64,000 nucleotides of DNA from an uncultured Acidobacteriota bacterium (GCA_963804995.1 CAWDSK010000006.1:672001-736000), one strand, 5' to 3'. Numbered from the stretch's first letter, positions 1 to 64,000 are shown. The notes: generated from the letters alone by a model not told the origin. Program-made: numbers and translations.

Positions 1-229
1 CACCACGGAGAACGCGCTCCACATCCAGATTTGGACAGCCTTGATCGCCCTGCTGCTCATCAAGTGGCTCCATCACCTCTCCCAGGCCCACTGGTCGTTC
101 TCCAATATGGCCACCATGCTGCGCCTGAACTTGTTTACCTATCGAGATTTGCGCGACTGGCTTCATGACCCTTTCGGCACCCCGCCAGTGGTTCCCGGCC
201 CCCAGCAACTGGCACTTTCACTGGCTTGA
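1..229 (+). CDS. IS4-family transposase, C-terminal fragment (runs off window start)
   Basis: Frame reads TTENALHIQIWTALIALLLIK, paralleling TSENAVKTQVWVALAAYVLV in the IS4 transposase at 25248-26417. Confidence 0.8.
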   Translation, partial: TTENALHIQIWTALIALLLIKWLHHLSQAHWSFSNMATMLRLNLFTYRDLRDWLHDPFGTPPVVPGPQQLALSLA

Positions 230-351
230 TTTGGACAGGCAACCAACTTATGAAAACCGAAACCTCTTTCTCATTTACCCATCATCCCTGTCCTAAACCC
301 TTTCCTTGCAGTGGGTCGACGATGGAGAACCGATTATCTTGGACAGCAGTG
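1..351 (+). mobile_element. Right end of an IS4-family element
   Basis: TTGGACAGCAGTG at 339-351 resembles the right IR TGGGACAGCACTG of the IS4 at 25100-26430. Confidence 0.65.
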
Positions 352-511
352 ACGATCTTTCGCCCGCTTTGCGGGCTGACTTCATCGGCGAATTTTTGAG
401 ACACAACACTAGCGTGATACGCCCCACGCTAACAGCTCACAGCCGACAGCTCACAGTTAGCCCCCAGTCCCGAGCCCCTAACCCCCAACCCCGAATCGCT
501 CGTCCCCCCGC

Positions 512-730
512 CCCCGCCGTGACACACTACCCCGTATCGGATATCGGTGGGATCGACGCCAAGGATGAGGCAAATTGAGTGGCCGGTAACAAGAAGCTTG
601 CCCCCTCACCCGTCGCGCTTGGGCTGGTGGAGGGATCGCCCGATCACCCGATCTCCCGATTACCTAACCCCGCCGTGACACACTACCCCGTATCGGTTAT
701 CGGCAGGTTGACACCCGAACATGAGGTCAA
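512..730 (+). repeat. Two imperfect ~60-bp direct repeats (512-574, 668-730)
   Basis: Identical 29-nt core CCCCGCCGTGACACACTACCCCGTATCGG, with looser similarity continuing to ATGAGG(T)CAAA. Confidence 0.8.
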
Positions 731-887
731 AAACCGACTGTAGCAGGGGGCGCAGACTGAGTAGCGCCGCGCAGCGGGGCGGCAAGTAAGAAGTGCCACG
801 GCCGACCTGCCCCGATCCATCGGGGTCTTGGCCGTGCCGGTCACGGGCGGGAGAAGCTGTGAAGAAATCCCTGAACGAACAAAAGCA

Positions 888-970
888 TCTCGCGCAGAGA
901 CGCAGAGGCGCAGAGAAAACGAATCAGTTATTTACTTAAAATCTCTGCGTCTCAGCGGCTCTGCGCGAGA
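888..970. repeat. CGCAGAG-type inverted repeat element (related copy at ~10950-11053)
   Basis: TCTCGCGCAGAGACGCAGAGGCGCAGAG ... CTCTGCGTCTCAGCGGCTCTGCGCGAGA. Confidence 0.7.
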
Positions 971-1035
971 TTGTCTATTTTTTCGCAGCTTCGCACGCCC
1001 GTGCCACGCCGCGTGCACCGGTTGGGCCCAGCGCC

Positions 1036-2001
1036 TCATGCTGCGTGATATTCCCACAGAGCGCGATAATACTGCATCAGTCGGATGGGCTCGCAGCTTT
1101 CCGGAACTTCCGCGTAGGTGAAACGGTTGAACCCGATGCTGCGGAAAAGTGTGAAGAGCTCACGCCAGGGATAAGGCTGCTGCCAGGAGGGAAAGCCGGG
1201 GATTGTGGCTGGCGCGGTAACGTTCCCGCCGCCCCAGGGCGCTACGGTTCTTGACAGCTCATTGATGTGGCAGCTTCGAATCCAGGGCTTGAGCAAATCG
1301 AACGTCGGCTTCACGGAGCCATCCACCACGTCCGTATCGTTGGAATTCCAGCATGCGCCCACCGCAGGGTGGTTCGCCACGCTGAGAATGCGGTGAATGT
1401 TAGGGGGAAGCTGGGTGCCTGGGCCATGGACCTCCAGCCATATTTCTACGCCGTGGTCGCGCGCCGCGTCGCCGCACCGGGCGAGGGCATGACCAATCTG
1501 GTCAAGGGTCTTCTCCTCAGGGACGCCTTGGGGAAATCCGTTGGGCCGCACTTTCACGCCCACGCAGCCAACGTCTTGCGCCAGCTCGCACCAGCGCCGC
1601 GTCTCCTCAATGTTCCGCTCCACCGTGGCCGGGTCCGGCGACTCGTATTCACAAGTCGTGCCCAGGCTCATCAAACGCACATGCGAGTCAGCAAACCGCT
1701 TCCTTACTTCGGCCCGCTGCGCCTTATTCAAAGAGATTTCCACGCCGTGCTTGTGCGTCGTGCGCAGCTCCACCCCTTCAAAACCCGTCGCCTCGCAATT
1801 CCTGATGAGCGTATTGATATCCCAATCCTTCGCCAGGTTATAGGTGACCAATCCCAATTTGAAAGGGGGCGCAGAACGCGTGGCATCGGGGTCGTTCACA
1901 CCCTTCGCGAACATGCCGTCTTCAACCGATCCCAGGGCGCTTAAACCCACCGCGGTAAGAACTCCCGTTTTGAGAAAATCCCGTCTGCCTGTTGTGCCCA
2001 T
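1036..2001 (-). CDS. Sugar phosphate isomerase/epimerase (xylose-isomerase-like TIM barrel) with Tat signal
   Basis: RRDFLK twin-arginine motif; GFEGVELR, IWLEVHG and CHINEL motifs; GAGGGGAGG RBS upstream (alternative start 2007). Confidence 0.8.
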   Translation of the reverse strand: MGTTGRRDFLKTGVLTAVGLSALGSVEDGMFAKGVNDPDATRSAPPFKLGLVTYNLAKDWDINTLIRNCEATGFEGVELRTTHKHGVEISLNKAQRAEVRKRFADSHVRLMSLGTTCEYESPDPATVERNIEETRRWCELAQDVGCVGVKVRPNGFPQGVPEEKTLDQIGHALARCGDAARDHGVEIWLEVHGPGTQLPPNIHRILSVANHPAVGACWNSNDTDVVDGSVKPTFDLLKPWIRSCHINELSRTVAPWGGGNVTAPATIPGFPSWQQPYPWRELFTLFRSIGFNRFTYAEVPESCEPIRLMQYYRALWEYHAA

Positions 2002-2729
2002 CCTCATCCTCCCCTCGTGCGTGGTTGTGCGCGGCTGGCGCTTCCGCGAAGTCGCGCAGAAAGCCCACGCGCATTCTACTCCTATTGAATTTTCTGAAGA
2101 TAGGGGCATCTGCCTGCGGGTGGCGAGGCAAGCGTCTATGTCATGGGACTGCGTCAGAGGCGGCCCATCCCGATTGCCAGCATGCCGACTAGGCCAGTCG
2201 GTTCAGTGTTCTACACTGGCAGTGGCAGCGGCAGACGGCGTGGTTACATGACCCGCTCTGGACTGCGGTGGGACGAAAATCGGAACCACCAGTCCTGATA
2301 GGACCATCAGAATGGCCAAGCCAACAACGACATTTACAAGAGTGAGGTGAATTCGCCAGGAGAGCTTTCGCACTATAGAGCACCTTTCCTAAGTTCAGGC
2401 ATTGTTGAGCAATTCGCAGGCCAAGTCAAAAATATCGGTGTGCTTGAAATTCAAGTTAATCCCCTAAGATTCAAGAGGTTAGGCGTTCGCCACCTTGGCG
2501 CGAGCTAGTTAGAGGCAGATCATTACAAGAATGTGACAATTTGCGGCATTTTCGTTGTGCCAATATCTGACCACTATCCTTCATATGGGTGCACAGCCTC
2601 CAAGCACTACTACCCCTGGACACTAGCCATACGCACCAGATAAGCCCTTGTGACCCGTCGTCAATTCGTACCGCGGCCAGGCCATTTCCCTTATAATAAT
2701 CACGGGCGCTTCGGTCGAAAGGCTAATCC

Positions 2730-3293
2730 ATGATCCTGGTCATCGATAACTACGATTCCTTCACCTACAACCTTGTCCAATATCTGGGGGAGCTGGGCGC
2801 AAACCTCGAAGTCGTGAGAAACGATCAGACCACAGTTGAGAACATCGCAAAGCAAGCCCCCGAACGGATTGTAATTTCACCCGGCCCCAAGACGCCTACG
2901 GAAGCTGGAATCTGTCTCGAAGTGATTGGAGCATTCGCAGGGCGCATTCCGATTCTAGGCGTCTGTCTGGGCCACCAAGCCATTGGGCAAGCTTTCGGCG
3001 GGAAGGTCATTCGCGCCCCGGAACTCATGCACGGCAAGACCAGCGAAATCCGTCACGACGGCAAAACCATCTTCGCGGGGCTGCCGAATCCATTTCCCGC
3101 GACCCGTTATCATTCCCTGATTGTCGAGCGCTCAACCCTTCCCGCCTGTCTCGAAATTTCTGCGTGCACCGCGGACGGGCTCATCATGGGCCTCCGCCAC
3201 AAAGAGATGAAAGTGGAAGGTGTACAGTTTCACCCCGAGTCCATCCTGACTGACGCGGGCAAGCAGTTGCTCGGAAACTTCCTCAACTTGTGA
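2730..3293 (+). CDS. trpG: Anthranilate/aminodeoxychorismate synthase component II (glutamine amidotransferase)
   Basis: [34 protein letters not shown]. Confidence 0.93.
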
Positions 3294-3300
3294 CTCGTCC

Positions 3301-3418
3301 AGTGTAGTGTCCGGTAATTAACTGGACATCGTAGCGCCGCCATCTTGGCGGCATTTGCCGGCAGGATGCCGGCGCTACGGCCAACCCAGTTGTCCAGCCA
3401 TTTCCTGGACACTACACT
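3301..3418. repeat. Nested palindrome: outer IR enclosing a GTAG...CTAC REP doublet (3331-3378)
   Basis: Outer AGTGTAGTGTCC/GGACACTACACT; inner GTAGCGCCGCCATCTTGGCGGC...GCCGGCAGGATGCCGGCGCTAC. Confidence 0.8.
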
Positions 3419-3476
3419 AGTTCCGTGCGCAGGGCAGCAAGCAAAAAATAGTTCGCTAACTCCCACGGGGGATCTG

Positions 3477-5177
3477 ATGGCTTCACAACCAGTTTATGAC
3501 GCGATCGTGGTGGGCTCCGGCGCGTCAGGAGGCATTGCCGCGTACGTCCTGGCCACCGAGGGCCTGAATGTGTTGTGCCTGGAGGGCGGCCGTCCCATCG
3601 ATCCCGCCGTGGATTTTTCCACCCACAAGATGCCTTATGACTGGCCCCATCGCGGCCACGGCAAGCCTGGCCAATACGGAAAGATCCCTCAGGGCATGGG
3701 TTGGAAAATTACGGAGTGGACAGACCATCTCTACACGATTCCGCAGGAAGACCCTTACGCGCTCGCCCCCGGCTCGAAGTTCACTTGGACTCGCATGCGA
3801 GTAGTCGGTGGGCGCACCAACGTTTGGGGACGTAGTATCGACCGCTTCGGTCCGCTCGACTTCAAGGCCAAGAGTCAGCAGGACGGCTTTGGCGAAGACT
3901 GGCCCCTCACTTACGACGACATCGCCCCCTACTACGATCACATCGAGAAGCTCATCGGAGTGTCGGGGATTTCGCCGGGAGTTTACAACACACCCTGCGG
4001 GCAATATTTGCTTCCCGGCTTTCGTCCGCGCTGTGGTGAGTGGATGATCAAGCGCGGTGCGGAGAAGCTGGGCATCAAAGTGCTACCCTTGCAACTGGCC
4101 GTGATCAGTCAGAATTACGATGGCCGTCCCGCCTGCCATTACTGCGGCGCATGCAACAACGGCTGCGATACAGCTTCGCGCTTCAGTTCGCCGGATGTGC
4201 TGGTGCCGAAACTCGAAAAGCTCAAGAACTTCACGCTGCGAACCCACGCCGTGGTGCACACCGTGCTGATGGACAAGAACACGGGGAAGGCTCGGGGCGT
4301 GACTTATATCGATGCGAACAACCGCCAGGAATACGAAGCCTATGGCAAGACCGTGGTGTTGGGCGCGTCGATGGTTGAGTCGCTCCGCATCCTCTTCAAT
4401 TCCCGCAGCCGCGAATTTCCCACCGGGCTCGCGAATTCCAGCGGGGTGTTGGGCAAATATCTCTCCGAGCACGTGGCGTTCAATAGCATCGCGGGATTCA
4501 TGCCGCAACTCGTGGGGCGCCCCACCACCAACGACGACGGGCCCGGCGAAGGCAGCCTCTACATCCCGCGCTACAATTACGGCCACGGGGACAAGAAGAA
4601 ATTCCTGCGCGGCTTTCGCCTGTATTTCCATTCCGGATGCGGGGTGGGCCCTGGCGTCGGCGCGTCGTCCCCAGGGTTCGGGTCTGCGTACAAGAAGCGC
4701 ATTAAGGACCTCTACCCCGCGAACGTTTCCATCAGCGGGATGGGCGAAGGGTTGGCATTCCCGTGGAACTACGTCGAGATCGACCCGGACGGGTTAAAAG
4801 ATCGCTTCGGGATTCCGCAGGTACGCTTCCATACCACGGCGGAGTACGACCACGCCTTCGCGATCCGGGATGAAATGTATGGAGAGATGGAGAGAATCCT
4901 GAAAGCTTCCGGTGCGGAGATTCTGCCCTACAGAAAAGTGGCGCCCTATCCGCTCGGAGCCGTTACGCATGAGGCCGGCGGCGCGCGCATGGGCGAAGAT
5001 CCCAAGACCTCGGTTCTCGACGCCTGGAACCGCTGCCACGACGTCAAGAATCTGCTGGTGGTGGATGCGGCGTGCTTTGTGACGCACCCGGAAAAGCACC
5101 CCACCCTCACCATCATGTCGCTCGCGTACCGCGCCGCGGATCACCTGGCGGAGGAAATTCGCGCGGGAAATATCTAA
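3477..5177 (+). CDS. GMC-family oxidoreductase, flavoprotein subunit
   Basis: VVGSGASGG FAD motif, VGGRTNVWG, CHYCGACNNGC cluster, HEAGGARMG, PTLTIMSLAYR. Confidence 0.9.
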   Translation: MASQPVYDAIVVGSGASGGIAAYVLATEGLNVLCLEGGRPIDPAVDFSTHKMPYDWPHRGHGKPGQYGKIPQGMGWKITEWTDHLYTIPQEDPYALAPGSKFTWTRMRVVGGRTNVWGRSIDRFGPLDFKAKSQQDGFGEDWPLTYDDIAPYYDHIEKLIGVSGISPGVYNTPCGQYLLPGFRPRCGEWMIKRGAEKLGIKVLPLQLAVISQNYDGRPACHYCGACNNGCDTASRFSSPDVLVPKLEKLKNFTLRTHAVVHTVLMDKNTGKARGVTYIDANNRQEYEAYGKTVVLGASMVESLRILFNSRSREFPTGLANSSGVLGKYLSEHVAFNSIAGFMPQLVGRPTTNDDGPGEGSLYIPRYNYGHGDKKKFLRGFRLYFHSGCGVGPGVGASSPGFGSAYKKRIKDLYPANVSISGMGEGLAFPWNYVEIDPDGLKDRFGIPQVRFHTTAEYDHAFAIRDEMYGEMERILKASGAEILPYRKVAPYPLGAVTHEAGGARMGEDPKTSVLDAWNRCHDVKNLLVVDAACFVTHPEKHPTLTIMSLAYRAADHLAEEIRAGNI

Positions 5178-5200
5178 CCCCCTGGGGTCGTGAGGTTGAA

Positions 5201-5836
5201 ATGAACTACGAAACCATTGGACGAAGAAAAGCCCTGAAATACTTCGGCATGCTCGCCGCGAGCGCCGCGGGACAGGAATTTCTGGCGTCGTGGCTTCCTG
5301 CCGCGGAGGCCCCGGGAGCTGCGCACGCCGCGCACCTGCATCACCCTGCCGCGCAAACCCCCGACCCCAGCCTTGCCGCTTCTTCGCCGCAATTTTTCTC
5401 GGCCCCGGAATATCGTACCGTGGAGATTCTCACCGAGTTGATTATCCCTACCGACGATCAGCCCGGAGCGAAGGGGGCGCAGGTGGCCCGCTACATTGAC
5501 TTCGTCGTTTTCTCTGCCGCCGAGTTCGAGCCGCAACTGCAAAAGGAATGGATCGCCGGGCTTGCCCTTCTGGAAAGGCTGAGCTCAGAAAAGTACGGCC
5601 ACGCATTCCGTGATCTCACCGCCGCGCAGCAGGAAGCGCTGCTCACCGAAATGAGTGCCCCGGAGCACGATCCCAAGACCAGCCACGAGGGTTTTGCCTT
5701 TTATCGGCAGGTGAAGGAAATGACAGTGGAAGGTTTTTACACGTCGAAGATAGGATTGGTCGACGTGCTCGGCTACATGGGCCGCACTTACCTCTCGGAG
5801 TTCCCAGGCTGCACGCACCCCGAGCATCAGTCGTGA
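5201..5836 (+). CDS. Gluconate 2-dehydrogenase subunit 3-like protein (Tat)
   Basis: GRRKALK, LIIPTDDQPGA, TVEGFYTSKIG; directly follows the GMC gene. Confidence 0.85.
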   Translation: MNYETIGRRKALKYFGMLAASAAGQEFLASWLPAAEAPGAAHAAHLHHPAAQTPDPSLAASSPQFFSAPEYRTVEILTELIIPTDDQPGAKGAQVARYIDFVVFSAAEFEPQLQKEWIAGLALLERLSSEKYGHAFRDLTAAQQEALLTEMSAPEHDPKTSHEGFAFYRQVKEMTVEGFYTSKIGLVDVLGYMGRTYLSEFPGCTHPEHQS

Positions 5837-5871
5837 TCTGGGAGGGTCTGGTTGTCAGCGGATGGTGTCCG

Positions 5872-6924
5872 TCAGCGGCGATACCGCGAGGTAAATTCCA
5901 CGAGATTGCGGAGTGTCGCGCGCGCCGCGCCGGAATCCACAACCTCTGCCGCCCTTCCCACACCTTCCGCAAAATTCTCCGCTTTCCCCGCCAGGGTGAA
6001 GGCCGCAGCCGCGTTCGCCAGCACCACATCACGATAAGGACCGCGGTCCCCGTCCAATACTGCCAGCAGCAAGCGCGCATTGGTCTCTGCGTCGCCGCCG
6101 TGCAGTTGTTCAAGGGAAGCGCGCGGCAGGCGAAACTCTTCGGGGTGCACGTCGCGCGTCCGGACCGTGTTGCCATTACTCTCGGAAAGCCGCGTCGCGC
6201 CGGTCGTCGTAATCTCATCGATGCCGTCCGAGCCCGCCACCACGTAGGCCTGGCGCGTGCCCACGGCTTGCAGGGTCGCGGCCATCATCTCCGTGCGCGC
6301 GGCATCGAATACGCCCACCAACTGCACCGTCGCCGCCAGCGGATTGGTGAGCGGGCCGAGGAGATTGAACACGCTTTTGGTTTTCAAGCTGCGCCGCGCG
6401 TTCATCACGTGCTTCATGGCCAGGTGCAGGCGGGGAGCAAACAGGAAGACCATGCCGACTTCTTCAAGACAGGCCGGAATCCGCTCGAGCGGCAGATCGA
6501 TTTCGACCCCCAGGGCTTCCAGGACGTCGGCGCTACCACAGCGGCTGGAAATCGAACGGTTACCGTGCTTGGCCACGCGGACTCCTGCCGCCGCCGCTAC
6601 CAGTGCCGCCGCCGTCGAAACGTTGAACGTCCCGCGGCCATCGCCCCCCGTGCCGCAGGTATCGAGCAAGGGCTCGCGATGTGAGACGGATTCAAGCTTC
6701 ACTCCGGCCGTGCGCAAGGTTTCGGTAGCGTGGGCGCGCATCTCCTCCGCAAAACCCACCAACTCTTCCGCCTGCTCGCCCTTGTCGCGCAGCGCGGCAA
6801 GGAACGCCACAATCTCCTCATCCGGCACTGTACCCGAAAGGAGCTGCTGCATCACGGCGCGAGCTTCGGCTCGCGTGAGGTGCGTCTGCGCTTTGATGGT
6901 TTCGATGGACTCTCGAATCGTCAT
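5872..6924 (-). CDS. trpD: Anthranilate phosphoribosyltransferase
   Basis: DTCGTGGDG, FNVST, KHGNRSISSRCGSADVLEALG, FNLLGPLTNP. Confidence 0.95.
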   Translation of the reverse strand: MTIRESIETIKAQTHLTRAEARAVMQQLLSGTVPDEEIVAFLAALRDKGEQAEELVGFAEEMRAHATETLRTAGVKLESVSHREPLLDTCGTGGDGRGTFNVSTAAALVAAAAGVRVAKHGNRSISSRCGSADVLEALGVEIDLPLERIPACLEEVGMVFLFAPRLHLAMKHVMNARRSLKTKSVFNLLGPLTNPLAATVQLVGVFDAARTEMMAATLQAVGTRQAYVVAGSDGIDEITTTGATRLSESNGNTVRTRDVHPEEFRLPRASLEQLHGGDAETNARLLLAVLDGDRGPYRDVVLANAAAAFTLAGKAENFAEGVGRAAEVVDSGAARATLRNLVEFTSRYRR

Positions 6925-6975
6925 AGTGTTCTTATGCGTTCGCCGCTCGGGCACGGCATCACTATCATGAAAAAG

Positions 6976-7179
6976 CTCCCCTCCTCAGATGAGGAGGGGT
7001 GGCGCGCCGAGCGCCGGGGTGGTGCTGAAATGGGTAATGCCGGCCGTGGCGGCAAGCCGCCAAGTGGTTGGAATAACCTCCCCGTCGCCTCAGGTGCTCG
7101 CGTAACCACCCCGTCGCCTTCGGCGCCACGGAAATCAGGAGGGGAGTTCTTAAAAACACTCCCCGCCTCAGATGAGGAG
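6976..7179. repeat. CTCCCCTCCT..AGGAGGGG palindrome cluster (other copies at ~31498-31603 and 50979-51026)
   Basis: CTCCCCTCCTCAGATGAGGAGGGG followed by ...CGGGGTGGTG, recurring in three intergenic regions. Confidence 0.8.
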
Positions 7180-7190
7180 CGCCTGCCTTT

Positions 7191-7240
7191 GTAGCGCTGA
7201 CCTTTAGGTCAGCACGTGCCGACCTCAAGGTCAGCGCTAC
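7191..7240. repeat. GTAG-type REP doublet
   Basis: GTAGCGCTGACCTTTAGGTCAGC...GCCGACCTCAAGGTCAGCGCTAC. Confidence 0.8.
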
Positions 7241-7509
7241 CCCCAGTCCCCTTCATTGCAATTCCAGGCCGGATTCCCTATACTCAATATTTCGGGGTAA
7301 GCGAGCTGAACATTCTAGTGTAAGCCGCTTTATTGGCTTTGCCAAAGTTAGATTTCACATCCAGTTGATCCTTGCCGGTCTGGAATGGCCGCCCCGTAGT
7401 ATCGGGACGTTACAAGATTCTCGCCTTTCTGCAAAACAACAGGGCAAGGAAACCAGCCTCAGCCCTCCGCTGATAGCTGAAGGCTGAAAGCTGACAGCTC
7501 CTAATAAAT

Positions 7510-8674
7510 ATGAAAATCCACGAATATCAGGCAAAACAGATTCTTGCAAAGTTTGGGGTCGCGGTGCCCTGCGGCGAGGTGATCGCCAAGCGTGAGGAGG
7601 CTCGCGCCGTGGCGGAAAAGCTGGGCGGCGGAACCGTTGTCGTCAAAGCCCAGATTCACGCCGGCGGCCGCGGCAAAGGGGGCGGCGTCAAGCTGGCCCA
7701 CAATCCCGCCGAGGCCGAAGCCATCGCAGGGCAAATTCTGGGCATGACGCTCGTCACCCACCAGACCGGCCCCGAAGGCCGCCTGGTGAAGCGCGTCCTG
7801 ATCGAAGAAGGTTTGGATGTGGCGCGCGAACTTTACCTCGGCATCGTCATCGATCGCGCCTCCGGCCGGCCGGTGTTTATGGCCTCAAGCGAAGGTGGCG
7901 TGGAAATCGAAGTTGTGGCCGCCGAGCATCCGGAGAAAATCCTGAAAGAATTCATCGACCCCGCCGTGGGTTTCCAGGCCTTTCAGGCGCGCAAGCTCGC
8001 CTTCGGATTGGGCCTGGAGGGCAAGGTAGTGAACGAGGCGGCGCGCCTTTTCCAGAACCTCTATCGCGCCTTTGAGGCTACCGACGCTTCGCTGGTTGAG
8101 ATCAATCCCTTCGTCACCACGCGTGACGGCCGCGCGCTGGCGCTCAACGCCAAGATGAACTTTGACGATAACGCGCTCGCGCGCCACCCGGAAATCCGTG
8201 AACTGCGCGACCTTGACGAAGAAGACCCCTTGGAAGTGAAGGCGTCGAATTACGGGCTCAACTACATTCGCCTGGAGGGCAACGTGGGCTGCATGGTGAA
8301 CGGCGCGGGCCTGGCCATGGCCACTATGGACATTATCCAGTACGCCGGCAGCCGCCCCGCGAATTTCCTGGATGTGGGCGGCGGCGCCAACGAAGAACAG
8401 GTCCGCCACGGCTTCGAAGATCATCTTGAGCGACGCCAACGTGCGCGCGGTTCTGATTAACATCTTCGGCGGCATCATGCGCTGCGATATTGTCGCGAAC
8501 GGTGTGGTGGCCGCCGCGAAAACCCTGGGGATCAAAGTGCCCATCGTGGTGCGGCTGAAAGGAACCAACGTCGAGCTGGGGCAAAAGATCCTCCGCGAGT
8601 CCGGCCTGAACTTCACTGTGGCCAATGATATGAAAGAGGCAGCGGAAAAAGTAGTCGCGCTGGCGCAGCAATGA
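7510..8674 (+). pseudogene. sucC: Succinyl-CoA synthetase beta subunit, frameshifted (+1 nt near 8416)
   Basis: [45 protein letters not shown]-terminus ([11 protein letters not shown]) continues in another frame to 8674; may be a sequence error. Confidence 0.9.
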
Positions 8675-9513
8675 CCTTCGATTTGACGACCGCACGGCGG
8701 ATCACTCTGAAACAGCTGTCCGGGGCTGGGCCGGGGAGTGAAATCCAAATCTCCAGCCTGGAAGCCAATGTAAGTCACGCTTACGCGACAGAGTGTGGGA
8801 TAACCACAGCTCCTTACAGTGGAGACTGGAGACAGCATCTCGGCCTCAATGGCACAACTTTCATTCATCAGGTCATCTGGGACTTGATAGTGCAGCGGGT
8901 TCTAACAGTCCGGAACTATGGGAACTACTCTTGGGCAGCTGTGAGCGTGACTGATTATGGGGCTGAGGTTCTCAAAGAGCAACGCTGGTCACCATACGAC
9001 CAGGACGGTTATCTCAAAGAGCTGCACACACGAACGCCAAGATTAGCTTCACTGTGTAACATGTACGCGGTCGAGGCTTTGCAATGCTTCCGGGGTGGCT
9101 GCTATTTGGCCACTGTCGTGATGCTCGGAGCAGCCTCGGAAGGGATAATAAACGAGTTATTTCGCCGGTTCCTCGCGGCCCTTAAGGTCGGGGGGGTGCC
9201 TGAGGCATCCAGCGTGGAGGACAAGATCAAGAAAGAGCAATCCATTTACCGGAAGTATGAGGTATTCAGGAGATACTTCGATTCACTCGTTAAGCCCAAG
9301 CTGTCGTCGGAACTTAGTGATGACCTTAACATTCAATTCGACGGAGTGTTTAATCTTATCCGGTTCTACCGAAACGACGCTGGCCACCCCACCGGTACAC
9401 AAATCGAGCGGATGAGCGCATTCACAAGCCTCATCTTGTTTGTACCTTATTGCAAGCGCGTCGAGGACCTTATCAACTGGTTGGAAGCAAGCGCAGGAAC
9501 CCTAAATAAATGA
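8671..9513 (+). CDS. Hypothetical protein with putative C-terminal HEPN-like domain
   Basis: 280-aa ORF overlapping the sucC stop and sucD start; RNDAGH (RxxxxH) at 9370-9387; [13 protein letters not shown] helix; visibly lower GC than flanks. Confidence 0.65.
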
Positions 9514-10381
9514 GCATACTTGTTGACGAAAATACGCGATTACTAGTTCAGGGCATTACCGGACGCGAGGGAACCTTCCACACGCAGCAAGCTGTTGCTT
9601 ACGGCACGAAGGTTGTGGCTGGCGTGACGCCCGGGAAGGGCGGTACCAGTGTCGACGGCATTCCCGTCTTCAACACCGTGCAGGAGGCCGTGGATAAAAC
9701 CGGCGCAAATGCTTCCGTCATCTTCGTTCCCCCTGGTTTGCCGCTGACGCCATCATGGAAGCCGCGGACGCCGGGCTTCCCCTCGTGGTCGCTATCACCG
9801 AGGGCATCCCGACGCTCGATATGGTGCGCGCCGCGCAATTCCTGGCCGGAAAGACCACACGCCTGATCGGACCCAACTGCCCGGGGATAATTTCTCCAGG
9901 TAAATGCAAAATCGGCATTATGCCAGGGCAAATTCATCTACCGGGGCACGTGGGTGTGGTCTCGCGTAGCGGGACTCTGACCTACGAAGCGGTAGGCCAA
10001 TTGACGGCCCTGGGCATCGGGCAATCCACCTGCATCGGTATTGGCGGCGACCCCATCATCGGTACGAATTTCGTGGATGCATTGCGGCTTTTTAGCCAGG
10101 ACCCTGACACCCACGCCATCGTGATGATCGGAGAAATCGGCGGAGCGGCAGAGGAAGAGGCCGCGGCATTCATCAAAGCGAATGTGAAGAAGCCGGTGGT
10201 GGGATTCATCGCCGGCCGCACCGCGCCGCCCGGCCGCCGCATGGGCCACGCCGGAGCGATCATCTCCGGCGGCAAGGGGACGGCTGCCGACAAGATTGCA
10301 GCTCTTGAAGCCGCTGGCATCGCCGTCGCCGCAAGCCCTGCGCTCATTGGAGAAACGATGGCGCACGCGCTGGCGCGCTAA
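9510..10381 (+). pseudogene. sucD: Succinyl-CoA synthetase alpha subunit, frameshifted (-1 nt near 9729-9739)
   Basis: [11 protein letters not shown] and GVTPGKGG, then [22 protein letters not shown] and MGHAGA in the shifted frame; may be a sequence error. Confidence 0.9.
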
Positions 10382-10385
10382 GAGA

Positions 10386-10496
10386 CGAAAATCGAAAATT
10401 GAAACTCGAAATTCGCCACTTCGCGAGTTTGGAGGGCGAGTTTCGAATTTCGATTTTCGATTTTCAAGTTTCCTGTTTCGAGTTTCGTCTTTTCGA
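10386..10496. repeat. Inverted arrays of heptamer-like repeats (CGAAAAT / TTTCGAN)
   Basis: CGAAAATCGAAAATTGAAACTCGAAATTCG ... CGAGTTTCGAATTTCGATTTTCGATTTTCAAG. Confidence 0.75.
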
Positions 10497-10512
10497 CCCA
10501 TAAAGGAGAGAT

Positions 10513-10932
10513 ATGGCAACCCAACGCACGCTGACCATCATCAAACCCGACGCCGTCGCCGCCGGGCACATTGGCGACATCATCAAAATCCTCGAGTCTA
10601 ACCAGTTCAAGATCGTCGCGGCGCGCCTGGTGAATCTCAGCAAGAAGGAAGCCGAGGGCTTCTATGCCGTTCACCGCAGCAAAGGTTTTTTTGAGAGCCT
10701 GACCGGCTTCATGAGCTCAGGCAGCGCGCTGGTAATGGTTCTGGAAGGCGAGAACATCATCGCCCGCCTGCGCGAAGTGATGGGCGCAACCAATCCCGCC
10801 AATGCCGCACCGGGAACGATCCGCAAGCTCTACGCCACCAACATTGAGCGCAACTGCGTGCATGGCTCCGACGCACCGGAAACCGCCGCCTACGAAATCG
10901 GCTACTTCTTCCCGGGCATTGCTCTCGTTTAG
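10513..10932 (+). CDS. ndk: Nucleoside-diphosphate kinase
   Basis: [28 protein letters not shown]. Confidence 0.95.
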
Positions 10933-11112
10933 CGACAATCAAGAATACACCGCAGAGGCGCTGAGCCGCTGAGACTGAAAAGAAAGGATGCAAGATTCAG
11001 GCCATAATTCCTGAATCCTGTGCCCCTGCGCTGAGCCTCCGCGTCTCTGCGGTGACAAGCAGCTTGTTCCCGCGCTTGACAACCGCACGCCCCCCGGCGA
11101 CCATAAAAGAGG

Positions 11113-11358
11113 ATGAGCAGCGCGCTTCCTTTTCAATTAGGACGGTTTCTGGTGGTTGCGGGCGTAGCCCTGGTGGCGCTGGGGCTGCTCCTCATGGCGG
11201 GATCAAAGTTCTCGTTCCTCGGCCTCGGGCGGCTTCCCGGAGATCTTGCCTACAAGGGAAAGAACTTCCAATTCTATTTTCCGATCGTGACCTGCCTGGT
11301 GCTGAGCGCGGTCGTGACGCTGCTCCTGTGGGCGGTTTCCTGGTCGACGCGGAAATAA
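11113..11358 (+). CDS. DUF2905-like small membrane protein
   Basis: LGRLPGD and FYFPIVTCLVLS motifs between two hydrophobic helices. Confidence 0.8.
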   Translation: MSSALPFQLGRFLVVAGVALVALGLLLMAGSKFSFLGLGRLPGDLAYKGKNFQFYFPIVTCLVLSAVVTLLLWAVSWSTRK

Positions 11359-11425
11359 AACAAGTTTTCAATTATCAGCGTTCTATCCCCTAGGTGCTCA
11401 ACTGAAAACTGACGACTGAGAACTG

Positions 11426-12796
11426 ATGACCTTTCCCATGTCCCAACCTTCTCTCAATTTCGGTCCCGTGCGGAAGATTTACAGTGTCACGGAACTGAGT
11501 CTCGAAATCCGCAACCTTCTGGAGAAGCAATTTCCCAACGTCTGGGTGACCGGCGAAGTGTCAAACTTGCGCGCCGCCGGCTCCGGTCATCTCTATTTCA
11601 CGCTCAAGGATGAATCCGCCCAACTCCGCGCCGTGTGCTTTCGCAATCAGGTACGGTATTTGAAATTCAAGCCGCAGGACGGACTGGCAGTGATTGCGCG
11701 CGGGCGATTGGGCGTATACGAAACGCGCGGTGAATACCAGCTTTACGTCGAGTTCCTGGAGCCGGCGGGCCTGGGAGCGCTGCAGCTCGCCTTTGAGCAA
11801 CTGAAACAAAAGCTCGCAGCGGAAGGTTTGTTTGACTCAGCGCGCAAGAAGCCTCTCCCCGTGCTGCCGCACAGGATCGGCGTAGTCACTTCACCCACCG
11901 GCGCCGTCATCCAGGATATTCTGCGCATTCTGCGCCGGCGCTTCCGCAATATGAATGTGCTGCTCTATCCCGTGAAGGTTCAGGGCGAGGGCGCGGCCGA
12001 GGAAATCGCGCAGGGCATCGAGCACTTCAACCGCCGCGCGCCGGTTGAAGTGATGATCGTGGGACGGGGCGGCGGCTCGATGGAAGACCTGTGGGCGTTC
12101 AATGAGGAGGTGGTGGCGCGAGCCATTGCCGCTTCGCGGATTCCCATCATCTCTGCCGTGGGCCACGAAACGGATTTCACCATCGCGGATTTCGTGGCCG
12201 ACTTGCGTGCGCCTACACCGTCAGCGGCAGCCGAACTCGTCGTGCACCGCAAGCAGGATTTCGTTGCCGACATTGAGAACCGCGTACGCCGCATGGCGCA
12301 GATCTTGCGTTTGCGGCTTTCCCAAGCGCGCCAGGCGCTGACCGAACTGAGGATGAACCAGGTTTTCCAGACCCTCGCGACGCGCCTCGCTGAGCAGGCT
12401 CAGCGCGTGGACGAAGCCGTGGCTGCGCTCGACCGCCTGATGCGCTCGAGCCTGCACACGGCGCGGCAGGAATGGCTGCGCGTGTCGGCGGGCGTGGTGC
12501 GCTACGACTTCCGGCGCCTGCTCAACCTGCGGCGCGCCAAGCTCGCCGAACGCGAGCGTCTCTTCGAAAACGATTTCCGGCGATTCCTTACGGAGAGGCG
12601 CAATCGCCTGGTGCAGATCGAGGCGATATTGAAAGAACGCAGTCCACAGAGGATTCTCGAACGGGGCTACTCGATCACGCGCGACGCGGAAGGAAGAATC
12701 GTACGGGACGCCGCGCAGGTGGCGATTGGGGCGGATGTTTCCATTCGCCTCGCCCGGGGTGAGCTGGGAGCGAGCGTCAAAGACCGGAAGTTGTAG
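11426..12796 (+). CDS. xseA: Exodeoxyribonuclease VII large subunit
   Basis: [50 protein letters not shown]. Confidence 0.95.
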
Positions 12797-12804
12797 GGAA
12801 TCCC

Positions 12805-13797
12805 CTACTTGCCCTTCTTAGCAAGCGCCAACTGCATGCGGACGCGGCGGGCATCCGCAAAGCGAGTTAACTTACCGTCAGCATCCAGAAAAATCATAAT
12901 CACGGGCCGGTCGTCCAGATTTACCCGCATCACCAGGCAGCGGCCCGCCTCATTGGTGAATCCCGTCTTCTGAATCTGAATGTCCCAATCGGGACGGCCC
13001 ACCAGCCGGTTGGAGTTGACGTAGGGGAGGACATGCTTGCCAATCTGCACGTCCCGCCCCGGGTCCGTCGAAAACTCCCGAATGAGGGGATACTGAAAAG
13101 CGGCTTGAACGAGTTTGACCAGGTCGAAAGCGGTCGACACATTTTCGTTAGTAAGACCGTTGGGGTTAACGAAATGCGTATGACTCATCCCCAAATCAGC
13201 GGCCTTCGCGTTCATGGCCGCGATAAAAGCCGGGCGCCCGCCGGTGTAATAGCGGCTCAGGGTGGCGGCGGCGCGATTTTCCGATGACATCAGCGCCAGG
13301 TGCAGCATATCTTCGCGGCTGAGCGACCACCCGACATTGAGGCGGGAGGTCGTCCCCATCACCTTGTCGCGGTCGTCATCGCTGATCGTGAGCGTCTCCT
13401 CCAGGGGCTGCTTCGCGTCCAGCGCGACCATCGCGGTCATCAACTTGGTGATGGAAGCGATGGGAACAACCTTGTCCGCATTCTTCTCGAGCAGCACTTC
13501 AGAAGTGTTGGCGTCTTCCACCAACGCGATTCTCGATCGCACCACCGGGGCAGACTGTGCCGCGTGTGGGTGAGAAGGCTTGGTCGTGGGCAGCGTCGTG
13601 GAGGCCGGGTGAGCAGGAGAGGTCGGCGCTGCTATCCGCGCGGTATCAGCGCTTTGGGCAGCGGGCGCGAGTCCGGGAGCGGCATACGCATCATGACAAG
13701 AAAAAGTGAGCTGAAAACCCGCCAGAGTAATCCAAGCGGCGGCAAGCGATGCGCAGATGCGTTGGGCCCAATGCATGTTTCGCGAAGCAGAAACCAT
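12805..13797 (-). CDS. pbpG: D-alanyl-D-alanine endopeptidase (PBP7-like, peptidase S11)
   Basis: SITK (SxxK), SEN (SxN), KTG; signal peptide; KLTRFADARR C-terminus. Confidence 0.8.
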   Translation of the reverse strand: MVSASRNMHWAQRICASLAAAWITLAGFQLTFSCHDAYAAPGLAPAAQSADTARIAAPTSPAHPASTTLPTTKPSHPHAAQSAPVVRSRIALVEDANTSEVLLEKNADKVVPIASITKLMTAMVALDAKQPLEETLTISDDDRDKVMGTTSRLNVGWSLSREDMLHLALMSSENRAAATLSRYYTGGRPAFIAAMNAKAADLGMSHTHFVNPNGLTNENVSTAFDLVKLVQAAFQYPLIREFSTDPGRDVQIGKHVLPYVNSNRLVGRPDWDIQIQKTGFTNEAGRCLVMRVNLDDRPVIMIFLDADGKLTRFADARRVRMQLALAKKGK

Positions 13798-14225
13798 TCT
13801 ACATCACGAAACCGGTTGCCCGCGCACGGAAACTCTGCCTTGCCAGCCCATTCAGGCTTTATATTTCAGCAAGAATTTTGTGCCGGTATTCCGGAAGTAT
13901 GTTTAGCTCGGGGGCTTGCGGCTCAACCGTGCGGCTCTGCCTGCTTCGAGACTCTGATGTCTCATTCTGGCGAGAATTGGGGTGAGTTCCGGAAGGGCAA
14001 ATCGCTACTTCCGGCTCGAAGGGGGGCGTGGAATTCGGGCTCAGCATGGCGTGCTCTCCGCCTCAACTTTTGTAGGCCCGCGACTTCTTGTCATGGTGGG
14101 ACATGTCCCACTTGTTACCCTCCGCGGGGCATAGCGAGCCAGGTCCCACCAACTTTCCCCGCCGCCCGGCATTTTCATCCTCAGATTTGTACTAGTGATT
14201 TCGTCAAGTTTGACCTACAAAAGCC

Positions 14226-15113
14226 TCAGGCGCGCTGCTTCCCTCGCACGCCAGTGCTCGGGAGCTTCACTGCTGGGGCCGGCGCCGCTTCCGGAGGTGC
14301 AGCATTCGTCCGCGCGCCGCTGAGCCTGATGACCGCAGCGGCAGCGGTGTATCGGACGGTGTCTTTTTCATCGGTCAATCCCCCTTGAATCTCATTCAGA
14401 AGAGCGGGGTCACCGCGCCGCGCAATCGCATCCAACGCCGCTGCACGGACAACCCAACTTTTATCGGAGCAGGATTTCACAAGCGCACGCCCGCTGCGAG
14501 GGTCGGGGTCCTCAGCCAGAACCTTGGCCGCGGCGGCTCGCACCGGCGAGACGTCATCCTTGTGAACAGCTTTCACAACTTCCCATCCCATGCTGGCGAA
14601 GGGCACAAATCCGATGCCCTCCTCAAATCCTAGCTGCGCTAACTTTTTTCGGTCGCGCAATATTTTCTCCTGATCCGCTATCAGGCCTGGTCCGCTTTTG
14701 CGTTCGCCCAGCAGAATCTCGTAATAAAGTTCGAACGCCTCTTTATCCTGAATGGTCCGCAGGGAGTGAGCGGCCGCCAGCGCCACGGATACTTCCTTGT
14801 CGTTGAGCATGTGCTCGAGCTTCGGGGCTGATGAAGTCGATTGCATCTGCCCCAGCGCTGTTGCCGCCGCCACGCGGACTTCCGGCGCCGGATCGGCAAG
14901 GGCGTTTTCAGCCATGTCCACGGCCTTGGCGTCGCCCGGCAGCAGCCCTAGTACTTGAATGGCTTGGGAGCGCTTGGCAAAAGCCTTTTCCTTCGCGCCT
15001 GCATCGAGGATATCCCAGGCCTTCTGCTGTACCGTCGGATCGACTGCGGAGGCCGAACCCGCAAGAAGCGCAGTGAACAGCACGGCGAAACAGATTCGCG
15101 TAGGAGGCTGCAT
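14226..15113 (-). CDS. Secreted HEAT-repeat protein
   Basis: Signal peptide; repeated units of the form [30 protein letters not shown]. Confidence 0.8.
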
Positions 15114-15330
15114 AGTTATAGGGTTTCCTTCCCCGAAAGGATCTCTACTATTGTCGCTCAACTTCCAAGAGAAATCCACTCCTACAGCGATCGCACACTT
15201 CTCCCAGCAGCCTTCCGAGGGTTCGAGATTGCGTTGCTTTCGCGGAAGGCAACCCGTAAACTTCAAGCTCTGGCAATTTACACGCCACAGCAGACAAGCG
15301 ATCAAAACAACGTGGGAGGGAACGTCTTTA

Positions 15331-16356
15331 ATGAAAGCACTCGTTAAGAGCAAGAGAGAACCAGGACTCTGGTTGGACGAAATCGAAGTCCCCAAAATCG
15401 GCATCAACGACGTGTTGATCCGCGTACACCGCACCGGAATCTGCGGCACGGACCTCCACATCTACCGCTGGGATGACTGGGCGCAGAAAACCATTCCCGT
15501 TCCCATGGCGATTGGGCATGAATTCGTAGGTGAAATAGTTGAAGTGGGCGCGAATGTCTCCGACTTCTTCCCGGGCGACATTGTGAGTGGTGAAGGCCAC
15601 GTGGTGTGTGGGCGGTGCCGGAACTGCCTGGCGGGCCGTCGTCACCTCTGCGCTCGAACGGCAGGGGTGGGCGTTAACAGGCCCGGAGCGTTCGCCGAGT
15701 ATATCGCTTTGCCCATGACCAACCTCTGGCGCCATCACCCGTCCATCGGAGAGGACATTGGCGCGATCTTTGACCCCTTCGGGAACGCCGTCCACACGGC
15801 GCTTGCCTTCCCGGTGCTGGGCGAGGATGTACTCATTACTGGCGCGGGCCCCATCGGCTTGATGGCGGCGGCAGTGGTGAAACATGCTGGCGCCCGCTTC
15901 GTGGTGATTACGGACGTCAATCCCTTCCGGCTTGAGATTGCCAAGAAGTTGGGCGTAACGGTGGCGCTGGATGTGCGGGAAGGCAATCTCCGCGATGTGC
16001 AGAAGAAACTGGGAATGGCCGAGGGCTTCGACGTAGGCCTCGAAATGTCTGGTAACGCGGCCGGGTTCCGGGACATGCTTGCCAATATGTGCCATGGAGC
16101 AAAGATCGCCATGCTTGGCATTCCCACAGCGGAAGTGGCGATCGATTGGAATACCGTTATCTTTAATATGCTTACCATAAGAGGTATTTATGGACGCGAG
16201 ATGTATGACACTTGGTATAAGATGACAGTGATGGTACAATCCGGGCTGGATATTTCCCCCGTCATCACTCACCGCTTCCATTATGAAGAATTCCGGAAAG
16301 GCTTTGAGATCATGGACACCGGCCAGTCTGCCAAGGTCATTCTGAACTGGACCTAA
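15331..16356 (+). CDS. tdh: L-threonine 3-dehydrogenase
   Basis: [54 protein letters not shown]. Confidence 0.92.
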
Positions 16357-16429
16357 ACTCCGCCTCTTACGAGCTCTGCCGGGGCAGTAAGAACAAAGCA
16401 CGAGGGCGAGTTCAAGCCTCCCCAAACCA

Positions 16430-17251
16430 ATGCCGATGCCCATTCCACAAGCGAGCGATATCACGGCTGTGATCAGTAACATTCCCTACCGGTTGGCTCT
16501 GGCAGGAGGCTGGATCGACCAGCCGTTTGTTTCCATGCACAACCCCACTCCGCCGGGATCGATGGTGGTGGTGGGGATCGAGCCCACCTTCCGCTTCATG
16601 GACCGAAGTGGCATGGCGACCAGCACGCGTGAAGTCGCGCGGAAACTGTGGAGTGGTGCGTTGCCCGAACAAGACCCGCGGGAGTTGGTTCGCATCCTGT
16701 ACGAAGCGGAGAATCAAGGCAAGGCCGCACCTTCCGGCTCGCAGGACATGCTGGGCCTGATTATTCCCGGCATCAGCCGCCTCAACTACGATTTCGCCTG
16801 CGAGGGCGGTTACTTCCCTGCACACATCGAAACCAACCATGACCCTGCGGTCGCCCATTGGCTGGAGGGCGTCCTGCATCTTCTCCCCGTCGCCCCGCGC
16901 CCAGAGCGTTATAGTCCACTCAACGAGAAGCGTTTGGATAAGGATTGGATCCGCCGCCTGGGCCAATCCGGAAAAGATTGTTACGCAGCGATCCTGGCAA
17001 AGGACGCGGGCGCGCTCGGCGCGTCCCTGAACGAATGCATGAAATGCTGGGAGGCTATCCTTCCCTGCACCGTCCGGCATCCGGCAATCACCGTCGACTT
17101 GATGGCGATTCTTGCCTATTACCAATCCCGTTATGCAGGCGCGATGTACTCCGGCTGCGGTGGCGGATACCTTTACGTAGTGTCGGAGGAACCCGTCGCC
17201 GGTTCGATTCGTGTACAAGTCAGGCTCGCTCCGGCAAGCGGCAAAGAATGA
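16430..17251 (+). CDS. GHMP-kinase-like protein
   Basis: PYRLALAGGWID, RSGMATS, GSQD and YSGCGGGY match GHMP sugar-kinase motif layout. Confidence 0.7.
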   Translation: MPMPIPQASDITAVISNIPYRLALAGGWIDQPFVSMHNPTPPGSMVVVGIEPTFRFMDRSGMATSTREVARKLWSGALPEQDPRELVRILYEAENQGKAAPSGSQDMLGLIIPGISRLNYDFACEGGYFPAHIETNHDPAVAHWLEGVLHLLPVAPRPERYSPLNEKRLDKDWIRRLGQSGKDCYAAILAKDAGALGASLNECMKCWEAILPCTVRHPAITVDLMAILAYYQSRYAGAMYSGCGGGYLYVVSEEPVAGSIRVQVRLAPASGKE

Positions 17252-18069
17252 AAATCGTCGCGGTTACTGGAAGTTTTGACAACCTGCGGTCGAAAGCTGT
17301 CCGATTTTCTCAGGAGGCCTCGAAGGGGGGAGATCTGCACGTAGGATTGTGGTCAGATGAAACCGTGCAAGCCATCGAAGGCAAATGCCCGAAATTCCCG
17401 GAGCGAGAACGATTGTATCTCTTGCAGGCCCTGCGCTACGTCCACCAGGTGACGGTTGTGCGGGGAACCATCGAGCGCGAGGTGCTGTCGCAGCTTGATG
17501 CCCTCCGACCCGACCTTTGGATTGTGGATGAGGCCAGCGACACACCCGCCAAGCGCGAACACGCAAAAGCCCGAGGCCTTCAATATCGTGTAATGAGGGA
17601 CGAAGAATTGGGAGGGCTTCCTGTGCCGCCGTTCGAGCCGCCAGCGACTGATTCAGGACGAAAGCGCGTGATCGTAACGGGCTCGTTTGACTGGTTGCAT
17701 TCCGGGCACGTGAGGTTCTTCGAGGAGGCTTCCGCGTTCGGTAAACTGTATGTTGTGGTGGGGCACGACGCAAACATCAAGCTCCTAAAAGGTCAAGGTC
17801 ACCCCCTGCTTCCGCCGGACGAACGCCTCTACATGGTTCACTCAATTCGCCACGTCCATCAGGCAGTGATTTCAACGGGGCAAGGATGGATGGATGCGGA
17901 ACCGAACATCTACCGGATCAAACCTCACATCTATGTGGTGAATGAAGATGGCGACAGACCTGAAAAGAGAGCATTCTGCGCCGAGCACGCCATCGAATAC
18001 GTGGTGCTGAAACGAATACCCAAGGAAGGCCTTCCGAAAAGGCAAAGCACCGATCTGCGCGGGTTCTGA
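17248..18069 (+). CDS. Adenylyl/cytidylyltransferase-family protein with two tandem domains
   Basis: TGSFDNLRS (no HxGH) and TGSFDWLHSGH; ATGA overlap with upstream gene. Confidence 0.8.
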   Translation: MKIVAVTGSFDNLRSKAVRFSQEASKGGDLHVGLWSDETVQAIEGKCPKFPERERLYLLQALRYVHQVTVVRGTIEREVLSQLDALRPDLWIVDEASDTPAKREHAKARGLQYRVMRDEELGGLPVPPFEPPATDSGRKRVIVTGSFDWLHSGHVRFFEEASAFGKLYVVVGHDANIKLLKGQGHPLLPPDERLYMVHSIRHVHQAVISTGQGWMDAEPNIYRIKPHIYVVNEDGDRPEKRAFCAEHAIEYVVLKRIPKEGLPKRQSTDLRGF

Positions 18070-18080
18070 TTGGAGACAAC

Positions 18081-19562
18081 TCAGGCCAGGACCTTATCAA
18101 AAACTTCTCCGGCCACATCCGTGAGCCGGAAATAGCGTCCCTGAAACTTATAGGTCAGCCGGGTGTGCTCGATTCCCAGACAATGCAATATGGTCGCTTG
18201 CAAATCGTGAATGTGGACGGGATCTTCGAGGGAGTTGTAAGAGTAGTCGTCGGTCTTGCCAATCTGGATGCCAGGCTTGATACCGCCGCCGGCCATCCAC
18301 ACCGAAAAGCAGCGGGGATGGTGATCGCGGCCATAGTTCGTATCGGTGAGTTTGCCCTGGCAATAGACGGTCCGGCCAAACTCGCCACCCCAGATTACCA
18401 GCGTGTCGTCGAGCATGCCGCGCTGTTTCAAGTCAATGATCAAGGCAGCGGAAGCCTGGTCGACACCCTTGCATTGCAGGGCGATGTCACGCGGCAAGTC
18501 GTTATGCTGGTCCCAGCCGCGATGATAAAGCTGGATAAAGCGTACGCCCCGCTCCGCCAGTCGCCGCGCCAGCAAACAGTTGGCGGCGTAGGTACCGGGC
18601 TTGCGTGAATCGGGCCCGTACAGCTCGAAGATGGACGCCGGTTCTTTCGCGAGGTCCATCAAATCCGGCACGGAGGTCTGCATGCGATAAGCCATCTCGT
18701 ACTGGGCCACGCGGGTGTCAATTTCCGGGTCACCATACTTCTCCGCCAGCAGGCGGTTCAGCTTGCCGACGCCGTCCAACATGCGCCGCCGCGTGGCGGG
18801 AGATATGCCGGGCGGGTTCGAGAGATAAAGCACGGGGTCGCCGCCCGCGCGAAATTTCACCCCCTGATATTTGGAGGGCAGGAAACCATTCCCCCACAAA
18901 CGCGAGAACAGCGGCTGGTCAGGATTGAGGGCCTGAGCTTGGGAAATCATGACCACGAAGGCGGGCAGGTTCTGATTCTCGCTGCCCAGGCCGTAGCTGA
19001 CCCACGCTCCCATGCTGGGGCGCCCGGGCTGCTGGAAGCCGGTTTAAATGAAAGTAATTGCAGGATCGTGATTAATTGCCTCAGTGTAGACGGTCTTGAT
19101 GAGGGCAATATCATCGACAATCTTTGCGTGGTGCGGCAGCAGTTCGCTGAGCATCACGCCGGACTTCCCTGCCGGGCTGAATTTGAAAATGGAGGGCGCG
19201 ACCGGCAAAGTCGATTGGCCGGATGTCATTCCCGTGATGCGTTGGCCCATGCGGATCGAATCCGGCAGGTCCGTGCCCTTCCATTTCGTAAGACTCGGCT
19301 TGGGGTCGAACAGGTCGATTTGCGATGGCGCGCCGGATTGATGCAGGAAAATGACCCGCTTGGCTTTGGGAGGGAAATGCGGCAAGCCGGCCAAACCTCC
19401 CGTCTTGGGATTAATTGCCGAGTCGGCGGCGAAGCCATCTCCCGCCAGCAGCGAGGCAAGCGCCGGAATGCCAATCGCCATGCCCGCGGTGCTGCGCCGG
19501 AAGAAATGGCGCCGGGTCATGCGCAGGCAGAGATCGTGAGGGGTCATGTTTGTTTTATCCAT
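18081..19562 (-). pseudogene. DUF1501 (sulfatase-like) protein with internal TAA at 19044-19046
   Basis: RRHFF Tat, APSQIDLFDPKP, INHDPA, GWDQH, GGEFGRT, GRDHHP; both halves in one frame, reading [16 protein letters not shown]. Confidence 0.88.
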
Positions 19563-21316
19563 GGTGCGGCTAATAGCTGTCAGTTATCAGATGTTAGCTG
19601 ATAGCTTTTGGCTGAGAGCTGAGAGCTGACAGCTTCTTTTCCTCATTCTTTCGTAATCGTCTCATCAAGATTCAAAATCATGCTGGCCACAGTCGTCCAC
19701 GCGGCGAGTTCCTGTGGGTTGAGCTTCGGGTCGCTTCTGGAATCGCCGACGGCCAGCAGTTTCGGCGCTTGTTCGCGATGTAGGCGATAGTCCGCCAGGG
19801 CTTGCTGAACGGCCTCCACCAGCACCGCGCGTTCCTGGGAGTCAGGCTCCCGGCCCGTGGCCATGCGGAACGCAAAGTTAATCCGCTGGGTTGTAGATTT
19901 CCCGCCCTGGGTGAGTATCCTCGCCGCCAGAAAGCGCGCGGCTTCAACGTAGGTGGGATCATTCATCAGCACCAGCGCCTGGAGAGGCGTGTTGGTCGCG
20001 GTGCGGCGCGCTGTACATTTCTCGCGATCGGGCGCGTCAAAGGTAACCATTTGCGGGGGCGGCACGGTGCGTTTCCAAATCGTGTACATGCTGCGGCGGT
20101 AAAGGTCGCGCCCAGTTGATGGCACGTAAACTTGCCCGGTATAACCTTGGCCGAGAGCCATCTCCTCCCACAGACCCTTGGGCTGGTAGGGAGAAACGCT
20201 GGGCCCGCCAATGTGGTCATCCAGCAGGCCGCTGATGGCAAGGGCGTTATCGCGGACGAGTTCAGCGGGCAAGCGGAATCGCGGGCCGCGAGCCAACAGC
20301 CGATTCTCCGGATCACGCTCCGCCAGTTCAGGGGTCACGCGGGAGGACTGCCGATAGGTGGCCGAAGTCACAATCAGCCGCTGCATGGCTTTAACATTCC
20401 ATCCCGTGCGAATGAATTCCGTGGCCAGCCAATCAAGCAGTTGCGGGTGACTGGGCCGTTCCCCCTGGGAGCCGAAATCCTCCGCGGTCTTCACGATGCC
20501 GGTCCCGAAGTAGCTCTGCCAGAAATGATTCACCGCCACGCGCGCGGTCAGAGGATTTCCGGGATCCACGAACCACTTCGCCAGTCCCAACCGATTCATC
20601 GGCAGTCCAGGCGCCATAGGCGGCAGGAAGGCGGGCACATTAGGCGTGACCTTTTCCTGGCGGTTGTCGTACTGCCCACGGCCCAGCACAAACGTATCGC
20701 GCGGTTTCTTCATCTCCGCCATGATCATGACGGTGGGGATGGATTTTACGAGCTTGGCCTTTTCCTCGCGTGCGGTTTTCAGTTGCGCATAGAGCTGGCG
20801 GTCCTTCTGCGCCGCCCCATAAGTAAGGAAATACTCGCTCAGCCGGGTCTGGTGGCCTTCCTCCAGGCTCTTTTCGCTCTCTTCCTTGGTCTTGGCTTTT
20901 TCGAGCTCACCCACCTGGGGTTCTTCCGGCTCCTTCTCAGGCTGGAGCAGCGTGATGTGCTGGGCCGGCCGTCCTGCCAATTCTCCCAGCAGCGAGCGGG
21001 CCGGCACGCGGATGGCAATATCCTCAGCGTCGTGGTCGGTCAGGACGCGGTCGTAAACTCGCAAGTCATCCAAGCGGCCTTCGAAAGGTGTGCCCAGGTT
21101 CTTGTTGCCGACTTCCATTGTCGAGGAAGTCCGAAGACTTCCCGTCAGGTGGTCCTTCAAGATTTCCGCCTCCACCGGTTTGCCGTCAACATAGAAACTG
21201 ATGCCCGCGGCCTTTCCCGAGCCGTCGTAGTTAACCAGCAAATGGCGCTGCGAAACCGTCTCAATACGTTGCTTGGTTCGGACCTCAATCGCCTGATCGG
21301 GCCAGTGGCTGGCCAA

Positions 21317-23331
21317 CCGAACTTTCGCACTTCAGGGTGTTGAGTTGGGTTAACTCGCTTCTTTTCAGTACAGGCATTGCCAAGGTCTGGCCTACAAACG
21401 CAGCATTCCAGCAGGAAAGATTTCCGGCTGGACCGTGATCCTGGGCGGTGGCTGAGTGGGGAGCACGAGCTGCAGTTCGTGCAACAGGAGCTTTTGTTCG
21501 GGTGTCGGCTCGGTGTAGCGGGGCATCACTAATCGGCGCCCATCCGTGGTCGGGAAAGACACATCGAGCATCTGCATGCCCGCCAGCTTCTCCAGCACCG
21601 CTTTCGGCGTCAGGCCCGGAGCGTGGGCCTGCAGACGCTGTTTCAGCGTCACCCACAAGCCGTACGCCAGAAAGGCAATGAGGATGTGGGCCTCGACGCG
21701 ATGTTCTATTTGATGATAAATCGGCCGAATTCCCAGCTCACTCTTCAAACACTTAAAGGCCGCTTCGATCTGCGCCAGTTGCATGTAGCGGTCCCACAAC
21801 ACCTCGGGATTTTCCCCCGTCAGATTGGTGCGCAACAGATAATGTCCATCGCGCCGCTCCGCTTCCTCCAACTTGCTGCGCTCGAGCCGGAACTGGAAGG
21901 TCTGGCGAGTCACTTCTTCCTGGGCCTTGGGCACGCTGATCTTCACGAAACCGAAGGCCCGTCCGGCTTCACTCTTGGCTGCTCCGATCTTCATCAGCAA
22001 CGCATCACGCGTCGGACACACGCGCCGCAAGGCCCGCAGCCTCCACAACAGCCGTGCCAGCTTGCGTCGACGGATGGCCATCTCTTTCGCCTGGCGGCCT
22101 GCGCTCTTCGCCAGCACATACAACTCGCCTTCCTCCGCGAACAGTTTCACCTCTACCGACTCGCGCACCTTCCGCCACGGCAGTTCCGTCTACTTCGCTT
22201 CGTACTGCCGGATCTTGCCCCGTGGCGTCCCCACCAGGTAAAACATCTCCCGCCCCGGGGTGCGCATCTCCGCCAGCAGTTCTTCACTGGGAACTCCCCG
22301 ATCCATCATCCACACCCGCCGTGCCTTGCCGTACACGCTCTCGATCTTGTCCAGAAAACCGCGCAAGCTGTTCCGGTCGGAAGTATTCCCCTCCATCACT
22401 TCGTAGGCCAGCGGGAAACCTTCCGGCGTCAGCACCAGGGCGATCACCACCTGCCGACAGTCGAACCGCCCGTCCCGGCTGTAACCGTGGCGGGCTTTGG
22501 GAATCGCTTCCGCCTCTCCTTCCACATAGGTGCTGGTGAGATCGTAGAGGAGCAGATCAAAGCGCGCCGCAAAGAGGTCTTGCCACCGCAGCCGCAGGTG
22601 CTGGAACAACTCCGCCTTGTGCGCCAGTATTCGATCCAGACAACGATAGAGCCGGTCCTTCTCGGCCACCGCGAAGTTCACTGCCAGCAACTCGGCCATG
22701 GCGGTCTGATCGAACCAGTGCCGATGCACACGGAATTCGCTGCCCGGCTCGATCAACCGGTTCACCACCAGCAGCCGTAGCACCTTCTCCCACGGAACTC
22801 CCTCGCGCCCTTCCGGCAACCTCGCCTGCCAGAACTCGTCCAGCTTCAACTGGCGCCACAGCTCGCAGCCCAACCAACAGCCACCGAAGGTGCGCGGCCG
22901 CTCAACGCGCATTTCACTCAACTTCACTTGTACGCCGTCCACAGCATCCGCAGGAAGTTCGCGGTCCTCCGGGAAGAGGCTCAGGGACGCGAGGACGCGA
23001 CGGTCCTCGTCAAAAACCTCCAGCGTCTTGCGCCACGCGGATTGTTGGCTGTCGTTGATTTCGCCCAGATACAGCACCGTCCGATGCACGACCTTCGAGC
23101 GCGACACGCGCCGACTCTCGACGATGCTGAAATAACGATGTTCCTTGCCGTCCTTTTTGCGTCGATGAATCTTCAGGTGCACGCCCCAGAATGCCAGACC
23201 TTCGCGCCCCAGAAAAGAGGGTAGGTCGGGCCTACAAGCACTCTTCAACCCGCGCCCATTGAAGGCAAAGACCTTGTGCACCGCAAGCTGCCAAAATCAG
23301 CCCGGTAGCGGGTGGAAGTGCGAAAGGCAGG
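21317..23331 (-). mobile_element. IS1634-family element, copy 1 (2015 bp)
   Basis: IR core CTTTCGCACTTC at both ends; CCAA direct repeat at 21313-21316 and 23332-23335. Confidence 0.88.
21392..23182 (-). pseudogene. IS1634-family transposase with TGG>TAG at 22190-22192
   Basis: Translations match copy 2 apart from W>stop. Confidence 0.9.
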
Positions 23332-25099
23332 CCAAGCGTACGAAGAAGTACGACATGCTCTCGTAGCGCCCCGTAAAGGACGGCTCATCGATGGCAATTT
23401 CCCATCCTTGCCAGTTTTCCCCCGGACCGTGCTTTTGGATGATTTCATCCCAGGTGACGGACGAGGCCCGCACCCAAAACCCGATGGCAAAGGGCGCAGC
23501 GCGATCGAAGTCACCGGCATTACCAAAACTCACCTCCGTCTCGGGACTGAAGTCGGCATCCTTCCCGACGATGCCATTCTCATAAACAACCTGGCCGCGC
23601 ACCTCTTTACCGTCGCGATGGTTCCCCGAGGCATCGGTCAAGTCACCGTCCAGCGGGTAGTAAGCCACCAAGCCTTTATGCGAAGGCTCGGGGACGGAGA
23701 CAAGAGCCGTCTTCTGCCACTCGTTCCGTTGCGCCAGCAGTTCCTTTTCCGGCAAGGCGGCCAACAGGCTCGCGATCTGCGTTTTCAGCGCATCGAGATG
23801 CTCTTGCTGCTCGTGCGAGGGCAGCGGCAGGACGGGCACCGCGTTCCCCGTGTAGCCATCCAAACCGCGCTCCGGAACCGTGTTGAAGAAGGCGCTGAAG
23901 CGATAGAAATCCTTCTGCTTGATGGGATCGAATTTGTGATCGTGGCAGCGCGCGCATCCCATGGTGAGGCCCATCCAGGTGGTGGCCGTGGTGCTTACGC
24001 GATCGACCACGTACTCCACGTGATACTCCTCGGGAATGGCGCCGCCTTCAAAGTTGATTTCGTGATTGCGGTTGAACGCTGACGCGATTTTCTGTTCCCG
24101 CGTGGCGTTGGGCAGCAGATCGCCGGCGATCTGCTCGATGGTAAATTCGTCGTACGGCATATTCGCATTGAACGCCTGAATGACCCAGTCGCGCCAAGCC
24201 CACATGTTGCGCAGTGGATCAATGTGGTAGCCGTGCGAATCGGCATAGCGCGCCAAATCGAGCCAGGGCATCGCCATGCGCTCACCGTAATGAGGGGAAG
24301 CCAGTAGTTGATCGACACGCTTCTCGTAAGCGTCCGGTGAATGATCGGCCAGGAATGCATCAATCTCCGCGGGCGCGGGCGGCAAACCGGTGAGATCGAA
24401 ATACAGTCGGCGCAGAAGCGCGGCCTTGTCAGCCTCGGCAGAAGGCTTCAGCCCCTCGGCTTCGAGCCGCGCCAGCACAAAGTTGTCGATGGGATTTCGT
24501 GGCCACGCCTTGTCCTTAACTTCGGGTAAGGCGGGACGCTTGGGAGGGACGAAGGACCATTGCGTTGCCCATTTGGCCCCTTGGTCAATCCACTCCTTGA
24601 TGAGCTCGATCTGCTTTGGAGTCAGCGTACGGCCGGAATAAACCGGCGGCATGCGGAAGGATTCATCCGTCGAGCTGATCTTCTGGTAAAGCTTGCTCTG
24701 CGCGGAATTTCCCGGGACGATGATGCGATAGCCACCCCGGTCAGCGAACAGACCCTCGGTTTCGTCGAGACGCATGTTGGCCATGCGCTGCTTTTCGTCC
24801 GGACCGTGACAGGTAAAACACGTGTCCGACAAGATGGGGCGAATGTCGCGGTTGAAGTCGACCGGCTTAACGGCCGTCTGCGCCGGAGCGACAGAAGTAA
24901 CAAAGGTTGTGAAAAGAAGACAAGCGATAGATGACGAGATGACAAAAGCCAAGAGCAGCCGTGTTCTCAAGCGGATTACCCCTGCGGTATGGTAGAAACA
25001 CACCCTTCCGTACCTAAACTATAGCGAAATAATGTCCCAATTCCAATGATACTTTTTGCCCGTTGTAGCGCCGACCATATGGTTTTTGAATTTATAAGT

Positions 25100-26430
25100 C
25101 AGTGCTGTCCCAAGAAAGTTGGGGCGCATCGCCGTAACTGCTTGATCGAAAAGAAGTAAGAGGTCGGGATGTTACTTTTCGATTTCAATTTTCTGCGGCT
25201 CTTTTGGCATCATTCTGTTGTGTCCCAGCCCAAGCCGGAGGCAGCAGATGAATGTTGGTCGCAGTGTTTTCTCGCAACTTTTGGATTTTCTCCCGACCTA
25301 CCAGTTCGAGATTTGCGTCGATCGCTACCAGGGCAATCGTTACGTGAAGGACTTCTCTTGTTGGGACCAGTTCCTTTGCTTGCTGTTCGCTCAACTCACT
25401 TATCGCCGCAGCTTGCGCGATATCGAAGCTTGTCTGCGCGCCCAGCCCTCCAAACTTTATCATATGGGTTTTCGCGGACAAGTTTCGCGCAACACGCTGG
25501 CGCACGCCAACGAGGTTCGCGACTGGCGCATCTACCGCGACTTCGCGCAAGCGTTGATTCACCTCGCGCGCGATCTTTACCGCGAGGAATCTTTCGGCGT
25601 GGACTTGTCCGAGACCGTGTATGCCTTCGACTCGACCACCATCGATTTGTGCTTGTCGCTCTTCCCTTGGGGAAAGTTCCGCCGGCACAAAAGTGCGGTC
25701 AAACTACATACCCTGTTGGACGTGCGCGGCAGCATTCCGACCAGTGTTTATGTGACCGGCGGGCAGGTGCACGATGTCAACCTTCTCAACGAACTGTTCC
25801 TGGAACCGGGAGCGCTTTACTTGCTCGACCGCGGTTATGTGGACTTCGCGCGTCTCTATCTGTTCACGCAAGCCTGCGCCTTTTTCGTTACGCGCGCCAA
25901 AAAGAACTTGCAGTTCTACCTGCGCACCTCGCGCCCGGTCGATCGCTCCAGCGGCCTGCGCTGCGACCAAATCATTCGCCTCACCGGCATCCGCACGGCG
26001 CAACGCTATCCCGATCAACTTCGTCGCATCGTCTTCTACGATGCCGAAAAAGACTCGCGGCTGACCTTCCTGACCAACAACTTTTCCCTGCTTCCCTTGC
26101 TCATCGCCCAACTCTATCGGGTACGCTGGCAGGTGGAACTGTTCTTTCGCTGGATCAAACAGCACCTCCGCATCAAGGCTTTTTACGGTACCTCCGAGAA
26201 CGCCGTGAAGACGCAAGTGTGGGTCGCCCTGGCGGCTTACGTTCTGGTAGCCATCGCCAAAAAGCAACTCGGGCTGGACATGAGTCTCTATCAAATTCTC
26301 GAAATTCTCAGTGTCACGATCTTCGAAAAAACCCCGATTTTAGAGGGTTTTTCCAACTTCAACGAGCAATCTACCGATGTCGATCCAGGTATCCAATTGA
26401 GCCTGTTCGACTTGTAATGGGACAGCACTG
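25100..26430 (+). mobile_element. IS4-family element (1331 bp)
   Basis: IR CAGTGCTGTCCCA / TGGGACAGCACTG; 9-bp TSD TTTATAAGT at 25091-25099 and 26431-26439. Confidence 0.93.
25248..26417 (+). CDS. IS4-family DDE transposase
   Basis: FDSTTIDL, LDRGYVD, YRVRWQVELFFRWIKQHL (YREK signature). Confidence 0.93.
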   Translation: MNVGRSVFSQLLDFLPTYQFEICVDRYQGNRYVKDFSCWDQFLCLLFAQLTYRRSLRDIEACLRAQPSKLYHMGFRGQVSRNTLAHANEVRDWRIYRDFAQALIHLARDLYREESFGVDLSETVYAFDSTTIDLCLSLFPWGKFRRHKSAVKLHTLLDVRGSIPTSVYVTGGQVHDVNLLNELFLEPGALYLLDRGYVDFARLYLFTQACAFFVTRAKKNLQFYLRTSRPVDRSSGLRCDQIIRLTGIRTAQRYPDQLRRIVFYDAEKDSRLTFLTNNFSLLPLLIAQLYRVRWQVELFFRWIKQHLRIKAFYGTSENAVKTQVWVALAAYVLVAIAKKQLGLDMSLYQILEILSVTIFEKTPILEGFSNFNEQSTDVDPGIQLSLFDL

Positions 26431-26464
26431 TTTATAAGTTGTAAATTGTCCTGACGCCCCGTCC

Positions 26465-26633
26465 GTGGAAGTAACCCCCTCATCCGTCCTCCTACGTCGG
26501 CCACCTTCTCCCGCCACGGCGGATCTGCGACCCCTGGGAGAAAACTGGGACCTACGGTGCCTAGCCCTCTCCGAGGGGAGAGGGTGGACCGCAGCCGGCG
26601 TCTTCATCAGCCGGGGCGGGACGGGTGAGGGGT
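26465..26633. repeat. CCCCTCA-type palindromic element (inverted copy 39821-39940; partial 601-630)
   Basis: Shared GTGGAAGTAACCCC(C)TCATCCG..CCTCCTACGTC.GCCACC and TAGCCCTCTCCGAGGGGAGAGGGTGGACCGC...GGGACGGGTGAGGGG. Confidence 0.85.
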
Positions 26634-27237
26634 CACTTGGGCGATTGAGAATTCTACAAGCTAAAAATCCAAAAACCATTAGGTCGGCATTTTCGCCTAT
26701 TGCCTCCCGGCTGACCTCCCGACCATATCGAGACAGGCCGCCATTCACAACCACTGCGGTGCATTTGAGCCCCAACGGGCGATCCAGCACAGCCCAAGCC
26801 TGCGCGAATGGCACAAGCCACATCGACGCTTGAGCCCCATAAGGGGCTGCGTGAAAACTGACAAAATCGGCATTTCCCTGAGGAGCAATCATTAAGTTAT
26901 GTTGTGGAGAAGGCGATTTTGGCGGCTATCACACAAGCTCCTGCGGGAAGGACCGAGGCGCCGCTGCGCTGCCTGCTGCCCAATTTGTTCCTGTGTGCCC
27001 CCCACACCCCCGCGCACAAAACGTGCGGGTGTGGGAGCACCCAAACATATCTTAAAAAGCAGCAAGCCTCGCGCGAACTGTATTGCTTCTCGCGGGTAAC
27101 TTCTGAGCAGAAACTTGAGGGGCGGGGGTTACACTCCGCCCCCCGGTGAGCCAATGAAGGTTCTTCACTACGTCGAGGAATCCAAACAAGAGTTTGCTTC
27201 CTACCCGATCCCCGTTGACAACAGTCTGAGCCTACTA

Positions 27238-27792
27238 TCACCTGCCCAGGAACTGCACGTGCGCGTAGGTGCCCAGCCTGACATTGAAAGCCAGATACCA
27301 ACCCACGTGGTCCGGATCGTCATAGATTACGACTTGGTCAGAGTCCCAGAGCCAATCGTTGCAGTAATCATAGTCATAGGGGGCAACGCCGAAATAGAAA
27401 CCATTAAACCAGAAACGGTCGCGGCCGCCTCCGCCCAGATGCCACACGTGGCTGCGCCCAATGCCACCTTCAAAACGCCCGTGCTCCCAGGGATGATCGA
27501 GGCGGTAGTGTTCATCGTTGGGGCCGGATTCATGTCCAACCCATTTCCCGTTGGCGTGAACATGCGGGGCTTCGGGATGCCCTTGTACGTCGCGATAACT
27601 TGGTCTTTCTGTGGCTTGATGTTCGGCGGTATGCGCGGGTGGATTACTCACCCGCGTCGGACCATGCGCCGGTATCTTTCCCTGATTGGGACCGCTACGT
27701 TCTTCACCCTTGCCCTTACCCTCGCCGTGTTGCGCGAATGCAGGAACCGAGAGTATCAACAGGACCGTGAAGACAACAGCCAGTTTTTTCAT
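27238..27792 (-). CDS. Secreted hypothetical protein (His/Gly/aromatic-rich)
   Basis: Signal peptide ending AFA; GGGAGG RBS; W/Y/D-rich C-terminal domain. Confidence 0.75.
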
Positions 27793-28198
27793 ATCATCCT
27801 CCCATCAAAACCTACGATTTGCTTCACACGAGAATTGGGCCTTTTTTCGATGTAGACGCGGCTTTATGTCGCCATTTGGCGAGGTAATCTCGCCGCTACA
27901 TCATCAAACCGAACGGCAGGGTAACCGCCAGCTCGAAAGTGACATAATGAGCGAGCATTGTAAGTAGCCCTGCACTTCCTTCGGACGGATTGCCCCCCCA
28001 AGGAGTTACTTCCAGGCTTTCCGCACCGGACCGCAGCCCCTGTCGACAGCCCTCGATTGTGCCCGTCTTCAATAGGTTAGCAAAGAATGAGAAAAATTGG
28101 AAATCAACAATTCCGGGCCATAATGAGGTAACTAATATTGCCGCTGCGTCGTCGTAAAAGTTGTAAAATAGGCGCAGCCGATGCAAGGGGGGTCCACC

Positions 28199-29953
28199 AT
28201 GAGATGCGATCGTTTAGGACGCGTACTCGTGGTTGTGGTCGTGGGGCTGTCGTTCCTGCCAGCAGCTCTCTTTTCCCAACAAGCTGTTTCGCACGCGCGG
28301 GTGGTGCGCCTGAGCTACGTCAGTGGCACTGTGGCCTTGAAGCGGGCCAGGGCCTCTGAGTGGACCAGCGCACTCGTGAACACACCCATCCAGGAAGGCT
28401 TCGAGCTGTCGACCGCGGCCGACAGTTTTGCGGAAGTGGAATTTGAGGATGGCGCCACGGCCCGATTGGGTGAACTCTCCAAGCTAGCCTTCACCCAACT
28501 GGCCCTGGATGCTGAGGGCAACAGGCTGACCTCCCTCACATTCGAAGAGGGTTATGCCACTTTCCATTTCGGCCCGACAGGTCGCAACCCGAATAGCGTG
28601 AAGATTGCAGACGCCACATTGACGCCTGAAGGTAGGAGCGAATTTCGTACGGATTTCCGCGAGGGTCGAATTCGTGTGGAAGTGTTCTTGGGTATGGTGG
28701 AGATTGTGACACTTCAAGGGTCTGTGAAGCTTAGTAAAGATAAGGTTCTGGAATACAACCCCAGCGCGCCAGAAAAAGCCTTCAACCTTCAGCACGGGAT
28801 CACGAGCGACGCGTGGGATAAGTGGGTAGCAGCGCGGGATGAGCAAGAGATGCGCGCCTGGAATGACCAGGGTGTGCCGTCGCAGGGTCTGAGGTATGGC
28901 TGGAGCGATCTCGATACTTATGGCGAGTGGGTCCAAATCCCCAGCTACGGTCTTGGGTGGGCCCCCTATTCGCAGGTGGGCTGGACCCCGTACAGCAACG
29001 GTATGTGGGGGATGTACCCGGGCACAGGTTGGACCTGGATTTCTGCTGACCCTTGGGGCTGGCTGCCGTATCACTGTGGGGCATGGGACTTCGACGATTC
29101 CTTTGGATGGTTTTGGCAGATGCCCATGGGCGGTTGCTTTAACTGGCAGGGCGCGCTGGTTAATTGGTATGCGGGCCCGGGATGGATTGGCTGGACGCCC
29201 CAATCACCGAGTTGGCGGCCTCACCCGCATCCTGTGACCGGCGGGCCGACACCTAGCCGGCCGCTGCCGAGTCTCCTGGGGGGACGCATGGTGACCACGG
29301 TTCCCATCAGTGCCTTCCAGAATGGGCGGGTAATCACCCCTCAGACTGTTGGCCACGTCCAAATGGGTGAGGGGATTGAGCTTGTGCACCCACCCTTGTC
29401 GCCTTCCGTGGAAGCTACGCTATCCGCAGCGCAGCTAATGTCGGGTGCGAAGCAGTCACCCCAAGGGCCATCACCGTCCCCATCAACTCGTGGCGCTGCG
29501 GCTCCGTCCAGCATCCTGATAGGTGGCAATCCGGCAAAAGAGCAGGAGATCCTCTCGGACCACCGGGGCTTCCTGGCACGTGTTAGGGGTACGGGCCCTT
29601 TGCCGCAGGCCCAGCCCTTGCGTGCGCGTGAGGGGGCGACCTTGGGTGGTCACTTCCCGGTGCATGGTAACGTGGGTGAGTTCCGCGGTGAAGCCTTCGG
29701 GCCTGCCAGTGAAGCCAGGGGTTCAGAACCCGGGCACGGATTGAGCCCCGGGCCTGCCGTCGTTTCCCACACGTCACCCGGCGGAGGCTCTTACGGCGGT
29801 GGTCACGGCGGCAGTGGCTACTCAGGTGGAGGTGGCGGCGCGGTGCACGGTGGCGGAGGCGGCGGTGGAGGTGGCGGTAGTCACAGCTCCGCAGGTGGCG
29901 GTGGAGGTGGTGGAGGATTTGGCGGCGGTGGTGGTGGCGGCGGACACCACTGA
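28199..29953 (+). CDS. FecR-domain / DUF6600-like secreted protein with Gly-rich tail
   Basis: ARVVRLSYVSG, AEVEFEDG, DLDTYGEW, WTPYSNGMW, PWGWLPYHCGAW. Confidence 0.75.
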   Translation: MRCDRLGRVLVVVVVGLSFLPAALFSQQAVSHARVVRLSYVSGTVALKRARASEWTSALVNTPIQEGFELSTAADSFAEVEFEDGATARLGELSKLAFTQLALDAEGNRLTSLTFEEGYATFHFGPTGRNPNSVKIADATLTPEGRSEFRTDFREGRIRVEVFLGMVEIVTLQGSVKLSKDKVLEYNPSAPEKAFNLQHGITSDAWDKWVAARDEQEMRAWNDQGVPSQGLRYGWSDLDTYGEWVQIPSYGLGWAPYSQVGWTPYSNGMWGMYPGTGWTWISADPWGWLPYHCGAWDFDDSFGWFWQMPMGGCFNWQGALVNWYAGPGWIGWTPQSPSWRPHPHPVTGGPTPSRPLPSLLGGRMVTTVPISAFQNGRVITPQTVGHVQMGEGIELVHPPLSPSVEATLSAAQLMSGAKQSPQGPSPSPSTRGAAAPSSILIGGNPAKEQEILSDHRGFLARVRGTGPLPQAQPLRAREGATLGGHFPVHGNVGEFRGEAFGPASEARGSEPGHGLSPGPAVVSHTSPGGGSYGGGHGGSGYSGGGGGAVHGGGGGGGGGGSHSSAGGGGGGGGFGGGGGGGGHH

Positions 29954-30131
29954 TCCACGATCCCACTGCTCCTGTTGAATGTTCATCTTTGACCTCTCAG
30001 GGGAGGCAGGTTGGCGCCCCGACCAGTCGGGGCGATTCACGTCATCAAACCGCACAAGAACCGCAGGGCTACGCTCGCCCTGCGCCAGCCGACCCAACCC
30101 TAAATCACTAAATCACCCGCAGGCCTGACCC

Positions 30132-31358
30132 TCACCAATTGGTAATCGACCCGTCAGGCCGATGCAGCATGGGAATGGGCCGCTTCGCTTCGGTGATCTC
30201 CGCCGCCAGGTGCAGCGTCTTCGTGTTGAGCCTCACGCCCAGGCCCGGACGGCGGTTCGGCCACAGTTTGCCATTGCGGAAATCGTAGCATTCCGGCAGG
30301 TGCGCGTAATTGCTGTGGCCCTCACCGGTCATTTCCATCAGCACCGGCCCGGAGAAAACCGAGCAAGCGTGCACCAGGGCGGCTTCTGAAACGGGTCCGG
30401 TGAAATGCGGGATGAGTCCCACATAATGGGTCTCGCAGAGCGCCTGGATTTTCATATACTCGGTGATGCCGCCCACGTTGGGAATCGTCACGCGCGCGTA
30501 ATCGATGAGTTGCTGTTCGATGAGCTCGTTCACGTCCCACTTGCTGCCAAATTGCTCACCCACGGCGATGGGGACTTTAACGTGCTGGCGCAATTCGCGA
30601 TAAATAGCGGGGCTTTCGGAACGTACCAGGTCTTCCGCAAAGTAGGGCTCCAGCGGCTCGATCAGCGTGCTCAGGCGCACCGCGTCGGGAAAATCGAGGC
30701 GAGTGTGATAATCGAGTGCCCAATCGCCGTCTTTGCCCACGCCCTCGCGAATCTCCACGCAATCCTCATAGGTCTTATCAACCATCTGACGCGCGCTGAA
30801 CGGTTGTCCCTCCGGCGGGTCAGACGTGGCGTGGCGATAGGCTCGGAAGCCAGCTTCGATGCAGGCGCGCGCCGTATCCTTCAAGCTGCCTCGGGAGGGA
30901 AAACCGGTGGCATAGCACTCGACGTGGTCCCGCGATGCGCCTCCCAGCAAGTCGCTCACGGGGACACCCAGGGCCTTGCCTTTGATGTCCCAAAGCGCCA
31001 TGTTGAGAGCGCCCAGCGCGTCAAGCTTCTCGCGTCCGGCTGGGTAGAAGTAACCGCGGTACATCATCTGCCAAAGGTGATCGATGCGGGATGGGTCCTC
31101 GCCAATCAGCATCGCGGCGCATTGTTCGACCGTGTCCTTCGTGCCCCCTTCGCCCACGCCCGTAATCCCCTGGTCGGTTTCAATCGTGACCATGTGGAAG
31201 CTCTGATTGAACGTGGGGCCGGAACTCGGATTCAGGTAAAAACGCACACGGGTGATTTTCATGGGTGGCGGTGCCGCGGCTTTTGCGACCGAGGGGAGAG
31301 CCGGCAACCCTGCGGCTGCCCCCACGGTTGCCAGTTGCAGAAATGATCGACGCTTCAT
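30132..31358 (-). CDS. Mandelate racemase/muconate lactonizing enzyme family (dehydratase-like), Tat
   Basis: KRRSFL, IETDQGITGVGE, ALWDIKGKALGVP, LDYH, PIAVGE, PGLGV. Confidence 0.85.
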   Translation of the reverse strand: MKRRSFLQLATVGAAAGLPALPSVAKAAAPPPMKITRVRFYLNPSSGPTFNQSFHMVTIETDQGITGVGEGGTKDTVEQCAAMLIGEDPSRIDHLWQMMYRGYFYPAGREKLDALGALNMALWDIKGKALGVPVSDLLGGASRDHVECYATGFPSRGSLKDTARACIEAGFRAYRHATSDPPEGQPFSARQMVDKTYEDCVEIREGVGKDGDWALDYHTRLDFPDAVRLSTLIEPLEPYFAEDLVRSESPAIYRELRQHVKVPIAVGEQFGSKWDVNELIEQQLIDYARVTIPNVGGITEYMKIQALCETHYVGLIPHFTGPVSEAALVHACSVFSGPVLMEMTGEGHSNYAHLPECYDFRNGKLWPNRRPGLGVRLNTKTLHLAAEITEAKRPIPMLHRPDGSITNW

Positions 31359-31790
31359 AAGCCCTCCTGTTTTTCAACTACGCGTTCGCTGCGGTCATGA
31401 TTATACGCTGCGTGCGCCATTATACAGGTTGTAGCGGCGGTCTATGACCACCGGCCGGAGTTTCTACATTTACCTACGCTGTGAATTACATGCCGGAAAC
31501 CACCCCGCCGCTATCGCGCCTCCCCTCCTGATTCAGGAGGGGAGTTCCGCGAGGCTCCCCTCCTCAGATGAGGAGGGGCGACGCCCTAGCGGCGGGGGTG
31601 GTGCTGAGCAGGAAAAGTAGAAACTCCAGGGAAGGGCGAAGCCCGATCATATCCCGAGCAGTCTCGCTAATTTGGACAACCTTGCTTCGCGAAGTGCCCC
31701 TACAACTGCCGCGACCTCCGGGGCTTTTCCGGTCATTAACTGGGAATCGAGGGCCTACGGAACAGGTTCGCGCCACGACTTGTCCGCCGC

Positions 31791-34130
31791 TTAGCGCGTC
31801 TTCCATTTCGCTGCAAGAATCGCGACTTTCTCCTCGAAAGTTAGTTCCGGCTTAGGTTTGGGTTGAGGCTTGGGTGGCCGGAGCGGCTTGGGTGGCCTGG
31901 ACGGCTCGGGTGGTTTGGGCGGGCGCTTGGGTTGCGCTCGCTCTTTGGGCGGCCGCCTGGCAGGCGGGTCTTGCAGGGCTTTGATCGACAGGGCGATACG
32001 TTTCGTCTTGGGGTCGGCACTCAGAACCTTCACCTTGACGATCTGGCCGACCTTCACAATTTCCGCGGCGTCTTTGATGTAGCGGTTAGAAAGCTCGCTG
32101 ATATGGACTAAGCCATCCTGATGGACGCCAATATCCACGAAAGCTCCGAACTTGGTGACGTTGGTGACCACGCCTTCCAGCACCAGGCCGGGTTGTACAT
32201 CGGATAGTTCGCGAACCTGCTCATTGAAGCTGGGCGCGACGAATTTATCGCGCGGATCGCGTCCCGGTTTGCGCAACTCTTCCAGGATATCGTTCAGCGT
32301 GTACGTTCCGGCCGACACGCGGTTGCGGTCCACTTTTTCCAGAAGCTCCGGGCTTTTAATCAGCTCCTCAATGGGAACGCCCAGCGATTGGGCGATCTGC
32401 TCCACGATCTGGTACGACTCCGGGTGGACGGCGGTCATATCCAGCACGTTCTCGCCGTTGCGGATGCGCAGGAACCCGGCCGCCTGTTCAAATGTTTTGG
32501 GACCGATGCCCGGCACTTTCCGTAATTGCGCGCGGGAGCGGAAACTGCCGTTTTCATTCCGGAACGTCACGATGTTGAGGGCGGTGCGTTCTGTGAGGCC
32601 GGCGACATAGCGCAACAGCGTCCACGATGAAGTATTCAGATCGACGCCCACCCGATTGACGCAGCTTTCGATCACGCTGGCGAGCGATTGGTGGAGCTGG
32701 CGCTGGTCCACATCGTGTTGATATTGGCCAACCCCAATCGATTTGGGATCGACCTTAACCAACTCGGAGAGTGGATCCTGTAACCGCCGGGCAATGGACA
32801 CAGCCCCGCGCACGGTGAGATCGAGATCGGGAAACTCCTGCCGCGCAACTTCCGAGGCGGAGTAGACGCTGGCCCCGGACTCGCTTACGGTCACGGAGAA
32901 AATGTTGTCCAGCCGCCGCTCGCGCAGGAAATCCCGCACAAAAGCGTCCGTCTCGCGGGAAGCTGTGCCGTTGCCGATGGCGATGGCGCGGACGTTGTGC
33001 TGCGCAAGCAACGTTTCCAGGGTCTTCGCGGCGGCCTCGGCCTCGCCCTTCGATCGATGCAGGTAGATGACGTCGTGGGCCAGGAATTTGCCAGTCTCGT
33101 CGATCACGGCAATCTTGCAACCCGTGCGCAGACCGGGGTCGATTCCCAACACGGAGATGGGCCCGGCCGGCGGCGCCAGAAGCAGGTTGTGGAGATTGTC
33201 GCGAAACACCTGAATCGCTTCCCCATCCGAGCGCTGCTTCACATCCATGCGGATTTCAGACTGAATCGAAGAGTCCAGTAGGCGTTGCCATGAGTCATCT
33301 ATGGCGAGTTCAAGCTGAGGCGTCCAATCGCCTGCGGCACGCAGAATACGCGTCTTCAGCAGGGAGACCGGACGCAAGGGGTCAAGCTCAATAAGGAAGT
33401 TAAGGACCCCTTCGCTCTCGCCGCGGCGAATAGCCAGCATGCGGTGCGACGGGATAGCCTTTACCGGCTCGCGGTACTCGTAATACATCTTGAACTTCTC
33501 TTGCTCGTCCACGGCGTCAGCCACCTTGTGGCAGACCACTACGCCTTCCTCAAACATCATCTGCCGCAGAGCCTTGCGCAGGTCGGCGTCCTCACTGATC
33601 ATCTCAGCCACAATATGGCGCGCGCCGTCGAGCGCTTCTTCCACATTTGCGACACCTTTTTCGGCATTCACAAAACTGCGGGCAAAGGTTTCGAGCGATT
33701 CGGCGGCGGGCTGCTGCGCCCACAAATACAGGGCGAGCGGTTCCAGGCCCTTTTCGCGCGCCATGGTGGCCTTGGTGCGGCGCTTGGGCCGGTAGGGCAG
33801 GTACAAATCCTCCAACTCGCTTTTGTCGAAGGTCGCTTCAATGCGCTTGCGGAGTTCGTCGGTGAGCTTGCCCTGCTCGGCAATGGAAGCCAGAATCGTC
33901 GCGCGCCGCGTCACCAGATCGCGGAAATATCCCACCTTTTCTTCGATGCCCCGGACCTTGACCTCGTCGAGGTTACCGGTCGTTTCTTTGCGATAGCGCG
34001 CAATGAAGGGCACCGTGCCGCCGTCATCGAGGAGTTCAATGGCCGCCACCAGGCCATGCATGGGAACGTCGAGTTCCTGGGCGATGTAAAGCAGTATGTC
34101 GATGGAGAGGATTCTGGGGTCGGTGATCAT
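31791..34130 (-). CDS. tex: Tex transcription accessory protein (S1 domain)
   Basis: TVPFIARYRKE, GIDPGLRTG, GNGTASRET, SIGVGQYQHD, FGAFVDIGVHQDGLVHIS. Confidence 0.93.
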   Translation of the reverse strand: MITDPRILSIDILLYIAQELDVPMHGLVAAIELLDDGGTVPFIARYRKETTGNLDEVKVRGIEEKVGYFRDLVTRRATILASIAEQGKLTDELRKRIEATFDKSELEDLYLPYRPKRRTKATMAREKGLEPLALYLWAQQPAAESLETFARSFVNAEKGVANVEEALDGARHIVAEMISEDADLRKALRQMMFEEGVVVCHKVADAVDEQEKFKMYYEYREPVKAIPSHRMLAIRRGESEGVLNFLIELDPLRPVSLLKTRILRAAGDWTPQLELAIDDSWQRLLDSSIQSEIRMDVKQRSDGEAIQVFRDNLHNLLLAPPAGPISVLGIDPGLRTGCKIAVIDETGKFLAHDVIYLHRSKGEAEAAAKTLETLLAQHNVRAIAIGNGTASRETDAFVRDFLRERRLDNIFSVTVSESGASVYSASEVARQEFPDLDLTVRGAVSIARRLQDPLSELVKVDPKSIGVGQYQHDVDQRQLHQSLASVIESCVNRVGVDLNTSSWTLLRYVAGLTERTALNIVTFRNENGSFRSRAQLRKVPGIGPKTFEQAAGFLRIRNGENVLDMTAVHPESYQIVEQIAQSLGVPIEELIKSPELLEKVDRNRVSAGTYTLNDILEELRKPGRDPRDKFVAPSFNEQVRELSDVQPGLVLEGVVTNVTKFGAFVDIGVHQDGLVHISELSNRYIKDAAEIVKVGQIVKVKVLSADPKTKRIALSIKALQDPPARRPPKERAQPKRPPKPPEPSRPPKPLRPPKPQPKPKPELTFEEKVAILAAKWKTR

Positions 34131-34455
34131 GGAGACTAGGGGTTCCTGGGCCGAAACGTTTCTGCAAAGGCCGGAGGATTATACCGCGAATAGCGGGTTG
34201 GCGTAGGCCTTCCAGAGCGAAGGGCGTAACCGCTGGTTGGCGCGGACCCCAATAGCGCCGGGAGCAATGGAGTTGTATACTGAGCGGCCGACTGCGGACT
34301 TCCTCTGTATAGTTCCAAGGATGAACACCTTGATCAACCCATCTGAACCTAGCGGACGTGGTAACCACCCGAATGGCCAAAAGCCGAATCTCAAAGGCGG
34401 TCTCCAGGCGCAGTAGCAGGTCTTTTGAAGGAAGCAAGAATTCACGGAGGCTCCC

Positions 34456-36042
34456 ATGAACCGGAGAGAATTCATAAAATCCAGCAGTGTTGCCAGCCTA
34501 TCGCTGGGTGTTCAACGGGGCCTTTACGGGAGAGATGTAGCGACGGCCCGGCCGCCGGAGGGGGGATCGGCATTAATGGTGGGTTTTGCGGAGCGCGACA
34601 TCACTCCCGACCTCGGCATGGAAGTTCCAGGTGGCTATGTCAAAGAACACTTCCGGGAAATTCACGATCCCTGCAAGGTTCGCGCCGTGGTTTTTGACGA
34701 CGGGCGCACGCGCGTGGCGCTCGTGGGTTTAGATGCTCTGATCGTTCCACGCTATGTGGTGCTGGCATCGAGGCGAATTATCCACGAGCGGTGTGGGATT
34801 CCGCCCGAGGCTGTTTTGATTGGCGCCTCGCACGACCATACGGCGGGACCTATCGGCATGGTCCAGCCCGGTCAGTTCGACCACGCTTCGCCACTGGTAA
34901 AGAAGTTAGCCTATGAGGTTTCTTCAACCGCGGATGCCGGTTACGTGGAACGAGTCCAGCAGGAGATTGTCACTGCGGTTTGTCATGCGGACAGTTGCCG
35001 CGTCGAAGCGCGCTGCGGATTCGGGGTGGGGAATGAAGGTAAGGTATCGTTCAACCGGCGGCTGCGCATGAAGAATGGCTTGACCTACTCGCACCCCGGG
35101 CAAGGCAATCCGGACATCGTGGGTTATGCGGGTCCCATCGATCCCCAAGTGGGAGTGGTTGGGGTGTGGGACAAAGGTGGGCGCCTGATGGGATGCATCG
35201 TCAACTTTGCCTGCCACGCTACCACCAATCCCGAGGGATTCTCCGCCAATTGGATTTACTACATGGAAAAAACCATTCGGGGATCACTGGGGCAGGAGTT
35301 GCCGGTGGTGTTCCTGCAAGGATGCTGCGGAGATATAACCCAAGTGGATAATCTAAGTCCTTACGCGTTTCCGACCGAGGAGAAGTGGGCCGAAATTGTG
35401 GGGAGTCATGTGGGGGCGGAGGCGGTGAAGGTCTTGGTCAGCGCTACGTCGGGCGATGAGATTCGCCTGGAGGCGCGAACCAAAGTTTGGAAAATCCGGC
35501 GTCGTGTGCCGAGTGCCGAGCACGTCAGGCGGAGTTATGAGCTGGTGCAAAAGGACCCCAAGCAGGTTGACATGACGGACTGGGTTTTCGCCAAAGAGAC
35601 GGTCCTGCTGGATGCCATTTTAGCCAAGGAGCCAGCCGCCGAGGTGGAAGTGCAGGCCATCCAAGTTGGGCCGGCTGTGTTTCTGACGAATCCGGCGGAA
35701 TTATTTGTTGAGTACGGGCTCGAGTTGAAAGCCCAGAGCCGCTTTCCTTTCACATTTCCGGTTGAACTCGCCAACGGCTGTGTCGGATACGTTCCCACCG
35801 AGGAAGCCCTGGGGCCGCATGGCGGGGGCTATGAAACGCGGCTCACGAGCTACAGTAACCTGGAGGTTTCAGCAGGGCGGCAGATAGTGGAGGCGGGATT
35901 GGAACTGGCAGGACAAATGATCCCAGGGAAGGTTCCCGCTCCCCAGAAGGCGCCACCCTTTAGCACCGCAAGCGCCACGGGTGCAAAGGGATTTGGGACC
36001 CAGGCGTGGTCCTATGGCGATGTCCCGCCGCAGCTTGATTGA
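34456..36042 (+). CDS. Neutral/alkaline ceramidase-like hydrolase (Tat)
   Basis: NRREFI, DITP, ASHDHTAGP, NFACHAT, LQGCCGD, ELANGCVGYVPT. Confidence 0.65.
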   Translation: MNRREFIKSSSVASLSLGVQRGLYGRDVATARPPEGGSALMVGFAERDITPDLGMEVPGGYVKEHFREIHDPCKVRAVVFDDGRTRVALVGLDALIVPRYVVLASRRIIHERCGIPPEAVLIGASHDHTAGPIGMVQPGQFDHASPLVKKLAYEVSSTADAGYVERVQQEIVTAVCHADSCRVEARCGFGVGNEGKVSFNRRLRMKNGLTYSHPGQGNPDIVGYAGPIDPQVGVVGVWDKGGRLMGCIVNFACHATTNPEGFSANWIYYMEKTIRGSLGQELPVVFLQGCCGDITQVDNLSPYAFPTEEKWAEIVGSHVGAEAVKVLVSATSGDEIRLEARTKVWKIRRRVPSAEHVRRSYELVQKDPKQVDMTDWVFAKETVLLDAILAKEPAAEVEVQAIQVGPAVFLTNPAELFVEYGLELKAQSRFPFTFPVELANGCVGYVPTEEALGPHGGGYETRLTSYSNLEVSAGRQIVEAGLELAGQMIPGKVPAPQKAPPFSTASATGAKGFGTQAWSYGDVPPQLD

Positions 36043-36116
36043 TCAAGGGGTGGGCAGTAGCCCCATGTAGGGGCGATTCCAGATCAGATCGGGACAGGTT
36101 GCGAACCGCCACTTCG

Positions 36117-36156
36117 GGATATCGCAGACCCTAAAGTGCACGGGTCTGCGCCAGCC
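36117..36156 (+). repeat. REP copy of the RAYT-flanking family (unoccupied)
   Basis: GGATATCGCAGACCCTAAAGTGCACGGGTCTGCGCCAGCC, close match to 50880-50919. Confidence 0.85.
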
Positions 36157-36227
36157 AACGAAAAGCCGGCCGCCTCCCGCTTGCGGCCTTCTGCCTACTG
36201 CTTTCTGCCTTCTGTTCTAACGCCCCC

Positions 36228-39200
36228 CTACCGCACCGGCACGGGCAGCGTGTCGTAGTAATTCGGATAGGCTGGTTTCGGGTACGTGGGTGGTGGATTC
36301 TTCTTAAGCAAATCCAGAACTATTTCCACGGCGCGCTCCAGTTGCGGGTCATGGCCTTCACGCACCAGTTTGGGATCAAGTTCGACTTCCACGTCCGGCG
36401 TGATGCCGTGATTCTCCACCTCCCACTGTCCCTTGGTGCCGTAGATGGCCCAGCGCGGCGCGGTGACGCCGCCGCCATCGAGGAGAGGGGGATAGCCGCC
36501 GATTCCCACCAAGCCTCCCCAGGTGCGTGTGCCGACCAGGGGGCCGACGCCCGTCTTGCGGAAGTACCAGGGCATGGCGTCGCCGCCCGAACCCGCGAAT
36601 TCATTGATGATCATCGCCTTGGGCCCGGCAATGGTTTCCTGTGGTTCGTAAGTGACTTCACCCTCGCGCGTCAGGATCAGGCTCTCCGTGGGGCGGCGGA
36701 GGTAATCGATAATGTAATCCGCCAACTGCCCGCCGCCATTGAACCGCTCGTCCAGCACCGCGCCTTGTTTGCCGACTTGCGCGAAATAGTAGCGATTGAA
36801 ATTCGCATATCCGCCCCCCGCCGTATCGGGCAGGTACACGTAGGCGAGCTTGCCACCGCTCAGCGCGTCCACCTTGCGGCGGTTGCCTTCAATCCAGTCG
36901 AGGTTGCGCAAGGCGTTTTCGCTCTCGACCGGCACCACGGTCACATCGCGGGAGCCGGAGCCGTCCGGATTGGGCCCGACCTTCAGAACCGTCTGCTTTC
37001 CGGCCGTCTCCTGGAAGAAGCTATAGATTTCGTCGCTCGCGGTAAGGTTACGACCGTTCACCGCCACCAGGTATTCACCCTCCTTCACATTGACGCCGGG
37101 CTGGGTGAGGGGCGCGTGCAGTTGCGGGTTCCAATTCTCGCCGTTGAAGATCTTGGCAAAGCGGTAGCGGCCATTTTCGATTTTGTAGTCCGCCCCCAGC
37201 AATCCCACGTGCACTGTGGGGATATCCGGATGCTTGCCGCCCGCGACGTACAGGTGCAGCACATTGATGTTCGAGAGCATCTCCGCGAAGAGGTAGTTCA
37301 GATCGGCACGGCTGGCGACGCCGTCGAGAAACGGCGCGTAGACTTGTTCGGCTTTCTTGATATCCAGCCCGTGGTAGTGCGGGTCGTAAAAGTAGTCGCG
37401 CTCGATGCGCCACACCTCGTGGTACATCTGCTTCCATTCCTCGCGGGGAACCACGTGAACTTCCATGGCCCCGGTGTTCAACATCCCTTTACCGGGCGCG
37501 GGTGGTTTATCCGCGGGATTGATGAACCAGTGGTCGCCTTCGAGGTAGAGCATCTTCTCCCCATCAAAGGAGAGGTGGAAGTCTTGCACGTTGTCCACAA
37601 TGCGTTCCGTCTTGCGGGTTTTCAGGTCGAATCTTTGGACGATAGAACCCCCCGGTCCCGTGCCGATATCGACGACGGGGCTTTCCGTCAGGAAAATGAC
37701 TCCCTCTTTCCCCGCCACCAGGGCGTCGTAATTGCGGGCGGGAATCGGCAGAGCCAAGATGCGCTGGCTGAGCCCGTCGAAATCGATCTTGACGGGCTCC
37801 GGCTTCTTCTCGCCTTCCTTGGGTTTCTCCTTGTCCTCACCGGCAGCGGGTTTGGAAGCACTGTCCGCACCGGCGGCGGGCTGGGAGGCGCCCTCCTCCT
37901 TTTTAGCTTCCGGGGGTTTTTCCTCGTCGCTTTCCGGAGCCAGGGGGGAAGGCAGGTCCTTGCGCAGAACCGCCACGTAGACGCTGCGCGTGACGGGACG
38001 ATCCTCGCTGGTCATATCGAGCCAGCCCGTACTCAATCCCATATTGGTGCTGGCGGTGAAGTAGAGGTACTTGCCGCTCTTATCGAAGCGGGGATAAAGC
38101 GCGTCGCTCATCCCGTCGGTGACTTGCGTGGCCTTGTGGGTCTCCGGCGAGTAAACGAAGACGGCGCGCAGGTAATTGGGAAGCTGCAAGGTGTACGCCA
38201 GCCACTGGCTGTCCGGTGACCAGGTCACATCGATTTCGTGGAGCGGCGAATCGTAGCGGTCCGTATCCACCTTGACGGGTGTAGGGTGGTCGAGGTCAAT
38301 GTACCAATAGTTCAACCGCTTGTCGCTGTAACCAATCTTCTTGCTGTCCGGCGACCAGAAGGGAGAATAGAAAAATGAGGGCGGGTTGCCCAAGTCAATT
38401 TTCTTGACCGTTCCCAAGCCATTCTGGTCGCGAATATGCAGCGCGTATTCCCCGGACTCGTCGGAAAGGTAACAGATGGATTTGCCATCCGGGGACCAGT
38501 TCGGGTAGCGCTCTGCCACTCCCGGAGTGTTGGTCAGGTTGCGCACGTCGCCTTTTTCCGCGGGCACGGTGAAGATATCGCCATGCCATCCGAATATGGC
38601 GCGAGCGCCCGTGGGAGAGATTCTGGCGTTGGCAAATTGCCCGTTGCCGTAATGTTCGAAGTAAGGCCGCACCTGGGGCATGTCGCCCGCCACGCGAATG
38701 TGCACCTCGTGTGAATGGCCGGAGCGCGGATCGAAAATGTGAATCGAACCGAGTTGCTCGTAAATGATGCCGCCTGGGCCGGCCGAGGCGGATTTCAAAT
38801 CGAAACCCTCATTCTTGAACAGCATCTTCACTTGCTGAGTTTTGGTGTCGTACGAGTAAAGCGTCACGGGCCCGTCACGGTCGGAGAGAAAATAAATGTG
38901 ATCGCCAATCCACATGGGATCGAAATCGTTGGAGCCTTCGCGGGGGATTCGGGTGACGCTGGAATCCGCCAGATTGGCAATCCAAATGGGTGCGGCATTC
39001 CCGCCGCGATAGTGCTTGATGGCGATGTAGGCGTCGGCCGCGCCCAGGCGGCGGTTCCACCGCGGGACGTAAGCCAGGTGCGAGCCGTCCGGAGAGTAAG
39101 CGCCTTCCACTCCCATGGGCAAAGGCAGCGCCGTGGGAAAACCACCTTCCACGGGCACGGTGTAGAGTCGTTCGAAACGCGAATAGCTGTCGCGCATGGT

Positions 39201-39576
39201 GCGGAACAACACGCTCTTGCCGTTGAGTGTCCAGCCTACCGCCACGTCTGAGGCCCGGATGGAACGTGAGCCGGCGCGGATCACCTCCCGCCGCGGCGAC
39301 TACGTAGACGTCATCATTGCCATCGTAATTCCCCGTGTACGCGACCATCGTTCCGTCCGGAGAGAAGATCGGATGGCTCAGGGTTCCCGTGCCGGTTACC
39401 AGACGCACCGCATCGCCACCCTCACAGCTGACAATCCAGATGTCGCCGCCATAGTTGAAGGCGATTTGAGTCTTGCTGAGCGTGGGATCTTGCAGGAGCA
39501 GCGGACCGGAATCCGCCGCCACGGCCAGAAGGGAGGCGAACAGCACAAAAAGAGTGGTTAGCAGAATTCGACGCAT
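36228..39576 (-). pseudogene. Tricorn-like S41 protease, frameshifted (+1 nt near 39252)
   Basis: Signal peptide and propeller repeats in ORF 38875-39576 switch frame at TFHPG/SDVAVGW; DERFNGGG, AGSGGD and GTRTWGG catalytic region; may be a sequence error. Confidence 0.88.
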
Positions 39577-39963
39577 GGGGGCTCCAGGGTTGCAAAGTGA
39601 GAGTGATTGGGGTGCCGAGAAAGCCGGAACCAGAGCGAATCAGGACCGCGCCATTATCCCAGATTTCGGCGTCGGACTCTACCAATGAACCAGGGCGGTA
39701 GGGTGCCATATCAATTTCAGAGGCGACCGCCCTGGACGTCAGTGCTGCGCCGTCTGCAAGCTGATGGAATCGTAGAGGACGCCACGCCCTAGAGTCAGAA
39801 GTTCGCTGATTATTAGAGAACCCCCTCACCCGTCCCGCCCCGGCTGGTGAAAGCGCCGGCGGCGGTCCACCCTCTCCCCTCGGAGAGGGCTATGATTCAA
39901 GGTGGCTGACGTAGGAGGCCGGATGAGGGGTTACTTCCACCCGCAGGGCGTCGAAACAACTTA

Positions 39964-40872
39964 GAGCTTATCCGTAAATAATAATCGTCTGTCGCCAGCA
40001 GATCATGGCCGCGGCTAAGGTTAGTAGGGCGACGTAGCTTTCCTCGGTCTTTTCAAAGCTCACCAACACCTTACGGTATCGGTTGAGCCAGGAATGGGTC
40101 CGCTCGACCACCCAGCGGCGCGCCTTGTAACCGGGGACGAGGAGCTTTGCTTTCATCTCTTCTCGCCGTTGCTTGATATGCGGCCGGTAGTGGCGGTTCG
40201 TGGCCGCTTGCCGAGCGCGGGATCCCTTGTAACCCGCATCGGCGCAGAGGTGCTGGGGCTTTCTCGGTCTCGGCGCCGGTCGCGCTCTCACCACCTGGTC
40301 GAGGGTGGTGGCCAGCAGCTTCACATCATGGACGTTGGCTCCGCTGACGGCGAGCGACAGTGGGACGCCACGCCCGTCGACTAACAAACTTCGCTTGCGC
40401 CCATTTTTTTCCCCGATCCGTGGGATTCGGTCCCACACACGCCAAGGCCAGAGGGGCTTTCACCAAGGCCCCGTCGATGCTTTGCCAGTCCCAGGCAATG
40501 CCCTCCAGCTCATCGTACTCAGCCAGCCCCGACCGCCACAGCGCCAGAAAGAAACCCGCCCGCTGCCACTGTTGAAAATGCTTGTGGATCGCGCTCGCGC
40601 TGCCGAATTCCTTGGGCAAGGCCTTCCACTGACATCCCGTGCGCAGCACATACACAATGGCCGAGAAGATCCGGCGCGCCGGCATTGGCTTCCTCCCACC
40701 CCCCGGCTTCCGTCTATACTTTCGACCTTTCGACCGCTGTCGAACGGGAATCAGCGGTTCGACTTTCACCCAAAACTCGTCGGATACTTCCCAAGATTTT
40801 ATCTGCGGCATCTTGGGTCATAATCATGCATCAAATTGTAGCAGGCTTCAACTATTATTTACGGATAAGCTC
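39964..40872 (-). mobile_element. IS5-family element (909 bp)
   Basis: 20-bp perfect IR GAGCTTATCCGTAAATAATA; TTA duplicated at 39961-39963 and 40873-40875. Confidence 0.9.
39968..40811 (-). CDS. IS5-family transposase in two overlapping ORFs (probable programmed -1 frameshift)
   Basis: LRTGCQWKALP, IDG, NPTDRGK then NGRKRSLLVD, ADAGY, RWVVERT; GGGGAAAAAAATGG (minus strand) at 40401-40414. Confidence 0.88.
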
Positions 40873-41751
40873 TTAGAACTTATACCAGGCGTCCATGAAA
40901 TTCTTTCCCCGGATGACCCGGGTCCGGTCATTCAGCCACTCGACGCCTTCCCGGGGCGAGATCTGATGGGTACCCACGGTTGTGTCTTCTACTTTAATTT
41001 CCACGGGTTCACGAACTTGATAAGGCTTGAATTCTCCCAACCGTTCCATGGCGCGACGGCACTTCTCGCGGATCAGCGTGCAAGCCACAGAGTGAGGAAG
41101 CATGAACCCGCCGGTTCGGCTAACGCCGGACTTCACTTCCGCACACTCCGCTTGGGGCACCAAGGCCAGGAGCTCCTTACAAGCCGCCGTGTCTCCTGAC
41201 AGCATGATGGTTGGAATGCCGAAGCTCGCCGCTACCATCAAGTTCAAGCCGATTTCACCGACGGGCATCGAGTTGACCCACACATTCTGCGTGCCCTCGG
41301 GGTCCTCCGTGTGGCCCAGGATACCCTTTTCCGCTCCCGCCATGGCGTGCTGGCCGATAAAGATCATGGCGCTGTAGGAGGGGTTGAGTGTAAACGTGCG
41401 CGGAACCGAGCCGGTCAGCAGCCGCGCTTTGGGATTGATATCCGACACGGAGAGATTGGTGCCGCTCCAATGCCCATCCAATACCACAACCTCCGTCGCG
41501 CCTCCCTCATAAAGCCCGTCCACCGCAGCATTGGTTTCCCCCGTAAGCAGCTTTCGGGATTCCTCCCAGCGCGGGCTCTTCCACGGAACACATTGCAGAT
41601 CTTCGTCCATAATGCCGTCCACGCCTTCCATGTCCGTAATCACGAATACCTTCTTGGATTGGGCGGTTAGCCCGGGTCTGGAAACCGCAAGGGCGATAAC
41701 AACCCCCAACCCCAGGGCGGCAAAAGCTGACAGTAATATCCTTTTGGACAT
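40873..41751 (-). CDS. M55-family (DppA-like) D-aminopeptidase, secreted
   Basis: ITDMEG, DGH, IGQHAMAG, LGHT, GEIG, SGD. Confidence 0.88.
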   Translation of the reverse strand: MSKRILLSAFAALGLGVVIALAVSRPGLTAQSKKVFVITDMEGVDGIMDEDLQCVPWKSPRWEESRKLLTGETNAAVDGLYEGGATEVVVLDGHWSGTNLSVSDINPKARLLTGSVPRTFTLNPSYSAMIFIGQHAMAGAEKGILGHTEDPEGTQNVWVNSMPVGEIGLNLMVAASFGIPTIMLSGDTAACKELLALVPQAECAEVKSGVSRTGGFMLPHSVACTLIREKCRRAMERLGEFKPYQVREPVEIKVEDTTVGTHQISPREGVEWLNDRTRVIRGKNFMDAWYKF

Positions 41752-41863
41752 AACAAAACCTCCTATTCTTTAATCTCGTATTTGAAAGTTAGCGGGCACA
41801 CCGGGAGACATCAACCTGACGCCTCCCCGGACACCCACGCCCTGACCTTACGGGCGAACGGAG

Positions 41864-41905
41864 CCCCCTGGCTCGACCCTTCCAAGCCGGGCCGAGCCAG
41901 GGGGG
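41864..41905. terminator. Strong hairpin downstream of the TonB receptor gene
   Basis: CCCCCTGGCTCG ... CGAGCCAGGGGG; no clear U-tract. Confidence 0.35.
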
Positions 41906-41922
41906 TTGTGTGCGGTACGGTT

Positions 41923-42048
41923 TAGCAGGCTGATGAAAATCGACGTAGCGGCGGGTTTACCCCGCCATCCGCTGTTGAAATCGTTGGCGATATGGCGGGG
42001 TAAACCCGCCGCTACGTCTCACCGTAAGGGTCTTTCAACAACCTGTTA
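41923..42048. repeat. MITE-like outer IR enclosing a GTAG REP doublet (41945-42015)
   Basis: Outer TAGCAGGCTGATGAAA / TTTCAACAACCTGTTA; inner GTAGCGGCGGGTTTACCCCGCCA / TGGCGGGGTAAACCCGCCGCTAC. Confidence 0.8.
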
Positions 42049-45000
42049 GAAAATAAACTTCATCCCCAACTGCACGATACGCGGCTGCCAAGCCCCGCTG
42101 ACTTGGCCATTCTGATAGTTATTAGCGTTTCCGCTGCAGGGGGCGCCGAACGGAGTCTCCCCCCCGCAGAAGGCGTTGACCCCGTTCCACTGTGGATGGT
42201 TGAAGGTGTTGAAGGTTTCCAGACGGAACTGGAACGTGGAGTGTTCACCGTTAAACCAGGGCGCCTGGAAATCCTTCAGCAAGGCCATATCCCAGTTGTT
42301 CCGCCCCGGTCCCGTCAGGACGTTGCGCCCTTCATAGCCGAACATGCCAGGTTCGCCGTTGGAATAGTACTGCGACAGATACGGCTGCTGGAGCATGGCC
42401 GGGTTAAACCAGGTGGGCGTGGGGCCAAACTGCGTATCGGTCATATCCACACCCTTCTGGATTTTGAGCGGTCCCAGGGTGTTGCACTGCATTCCCCTGC
42501 CCACTCCGTTGCTGAATCCGGTTTCGCCACATGAGATATTCACGGGGGTGCCGGTGAAGAAGCTGGTGATGCCGCTGATCTTCCAGCCGCCCATCCCTGA
42601 CCTCAGGAAAGCACTTGAGGCATGCCGGAAGAACGGCAACTCATAGGTGTAATTCAGCACCAGCACCTGGGTACGGTTGACGTCACCATTGGCTCTCCAG
42701 CGGGACGGATTAGTGTTGTCCACGCCATAATTCGCAACATAGCCGGTGGCGGTATCGATGGCGTGCGACCAGGTGTACGCCCCCTGGAAGGTGAGCCCAT
42801 GCCCGATAGCGTGCCGGTAATTGACCTGTAGGGATTCGTAATTGGATATGGCTGAGTACTCAAGCCAGTTGAGGTACCCGAAGCCCTGATAGGTGTTGAA
42901 GTAGATGGAGGGAAACTCCTGGCTGATCAAGACATTCTGCACGTTGCAAGTGCCGGAGGCATCGCAGTTGGGCTGATTCGCCAGGATCGGAACATTCTGG
43001 GTCCCGGCGCCATCGGGAATTTGATTCAGGTTGCGACTGTGACCCAGATGACGCCCCTGGGTACCCACCCAGCCTACGCTCAGGAAGTTACCCCCCGTGA
43101 ACTCGTGCTGCACGGTGAAGTTGTACTGCATGATCATGGGGATAGCCTGGTGGGGAGGGAAGGCTCCGATGCCCGTCGGAGACAAGGGACCGGCGACAAT
43201 GTTCTCATACCCCAGTATGTTATTCGCGACCGGGGCTATGACTGCGGGCGGACCGCCATTAGTTTCTCCCGCACTGACCTCGAGGCCCGCGTTCCAATCG
43301 TGGTAGACACCGAAACCCCCACGGACCGAGGTTTTGCCGTTGCCCTTCGGGTCAAAGGCAAAGCCGAAGCGCGGCGCCCAGGTAAAGCGGTCCGGGTAGC
43401 TGCACCCCAGGGGCTCTGATCCCACCCCGCAGATCGCCAACCCGTTCCCAGGCGACGTGTAGAAGTGACCGCTGCCCGGGATTAGATAGCCGTTAATATC
43501 GATTTTCGGCGCGTCCGCTGGATTAAATTGGCTGGGGTTAAAGGTCGTGGCGTGTTCAGGGTTGTCAATGTTGTGATACATCTGGGTCCATGTGTACCGT
43601 ACTCCCAGATTCAGGGTCAGCCGGCGTTCCACCTTCCAGTCATCCTGGAAGTAGAACTCAACTTGTTTCCACCGGTCGTGATTCTCGCCCCACCCGCCCA
43701 AGGCGGTTCCGGTCACATAGTTGTAAGGCGTTCCTTCCGCATACGTCTGGATGCGGCCCAGGTACATGTCCGCCAGCGCGTTGCCGGATGTGATCGGACC
43801 TCCGCCTGTAAACGAGAAGGAGCCTTGGGGATCCGTATACTGCTGGAGTGTGTCATCGAAATAATCCTGGAATAAGAAACCTGTCTTCAAGGTCTGCTTT
43901 CCCAGGTTAATGATCAGATTGTCCTTCGGGGTAATGATCGGTAACGAATTGTGGTACTTGGGGTTCGAACCGGCGTCTTCGTAGAAGCTGAACCCCGTCC
44001 CGCCACCCACGGACACGCCAGGGAGGACATTGTAGGCGGCGTTAACCGGAAAGATGGGCACTACGCTCCAGGTGGACGGCTTCAGAATCGATCCCGAGGG
44101 CGAACCTGGACCCGGCTGAACACTAATCCAGTGCGCGTCATTGTTAAACGCCAGGATGACCTCATTCATCACGGTGGGTTTGAAGGTGTGAGTAAGGTGC
44201 AGCACGGCGTTCTTGGCGGGCACCCGGAAAGGGCTGGCGATGGTGTCGTAACTCGCCCCGGTCCAGAGCGCGGGAGTGAGGGTCTCGCTCCAGGAGTCCA
44301 GCGTAAAGCGCAGGAACAGCGCCGTCTTTTCGTTGATGTTCTGGTCCACACGGCCTACTTCCTGCTGCCAGTCTTGGGGAACAATGGGAGCTTTCAAGTA
44401 GCCCTTCACACCATTGTTGGGCAAGGGAACCAGAGCGCTGATGATGGCTTGCGCGTTGGGGTTGATGGGTACGGTGTCCCCTGCGAACGGCAGACCGGTG
44501 ACAGGGTTGGTGGGTACGACGCACCCGGAAGCGGCCACGGCGTTATAATTCGCCGAAGCATGGTCGCATTCGCTGAAGTCCCCTTGTCGCATGCGCACGG
44601 TCGGGGCATTCGATGAGATGACCGACCCCTCACGGTACCTGGCCCAATTTTGCGACCAGAAGAAGAACGTCTTGGACTTGTCGGTATTGTAGTGGTGTGG
44701 GATGTAGAACGGCCCGCCGAAGGTGAAGCCAGGGAGATTCCACTTCAGAGGCGTCTTGGGCGCATTACCGCCGGCCGGAGCTATTTCCCGGTTCGCAAAC
44801 CAGTCGTTCGCATCCATATGGTCGTTGCGCACAAATTCAAAGGCGTCACCATGGAAATTCTTTGTCCCTGACTTGGTGACCACCTGGATGTTCGCGCCGG
44901 CATACACGCCAGTGTCCGCGCCGTAGTTCGAGGTGGAGATGCGGAATTCGGCGATGGAATCGAGAGCAGGTACGGTGCCGCCCCCCACTCCGCCGCTGCT

Positions 45001-45660
45001 GGCGTCGTTGTTCTGGGCCCCGTCCACTTCGCCGTTGTTGTAGTAACTGCGAGTTCCGTTAAAGGAGATATCGGGGCTGGCCAGATGCCCCATGTGAGAC
45101 ACGTCGAAATCATTATTCACGGCGCCACCTGGGGTCAGGACGGTAAGGGCCATGAAGTTGCGTCCCACCAGGCTCAGGTCTTGGATTTGTGTCCCGGTCA
45201 CCATGTCGGAAACCGTGGCGTTCTCGGTTTCAACCTTGGTGATGTTACCGGTGACGGAAATTTCCTGCGTGGTCTGTCCGAGAATCAGTTGCAGGTCGAC
45301 ACGCAGAGTTTGGCCTACCTCCAAGGTGATTCCTGAGCGCACCAGCTTTTGAAAGCCGGTGGCTTCCACTGTGACCACATAGTCGCCGATGGGAATTTTG
45401 GCAGCTACGTACTCACCCGCAGAGTTAGTTACCAGATCGCGAGTGAAGCCTTTGATAGGATTCGCAACCTGTACTTTGGCATTGGGGATGGCAGCATTAG
45501 TGGGATCGGTAACCGCGCCCACCAATGTCGCTTCCTGCGCCCATCCTGCGGCCGGCAAGAACAAAACCAGGGCCAAGATAAATAAGCCCGCCTTTCCGAT
45601 GGCACCTGCCGGAGACAGACATGGGTGCGCCTTCTCAAGCCGCTGAGATTTGTGCTCCAT
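42046..45660 (-). CDS. TonB-dependent receptor (Oar-like) with carboxypeptidase-regulatory N-domain
   Basis: GAVTDPTNAAIPNAKV, TKSGTKNFHG, QDDWKV, APRFGFAFD, FNTFNHPQW, terminal QLGMKFIF. Confidence 0.9.
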   Translation of the reverse strand: MEHKSQRLEKAHPCLSPAGAIGKAGLFILALVLFLPAAGWAQEATLVGAVTDPTNAAIPNAKVQVANPIKGFTRDLVTNSAGEYVAAKIPIGDYVVTVEATGFQKLVRSGITLEVGQTLRVDLQLILGQTTQEISVTGNITKVETENATVSDMVTGTQIQDLSLVGRNFMALTVLTPGGAVNNDFDVSHMGHLASPDISFNGTRSYYNNGEVDGAQNNDASSGGVGGGTVPALDSIAEFRISTSNYGADTGVYAGANIQVVTKSGTKNFHGDAFEFVRNDHMDANDWFANREIAPAGGNAPKTPLKWNLPGFTFGGPFYIPHHYNTDKSKTFFFWSQNWARYREGSVISSNAPTVRMRQGDFSECDHASANYNAVAASGCVVPTNPVTGLPFAGDTVPINPNAQAIISALVPLPNNGVKGYLKAPIVPQDWQQEVGRVDQNINEKTALFLRFTLDSWSETLTPALWTGASYDTIASPFRVPAKNAVLHLTHTFKPTVMNEVILAFNNDAHWISVQPGPGSPSGSILKPSTWSVVPIFPVNAAYNVLPGVSVGGGTGFSFYEDAGSNPKYHNSLPIITPKDNLIINLGKQTLKTGFLFQDYFDDTLQQYTDPQGSFSFTGGGPITSGNALADMYLGRIQTYAEGTPYNYVTGTALGGWGENHDRWKQVEFYFQDDWKVERRLTLNLGVRYTWTQMYHNIDNPEHATTFNPSQFNPADAPKIDINGYLIPGSGHFYTSPGNGLAICGVGSEPLGCSYPDRFTWAPRFGFAFDPKGNGKTSVRGGFGVYHDWNAGLEVSAGETNGGPPAVIAPVANNILGYENIVAGPLSPTGIGAFPPHQAIPMIMQYNFTVQHEFTGGNFLSVGWVGTQGRHLGHSRNLNQIPDGAGTQNVPILANQPNCDASGTCNVQNVLISQEFPSIYFNTYQGFGYLNWLEYSAISNYESLQVNYRHAIGHGLTFQGAYTWSHAIDTATGYVANYGVDNTNPSRWRANGDVNRTQVLVLNYTYELPFFRHASSAFLRSGMGGWKISGITSFFTGTPVNISCGETGFSNGVGRGMQCNTLGPLKIQKGVDMTDTQFGPTPTWFNPAMLQQPYLSQYYSNGEPGMFGYEGRNVLTGPGRNNWDMALLKDFQAPWFNGEHSTFQFRLETFNTFNHPQWNGVNAFCGGETPFGAPCSGNANNYQNGQVSGAWQPRIVQLGMKFIF

Positions 45661-45728
45661 AAGTCACACTCCTTTAGGTTAGATAGACCCGACGCTTGAC
45701 GCAAAGACAACCAAGGCTGGTCGCCTAA

Positions 45729-47743
45729 CCTGCCTTTCGCACTTCCACCCGCTACCGGGCTGATTTTGGCAGCTTGCGGTGCACAAGGTCTTTGCCTTCA
45801 ATGGGCGCGGGTTGAAGAGTGCTTGTAGGCCCGACCTACCCTCTTTTCTGGGGCGCGAAGGTCTGGCATTCTGGGGCGTGCACCTGAAGATTCATCGACG
45901 CAAAAAGGACGGCAAGGAACATCGTTATTTCAGCATCGTCGAGAGTCGGCGCGTGTCGCGCTCGAAGGTCGTGCATCGGACGGTGCTGTATCTGGGCGAA
46001 ATCAACGACAGCCAACAATCCGCGTGGCGCAAGACGCTGGAGGTTTTTGACGAGGACCGTCGCGTCCTCGCGTCCCTGAGCCTCTTCCCGGAGGACCGCG
46101 AACTTCCTGCGGATGCTGTGGACGGCGTACAAGTGAAGTTGAGTGAAATGCGCGTTGAGCGGCCGCGCACCTTCGGTGGCTGTTGGTTGGGCTGCGAGCT
46201 GTGGCGCCAGTTGAAGCTGGACGAGTTCTGGCAGGCGAGGTTGCCGGAAGGGCGCGAGGGAGTTCCGTGGGAGAAGGTGCTACGGCTGCTGGTGGTGAAC
46301 CGGTTGATCGAGCCGGGCAGCGAATTCCGTGTGCATCGGCACTGGTTCGATCAGACCGCCATGGCCGAGTTGCTGGCAGTGAACTTCGCGGTGGCCGAGA
46401 AGGACCGGCTCTATCGTTGTCTGGATCGAATACTGGCGCACAAGGCGGAGTTGTTCCAGCACCTGCGGCTGCGGTGGCAAGACCTCTTTGCGGCGCGCTT
46501 TGATCTGCTCCTCTACGATCTCACCAGCACCTATGTGGAAGGAGAGGCGGAAGCGATTCCCAAAGCCCGCCACGGTTACAGCCGGGACGGGCGGTTCGAC
46601 TGTCGGCAGGTGGTGATCGCCCTGGTGCTGACGCCGGAAGGTTTCCCGCTGGCCTACGAAGTGATGGAGGGGAATACTTCCGACCGGAACAGCTTGCGCG
46701 GTTTTCTGGACAAGATCGAGAGCGTGTACGGCAAGGCACGGCGGGTGTGGATGATGGATCGGGGAGTTCCCAGTGAAGAACTGCTGGCGGAGATGCGCAC
46801 CCCGGGGCGGGAGATGTTTTACCTGGTGGGGACGCCACGGGGCAAGATCCGGCAGTACGAAGCGAAGTGGACGGAACTGCCGTGGCGGAAGGTGCGCGAG
46901 TCGGTAGAGGTGAAACTGTTCGCGGAGGAAGGCGAGTTGTATGTGCTGGCGAAGAGCGCAGGCCGCCAGGCGAAAGAGATGGCCATCCGTCGACGCAAGC
47001 TGGCACGGCTGTTGTGGAGGCTGCGGGCCTTGCGGCGCGTGTGTCCGACGCGTGATGCGTTGCTGATGAAGATCGGAGCAGCCAAGAGTGAAGCCGGACG
47101 GGCCTTCGGTTTCGTGAAGATCAGCGTGCCCAAGGCCCAGGAAGAAGTGACTCGCCAGACCTTCCAGTTCCGGCTCGAGCGCAGCAAGTTGGAGGAAGCG
47201 GAGCGGCGCGATGGACATTATCTGTTGCGCACCAATCTGACGGGGGAAAATCCCGAGGTGTTGTGGGACCGCTACATGCAACTGGCGCAGATCGAAGCGG
47301 CCTTTAAGTGTTTGAAGAGTGAGCTGGGAATTCGGCCGATTTATCATCAAATAGAACATCGCGTCGAGGCCCACATCCTCATTGCCTTTCTGGCGTACGG
47401 CTTGTGGGTGACGCTGAAACAGCGTCTGCAGGCCCACGCTCCGGGCCTGACGCCGAAAGCGGTGCTGGAGAAGCTGGCGGGCATGCAGATGCTCGATGTG
47501 TCTTTCCCGACCACGGATGGGCGCCGATTAGTGATGCCCCGCTACACCGAGCCGACACCCGAACAAAAGCTCCTGTTGCACGAACTGCAGCTCGTGCTCC
47601 CCACTCAGCCACCGCCCAGGATCACGGTCCAGCCGGAAATCTTTCCTGCTGGAATGCTGCGTTTGTAGGCCAGACCTTGGCAATGCCTGTACTGAAAAGA
47701 AGCGAGTTAACCCAACTCAACACCCTGAAGTGCGAAAGTTCGG
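45729..47743 (+). mobile_element. IS1634-family element, copy 2 (2015 bp, intact)
   Basis: Same IRs as copy 1; CTAA direct repeat at 45725-45728 and 47744-47747. Confidence 0.88.
45878..47668 (+). CDS. IS1634-family DDE transposase
   Basis: LYDLTSTYVEG, GYSRDGR, MDRG, IEAAFKCLKSELGIRPIYH; GTG start inferred. Confidence 0.88.
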   Translation: MHLKIHRRKKDGKEHRYFSIVESRRVSRSKVVHRTVLYLGEINDSQQSAWRKTLEVFDEDRRVLASLSLFPEDRELPADAVDGVQVKLSEMRVERPRTFGGCWLGCELWRQLKLDEFWQARLPEGREGVPWEKVLRLLVVNRLIEPGSEFRVHRHWFDQTAMAELLAVNFAVAEKDRLYRCLDRILAHKAELFQHLRLRWQDLFAARFDLLLYDLTSTYVEGEAEAIPKARHGYSRDGRFDCRQVVIALVLTPEGFPLAYEVMEGNTSDRNSLRGFLDKIESVYGKARRVWMMDRGVPSEELLAEMRTPGREMFYLVGTPRGKIRQYEAKWTELPWRKVRESVEVKLFAEEGELYVLAKSAGRQAKEMAIRRRKLARLLWRLRALRRVCPTRDALLMKIGAAKSEAGRAFGFVKISVPKAQEEVTRQTFQFRLERSKLEEAERRDGHYLLRTNLTGENPEVLWDRYMQLAQIEAAFKCLKSELGIRPIYHQIEHRVEAHILIAFLAYGLWVTLKQRLQAHAPGLTPKAVLEKLAGMQMLDVSFPTTDGRRLVMPRYTEPTPEQKLLLHELQLVLPTQPPPRITVQPEIFPAGMLRL

Positions 47744-48241
47744 CTAATGACTTAAGTAATCCCCTTCGTGCGGGTGTGCTTCCTCTTACCCGCCTTCCAG
47801 TGACCCACTACTCCACTCCCTGAACTGATGGGCTCCCGAGAGGCCCGGCACCCTAACCCCGGGATGAAGCTTTCAATTGATTTGTCGCCCGCTCCGACGG
47901 AGGAGTGCGTCCATGAGCAAACGACAACGGGTGTGCGTCTGCCCTCCCTGATTTTGCGAGTTTCCTGCCGCCAGCCTTATCCTGGCGGATCGCTACGTTC
48001 TTGTGTGTTAACCGACCACCAAATTATGAGCGGTGTTTACAACACTATTGAGGGAGTTGTCAAGAGTTTTTGTGGATCGTTTTTGTGAATCGCCTTTTTG
48101 AGTGGCTATGATAGCGCCAGTGGTGGCCCACTTGGCGTTTTGCGCTTTGAGTCTTAGCTTTTTTATGCCTCTTTGCTCCGCTACTTGCTCCTCATTTTGT
48201 TCCTGGGTGACCCCCTAACCTGCTGACCCCTGTACTTGGGA

Positions 48242-48292
48242 GTCTGCGATGTCCTGAAGGGACAGGTAAGAGCCAGCGGGTCACCCCAGCCG
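48242..48292 (+). repeat. 51-bp exact direct repeat of 50237-50287 (RAYT 3' end, spacer and part of REP)
   Basis: GTCTGCGATGTCCTGAAGGGACAGGTAAGAGCCAGCGGGTCACCCCAGCCG. Confidence 0.92.
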
Positions 48293-48304
48293 CAAAGGCT
48301 GGCG

Positions 48305-50217
48305 GTTGCGGTAGGGATACCGGTTACCCGGTACCCCCCGCACGGATCCGTACGTGCGCTGGTTAGCGCATACGGCTCTTATCTCGGATGTGTGGCGGCG
48401 AACCGTTGGGATGGCCAAGGATGCACAACGTGCGGAGCAGGCAACCAGCAGGCCGCAAGCTTCCCCAGTCGGTCCCAGTTGAGGCGGTGGCGTTGACTGC
48501 GTTGACGCAGTTGCGTTCGCCACAGTCGGGTCAACCGTTCCCGAAAGATTCGCAGGCGGTCGAGGTTTCCCGGTACCGCGTGATAGTTGAAGTAGCCTTG
48601 CACGACCGACCGGAGCCATTTACCCGTATCCGCGATGGGATCGTGCCGACGCTGCCGGAGTTGTTGCTTGAGTTCCTGCAACTTCCCCCGCAGGCGCTTG
48701 CTGATCGTCTTCCGCTTCACGGTAAATTGCCCCCTCCGGTTCTTCCCGCTGATATGCGTGAAGCCCAGAAAGTCGAACGTCTCCGGCTTACCTTCTCCTC
48801 TCCGTTTCCGGTAAAGTTCGGCAAACGGCCCGAACTCAATCCGGCGCGTTTTGTCAGGATGCAGTTCCAATCCAAACTTCCCCACCCGCTCCCGGAAATC
48901 CTCCAGAAAGCGGTCGGCTTCCGTCTGCGATTGGAATCCAAGGACCGTATCGTCGGCATACCGCACCACGACCACGTCTCCCCGGGCGTGCTTCTTGCGC
49001 CACGCCTGCACCCACAGGTCAAAGACGTAGTGCAGATAGATATTCGCCAGCAGGGGCGAGACCACCGCCCCTTGTGGCGTACCCATCTCCGTCTCCGACC
49101 ATTCGCCTTCCTCCCTCACCCCGGCTTTCAGCCATTTCTGGATGAGCCGGAGAATCCGGGGGTCGGCGACGCGATGCTGCACGAACTTGAGCATCCATTC
49201 GTGGGATATCGAATCGAAAAATCCACGAATGTCCGCGTCAAGAACGTAGTTCACGTGCTTCACCGTGAGCGCGTACGAGAGCGCGTCCAGCGCTTGATGC
49301 TGGCTGCATCCCGGTCGAAAGCCATACGAGAAGCCCAGAAAGTCTTCCTCGTAAATCGCATTGAGGATGGTGACCACGGCCTGTTGGACGATCTTGTCCT
49401 CCAGTGCCGCAACCCCCAACGGACGTTGCCGCCCGTCGCCTTTCGGGATATACGCCCTTCGCGAGGGCTTCGCTCGGAATGCTCCACGGTGGACCCGGCT
49501 GTGCAGATCGACGAGTCGACCTTCCAGCCCGCTTTCATACTCCTGCCACGTCATGCCGTCTACTCCCGGTGCAGCTTTTCGCTTCAAGGCGTAAAAGCTT
49601 TCCCGCAGCAGATCGACCGTTAAGTGGTGGAGCAAGGCCGTGAACTTCATCTCCCTGTGTTCCTTCGCGGCTTTCCGCACACCCGCGAGTCCCTGGGACA
49701 CGCGTGCCCCGCTCTGTGTCGGGTGCGTGTTAGGCCAACGGGTGTTCTCCTTGATCAGCGGCCTTCCCTCCTCATTCTCCGCCAACGGCTTCCCGTCTTT
49801 GTTCAAATGATTCATCGGTACTGTTCCGCTGTCCGACTCCTCGAGAGCGTGCAGGCGGGCTGTACGGCCATCGCCTTTTCCCGCCGTCCGGCCACGATCT
49901 ACGGCGGCCGGCGCCTCCGAGGTCTCCCGGTTCTCGTGCAGAAAGTGTCTAGGCGTGTCTGGGGTCTACGACTACGCAGGACTGTGCCGGAACTCGCGTT
50001 GGCGTCCCGGCCTCATGTTGCCTTCCGTTTAGTCTGAAAACGTCGGCGTCCTGATTGGACATTTTCGAAGCTCAATACCCAGCCCACCTATTCCCCTGTT
50101 TACGCTTCACCGTGCGCCTCACGACGCCCAGCGCAAAACTCGGGGCCGAGTGGATCGCTACTCCTTCCTCGTGAGAAATTTTCATTCTCTGCTTTCTGCC
50201 GGTTTATCCCGGCGCAC
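48305..50217 (-). mobile_element. Group II intron (1913 nt)
   Basis: 5' GTGCG at 50217; 34-nt domain V GAGCCGTATGCGCTAACCAGCGCACGTACGGATC (48378-48345); domain VI ending CGCAAC at 48305; joined exons rebuild an intact REP. Confidence 0.93.
48379..49815 (-). CDS. ltrA: Group II intron reverse transcriptase/maturase (no HNH endonuclease tail seen)
   Basis: APGVDG, RPLG, SYGFRP, GTPQG, RYADD, FDFLGF, GYFNYH; stop abuts domain V; start uncertain. Confidence 0.93.
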   Translation of the reverse strand: MNHLNKDGKPLAENEEGRPLIKENTRWPNTHPTQSGARVSQGLAGVRKAAKEHREMKFTALLHHLTVDLLRESFYALKRKAAPGVDGMTWQEYESGLEGRLVDLHSRVHRGAFRAKPSRRAYIPKGDGRQRPLGVAALEDKIVQQAVVTILNAIYEEDFLGFSYGFRPGCSQHQALDALSYALTVKHVNYVLDADIRGFFDSISHEWMLKFVQHRVADPRILRLIQKWLKAGVREEGEWSETEMGTPQGAVVSPLLANIYLHYVFDLWVQAWRKKHARGDVVVVRYADDTVLGFQSQTEADRFLEDFRERVGKFGLELHPDKTRRIEFGPFAELYRKRRGEGKPETFDFLGFTHISGKNRRGQFTVKRKTISKRLRGKLQELKQQLRQRRHDPIADTGKWLRSVVQGYFNYHAVPGNLDRLRIFRERLTRLWRTQLRQRSQRHRLNWDRLGKLAACWLPAPHVVHPWPSQRFAATHPR

Positions 50218-50275
50218 CAGACCCCCGTACTTTGGGGTCTGCGATGTCCTGAAGGGACAGGTAAGAGCCAGCGGG

Positions 50276-50827
50276 TCACCCCAGCCGATCCATACGCAGG
50301 ATCGACGCATCCTGCAAGAAGTAAAACCTCCAACTCGACCACGGCCAATCCCCCGGCGAACTAACCAGCCCGCGCTTCACCGGGTTGTTATGCATGTAGT
50401 TTAATTTCTCCTGCCGTTTCTCATCGCTGCAAATCTCGAATGGGTAGAATCGGCGCTGCCAGAGGCGGCAGTGCGACTCGTCATGGACCGTGGGTGGCAG
50501 CCGCAGGCGCGTCTGCATCTTCCGGCACCAGGGATACTGCGGGTTCTCCTGAAGTGTTTTGAGGATGCGCGTGGCCGTTTGCTCCTTCAGCCCCTTCAGG
50601 ATCACAGGAGTAGTTTCGGCGGGCTGCGGCAGGAGAAGCAAATGGAAGTGATCGGGCATCAGTACCCAACCGAGGAGCAGGAATTTAAACTCTTGCCTCA
50701 CCTCGTCGAGCCTTTGGACAAAATAGCGGCGAAAGCGGTCAGAAAGGAAGAGGGGCGCGCGCCGATAGGTGCTGGCGGTGATGAATTGGAGGTGGCCCGG
50801 GGTGTAAGTGCGCTCGTAGAATGGCAT
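50276..50827 (-). CDS. REP-associated tyrosine transposase (RAYT, HUH/Y1)
   Basis: FITAST, VLMPDHFHLL (HUH), WQRRFY, YMHNNPVKRGLV, WPWSS; flanked by inverted REPs. Confidence 0.88.
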   Translation of the reverse strand: MPFYERTYTPGHLQFITASTYRRAPLFLSDRFRRYFVQRLDEVRQEFKFLLLGWVLMPDHFHLLLLPQPAETTPVILKGLKEQTATRILKTLQENPQYPWCRKMQTRLRLPPTVHDESHCRLWQRRFYPFEICSDEKRQEKLNYMHNNPVKRGLVSSPGDWPWSSWRFYFLQDASILRMDRLG

Positions 50828-50879
50828 TCTGCCGGAAAGTATACTCGTGCTAGTCCCTTGCTGGAAGAGTGCCCCTTTG

Positions 50880-50919
50880 GGACATCGCAGACCCCAAAGT
50901 GCGAGGGTCTGCGCCAGCC
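50880..50919 (+). repeat. REP upstream of RAYT (unoccupied)
   Basis: GGACATCGCAGACCCCAAAGTGCGAGGGTCTGCGCCAGCC hairpin. Confidence 0.88.
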
Positions 50920-51335
50920 AGCCTGTCACTTCGTTTTCACTGGTGACCACCCGGCGCCCGGCACGGCGCGGCAAAATGCTCCCCTCCTAACTTTAGGAGG
51001 GGTGGCGCTCCGAGCGACGGGGTGGTCTGTAATCCTGAAGAATGCATGCAAAACCAAGCTCTTCTAAACTGCACCATGACCCTGGAGGAAAAACGTCAGC
51101 CCGGTAAAATCCCGCGTGGGTGAAGTACGGCTGAGGTGGGACACCGGTTAATTGCAGGGGCACGGCCAGGGCGGTAGGGTCGCGGCCCGGGCGCGATTCG
51201 GCCGGGGTGGCAGCGACATTTTGGCGTCCCAGTTGCGCGGCTCCCAGGGGCTCCGCGGGCCTTGTCCCATCAAAAAGGCAGGCTTTGCTCCAGTCAGAGA
51301 AATTTTGACCCTGAGGTTCTCGCTCCGGCGCGGCG

Positions 51336-52364
51336 TCATTTTATTCCCGACCCAACCAGGAACATCGCAACGATCAGGATGACAAGTCCCGCACTCATAA
51401 CCTGTAACGGCCTGCGCCCCGCACTGCGCCACTCACCGGTAAAGAGTCCCCAAAGATTTGCGACGACAACCATCGAAGACATGATGAGTGCCCAGCCCAC
51501 TGATGAGCCCATCTTGCCAAGCCGCGCTGCTCCCATTCCGTAAAAAAGGAATCCCGCCAGCCACATCGCTCCCATGCTTGCGGCCAGCAGATAATTGCGG
51601 CCCGTTCCCGGCAGCAGAAATTTTCCGAGGCTATGATTTCGCATGTAGAGATATGCGCAGAACACCGTGTTGCAAACCAGCAAGGGAAAAGTGAGGAGGG
51701 CCCAAAGTGGATTGGCGGCATATTGCGGATTTGTTCCTAAATGTTTCGCCACGTCGGCCATTTCCGTTCCAAAGGCGAAAGCAAGATTGCCGCAACAGGA
51801 GAGAACTCCGGATAGAACGCAGATGAAAACCCCGAGCGCATAGGATTTCTTGGGAGAGGGATTCACCGCACTCGCGTCTTTCGCCACCGTGTCATCTCGC
51901 AATTTCCCTGCCCACGAGCACATTGAAACTCCGGCAAGCACCACCACAATTCCTACGAGGACGGTGATTCCTTGCGCGGAAGTTGGGCTCACCTGTGATA
52001 GGACCAGCATGGGAACCAGAGTTCCAATCGCCGCCGCCAATCCAATAATGATTGCAAAACCGAGCGCCATGCCCAAGTAATCCACTCCCAAACCGAAGGT
52101 GACTGCGCCAATTCCCCAAGCCACTCCCCAGAGAAGCGTGCGCACCTCTGTTGCGGTGCTGGTCTGAGAAAGAACTTGCCCAAGGTGGGGGACCGTGACG
52201 AGAGCCACTAGCCATGGGCATATCAGATAGGCCGTCACACTGAATCCCAGCCAGGTGTTCTCCCAACTCCACGCCGCGGTGTACTTGATGGGCAATATAA
52301 AAGTGCCTTGAAAGAATCCTGCGGCTAGAACCAACAGGATTCCGATTGCGATATGTTCGGTCAC
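51336..52364 (-). CDS. RhaT-like L-rhamnose/proton symporter family protein
   Basis: WSWENTW, WGIGAVTFGLG, LGMALG, ANLWGLFTGEW; about 10 TM segments; GTG start with GGAGG RBS. Confidence 0.82.
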   Translation of the reverse strand: MTEHIAIGILLVLAAGFFQGTFILPIKYTAAWSWENTWLGFSVTAYLICPWLVALVTVPHLGQVLSQTSTATEVRTLLWGVAWGIGAVTFGLGVDYLGMALGFAIIIGLAAAIGTLVPMLVLSQVSPTSAQGITVLVGIVVVLAGVSMCSWAGKLRDDTVAKDASAVNPSPKKSYALGVFICVLSGVLSCCGNLAFAFGTEMADVAKHLGTNPQYAANPLWALLTFPLLVCNTVFCAYLYMRNHSLGKFLLPGTGRNYLLAASMGAMWLAGFLFYGMGAARLGKMGSSVGWALIMSSMVVVANLWGLFTGEWRSAGRRPLQVMSAGLVILIVAMFLVGSGIK

Positions 52365-52706
52365 GAGCCTTCCTCCGGGGTAAAGGTATTTCAAATCTTG
52401 CGAGCGGCACTCAATTGGAATAAAGTGCGTGTGAGTCCGAAGAGGACTGACTGTCAGCCTGCAATCAGCGCCATCGGAGTCGTCGCATTCTACAGCAAGT
52501 TGGGAGCGGCATGAGTATAATCGCCACGCAGCCTGGGGCGCGGGTAAGATCCTTTCAGGCCGCGCGCATCGAGCCGCCGCTCTCCAATCTGCCCAAGGCT
52601 TTTGTGTAACCTCCTCGTTCCTGACCCTGACTCGCCCCACGCGCTTGCCGCCGCGACGAACAGAGAATCCGCGAGGAGACCAACCCGCACTGAATATGAG
52701 GTCTTC

Positions 52707-54041
52707 ATGGTCGACGCATTAATCGTTCATCGCCTGCACTTTGCTTTTACGGTTACTTATCACTACCTGTTTCCACAGCTCACCATGGGATTAGCGTTGC
52801 TCATTCTTATCCTGAAAACCATTGCGCTCAGAACTGGTGAAGAGCATTACAACCGGGCGGCGCGCTTCTGGGCGAAGATTTTCGGAATCAACTTTGCCAT
52901 GGGAGTGGTGACGGGCATCCCCATGGAATTCCAATTCGGCACCAACTGGGCGCAATTCTCCCGTGCCGCGGGCAGCGTGATTGGCCAGACTCTGGCCATG
53001 GAAGGAGTCTTCTCATTTTTCCTGGAATCGAGCTTCCTGGGCCTCTTTCTATTTGGGGAGAAGCGCCTGGGCCCGAAGGGTCACTGGTTTGCTGCCTTCA
53101 TGGTTTTCCTCGGCTCCTGGCTGTCAGGTTACTTGATCGTCGCCACCGACGCCTGGATGCAGTACCCGGTGGCCTACCGGCTGGGCGCGAATGGCGAAAT
53201 CCAGCTCGCGAGCTATTGGGGCCTGCTGTTCAATCCCTGGGCGCTGTGGCAGTACGCGCATAACATGAGCGGCGCGGTCACGACGGCGGCGTTCGCCATG
53301 GCCGCGTTAGGTGCATTCTATCTGTTGACGAAACAATTCCAGGCCTATGCGCAAACCTTTGTGCGGATCGGCGTGGTGGCGGGCCTCCTCGCCTCGCTCT
53401 TTCAACTTGCTCCCTCGGGTGACGCGCAGGGCCGCATGCTGGCTGACCACCAACCGGTCACACTGGCTGCCATGGAGGGCATGTTCGAAACGCAGCGGGG
53501 AGCGCCGATTGCTATCCTGGGCCAGCCCGACATGCAGAACCGGCAACTCGATAATCCCCTCGTAGTGCCGCGCATGCTGAGTTTCCTTACCTATCGCCGC
53601 TGGATGTCGGAGGTGAAGGGTCTGGACGCCTTCCCTCAGCAGGATTGGCCTGACAATATCCCGCTGCTCTATTACAGCTACCACATCATGGTGGGTCTCG
53701 GCACCATCTTCATTGCCATTATGGTCATCGCCGGTTGGAAGCTTTGGAAGGGAACTCTCTACGCTTCGCGGGGCATGCTGTGGGCGCTGATGCTTGCGCT
53801 CCCCTTCCCGTATATTGCCAACACCGCGGGATGGATGACGGCGGAATTCGGCCGCCAGCCGTGGCTGATTTACGGGCTGATGCGCACCCAGGACGGCGTG
53901 TCGCCGCAGGTGTCTTCCGGAAACGTCTGGTTTACGCTCATCGGTTTCATGGGCATGTACACAGTGCTCAGCATACTGTTCCTCTTCCTCGTTTATCGCG
54001 TCATCGAGCGAGGACCGGAATCTTTTTCATCCCATACCTAG
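52707..54041 (+). CDS. cydA: Cytochrome bd ubiquinol oxidase subunit I
   Basis: YHYLF, MEFQFGTNW, LAAMEG, GWMTAEFGRQPW. Confidence 0.95.
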   Translation: MVDALIVHRLHFAFTVTYHYLFPQLTMGLALLILILKTIALRTGEEHYNRAARFWAKIFGINFAMGVVTGIPMEFQFGTNWAQFSRAAGSVIGQTLAMEGVFSFFLESSFLGLFLFGEKRLGPKGHWFAAFMVFLGSWLSGYLIVATDAWMQYPVAYRLGANGEIQLASYWGLLFNPWALWQYAHNMSGAVTTAAFAMAALGAFYLLTKQFQAYAQTFVRIGVVAGLLASLFQLAPSGDAQGRMLADHQPVTLAAMEGMFETQRGAPIAILGQPDMQNRQLDNPLVVPRMLSFLTYRRWMSEVKGLDAFPQQDWPDNIPLLYYSYHIMVGLGTIFIAIMVIAGWKLWKGTLYASRGMLWALMLALPFPYIANTAGWMTAEFGRQPWLIYGLMRTQDGVSPQVSSGNVWFTLIGFMGMYTVLSILFLFLVYRVIERGPESFSSHT

Positions 54042-54068
54042 GCACGAACTGCTTGAGGAGTCACTGGC

Positions 54069-55115
54069 ATGCAAACCGTCTGGTTCTGTCTCGTCGCAGT
54101 CATGATCGCAATTTATGTCGTGTTGGATGGATTTGACCTGGGCGCAGGGGCAATTCATCTGTTGGTGGCGAAGGACGCGAAGGAGCGGCTGCAGGTTATC
54201 CGCTCTATCGGCCCTGTTTGGGACGGCAACGAAGTCTGGTTGCTGGCGGCGGGGGGAGTGCTTTACTTTGCTTTCCCGGTGCTCTACGCCTCTGGATTCA
54301 GCGGCTTCTATTTGCCGCTTATGATCGTGCTCTGGCTGTTGATTCTGCGTGGCATCGCTATTGAATTCCGCGGCCAGGTGGACAGCCCCGTCTGGGTTCA
54401 GCTTTGGGATGTTGTCTTTGCGGGGGCGAGTCTTCTGCTCGCCGTCTTTTTCGGTGCGGCGCTCGGGAATGTGGTTCGCGGTGTCCCCTTGAACGATAAA
54501 GGGTATTTCTTTGAGGCCTTATGGACCAACTTTCGTCTGGGACCGAACACCGGCATCCTGGACTGGTACACGGTCATCGTCGGGGTCGCAGCTCTGCTCA
54601 CCCTCGCCCTGCATGGAGCGCTCTGGCTGGCCGTGAAGACAGAAGGCCCCGTCCACGATCGTTCTACGCGCTTGGCGCGAGCCGTATGGTGGGCCGTCCT
54701 GGCCATGACGATTTTAGTTACCGTGGTCACTTTCGAAGTGCAGTTGCAGGTTCCTCTGAATCTCATGCACCACCCCTGGGGATACATCTTTCCCTTGCTG
54801 GCCCTGGCTGGCCTCGCGGGGATGGCCTGGTTCATGTTGAAGAAAGACGATATGAAAAGCTTCCTTTCGTCTTGCGCGTACATTCTGGGTATGCTGACAA
54901 GCGTGGTGTTTGGATTATACCCGCTGGTTTTGCCGGCCAGCACCCTCCCTTCCTACTCGCTCACCGTCGACAATGCCAAAGCCGGCGATTACGGTCTGCG
55001 CGTGGGCCTGGCGTGGTGGATCGTCGGCATGATACTGGCCAGTGGTTACTTCATTTATCTCTTCCGCAGCTTCGCGGGAAAAGTCCAGACGGGGGAACAA
55101 GAAGAGGGCTATTGA
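54069..55115 (+). CDS. cydB: Cytochrome bd ubiquinol oxidase subunit II
   Basis: LDGFDLGAG, GPVWDGNEVWL, LILRGIAIEFR. Confidence 0.95.
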   Translation: MQTVWFCLVAVMIAIYVVLDGFDLGAGAIHLLVAKDAKERLQVIRSIGPVWDGNEVWLLAAGGVLYFAFPVLYASGFSGFYLPLMIVLWLLILRGIAIEFRGQVDSPVWVQLWDVVFAGASLLLAVFFGAALGNVVRGVPLNDKGYFFEALWTNFRLGPNTGILDWYTVIVGVAALLTLALHGALWLAVKTEGPVHDRSTRLARAVWWAVLAMTILVTVVTFEVQLQVPLNLMHHPWGYIFPLLALAGLAGMAWFMLKKDDMKSFLSSCAYILGMLTSVVFGLYPLVLPASTLPSYSLTVDNAKAGDYGLRVGLAWWIVGMILASGYFIYLFRSFAGKVQTGEQEEGY

Positions 55116-55160
55116 TAATCTCTTGGGCCCAACAACAAGTAAGGGAAGCATCGCGATAAC

Positions 55161-55475
55161 ATGCCCGGCACCTTCAAGAAGCCTGGGGTCGAACGGGATT
55201 TTCTGGCCTTGTGGCCCGCCTATGAGAGTACACGCTCGTTGGATCATCTCCGAGCCACGGAGTACTCTCGCCTGGACCAGCTTGGGCACAGCTACCTTGA
55301 TTACACGGGAGCGGGCCTGCATGCGAGCAGTCAGGTGCGCGAGCACCTGAACCTGATTGAGTCGCACGTTTTCGGCAACCCCCACTCGCACAATCCCACC
55401 TCGACCACCATAACGGCTCTGGTTGAACAGTACCGGCGCAAGGTCCTCGAGTTCGCAACTGAATTCCTTGAATAA
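55161..55475 (+). pseudogene. N-terminal fragment of a class V PLP aminotransferase (Moco-sulfurase-like)
   Basis: EYSRLD..YLDYTGAGL and FGNPHS motifs; ends after 104 aa. Confidence 0.7.
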
Positions 55476-55919
55476 CCCCGAGTTTACAAATGCCGTGGCC
55501 CGAGCCCGGATTTCTCCTTCGTATCACCTGTAAAGTTGTCAGGGTTTGCGCAAACCTCTAATCTCCCTGCGCCTGCTATGACTCAGGCGCACCCTCACCG
55601 CAGGCGTAGGTATTACCTGGCCAACATCGCCCACCTCAGCGTGGTGCGACTGGACCCGTCGCCATCGTAAAAGTGCAGGGAAAACGATAATTATTCCTTG
55701 GATTTAGGTTCGCAACTTACCTGTGGCTTATCCCCCGACGGGGAATGGGAACGCGAAGCTCAGGTAAAGCGGGAAATCCCGGGGATTCGAGGCAGGACAA
55801 CAAACCAGAGGATCAGGAACCCGACAAAAACCAATGCACCTTCCATATGAATGAGGATACACCAAATCGGTGCGGGCGGCGGGGATTACTCCGGTCCGTA
55901 AGAAGCGGTTGCACACTCG

Positions 55920-57494
55920 TCAAAGCGAAGGCCACAGGGATTCCCAAATCTTGAACTCATGATGAAACCCGATCTGTTCGGTGCGGGTGGACTTGCGGCC
56001 GGAAGCGACGTCCAGGGTTTCCTGGAAAATCCTGTTCCCGACCTCTTCCTTCGTTTCCTCGCGGTCCAGGATGGTTCCGGCGTTGATATCCAAATCGGCG
56101 TAGGATTTGGCAAGCTGGGGGTTGGTGCCGATCTTCATCACCGGCCCCAGAGCGCAGCCGATGCCTGTCCCGCGCCCGGTCGTGAAGAGCGCCACTTGCG
56201 CCCCGCTGAGGAACAGGGCGGGAGTGCAGAGGTGATCGTAACCGGGCGTGTAGAGCACATACAGGCCCTTGCGGTCACCCAGCCACTCCCCGTAATCGAT
56301 CAAATCCTCGACGATGGAAGTTCCGCCCTTGGCTTTGACACCGCTCGACTTCAGATAAATGTTGTAAAGCCCGCCCTTGATATTACCCGGTGAAGGATTA
56401 TCGCGGAAGTAGTCGCCGAATTTCCGCACATAAGCCTCATAACGTTTGAGGGCATTCATCAATTTGCGGCCCACGGCACGCGTGCGGGCCCGTCTGACCA
56501 GATCAATCATCGCCGCGCCCTGCAACTCCGGGATTTCCGGAAGGAAAACGGCGGCGCCGGCTTTCACGAACATGTCAGCCGCCACGCCCACGGCGGGATT
56601 GGCGGTCACGCCTGACCAGCGGTCTGACCCGCCGCACTCCGTCCCCACAATAAGTTTAGAAATGGAAACCGGCTGGCGTTGGAATTGATTGGCGTAATGA
56701 AGCAGATTCTCCACGGCTTCCAGGCCGCGTTCAACGGTTTTCTCACTGCCACCCAATTGCTGCACCGTCAAATTCACGACGCGCCGGTTATAGTCGGTAA
56801 TGGAACTCTGAAAGATCGGCACGGAGCACTCAACGCACGTCTTGCCGCACCCCAGGTCAACGTAAGCGGCCGCACCTAGATTCGGATGGCGCAGGGTATT
56901 GGAGAGCAACTGATTGAGAATCGCGACAGCCTCACCGTCGGGCATGCCGCAGCCGGATTCATGAATGATGGGGACAACACCATCGACGTTGGGGAATTTC
57001 TCACGAGAATAAATCTCGCGATGGGCGCGCGTGGCAATTTCCCGGACTTCCGTGGAAGAACACATTCCCGAGGTCACCACGCCAACCAGGTTGCGCACAC
57101 CCACTGTCCCATCCGGCCTGACGAATCCGTCAAACGTCAGGGACGAGAGTTTGGGATCAAGCTTGGTCGGCGCGGGGTTATCAACATAGCGGACGGATAG
57201 GCGAGGCAGCCGGGAATGCAGGTTACTTGTGTCGATGGGTTCGCCCGGGTGAACGGAACGGGAGGCAAGCCCGATGGGATCTCCCAGCGAGACGTAGGCC
57301 TGACCACGGCGGATCGGCTTAATCGCGAAGCTTTGGCCACGCAGGGTGCGGCCAGAAATCGTCATGACTTGCCCCGCGTGTTTCAGTGCGGCGCCCTTAT
57401 CGATCAAATCCGCCGTCACCACGGCCACGTTGTCTTTGTCGGGCCGGACGATGATTGCGACTTCCTGAAGGTCTCGTGGTTCCATACTAAGCAT
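55920..57494 (-). CDS. UxaA/GarD-family sugar-acid dehydratase with SAF domain
   Basis: DNVAV, DGTVGVRN, HESGCG, ECGGSD, NPSPGNIKGGL, FTTGRGT. Confidence 0.88.
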   Translation of the reverse strand: MLSMEPRDLQEVAIIVRPDKDNVAVVTADLIDKGAALKHAGQVMTISGRTLRGQSFAIKPIRRGQAYVSLGDPIGLASRSVHPGEPIDTSNLHSRLPRLSVRYVDNPAPTKLDPKLSSLTFDGFVRPDGTVGVRNLVGVVTSGMCSSTEVREIATRAHREIYSREKFPNVDGVVPIIHESGCGMPDGEAVAILNQLLSNTLRHPNLGAAAYVDLGCGKTCVECSVPIFQSSITDYNRRVVNLTVQQLGGSEKTVERGLEAVENLLHYANQFQRQPVSISKLIVGTECGGSDRWSGVTANPAVGVAADMFVKAGAAVFLPEIPELQGAAMIDLVRRARTRAVGRKLMNALKRYEAYVRKFGDYFRDNPSPGNIKGGLYNIYLKSSGVKAKGGTSIVEDLIDYGEWLGDRKGLYVLYTPGYDHLCTPALFLSGAQVALFTTGRGTGIGCALGPVMKIGTNPQLAKSYADLDINAGTILDREETKEEVGNRIFQETLDVASGRKSTRTEQIGFHHEFKIWESLWPSL

Positions 57495-57689
57495 TCTGCC
57501 TTTCGCCAGGCTGACTTACGTACATCGTTTCTTGACGGACTTGTTACCGCGCCACTTCTTCCTTAAATCCCGGTGTCAGCTACTTTCAAAGCGGGGCGCG
57601 AAGGCCGCGAGTAACGACTCTCCATGTGCAGCCTGATCCCTTGATGCTGGAATCTGCCTGACGGGATTCCGTTGCGCCCTGAGCCGTAC

Positions 57690-59012
57690 CTATCCTGCGG
57701 ACTGCGCGAGGTCTGCAAATTCCGGCACTCGCACTTTCGATCCATAAAAAGCATAGTACGTAATGAACGTATAGCAAGCCATGGGCACGAGCATCGCCAG
57801 GGCCATGCTCCGCGTAAATTGAAAGATCAGTCCCATGGCGGGTGGGGCGCAAGCGCCGCCGATAATCGACATGATGATGATTGAGCCGCCCAGCTTGGTG
57901 TTGGGGCCCAGTTCCTTGATGCCCAGCGCAAAGATAGTGGGGAACATGAGCGACATGAAGAAACTGGTCATGAAAACTGCCCCGACTCCGATCCAGCCCG
58001 GGGAAAAAACTCCCACGCCGACCAGAGCCACATTGATGATGCCATAAACCCCCATGAGCCGGGTTGGCGCGACGAATTTCATCAGATAAGTGGCGGTAAA
58101 CCTACCCACGCCGAAAGCTACCAGGGTCCCAGTAAGAAAATAGCCGGCAATCTTCTCTGGCCGATGCGTGTAATCCTGTATGTATTGGATGTAGTAACTC
58201 CAGGTCCCCACCTGGGCGCCCACGTAGAGAAACTGCGCGATCACGCCCTTCACGAAATGCGGGTAATGAATTAGGTCAGCCGCCTTGCCATGCTGGCGGG
58301 CGCCTGCGGGGTCTGCTTCTTCCGCTACCTTGGGGAATTTAGTTTTCAAGATCAGAAGCGCCCAGAAGAAAATGATCGTACCCAGAACGAGATAGGGAGT
58401 AACGACGCGCAAAGTTTCGCCTTGCAAGTAGGCGTTGTAGGTGCCGGCAGCCTTGAGGGAGTTAACCTGCTGATTGTTCAGTTCGACCCCGGAAAAAATA
58501 AAGACCGTTCCCACCAGGACGCCGGTAACCGCGCCGACAGGGTTGAAAGCCTGGGAAAAGTTGAGCCGGCGCTCCGAAGTCCTGGGATCGCCCAACAAGG
58601 CGATGAACGAATTCGCTCCCGTTTCCAGGAACGACGCGCCGCTGGCAATGACGAACAGGGCAAAGAGAAAAAATCCATAATGGCGAACGATCGCCGCCGG
58701 CCAGAAAAGGAAGGTGCCAAGGCTGTAAAGGAAGAGCCCAATTACCAGCCCGGCCTTGTATCCAAATCTCTTCATCACCAGGGCGGCAGGCACGGCCAAA
58801 AGGAAATAACCCATGTAGAAAGCGGATTGAATCAGCCCTGCCTTGAGCCGAGTGAGCTCAAACGACTTCATGAACTGCTTAATCAGAATGTCGTTCATAT
58901 TGCTCGGGATACCCCAATACAGGAAAAGGGCGGTGACAAGCACAAACGGCAGGGTATTCCCAGGCGAAAAAAGGGGCGGGGGTTGATCCGAGTTGGCATT
59001 CGTCAGGGGCAT
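57690..59012 (-). CDS. fucP: L-fucose:H+ symporter-family MFS permease
   Basis: QSAFYMGYF, FLETGAN, RLNFSQAFN, YVGAQV, SLMFPTIFAL. Confidence 0.85.
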   Translation of the reverse strand: MPLTNANSDQPPPLFSPGNTLPFVLVTALFLYWGIPSNMNDILIKQFMKSFELTRLKAGLIQSAFYMGYFLLAVPAALVMKRFGYKAGLVIGLFLYSLGTFLFWPAAIVRHYGFFLFALFVIASGASFLETGANSFIALLGDPRTSERRLNFSQAFNPVGAVTGVLVGTVFIFSGVELNNQQVNSLKAAGTYNAYLQGETLRVVTPYLVLGTIIFFWALLILKTKFPKVAEEADPAGARQHGKAADLIHYPHFVKGVIAQFLYVGAQVGTWSYYIQYIQDYTHRPEKIAGYFLTGTLVAFGVGRFTATYLMKFVAPTRLMGVYGIINVALVGVGVFSPGWIGVGAVFMTSFFMSLMFPTIFALGIKELGPNTKLGGSIIIMSIIGGACAPPAMGLIFQFTRSMALAMLVPMACYTFITYYAFYGSKVRVPEFADLAQSAG

Positions 59013-59204
59013 GCTGGGGCTCCAGTCGCCAGACTAAAAATCCAAAGTTTCTTTCGGTGGGCAAAACAGGCCGGTCAACCTCGAAACGGCTATCCTATCC
59101 TTCCACTCCGTCCAGCCCAGACAGCATGGCACAAGTCTTGCTGTCGGTATTTCACGGCGGCAGAAGTTTCTCCACTTCTTGTGTTGCTCGGTTTCGTCAT
59201 CGGC

Positions 59205-60224
59205 CTAGGTTTCCAAATCTTGTGTGTCGAGTCTCCCCTCGCTTTTGAGCCTCTCGAAAATGGCAGCGGTTTCCCGGATTCCGTCTTGCAGCGGCGTGCG
59301 CGGAACGCCAGCCAAATCGTGTTGCAGCGCGCTGTCGTCGAAGTCGAAGGAAACTGGCAGAGAATTGCCTTCGGCTTTTACCAGCGTGCGAGACTGGGGC
59401 AGAATCTGTTCCAAGGTGGCAAGAAAATCCTTGATGCGGGTGACCTCGCCGCGTGGTGTATAGACTTTTGCCCCGGTCAAGGCCGTCTCCGCGCAGCGGA
59501 TAAAGATGCGGGAGGTGTCTCGCACGTACTGCAAATCGAGCCCACCGGTAAAGCGAATTGTGTACGGCTGGCCGACCACCGAAGCTTTGATGGCCTTGGT
59601 GGGACCGGAGGTCATCCCCCGGTCGCGCCCCACGCCGTAGACGGATCCCGGGCGGATGGCCACACTGGAAATACCATGATCCAGGAAATAGACTCGAGCA
59701 TTACCTTCATTGCATTGTTTGAAAACGCCGTAATGTGTTCCGGGCAGAAGGGGCGCGCCTTCCGGAACGGTGACGCCCCCGTAAACTTCTTCCGGGCCGA
59801 AGACCGCGGCCGAGCTGGCATAAACGATACGCTCCACCAGATCGCGCCGGCGCCGGGCCGCTTCAAACACATTGAGCGTTCCCACCACGTTGATCATCGC
59901 GCCGCGAATGGGATCTGCCGCACAGAAAGGCACCTGAATTCCAGCCAGATGGAGCACGTGCGTGATGCCGTGCTGCCCAATGGCGCTTTCCACGTCCGCG
60001 AATTGGGTGACATCACCTTGAATGAATTGGACTGACGCGAGCTGCTGCGGGGTCAAGAGCGCCGCCAGTCGCGCTGCCGCGGTGTCGATATCAAAGACAT
60101 ACGGACGGTCCCCACGTTCGATGAGTTCCTTGACGATCCAGGATCCAATAAATCCTTTTGCGCCCGTGATCAGATAACGGCGCGGTGAGTCGGCGGGCTT
60201 GCTACCTTGAGTAGATGGAGTCAT
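59205..60224 (-). CDS. NAD-dependent epimerase/dehydratase
   Basis: TGAKGFIG, HLAG, YASSAAVFG, YGVFK (YxxxK). Confidence 0.88.
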   Translation of the reverse strand: MTPSTQGSKPADSPRRYLITGAKGFIGSWIVKELIERGDRPYVFDIDTAAARLAALLTPQQLASVQFIQGDVTQFADVESAIGQHGITHVLHLAGIQVPFCAADPIRGAMINVVGTLNVFEAARRRRDLVERIVYASSAAVFGPEEVYGGVTVPEGAPLLPGTHYGVFKQCNEGNARVYFLDHGISSVAIRPGSVYGVGRDRGMTSGPTKAIKASVVGQPYTIRFTGGLDLQYVRDTSRIFIRCAETALTGAKVYTPRGEVTRIKDFLATLEQILPQSRTLVKAEGNSLPVSFDFDDSALQHDLAGVPRTPLQDGIRETAAIFERLKSEGRLDTQDLET

Positions 60225-60396
60225 GGCTTGGCATTATATAAGTTCGCGGAAGTGAGTCAACGCCGGGGTGCGATGTTTTGCAGCAAGCCCTTCAGGAACG
60301 GGCCCGGAAATCCAGTTTCGGCAGGCCCGGTGGACAAGAAAAAACATTTCGTGGCGAGGCTGAAATGGTTGCGGCCCATGGGCGGCCGAACGGGAA

Positions 60397-61674
60397 TCAG
60401 TGTGCCGGAGCGTCAGCCGTCCCCGCCTGTTTCTTCGGGGCATGAATCATGAACAAGACGCAGGCCGTCGCCAGCAAGGGTACGGTGCCTGCCAGAAAGA
60501 ACGCCGGGAAGTAGGAAAACTTATCAACCAGCCATCCCACGAGCAGCGTGAAGAGTGTTCCGGCCAGCCCCGCGCCCATTCCGCTTACGCCGGTAACGGT
60601 AGCGACAACGTCCTGCGGAAATAAGTCGGAGGGAAAGGTAAGGCCCATGGTTGACCAGCTCGCATAACCCCACACGGCAAGACTGATAAGAAGGAGTGCC
60701 CCGTAAGCGCTATGTGACATGGCCGCCGGGATTCCGGCGAGCATGGGCACGGAACTGATGACACAGACCCATTTGCGGGCGCGCACCACGGGCATGCCGC
60801 GCTTGATCAGGTAGCCGGAGGCGAAGCCCCCCGTAAAGTTTCCGATATCCGCCGCAACGAAGGGAAGCCACGCGAAGGCCGCAATCTGTTTCAGGCTGAA
60901 CCCCCGTGCGTCACTGAGATATTGCGGCAGCCAAAAAATGTAGAACCACCAGATAGGATCGGTCAGCGAGCGGCCGAGGACGATTCCCCAAACGTTCTTC
61001 TGTTTCAGCAGGCTTAGCCAGCGCGCGACGCCGCGCTGTGAGGAAGTGGTCGCCGTGTCGTGCCCGGCCCTGATGAGCGCCCGCTCCTCCTCGGTCACCC
61101 GTGGATGACGGTCCAGAGGATGATAAACAGCCAGCCAGACGGCCAGCCAGACAAAACCCAGGAGTCCCGAGAATACGAAGGCGTATCGCCAACCAAAGAG
61201 AATGGCAATCCAGGGGACGACCAGCGCCGCAATGGCTCCTCCCACGCTCGAGCCGCTATCAAAAATGGCGACGGCCACCCCACGTTCTTTGGCAGGAAAC
61301 CACTCCGCAACGGTTTTGCTTGCGCCGGGCCAATTGCAACCCTCACCAATACCCAAGAGAAAACGAAACACTCCAAAGGAGAGGACGGAATTCGCGAGGC
61401 CGGTTAACATGCTGATGGCTGACCACCAGATGACCGCTAAAGTGAGGCCGAGCCGCGTGCCGATGATATCGAGCAGAACACCACCCACCAACCACGTGCC
61501 GGCATAGGAAATTTGAAAGGCCGAGAAGATCCAGGAAAGCTGGGTGTGGTTGAGGTGCAATTCCTGCGTGATCACCGGCGCCAGCACGGAGAACGTTTGC
61601 CGGCTGATGTAATTAATTACCGTTGAGCCGAACAGTGTCCAGACGATCCACCAGCGCAGTCGCTTGGAAGCCAT
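60397..61674 (-). CDS. MFS transporter, ExuT/hexuronate-like
   Basis: INYISRQ, RFLLGIGE, EWFPAKERG, DPIWWFYIFWLP. Confidence 0.85.
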   Translation of the reverse strand: MASKRLRWWIVWTLFGSTVINYISRQTFSVLAPVITQELHLNHTQLSWIFSAFQISYAGTWLVGGVLLDIIGTRLGLTLAVIWWSAISMLTGLANSVLSFGVFRFLLGIGEGCNWPGASKTVAEWFPAKERGVAVAIFDSGSSVGGAIAALVVPWIAILFGWRYAFVFSGLLGFVWLAVWLAVYHPLDRHPRVTEEERALIRAGHDTATTSSQRGVARWLSLLKQKNVWGIVLGRSLTDPIWWFYIFWLPQYLSDARGFSLKQIAAFAWLPFVAADIGNFTGGFASGYLIKRGMPVVRARKWVCVISSVPMLAGIPAAMSHSAYGALLLISLAVWGYASWSTMGLTFPSDLFPQDVVATVTGVSGMGAGLAGTLFTLLVGWLVDKFSYFPAFFLAGTVPLLATACVLFMIHAPKKQAGTADAPAH

Positions 61675-61794
61675 AGAGATCGATTCTTCACCTTAATCGC
61701 GGTCCTGAATTCGCGCAATGTCGCTGCACGATACCATAGCCCGCGGCTTTCTGTCATCGATTTTTGGGGCGCTCCGATGGCGTGCGCGGCGGGC

Positions 61795-61905
61795 GGTGGT
61801 GGGTCAGTTTGATGTTGTAGCGGCGAGTTTACCTCGCCAAATGGCGGCGTCCCGATCGGATCGGGATGAATGCCGCCGCCTCTACGTCAAATTGACACCA
61901 CTACC
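61795..61905. repeat. MITE-like outer IR enclosing a GTAG REP doublet
   Basis: Outer GGTGGTGGGTCAGTTTGA / TCAAATTGACACCACTACC; inner GTAGCGGCGAG...GCCGCCTCTAC with a TCCCGATCGGATCGGGA insert. Confidence 0.78.
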
Positions 61906-62014
61906 CCGCAGGTGGCTTCATTGCATTCGGAGGGTGGTTTCATATACAGTACCCGGCGATGTTGCGGAACGCCCGCGCTGTGCGCCTGCTTGTATCTTCT
62001 CCAGGAGTCACTTA

Positions 62015-64000
62015 ATGCGACCTCTTAGGCTCACCCTCCTTTTGATTTTCGGCCTGATGGCCAGCAGCTTGCCGGCTTTCAGTGAGGCGGCCCGCGTGTG
62101 GCAGGGCGACCTCCAAATTCCCACCTACCAACTCGGCGCGGAAGACCCCAACCCGCCGTTTGCCATCGCAGGCCGTGGTGGTGTGTACCCTTACCCGATG
62201 CTCGACGACCTGACGGGCCGGCTGGAGACGAAAACGTACAAGGCAGTCTTCCTGGAAAATGAGTATTTGAAAGCCATCGTTCTTCCCGAACTGGGAGGTC
62301 ACCTCTATTCGCTTTACGACAAGGTCAACAAGCGCGAAGTGCTGTACCGCAACCACGTGGTGAAGTACGGTCTGGTGGCGCTGCGCGGCGCCTGGATGTC
62401 AGGCGGCATCGAATTCAATTTCCCCAACGGGCACACGGTGGTGACGGTCTCGCCCGTGGCCTTCACGACTCTGCAGGGATCGGATGGCAGCGCGACGGTC
62501 GTGGTCGGTGACGTGGACCAGGATACGGAGATGCATTGGGAAGTGGCGCTCGCGCTCCGCCCGGGTGTGGCGCGGTTAGAGCAGCACGTGACGCTTTTCA
62601 ACTCGACGCCACTCGCGAATCTATACTGGTTCTGGGCAAACGCGGCGGTTCCCTCGACCGACGACATGCAGTTCATCTATCCCATGCGGGAAGCCAATCC
62701 ACACGAAAGGGGTGTGCTCTGGTCGTACCCGATTCACGACGGCGTCGATTACAGCCAGCCGAAAAATGTTCGCCAGCCGACCTCGCTTTTCGCCCACGAT
62801 GTTCACCGCAGCTTTTTTGGCGCGTACTATGCGAAGTCCGATTACGGCGTCGTGCACGTTGCCGATTTCCGGGAAGTTCCCGGGAAGAAAGTCTGGACCT
62901 GGGGAATGGCGGACGACGGCGCGATCTGGACTGATCTGCTGACCGACCACGACGGGCCTTACAACGAAATCCAAGCCGGCCGTTATGAAACGCAACTGAC
63001 CTATGAATTCATCCCGCCCCGGCAGGCGGAGTCGTTTACGGAGTTCTGGTATCCGGTCGGGAAGCTCGATGGAGGCTTCGTGGAAGCCACCTCGCTTCTC
63101 GCGCTGAATGCGAATTTTTTTCCGGCGAAGCCGGGCACTCCGCAACACGCGGAGTTTTCGCTTTTCCCGACCATGGCGATCAAGGGAGCCAAGGTTCGTG
63201 TCCAGTTGGGCGGGCAGACGCTGAAAGATTTTGGACCCGTTTCCTTTGAGCCCATGACCGCCATCAAAGTGGGCGTGCCGGTAACGGATTTAGATGCCGC
63301 CAAAGCGAAGATTGAAATCACGGTCAGCGCGCCAAACGGTCAGACGATTTTGCACTGGTCGGCTGCCGATCCGATCGACGGCAACCCGGTGTTCGTCCCG
63401 GCCGCCGGAGCCCCGCCGCCACCACGCCCGCCTGCGGAGAAGCTGAGTGTCGAGGAACTCTACCTGCGCGGGGTGGGGCAGGAAAAGGGTGGCAGTGTGC
63501 AAGCCGCGGTGGAAACCTATCAGGCTGTGCTGCAGCGCGACCCGGGTTATGTGCCCGCACTCCAGAAAATGGCGTGGCAGCAGTTCCGCGGCGGAGACTT
63601 CCGCGCTGCTGAAACCTATATCACCCGCGCCCTGGGGCGCAACGGTTTCGACCCCTCGACGCTCTATGCGGCGGGAGTTGTATTCCGCGCCGCGCATCGT
63701 TGGTCCATGGCCCAGGACGCCTTTTGGGGAGTCATCCATTATGGGGGCGCGCAGGCGCCGGCGTTCGCGCAGTTGGGAGAAATCTCGATCTTTCTCCAGG
63801 ACTATACCCAGGCCGCCACGCAGTTATATCAAGCCCTCAGCCACAACCCCTACGACGCGATGGCCGGAGCGGATTTAGCCGTGTCGATGCGCCTCGCCGG
63901 CCGGCCCGCCGACGCAGCCAAGGCCATCGCGCCGGTTCTCGAACACATGCCGCTACTGCCCTATGCGCGCGCGGAGCGGTGGATCCTCCAAACCACGTCC
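62015..64000 (+). CDS. DUF5107 + TPR-repeat protein (partial, runs off window end)
   Basis: Translated by hand from ATG 62015 after an AGGAG RBS: signal peptide, IPTYQLGAEDPNP, VYPY, LENEYLKAIVLPELGG, SGGIEFNFP, later TPR-like helices. Confidence 0.82.
   Translation, partial: MRPLRLTLLLIFGLMASSLPAFSEAARVWQGDLQIPTYQLGAEDPNPPFAIAGRGGVYPYPMLDDLTGRLETKTYKAVFLENEYLKAIVLPELGGHLYSLYDKVNKREVLYRNHVVKYGLVALRGAWMSGGIEFNFPNGHTVVTVSPVAFTTLQGSDGSATVVVGDVDQDTEMHWEVALALRPGVARLEQHVTLFNSTPLANLYWFWANAAVPSTDDMQFIYPMREANPHERGVLWSYPIHDGVDYSQPKNVRQPTSLFAHDVHRSFFGAYYAKSDYGVVHVADFREVPGKKVWTWGMADDGAIWTDLLTDHDGPYNEIQAGRYETQLTYEFIPPRQAESFTEFWYPVGKLDGGFVEATSLLALNANFFPAKPGTPQHAEFSLFPTMAIKGAKVRVQLGGQTLKDFGPVSFEPMTAIKVGVPVTDLDAAKAKIEITVSAPNGQTILHWSAADPIDGNPVFVPAAGAPPPPRPPAEKLSVEELYLRGVGQEKGGSVQAAVETYQAVLQRDPGYVPALQKMAWQQFRGGDFRAAETYITRALGRNGFDPSTLYAAGVVFRAAHRWSMAQDAFWGVIHYGGAQAPAFAQLGEISIFLQDYTQAATQLYQALSHNPYDAMAGADLAVSMRLAGRPADAAKAIAPVLEHMPLLPYARAERWILQTTS

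What the first reader, a model, noticed from the sequence alone, without database searches (positions are those of the whole stretch)
48297..50249. Group II intron inserted in a RAYT-associated REP, with EBS1 matching the REP arm (candidate REP-homing retroelement)
Seen: removing 48305-50217 joins the minus-strand exons into GGACATCGCAGACCCCAAAGTACGGGGGTCTG|CGCCAGCC, an intact copy of the REP at 50880-50919 and 36117-36156. Seen: the intron carries a stem-loop GCGTAGTC-GTAGACCCCA-GACACGC whose loop UAGACCCC (plus strand 49961-49968) can pair with the last 8 exon nt GGGGTCTG, with one G-U pair. Established: EBS1/IBS1 pairing sets group II target choice; hairpin targeting is characteristic of class IIC (terminators, attC). 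This intron has a 34-nt domain V with an AGC triad, so it is not IIC-like. I found no EBS2 by eye and no endonuclease domain. Inference: the intron exploits a multicopy, selectively neutral target that the neighbouring RAYT keeps supplying, a three-tier RAYT/REP/intron parasitism. I know REP targeting from IS elements but not from group II introns.
Basis: partly seen in the sequence, partly recalled or inferred. Interest (0 to 1): 0.85.

Follow-up and report, generated by a model that had tools for sequence, protein, structure and literature searches.

The report
REP-homing group II intron copy

Summary
The intron is real: 50217..48305 on the minus strand, 1913 nt, encoding an RT/maturase with no endonuclease domain. 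Removing it rebuilds a REP next to a RAYT gene. The genome holds 40 copies over 99% identical, and all sit at ...GGTCYG|CGC inside REP hairpins of two families.

That stretch is conserved in relatives whose exons are unrelated. The true EBS1 is CAGACU (50036-50031), in a hairpin loop that co-varies with the 5' exon across 70 junctions: 5.86 nt paired against 3.17 when permuted.

Occupancy follows the EBS1 match at position -2 and the replication strand. Of sites with GGTCTG on the G-rich strand, 26 of 52 are filled, against 2-6% in the other classes. This fits retrohoming by an endonuclease-less intron at replication forks.

The RT is 57% identical to the class E intron remnant on pRmeGR4b and 35% to the class D copy there.

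Eight literature searches found no description of REP homing by group II introns. The scan had already flagged other copies in this genome and similar cases in other genomes.

Verdict: a new variant of a known kind. It works by ordinary retrohoming aimed at an unusual multicopy target.

The parts
48305..50217 (-). Group II intron, 1913 nt; 5' GUGCG, 3' ...CCCUACCGCAAC
   Evidence: The boundaries are fixed by 40 copies and by empty REPs.
50218..50249 (-). 5' exon half of REP-A: GGACATCGCAGACCCCAAAGTACGGGGGTCTG. It holds the 5' arm, the loop and most of the 3' arm. IBS1 is GGTCTG at 50223-50218.
48297..48304 (-). 3' exon half of REP-A: CGCCAGCC. IBS3 is the C at 48304.
50020..50047 (-). Domain I hairpin GCCGACG-UUUUCAGACUAA-ACGGAAGGC, whose loop holds the true EBS1 (CAGACU, 50036-50031)
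   Evidence: Covariation with the 5' exon in 70 junctions. The helix has compensatory changes. Rfam places a 9-nt terminal loop here.
50054..50065 (-). Asymmetric internal loop AAAAUGUCCAAU with candidate EBS2 (UGUC, 50061-50058), which can pair with GRCG at -12..-9 in the REP loop
   Evidence: In the fixed-register test, 14 of 70 junctions pair 4 of 4. The mean was 1.69 against 1.27 +/- 0.09 when permuted, and 0 of 2000 permutations reached it. Occupancy within GGTCTG sites gave no support.
49969..49969 (-). Probable EBS3 (G), pairing with C at +1
   Evidence: Of 23 distinct junctions: G-C 19, C-G 1, U-A 1, U.G 1, U.U 1. RNAalifold instead pairs this column with column 4, which fits 19 of 21 sequences.
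49961..49968 (-).
48379..49815 (-). Intron-encoded protein, 478 aa: RT plus maturase, YADD present, no endonuclease domain
   Evidence: TIGR04416 scores 342.7 bits against a cut-off of 300.
48345..48378 (-). Domain V, 34 nt, AGC triad. The G of the triad lies opposite an A.
48307..48342 (-). Domain VI with a bulged UA. The branch A at 48312 is 8 nt from the 3' end.
50276..50827 (-). RAYT gene, 183 aa. Its stop codon ends 58 nt upstream of the intron, on the same strand.
   Evidence: NF047646 scores 117 bits against a cut-off of 80. Pfam Y1_Tnp.
50880..50919 (+). Empty REP-A upstream of the RAYT, inverted relative to the occupied one. Its target reads on the + strand.
36117..36156 (+). Empty REP-A copy; its target reads on the + strand
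48225..48292 (-). Second tandem copy of the RAYT 3' end plus a degenerate REP (...GGGGTCAG|CAGG). It matches 50220-50287 at 95.6% and is not a target.

Best explanation
This is one copy of an active or recently active bacterial group II intron. Its RNA is IIB-like, it is most likely class E, and its protein has RT and maturase domains but no endonuclease. Its homing site is a REP element.

How it most likely works:
- After splicing, the intron RNA and its protein form a particle that reverse-splices into DNA at ...GGTCTG|CGC.
- EBS1 (CAGACU, 50036-50031) pairs with the last six bases of the 3' arm of the REP stem.
- A G at 49969 (EBS3) pairs with the C at +1.
- UGUC at 50061-50058 (EBS2) probably pairs with GRCG in the REP loop.
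- Lacking an endonuclease, the intron depends on the replication fork for priming, so it fills sites where its sense strand is the lagging-strand template.

Shown: the anatomy, the boundaries, the 40 copies all in REPs, EBS1 covariation, and the strand and -2 preferences.
Inferred: reverse splicing, priming at the fork, the role of EBS2, and protein contacts at +3..+5.
For: Copies and targets:
- There are 40 copies over 99% identical, all placed after a hairpin GCAGACCYC-loop-RGGGTCYG. The 3' exon is CGCCA in 15, CGCTAC in 24, and 1 is cut by a contig end.
- 38 reading frames are full length and open.

EBS1:
- Across 70 distinct junctions from relatives, the loop pairs with the exon end over a mean of 5.86 nt, and 58 of 70 pair over 5 nt or more. 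With exons permuted the mean was 3.17 +/- 0.16, with a maximum of 3.86 in 1000 trials.
- The sister intron in G005 carries CGGACU and sits after GGTCCG-type REPs. Another lineage carries CAGAGC and sits after GCTCTG REPs.
- The helices have compensatory changes in 17 of 30 pairs.

Occupancy:
- Position -2 is T in 32 of 36 filled sites against 107 of 214 empty ones (p 7e-6).
- Filled sites lie on the G-rich strand in 30 of 36 cases, against 77 of 206 empty sites (p 2.9e-7).
- On contig C6, 14 of 31 minus-strand sites are filled and 0 of 38 plus-strand sites.
- In the class GGTCTG on the G-rich strand, 26 of 52 sites are filled. The other three classes have 5 of 86, 3 of 56 and 1 of 55.
- None of the 247 sites in the opposite REP orientation is filled, and none of the 140 non-hairpin GGTCTGCGC sites.

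Protein:
- TIGR04416 scores above its cut-off.
Against: - No splicing or mobility was observed. Laid contigs showed no joint across the intron.
- 4 of 36 filled sites read GGTCCG, which gives an A.C mismatch. In G005, 4 of 6 sites need a bulge or a mismatch in IBS1.
- EBS2 pairing here needs two G.U pairs. Within GGTCTG sites, a matching IBS2 is no commoner in filled sites (17 of 32) than in empty ones (48 of 107; p 0.43).
- Of the 41 sites outside strict hairpins that carry the full IBS2-N2-IBS1-C pattern, about 36 lie outside REPs by my reading of the list, and all are empty. Something beyond these RNA pairings is therefore needed.
- RF00029 is 0.8 bit under its cut-off, and the G of the AGC triad faces an A.
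- GC skew is weak (at most 3%) and is only a proxy for replication direction. No origin was located.
- Relatives are not independent, so the permutation figures overstate the support.
- Several contigs end inside intron copies, so the assembly around the repeats may be imperfect.
Confidence: 0.87

Rival explanations
1. The DNA hairpin itself is recognised, as in class IIC introns or in some new way. The folded REP on single-stranded DNA would be part of the signal, not just its sequence.
For: - All 40 copies are in hairpins.
- Sites outside REPs that carry the full predicted RNA-pairing pattern are all empty. There are 41 outside strict hairpins, about 36 of them truly non-REP by my reading of the list.
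- At least three intron lineages with different EBS1 all insert 2 nt before the base of the stem, at CTG|CG.
- The candidate IBS2 lies in the hairpin loop.
Against: - IBS1 lies inside the stem and must be unpaired to meet EBS1.
- Relatives with the same RNA architecture home into sites without a hairpin.
- Hairpin stability does not differ between filled sites (-11.96 kcal/mol) and empty ones (-11.77; p 0.87).
- Conserved REP positions at -15, -14, +3 and +5 could supply the extra specificity through the protein.
Confidence: 0.2
2. One reading: EBS1 is the loop UAGACCCC at 49961-49968.
For: The letters are complementary to GGGGTCTG of the REP-A copies.
Against: - The stretch is conserved in relatives whose exons end in GGAGTT, ATCATT, CTGACA, ATTACA and others.
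- Its supposed 5' stem strand pairs elsewhere in both the Rfam and the RNAalifold structures.
- 24 of 40 copies sit in REP-B (...GGAGGTCTG), which would pair with only 6 of the 8 bases.
Confidence: 0.02
3. The copies did not arise by retrohoming. Instead they were carried along when REPs or REP doublets were moved by the RAYT, or by duplication.
For: Three RAYT loci have an intron in a flanking REP. One pair of tandem copies lies on contig C7.
Against: - Flanks beyond about 35 nt are unrelated among the copies.
- Two REP families are used.
- Occupancy depends on the EBS1 match at -2 and on the strand.
Confidence: 0.03

Closest known systems
Bacterial class E (IIE) group II introns, e.g. S.me.I4 of Sinorhizobium meliloti pRmeGR4b and Cl.be.I2
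   Same: - The RT is 57% identical to the disrupted RT on pRmeGR4b. PMC5894124 (passage read) describes a disrupted class E intron, S.me.I4, on that plasmid. A second RT on the plasmid matches at 35%; I take it to be the RmInt1 (class D) copy that the same paper places there.
- There is no endonuclease domain.
- The RNA is compact and IIB-like, with EBS1 and EBS2 in domain Id (PMC3753933, sections read).
- Plasmid-borne relatives at 58-61% identity occur in Pseudomonas, Ralstonia and Acidithiobacillus.
   Different: - The target is a REP hairpin rather than a unique homing site. A Ralstonia relative sits at CCAGUA| with a matching EBS1 and no REP.
- The 5-nt domain V loop described for IIE is not seen here: the loop is 4 or 6 nt.
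RmInt1 and RmInt2 of S. meliloti (class D, no endonuclease), which home into ISRm2011-2 and into the inverted repeats of ISRm17
   Same: Retrohoming into a multicopy selfish element, guided by EBS/IBS pairing, with a preference for the lagging-strand template (PMC5894124, passages read).
   Different: - Different class: the RT is 35% identical.
- The target is a roughly 40-nt RAYT-linked palindrome present in about 250 copies, not an insertion sequence.
- RmInt2 uses both inverted repeats of its target. This intron uses only one orientation of the palindrome: 0 of 247 sites in the other orientation are filled.
Class C (IIC) introns, which insert after terminator hairpins or into attC sites
   Same: The target is a DNA hairpin motif, and the protein lacks an endonuclease (PMC4424553, passages read).
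   Different: IIC introns lack EBS2, use a short IBS1 and insert after the hairpin. Here a 6-nt IBS1 is the 3' arm of the stem itself, and insertion falls 2 nt inside the stem.
REP-targeting insertion sequences (Tobes and Pareja 2006, PMC1525189)
   Same: REPs serve as landing sites for other mobile elements. Their table lists the Pseudomonas putida KT2440 group II intron as REP-associated in 2 of 9 copies (table row read).
   Different: Here 40 of 40 copies are in REPs, at one exact position, and an RNA guide explains the choice.

Membership tests
Group II intron | Domain I structure and a 5' GUGYG end | tested here: met
   The intron starts with GUGCG at 50217. RF02005 scores 173 bits against a cut-off of 49.
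Group II intron | Domain V with a catalytic triad, and domain VI with a bulged A near the 3' end | tested here: met
   RF00029 scores 39.2 bits against a cut-off of 40, E 1.6e-6, and ends at 48305. The fold gives a 34-nt domain V and a bulged A 8 nt from the end. The score lies just below the curated cut-off.
Group II intron | Intron-encoded RT/maturase in domain IV | tested here: met
   TIGR04416 scores 342.7 bits against a cut-off of 300. PDB hits are group II RTs at E 1e-41 to 1e-33.
Bacterial class E (IIE) | The protein groups with class E members | tested here: met
   57% identity to the disrupted RT on pRmeGR4b and 35% to the second RT there. The class labels come from PMC5894124. No tree with a full class reference set was built.
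Bacterial class E (IIE) | No endonuclease domain | tested here: met
   Pfam at E up to 1 gives only RVT_1 and a weak GIIM hit. The protein ends at residue 478.
Bacterial class E (IIE) | A 5-nt zeta' loop in domain V; alpha' at the tip of a stem-loop in DId3 (PMC3753933) | tested here: inconclusive
   The domain V loop here is AACC closed by U-A, or 6 nt if that pair is open. A 59% relative (L009) has GAAAG, by my reading of its sequence. Alpha' was not mapped.
Class C (IIC) | No EBS2, a short IBS1, and insertion after a terminator or attC hairpin | tested here: not met
   EBS1 pairs with 6 nt. The family has an EBS2. Insertion falls inside the stem, and no run of T follows.
REP/RAYT system (the target) | A RAYT gene flanked by inverted REPs, and a dispersed multicopy palindrome | tested here: met
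   NF047646 scores 117 bits against a cut-off of 80. REPs flank the gene at 50880-50919 and at 50249-50218 joined to 48304-48297. There are 214 empty plus about 40 filled sites in the used orientation.
Fork-dependent retrohoming of endonuclease-less introns | Bias to the lagging-strand template | tested here: met
   30 of 36 filled sites against 77 of 206 empty sites lie on the G-rich strand. GC skew is only a proxy, and no origin was located.

The most novel reading that the evidence does not exclude
The intron exploits the REP as a folded hairpin on the lagging-strand template. EBS2 would dock on the exposed loop as a toehold. EBS1, which copies the 5' arm of the stem (CAGACU against CAGACC), would then displace that arm and take its place. 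This would be a structure-assisted targeting mode distinct from class IIC. It would have been kept through co-evolution of the guide sequences with REP variants in several intron lineages, and it would disarm RAYT ends by splitting their REPs.
Probability: 0.2. Interest if true: 0.75.

Novelty: new variant of a known kind. Interest (0 to 1): 0.6.

Why it matters
- A 2015 review lists three target specificities for bacterial group II introns: homing sites, terminators and attC sites (PMC4424553, passage read). REPs would add an abundant and probably near-neutral landing pad.
- That landing pad lets an endonuclease-less intron reach 40 copies and fill half of its best sites.
- It is a clear natural case of guide retargeting: EBS1 changes in step with REP stem variants between sister genomes.
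- It shows a retroelement living on the repeats of a domesticated or selfish transposase.
- It gives a simple system for asking whether DNA secondary structure helps or hinders reverse splicing.

Tried and rejected
- **Reads.** Only contigs were available. DNA contigs from peat and sediment metagenomes cover the intron but not its unique flanks. No joint across the intron was seen. Two metatranscriptome runs hold short pieces of the intron at 95-99% likeness, which does not show transcription.
- **Free scan for EBS2.** The mean was 4.10 against 3.96 +/- 0.08 when permuted, which is not convincing. A fixed-register test replaced it.
- **IBS2 match within GGTCTG sites.** No enrichment in filled sites.
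- **Hairpin stability, filled against empty sites.** No difference.
- **Class assignment by RNA features.** Inconclusive.
- **Careful ML tree.** It did not finish, so only the quick tree was used. I left out proteins under 370 aa, identical proteins, and loci L041-L044, L113, L115 and L116.
- **Junction parsing.** My patterns parsed 78 junctions, 70 of them distinct, from the 111 loci then held. The other loci were not examined.
- **Look-ups that failed.** Accession CP003935 is not in the collection. PMC2525955 (Simon 2008) is not held, so its account of class E targets was not seen. Toro 2002 (Gene) was not available either.
- **Structure and complex prediction.** Not used, as they were not needed.

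Full report
**What is at the coordinates**

On the minus strand an intron runs from 50217 (GUGCG) to 48305 (...CCCUACCGCAAC), 1913 nt.
- Rfam RF02005 (group-II-D1D4-6) matches 50182-49962 at 173 bits, against a cut-off of 49.
- RF00029 (domains V-VI) matches 48380-48305 at 39.2 bits, E 1.6e-6, 0.8 bit under its cut-off. Its last model position falls on 48305.
- Folding gives a 34-nt domain V and a domain VI with a bulged A at 48312, 8 nt from the end.
- The ORF 49815-48379 encodes 478 aa. TIGR04416, group II intron RT/maturase, scores 342.7 bits against a cut-off of 300.
- Pfam finds RVT_1 and a weak GIIM hit, and no nuclease domain even at E up to 1.

The gene just upstream on the same strand (50827-50276) is a REP-associated tyrosine transposase. 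NF047646 scores 117 bits against a cut-off of 80.

**Boundaries and the REP**

A blastn search of the whole genome (7.55 Mb, 9 contigs) finds 40 copies at 99.0-100% identity.
- Every copy follows a hairpin GCAGACCYC-loop-RGGGTCYG.
- CGCAAC is constant before the 3' junction.
- After the junction come CGCCA (15 copies) or CGCTAC (24 copies). One copy is cut by a contig end.
- Empty REPs read GGTCTG|CGCCAGCC or GGTCTG|CGCTAC.

Two REP families are used: REP-A, as in this window, and REP-B.

The window also holds two empty REP-A copies whose target reads on the + strand, at 50880-50919 and 36117-36156. Folded as DNA, REP-A forms a 9-bp stem of about -10.7 kcal/mol. The insertion point lies 2 nt inside the base of the stem.

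**The exon-binding sites**

Relatives at 57-93% protein identity were collected from the same genus and from other Acidobacteriota genomes. Their 5' exons differ widely.

- GUCGUAGACCCCAGA is unchanged in 17 of the 34 junctions where my pattern found it.
- Its supposed stem strand GCGUAGUC pairs with an upstream strand in both Rfam's model and RNAalifold's.

The loop of the hairpin 50047-50020 changes with the exon instead:

| Loop (EBS1) | Exon end (IBS1) |
|---|---|
| CAGACU | GGUCUG (this intron) |
| AACUUC | GGAGUU |
| AAUGAUA | UAUCAUU |
| UGUCAG | CUGACA |
| UGUAAU | AUUACA |

Over 70 distinct junctions the pairing anchored at position -1 averages 5.86 nt, and 58 of 70 pair over 5 nt or more. 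With exons permuted the mean is 3.17 +/- 0.16, with a maximum of 3.86 in 1000 trials. The junctions are related, so this overstates independence. RNAalifold on 21 sequences recovers the hairpin, and 17 of 30 pairs carry compensatory changes.

EBS3 is probably G49969. Of 23 distinct junctions, 22 pair with the base at +1, counting one wobble. RNAalifold offers a competing internal pair for that column.

EBS2 is probably the four bases after CGAAAA in the internal loop, here UGUC at 50061-50058. At a fixed register, 14 of 70 junctions pair 4 of 4, and no permutation out of 2000 reached the observed mean. In this genome it would pair with GGCG or GACG in the 3' half of the REP loop, using G.U pairs.

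**What decides which REPs are filled**

In the used orientation there are 214 empty hairpin sites GGTCYG|CGC. The other orientation of the same palindromes (GGTCYG|CGG or CGA) has 247 sites, none filled.

| Factor | Filled sites | Empty sites | p |
|---|---|---|---|
| T at -2 (pairs with the A of EBS1) | 32 of 36 | 107 of 214 | 7e-6 |
| Intron sense strand on the locally G-rich strand | 30 of 36 | 77 of 206 | 2.9e-7 |

On contig C6, 14 of 31 minus-strand sites are filled and 0 of 38 plus-strand sites.

Combining the two factors:

| Class | Filled |
|---|---|
| GGTCTG, G-rich strand | 26 of 52 |
| GGTCTG, other strand | 5 of 86 |
| GGTCCG, G-rich strand | 3 of 56 |
| GGTCCG, other strand | 1 of 55 |

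The intron has thus filled half of its best niche. If G-richness marks the leading strand, as in most bacteria (established knowledge, not tested here), the intron's sense strand lies on the lagging-strand template. That is the known preference of endonuclease-less introns such as RmInt1 (PMC5894124, passage read).

**What remains unexplained**

- None of the 140 non-hairpin GGTCTGCGC sites is filled.
- None of the 41 sites outside strict hairpins with the full IBS2-N2-IBS1-C pattern is filled. About 36 of them lie outside REPs by my reading of the list.
- Within GGTCTG sites, a matching IBS2 does not raise occupancy (p 0.43).
- Hairpin stability does not differ between filled and empty sites.

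Extra specificity is therefore needed. It may come from protein contacts at conserved REP positions (-15, -14, +3, +5) or from the hairpin itself. The data do not decide.

**Class and relatives**

- The RT is 57% identical to a disrupted RT on S. meliloti pRmeGR4b and 35% to a second RT there.
- PMC5894124 states that this plasmid carries a disrupted class E intron (S.me.I4) and one RmInt1 (class D) copy. Class E is therefore the likely class.
- Plasmid-borne relatives at 58-61% identity occur in Pseudomonas, Ralstonia, Acidithiobacillus and rhizobia.
- A Ralstonia copy sits at CCAGUA| with EBS1 UACUGG and no REP.
- The 5-nt domain V loop reported for IIE (PMC3753933, introduction read) is not seen here.

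**REP homing across lineages**

On a quick tree of 67 RTs, REP-type targets appear in at least three places:
- This intron together with the G005 sister (EBS1 CGGACU).
- A deep clade, L011/L020/L023 (EBS1 CAGAGC or UCAGG), which sits in GCGCAGAGC...GCTCTG REPs. That REP family flanks two other RAYT genes of this genome.
- Single cases L025 and L034.

Near relatives at 83-85% identity use other, non-hairpin repeats.

Three RAYT loci of this genome have an intron in a flanking REP: this one, C6:165.7k and C5:58.4k.

**Literature**

Eight full-text searches found no description of REP homing by group II introns. The nearest items were:
- A table row giving 2 of 9 REP-associated intron copies in Pseudomonas putida KT2440 (PMC1525189).
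- RAYT listed among the neighbours of group II RTs (PMC8934634, passage read).
- Class E fragments beside attC-like hairpins (PMC7923331, abstract and section 12 read).

Subscription papers (Toro 2002, Simon 2008) could not be read.

**Earlier notes of this scan**

Other agents reported the same intron family at other copies in this genome, and similar cases in other genomes. I read these only after reaching my own conclusions, and they agree with them.

Noticed in passing
window 48225-48292 (-) and 50220-50287 (-): The last bases of the RAYT gene plus its downstream REP are duplicated in tandem just after the intron, at 95.6% identity over 68 nt. The second REP is degenerate (GGGGTCAG) and is not a target.
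   Followed up: partly
L120 (G000:C1:439700-441300) and L121 (G000:C6:841300-842800): Two further, diverged domain I matches to RF02005 (114.6 and 126.5 bits) occur in the same genome. One sits after a REP-C hairpin CGCAGAGC...GCTCTG and carries EBS1 CAGAGC. My motif search found no domain V within 1.1 kb, so these are fragments or ORF-less relatives.
   Followed up: partly
L011, L017, L020, L023, L025, L026, L034 (5' ends): One sub-lineage starts with a 7-nt GAUAGCG, GAAAGCG or GUAAGCG instead of GUGCG. This is judged from where EBS1 pairing with the exon ends.
   Followed up: no
L037-L040, L053-L055, L065, L073-L076, L080-L099 and others: A large Acidobacteriaceae branch of the family sits after ...AAATCGCNATTACA|-like sites, several per genome, often just behind a short GGCGA-AAAA-TCGCC hairpin. 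This may be another repeated target.
   Followed up: no
L084:1098-4900: Two copies of one intron lie head to tail: the 3' exon of the first is the 5' end of the second.
   Followed up: no
window 48345-48378 (-): In domain V the G of the AGC triad faces an A (GAGCCG...CGGAUC). The same GGAUC was seen in most of the relatives I looked at (one, L006, reads GGGUC), so it looks like a family trait rather than damage.
   Followed up: partly
L108: A 73% identical intron lies on a contig whose record is labelled an uncultured Alphaproteobacteria genome, nested among Acidobacteriota copies in the tree. This suggests transfer or a binning error.
   Followed up: no
G000:C5:58400-58900: A second type of RAYT-like gene (27% identical) has REP-B copies in direct, not inverted, orientation on both sides. 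An intron occupies the upstream one.
   Followed up: partly
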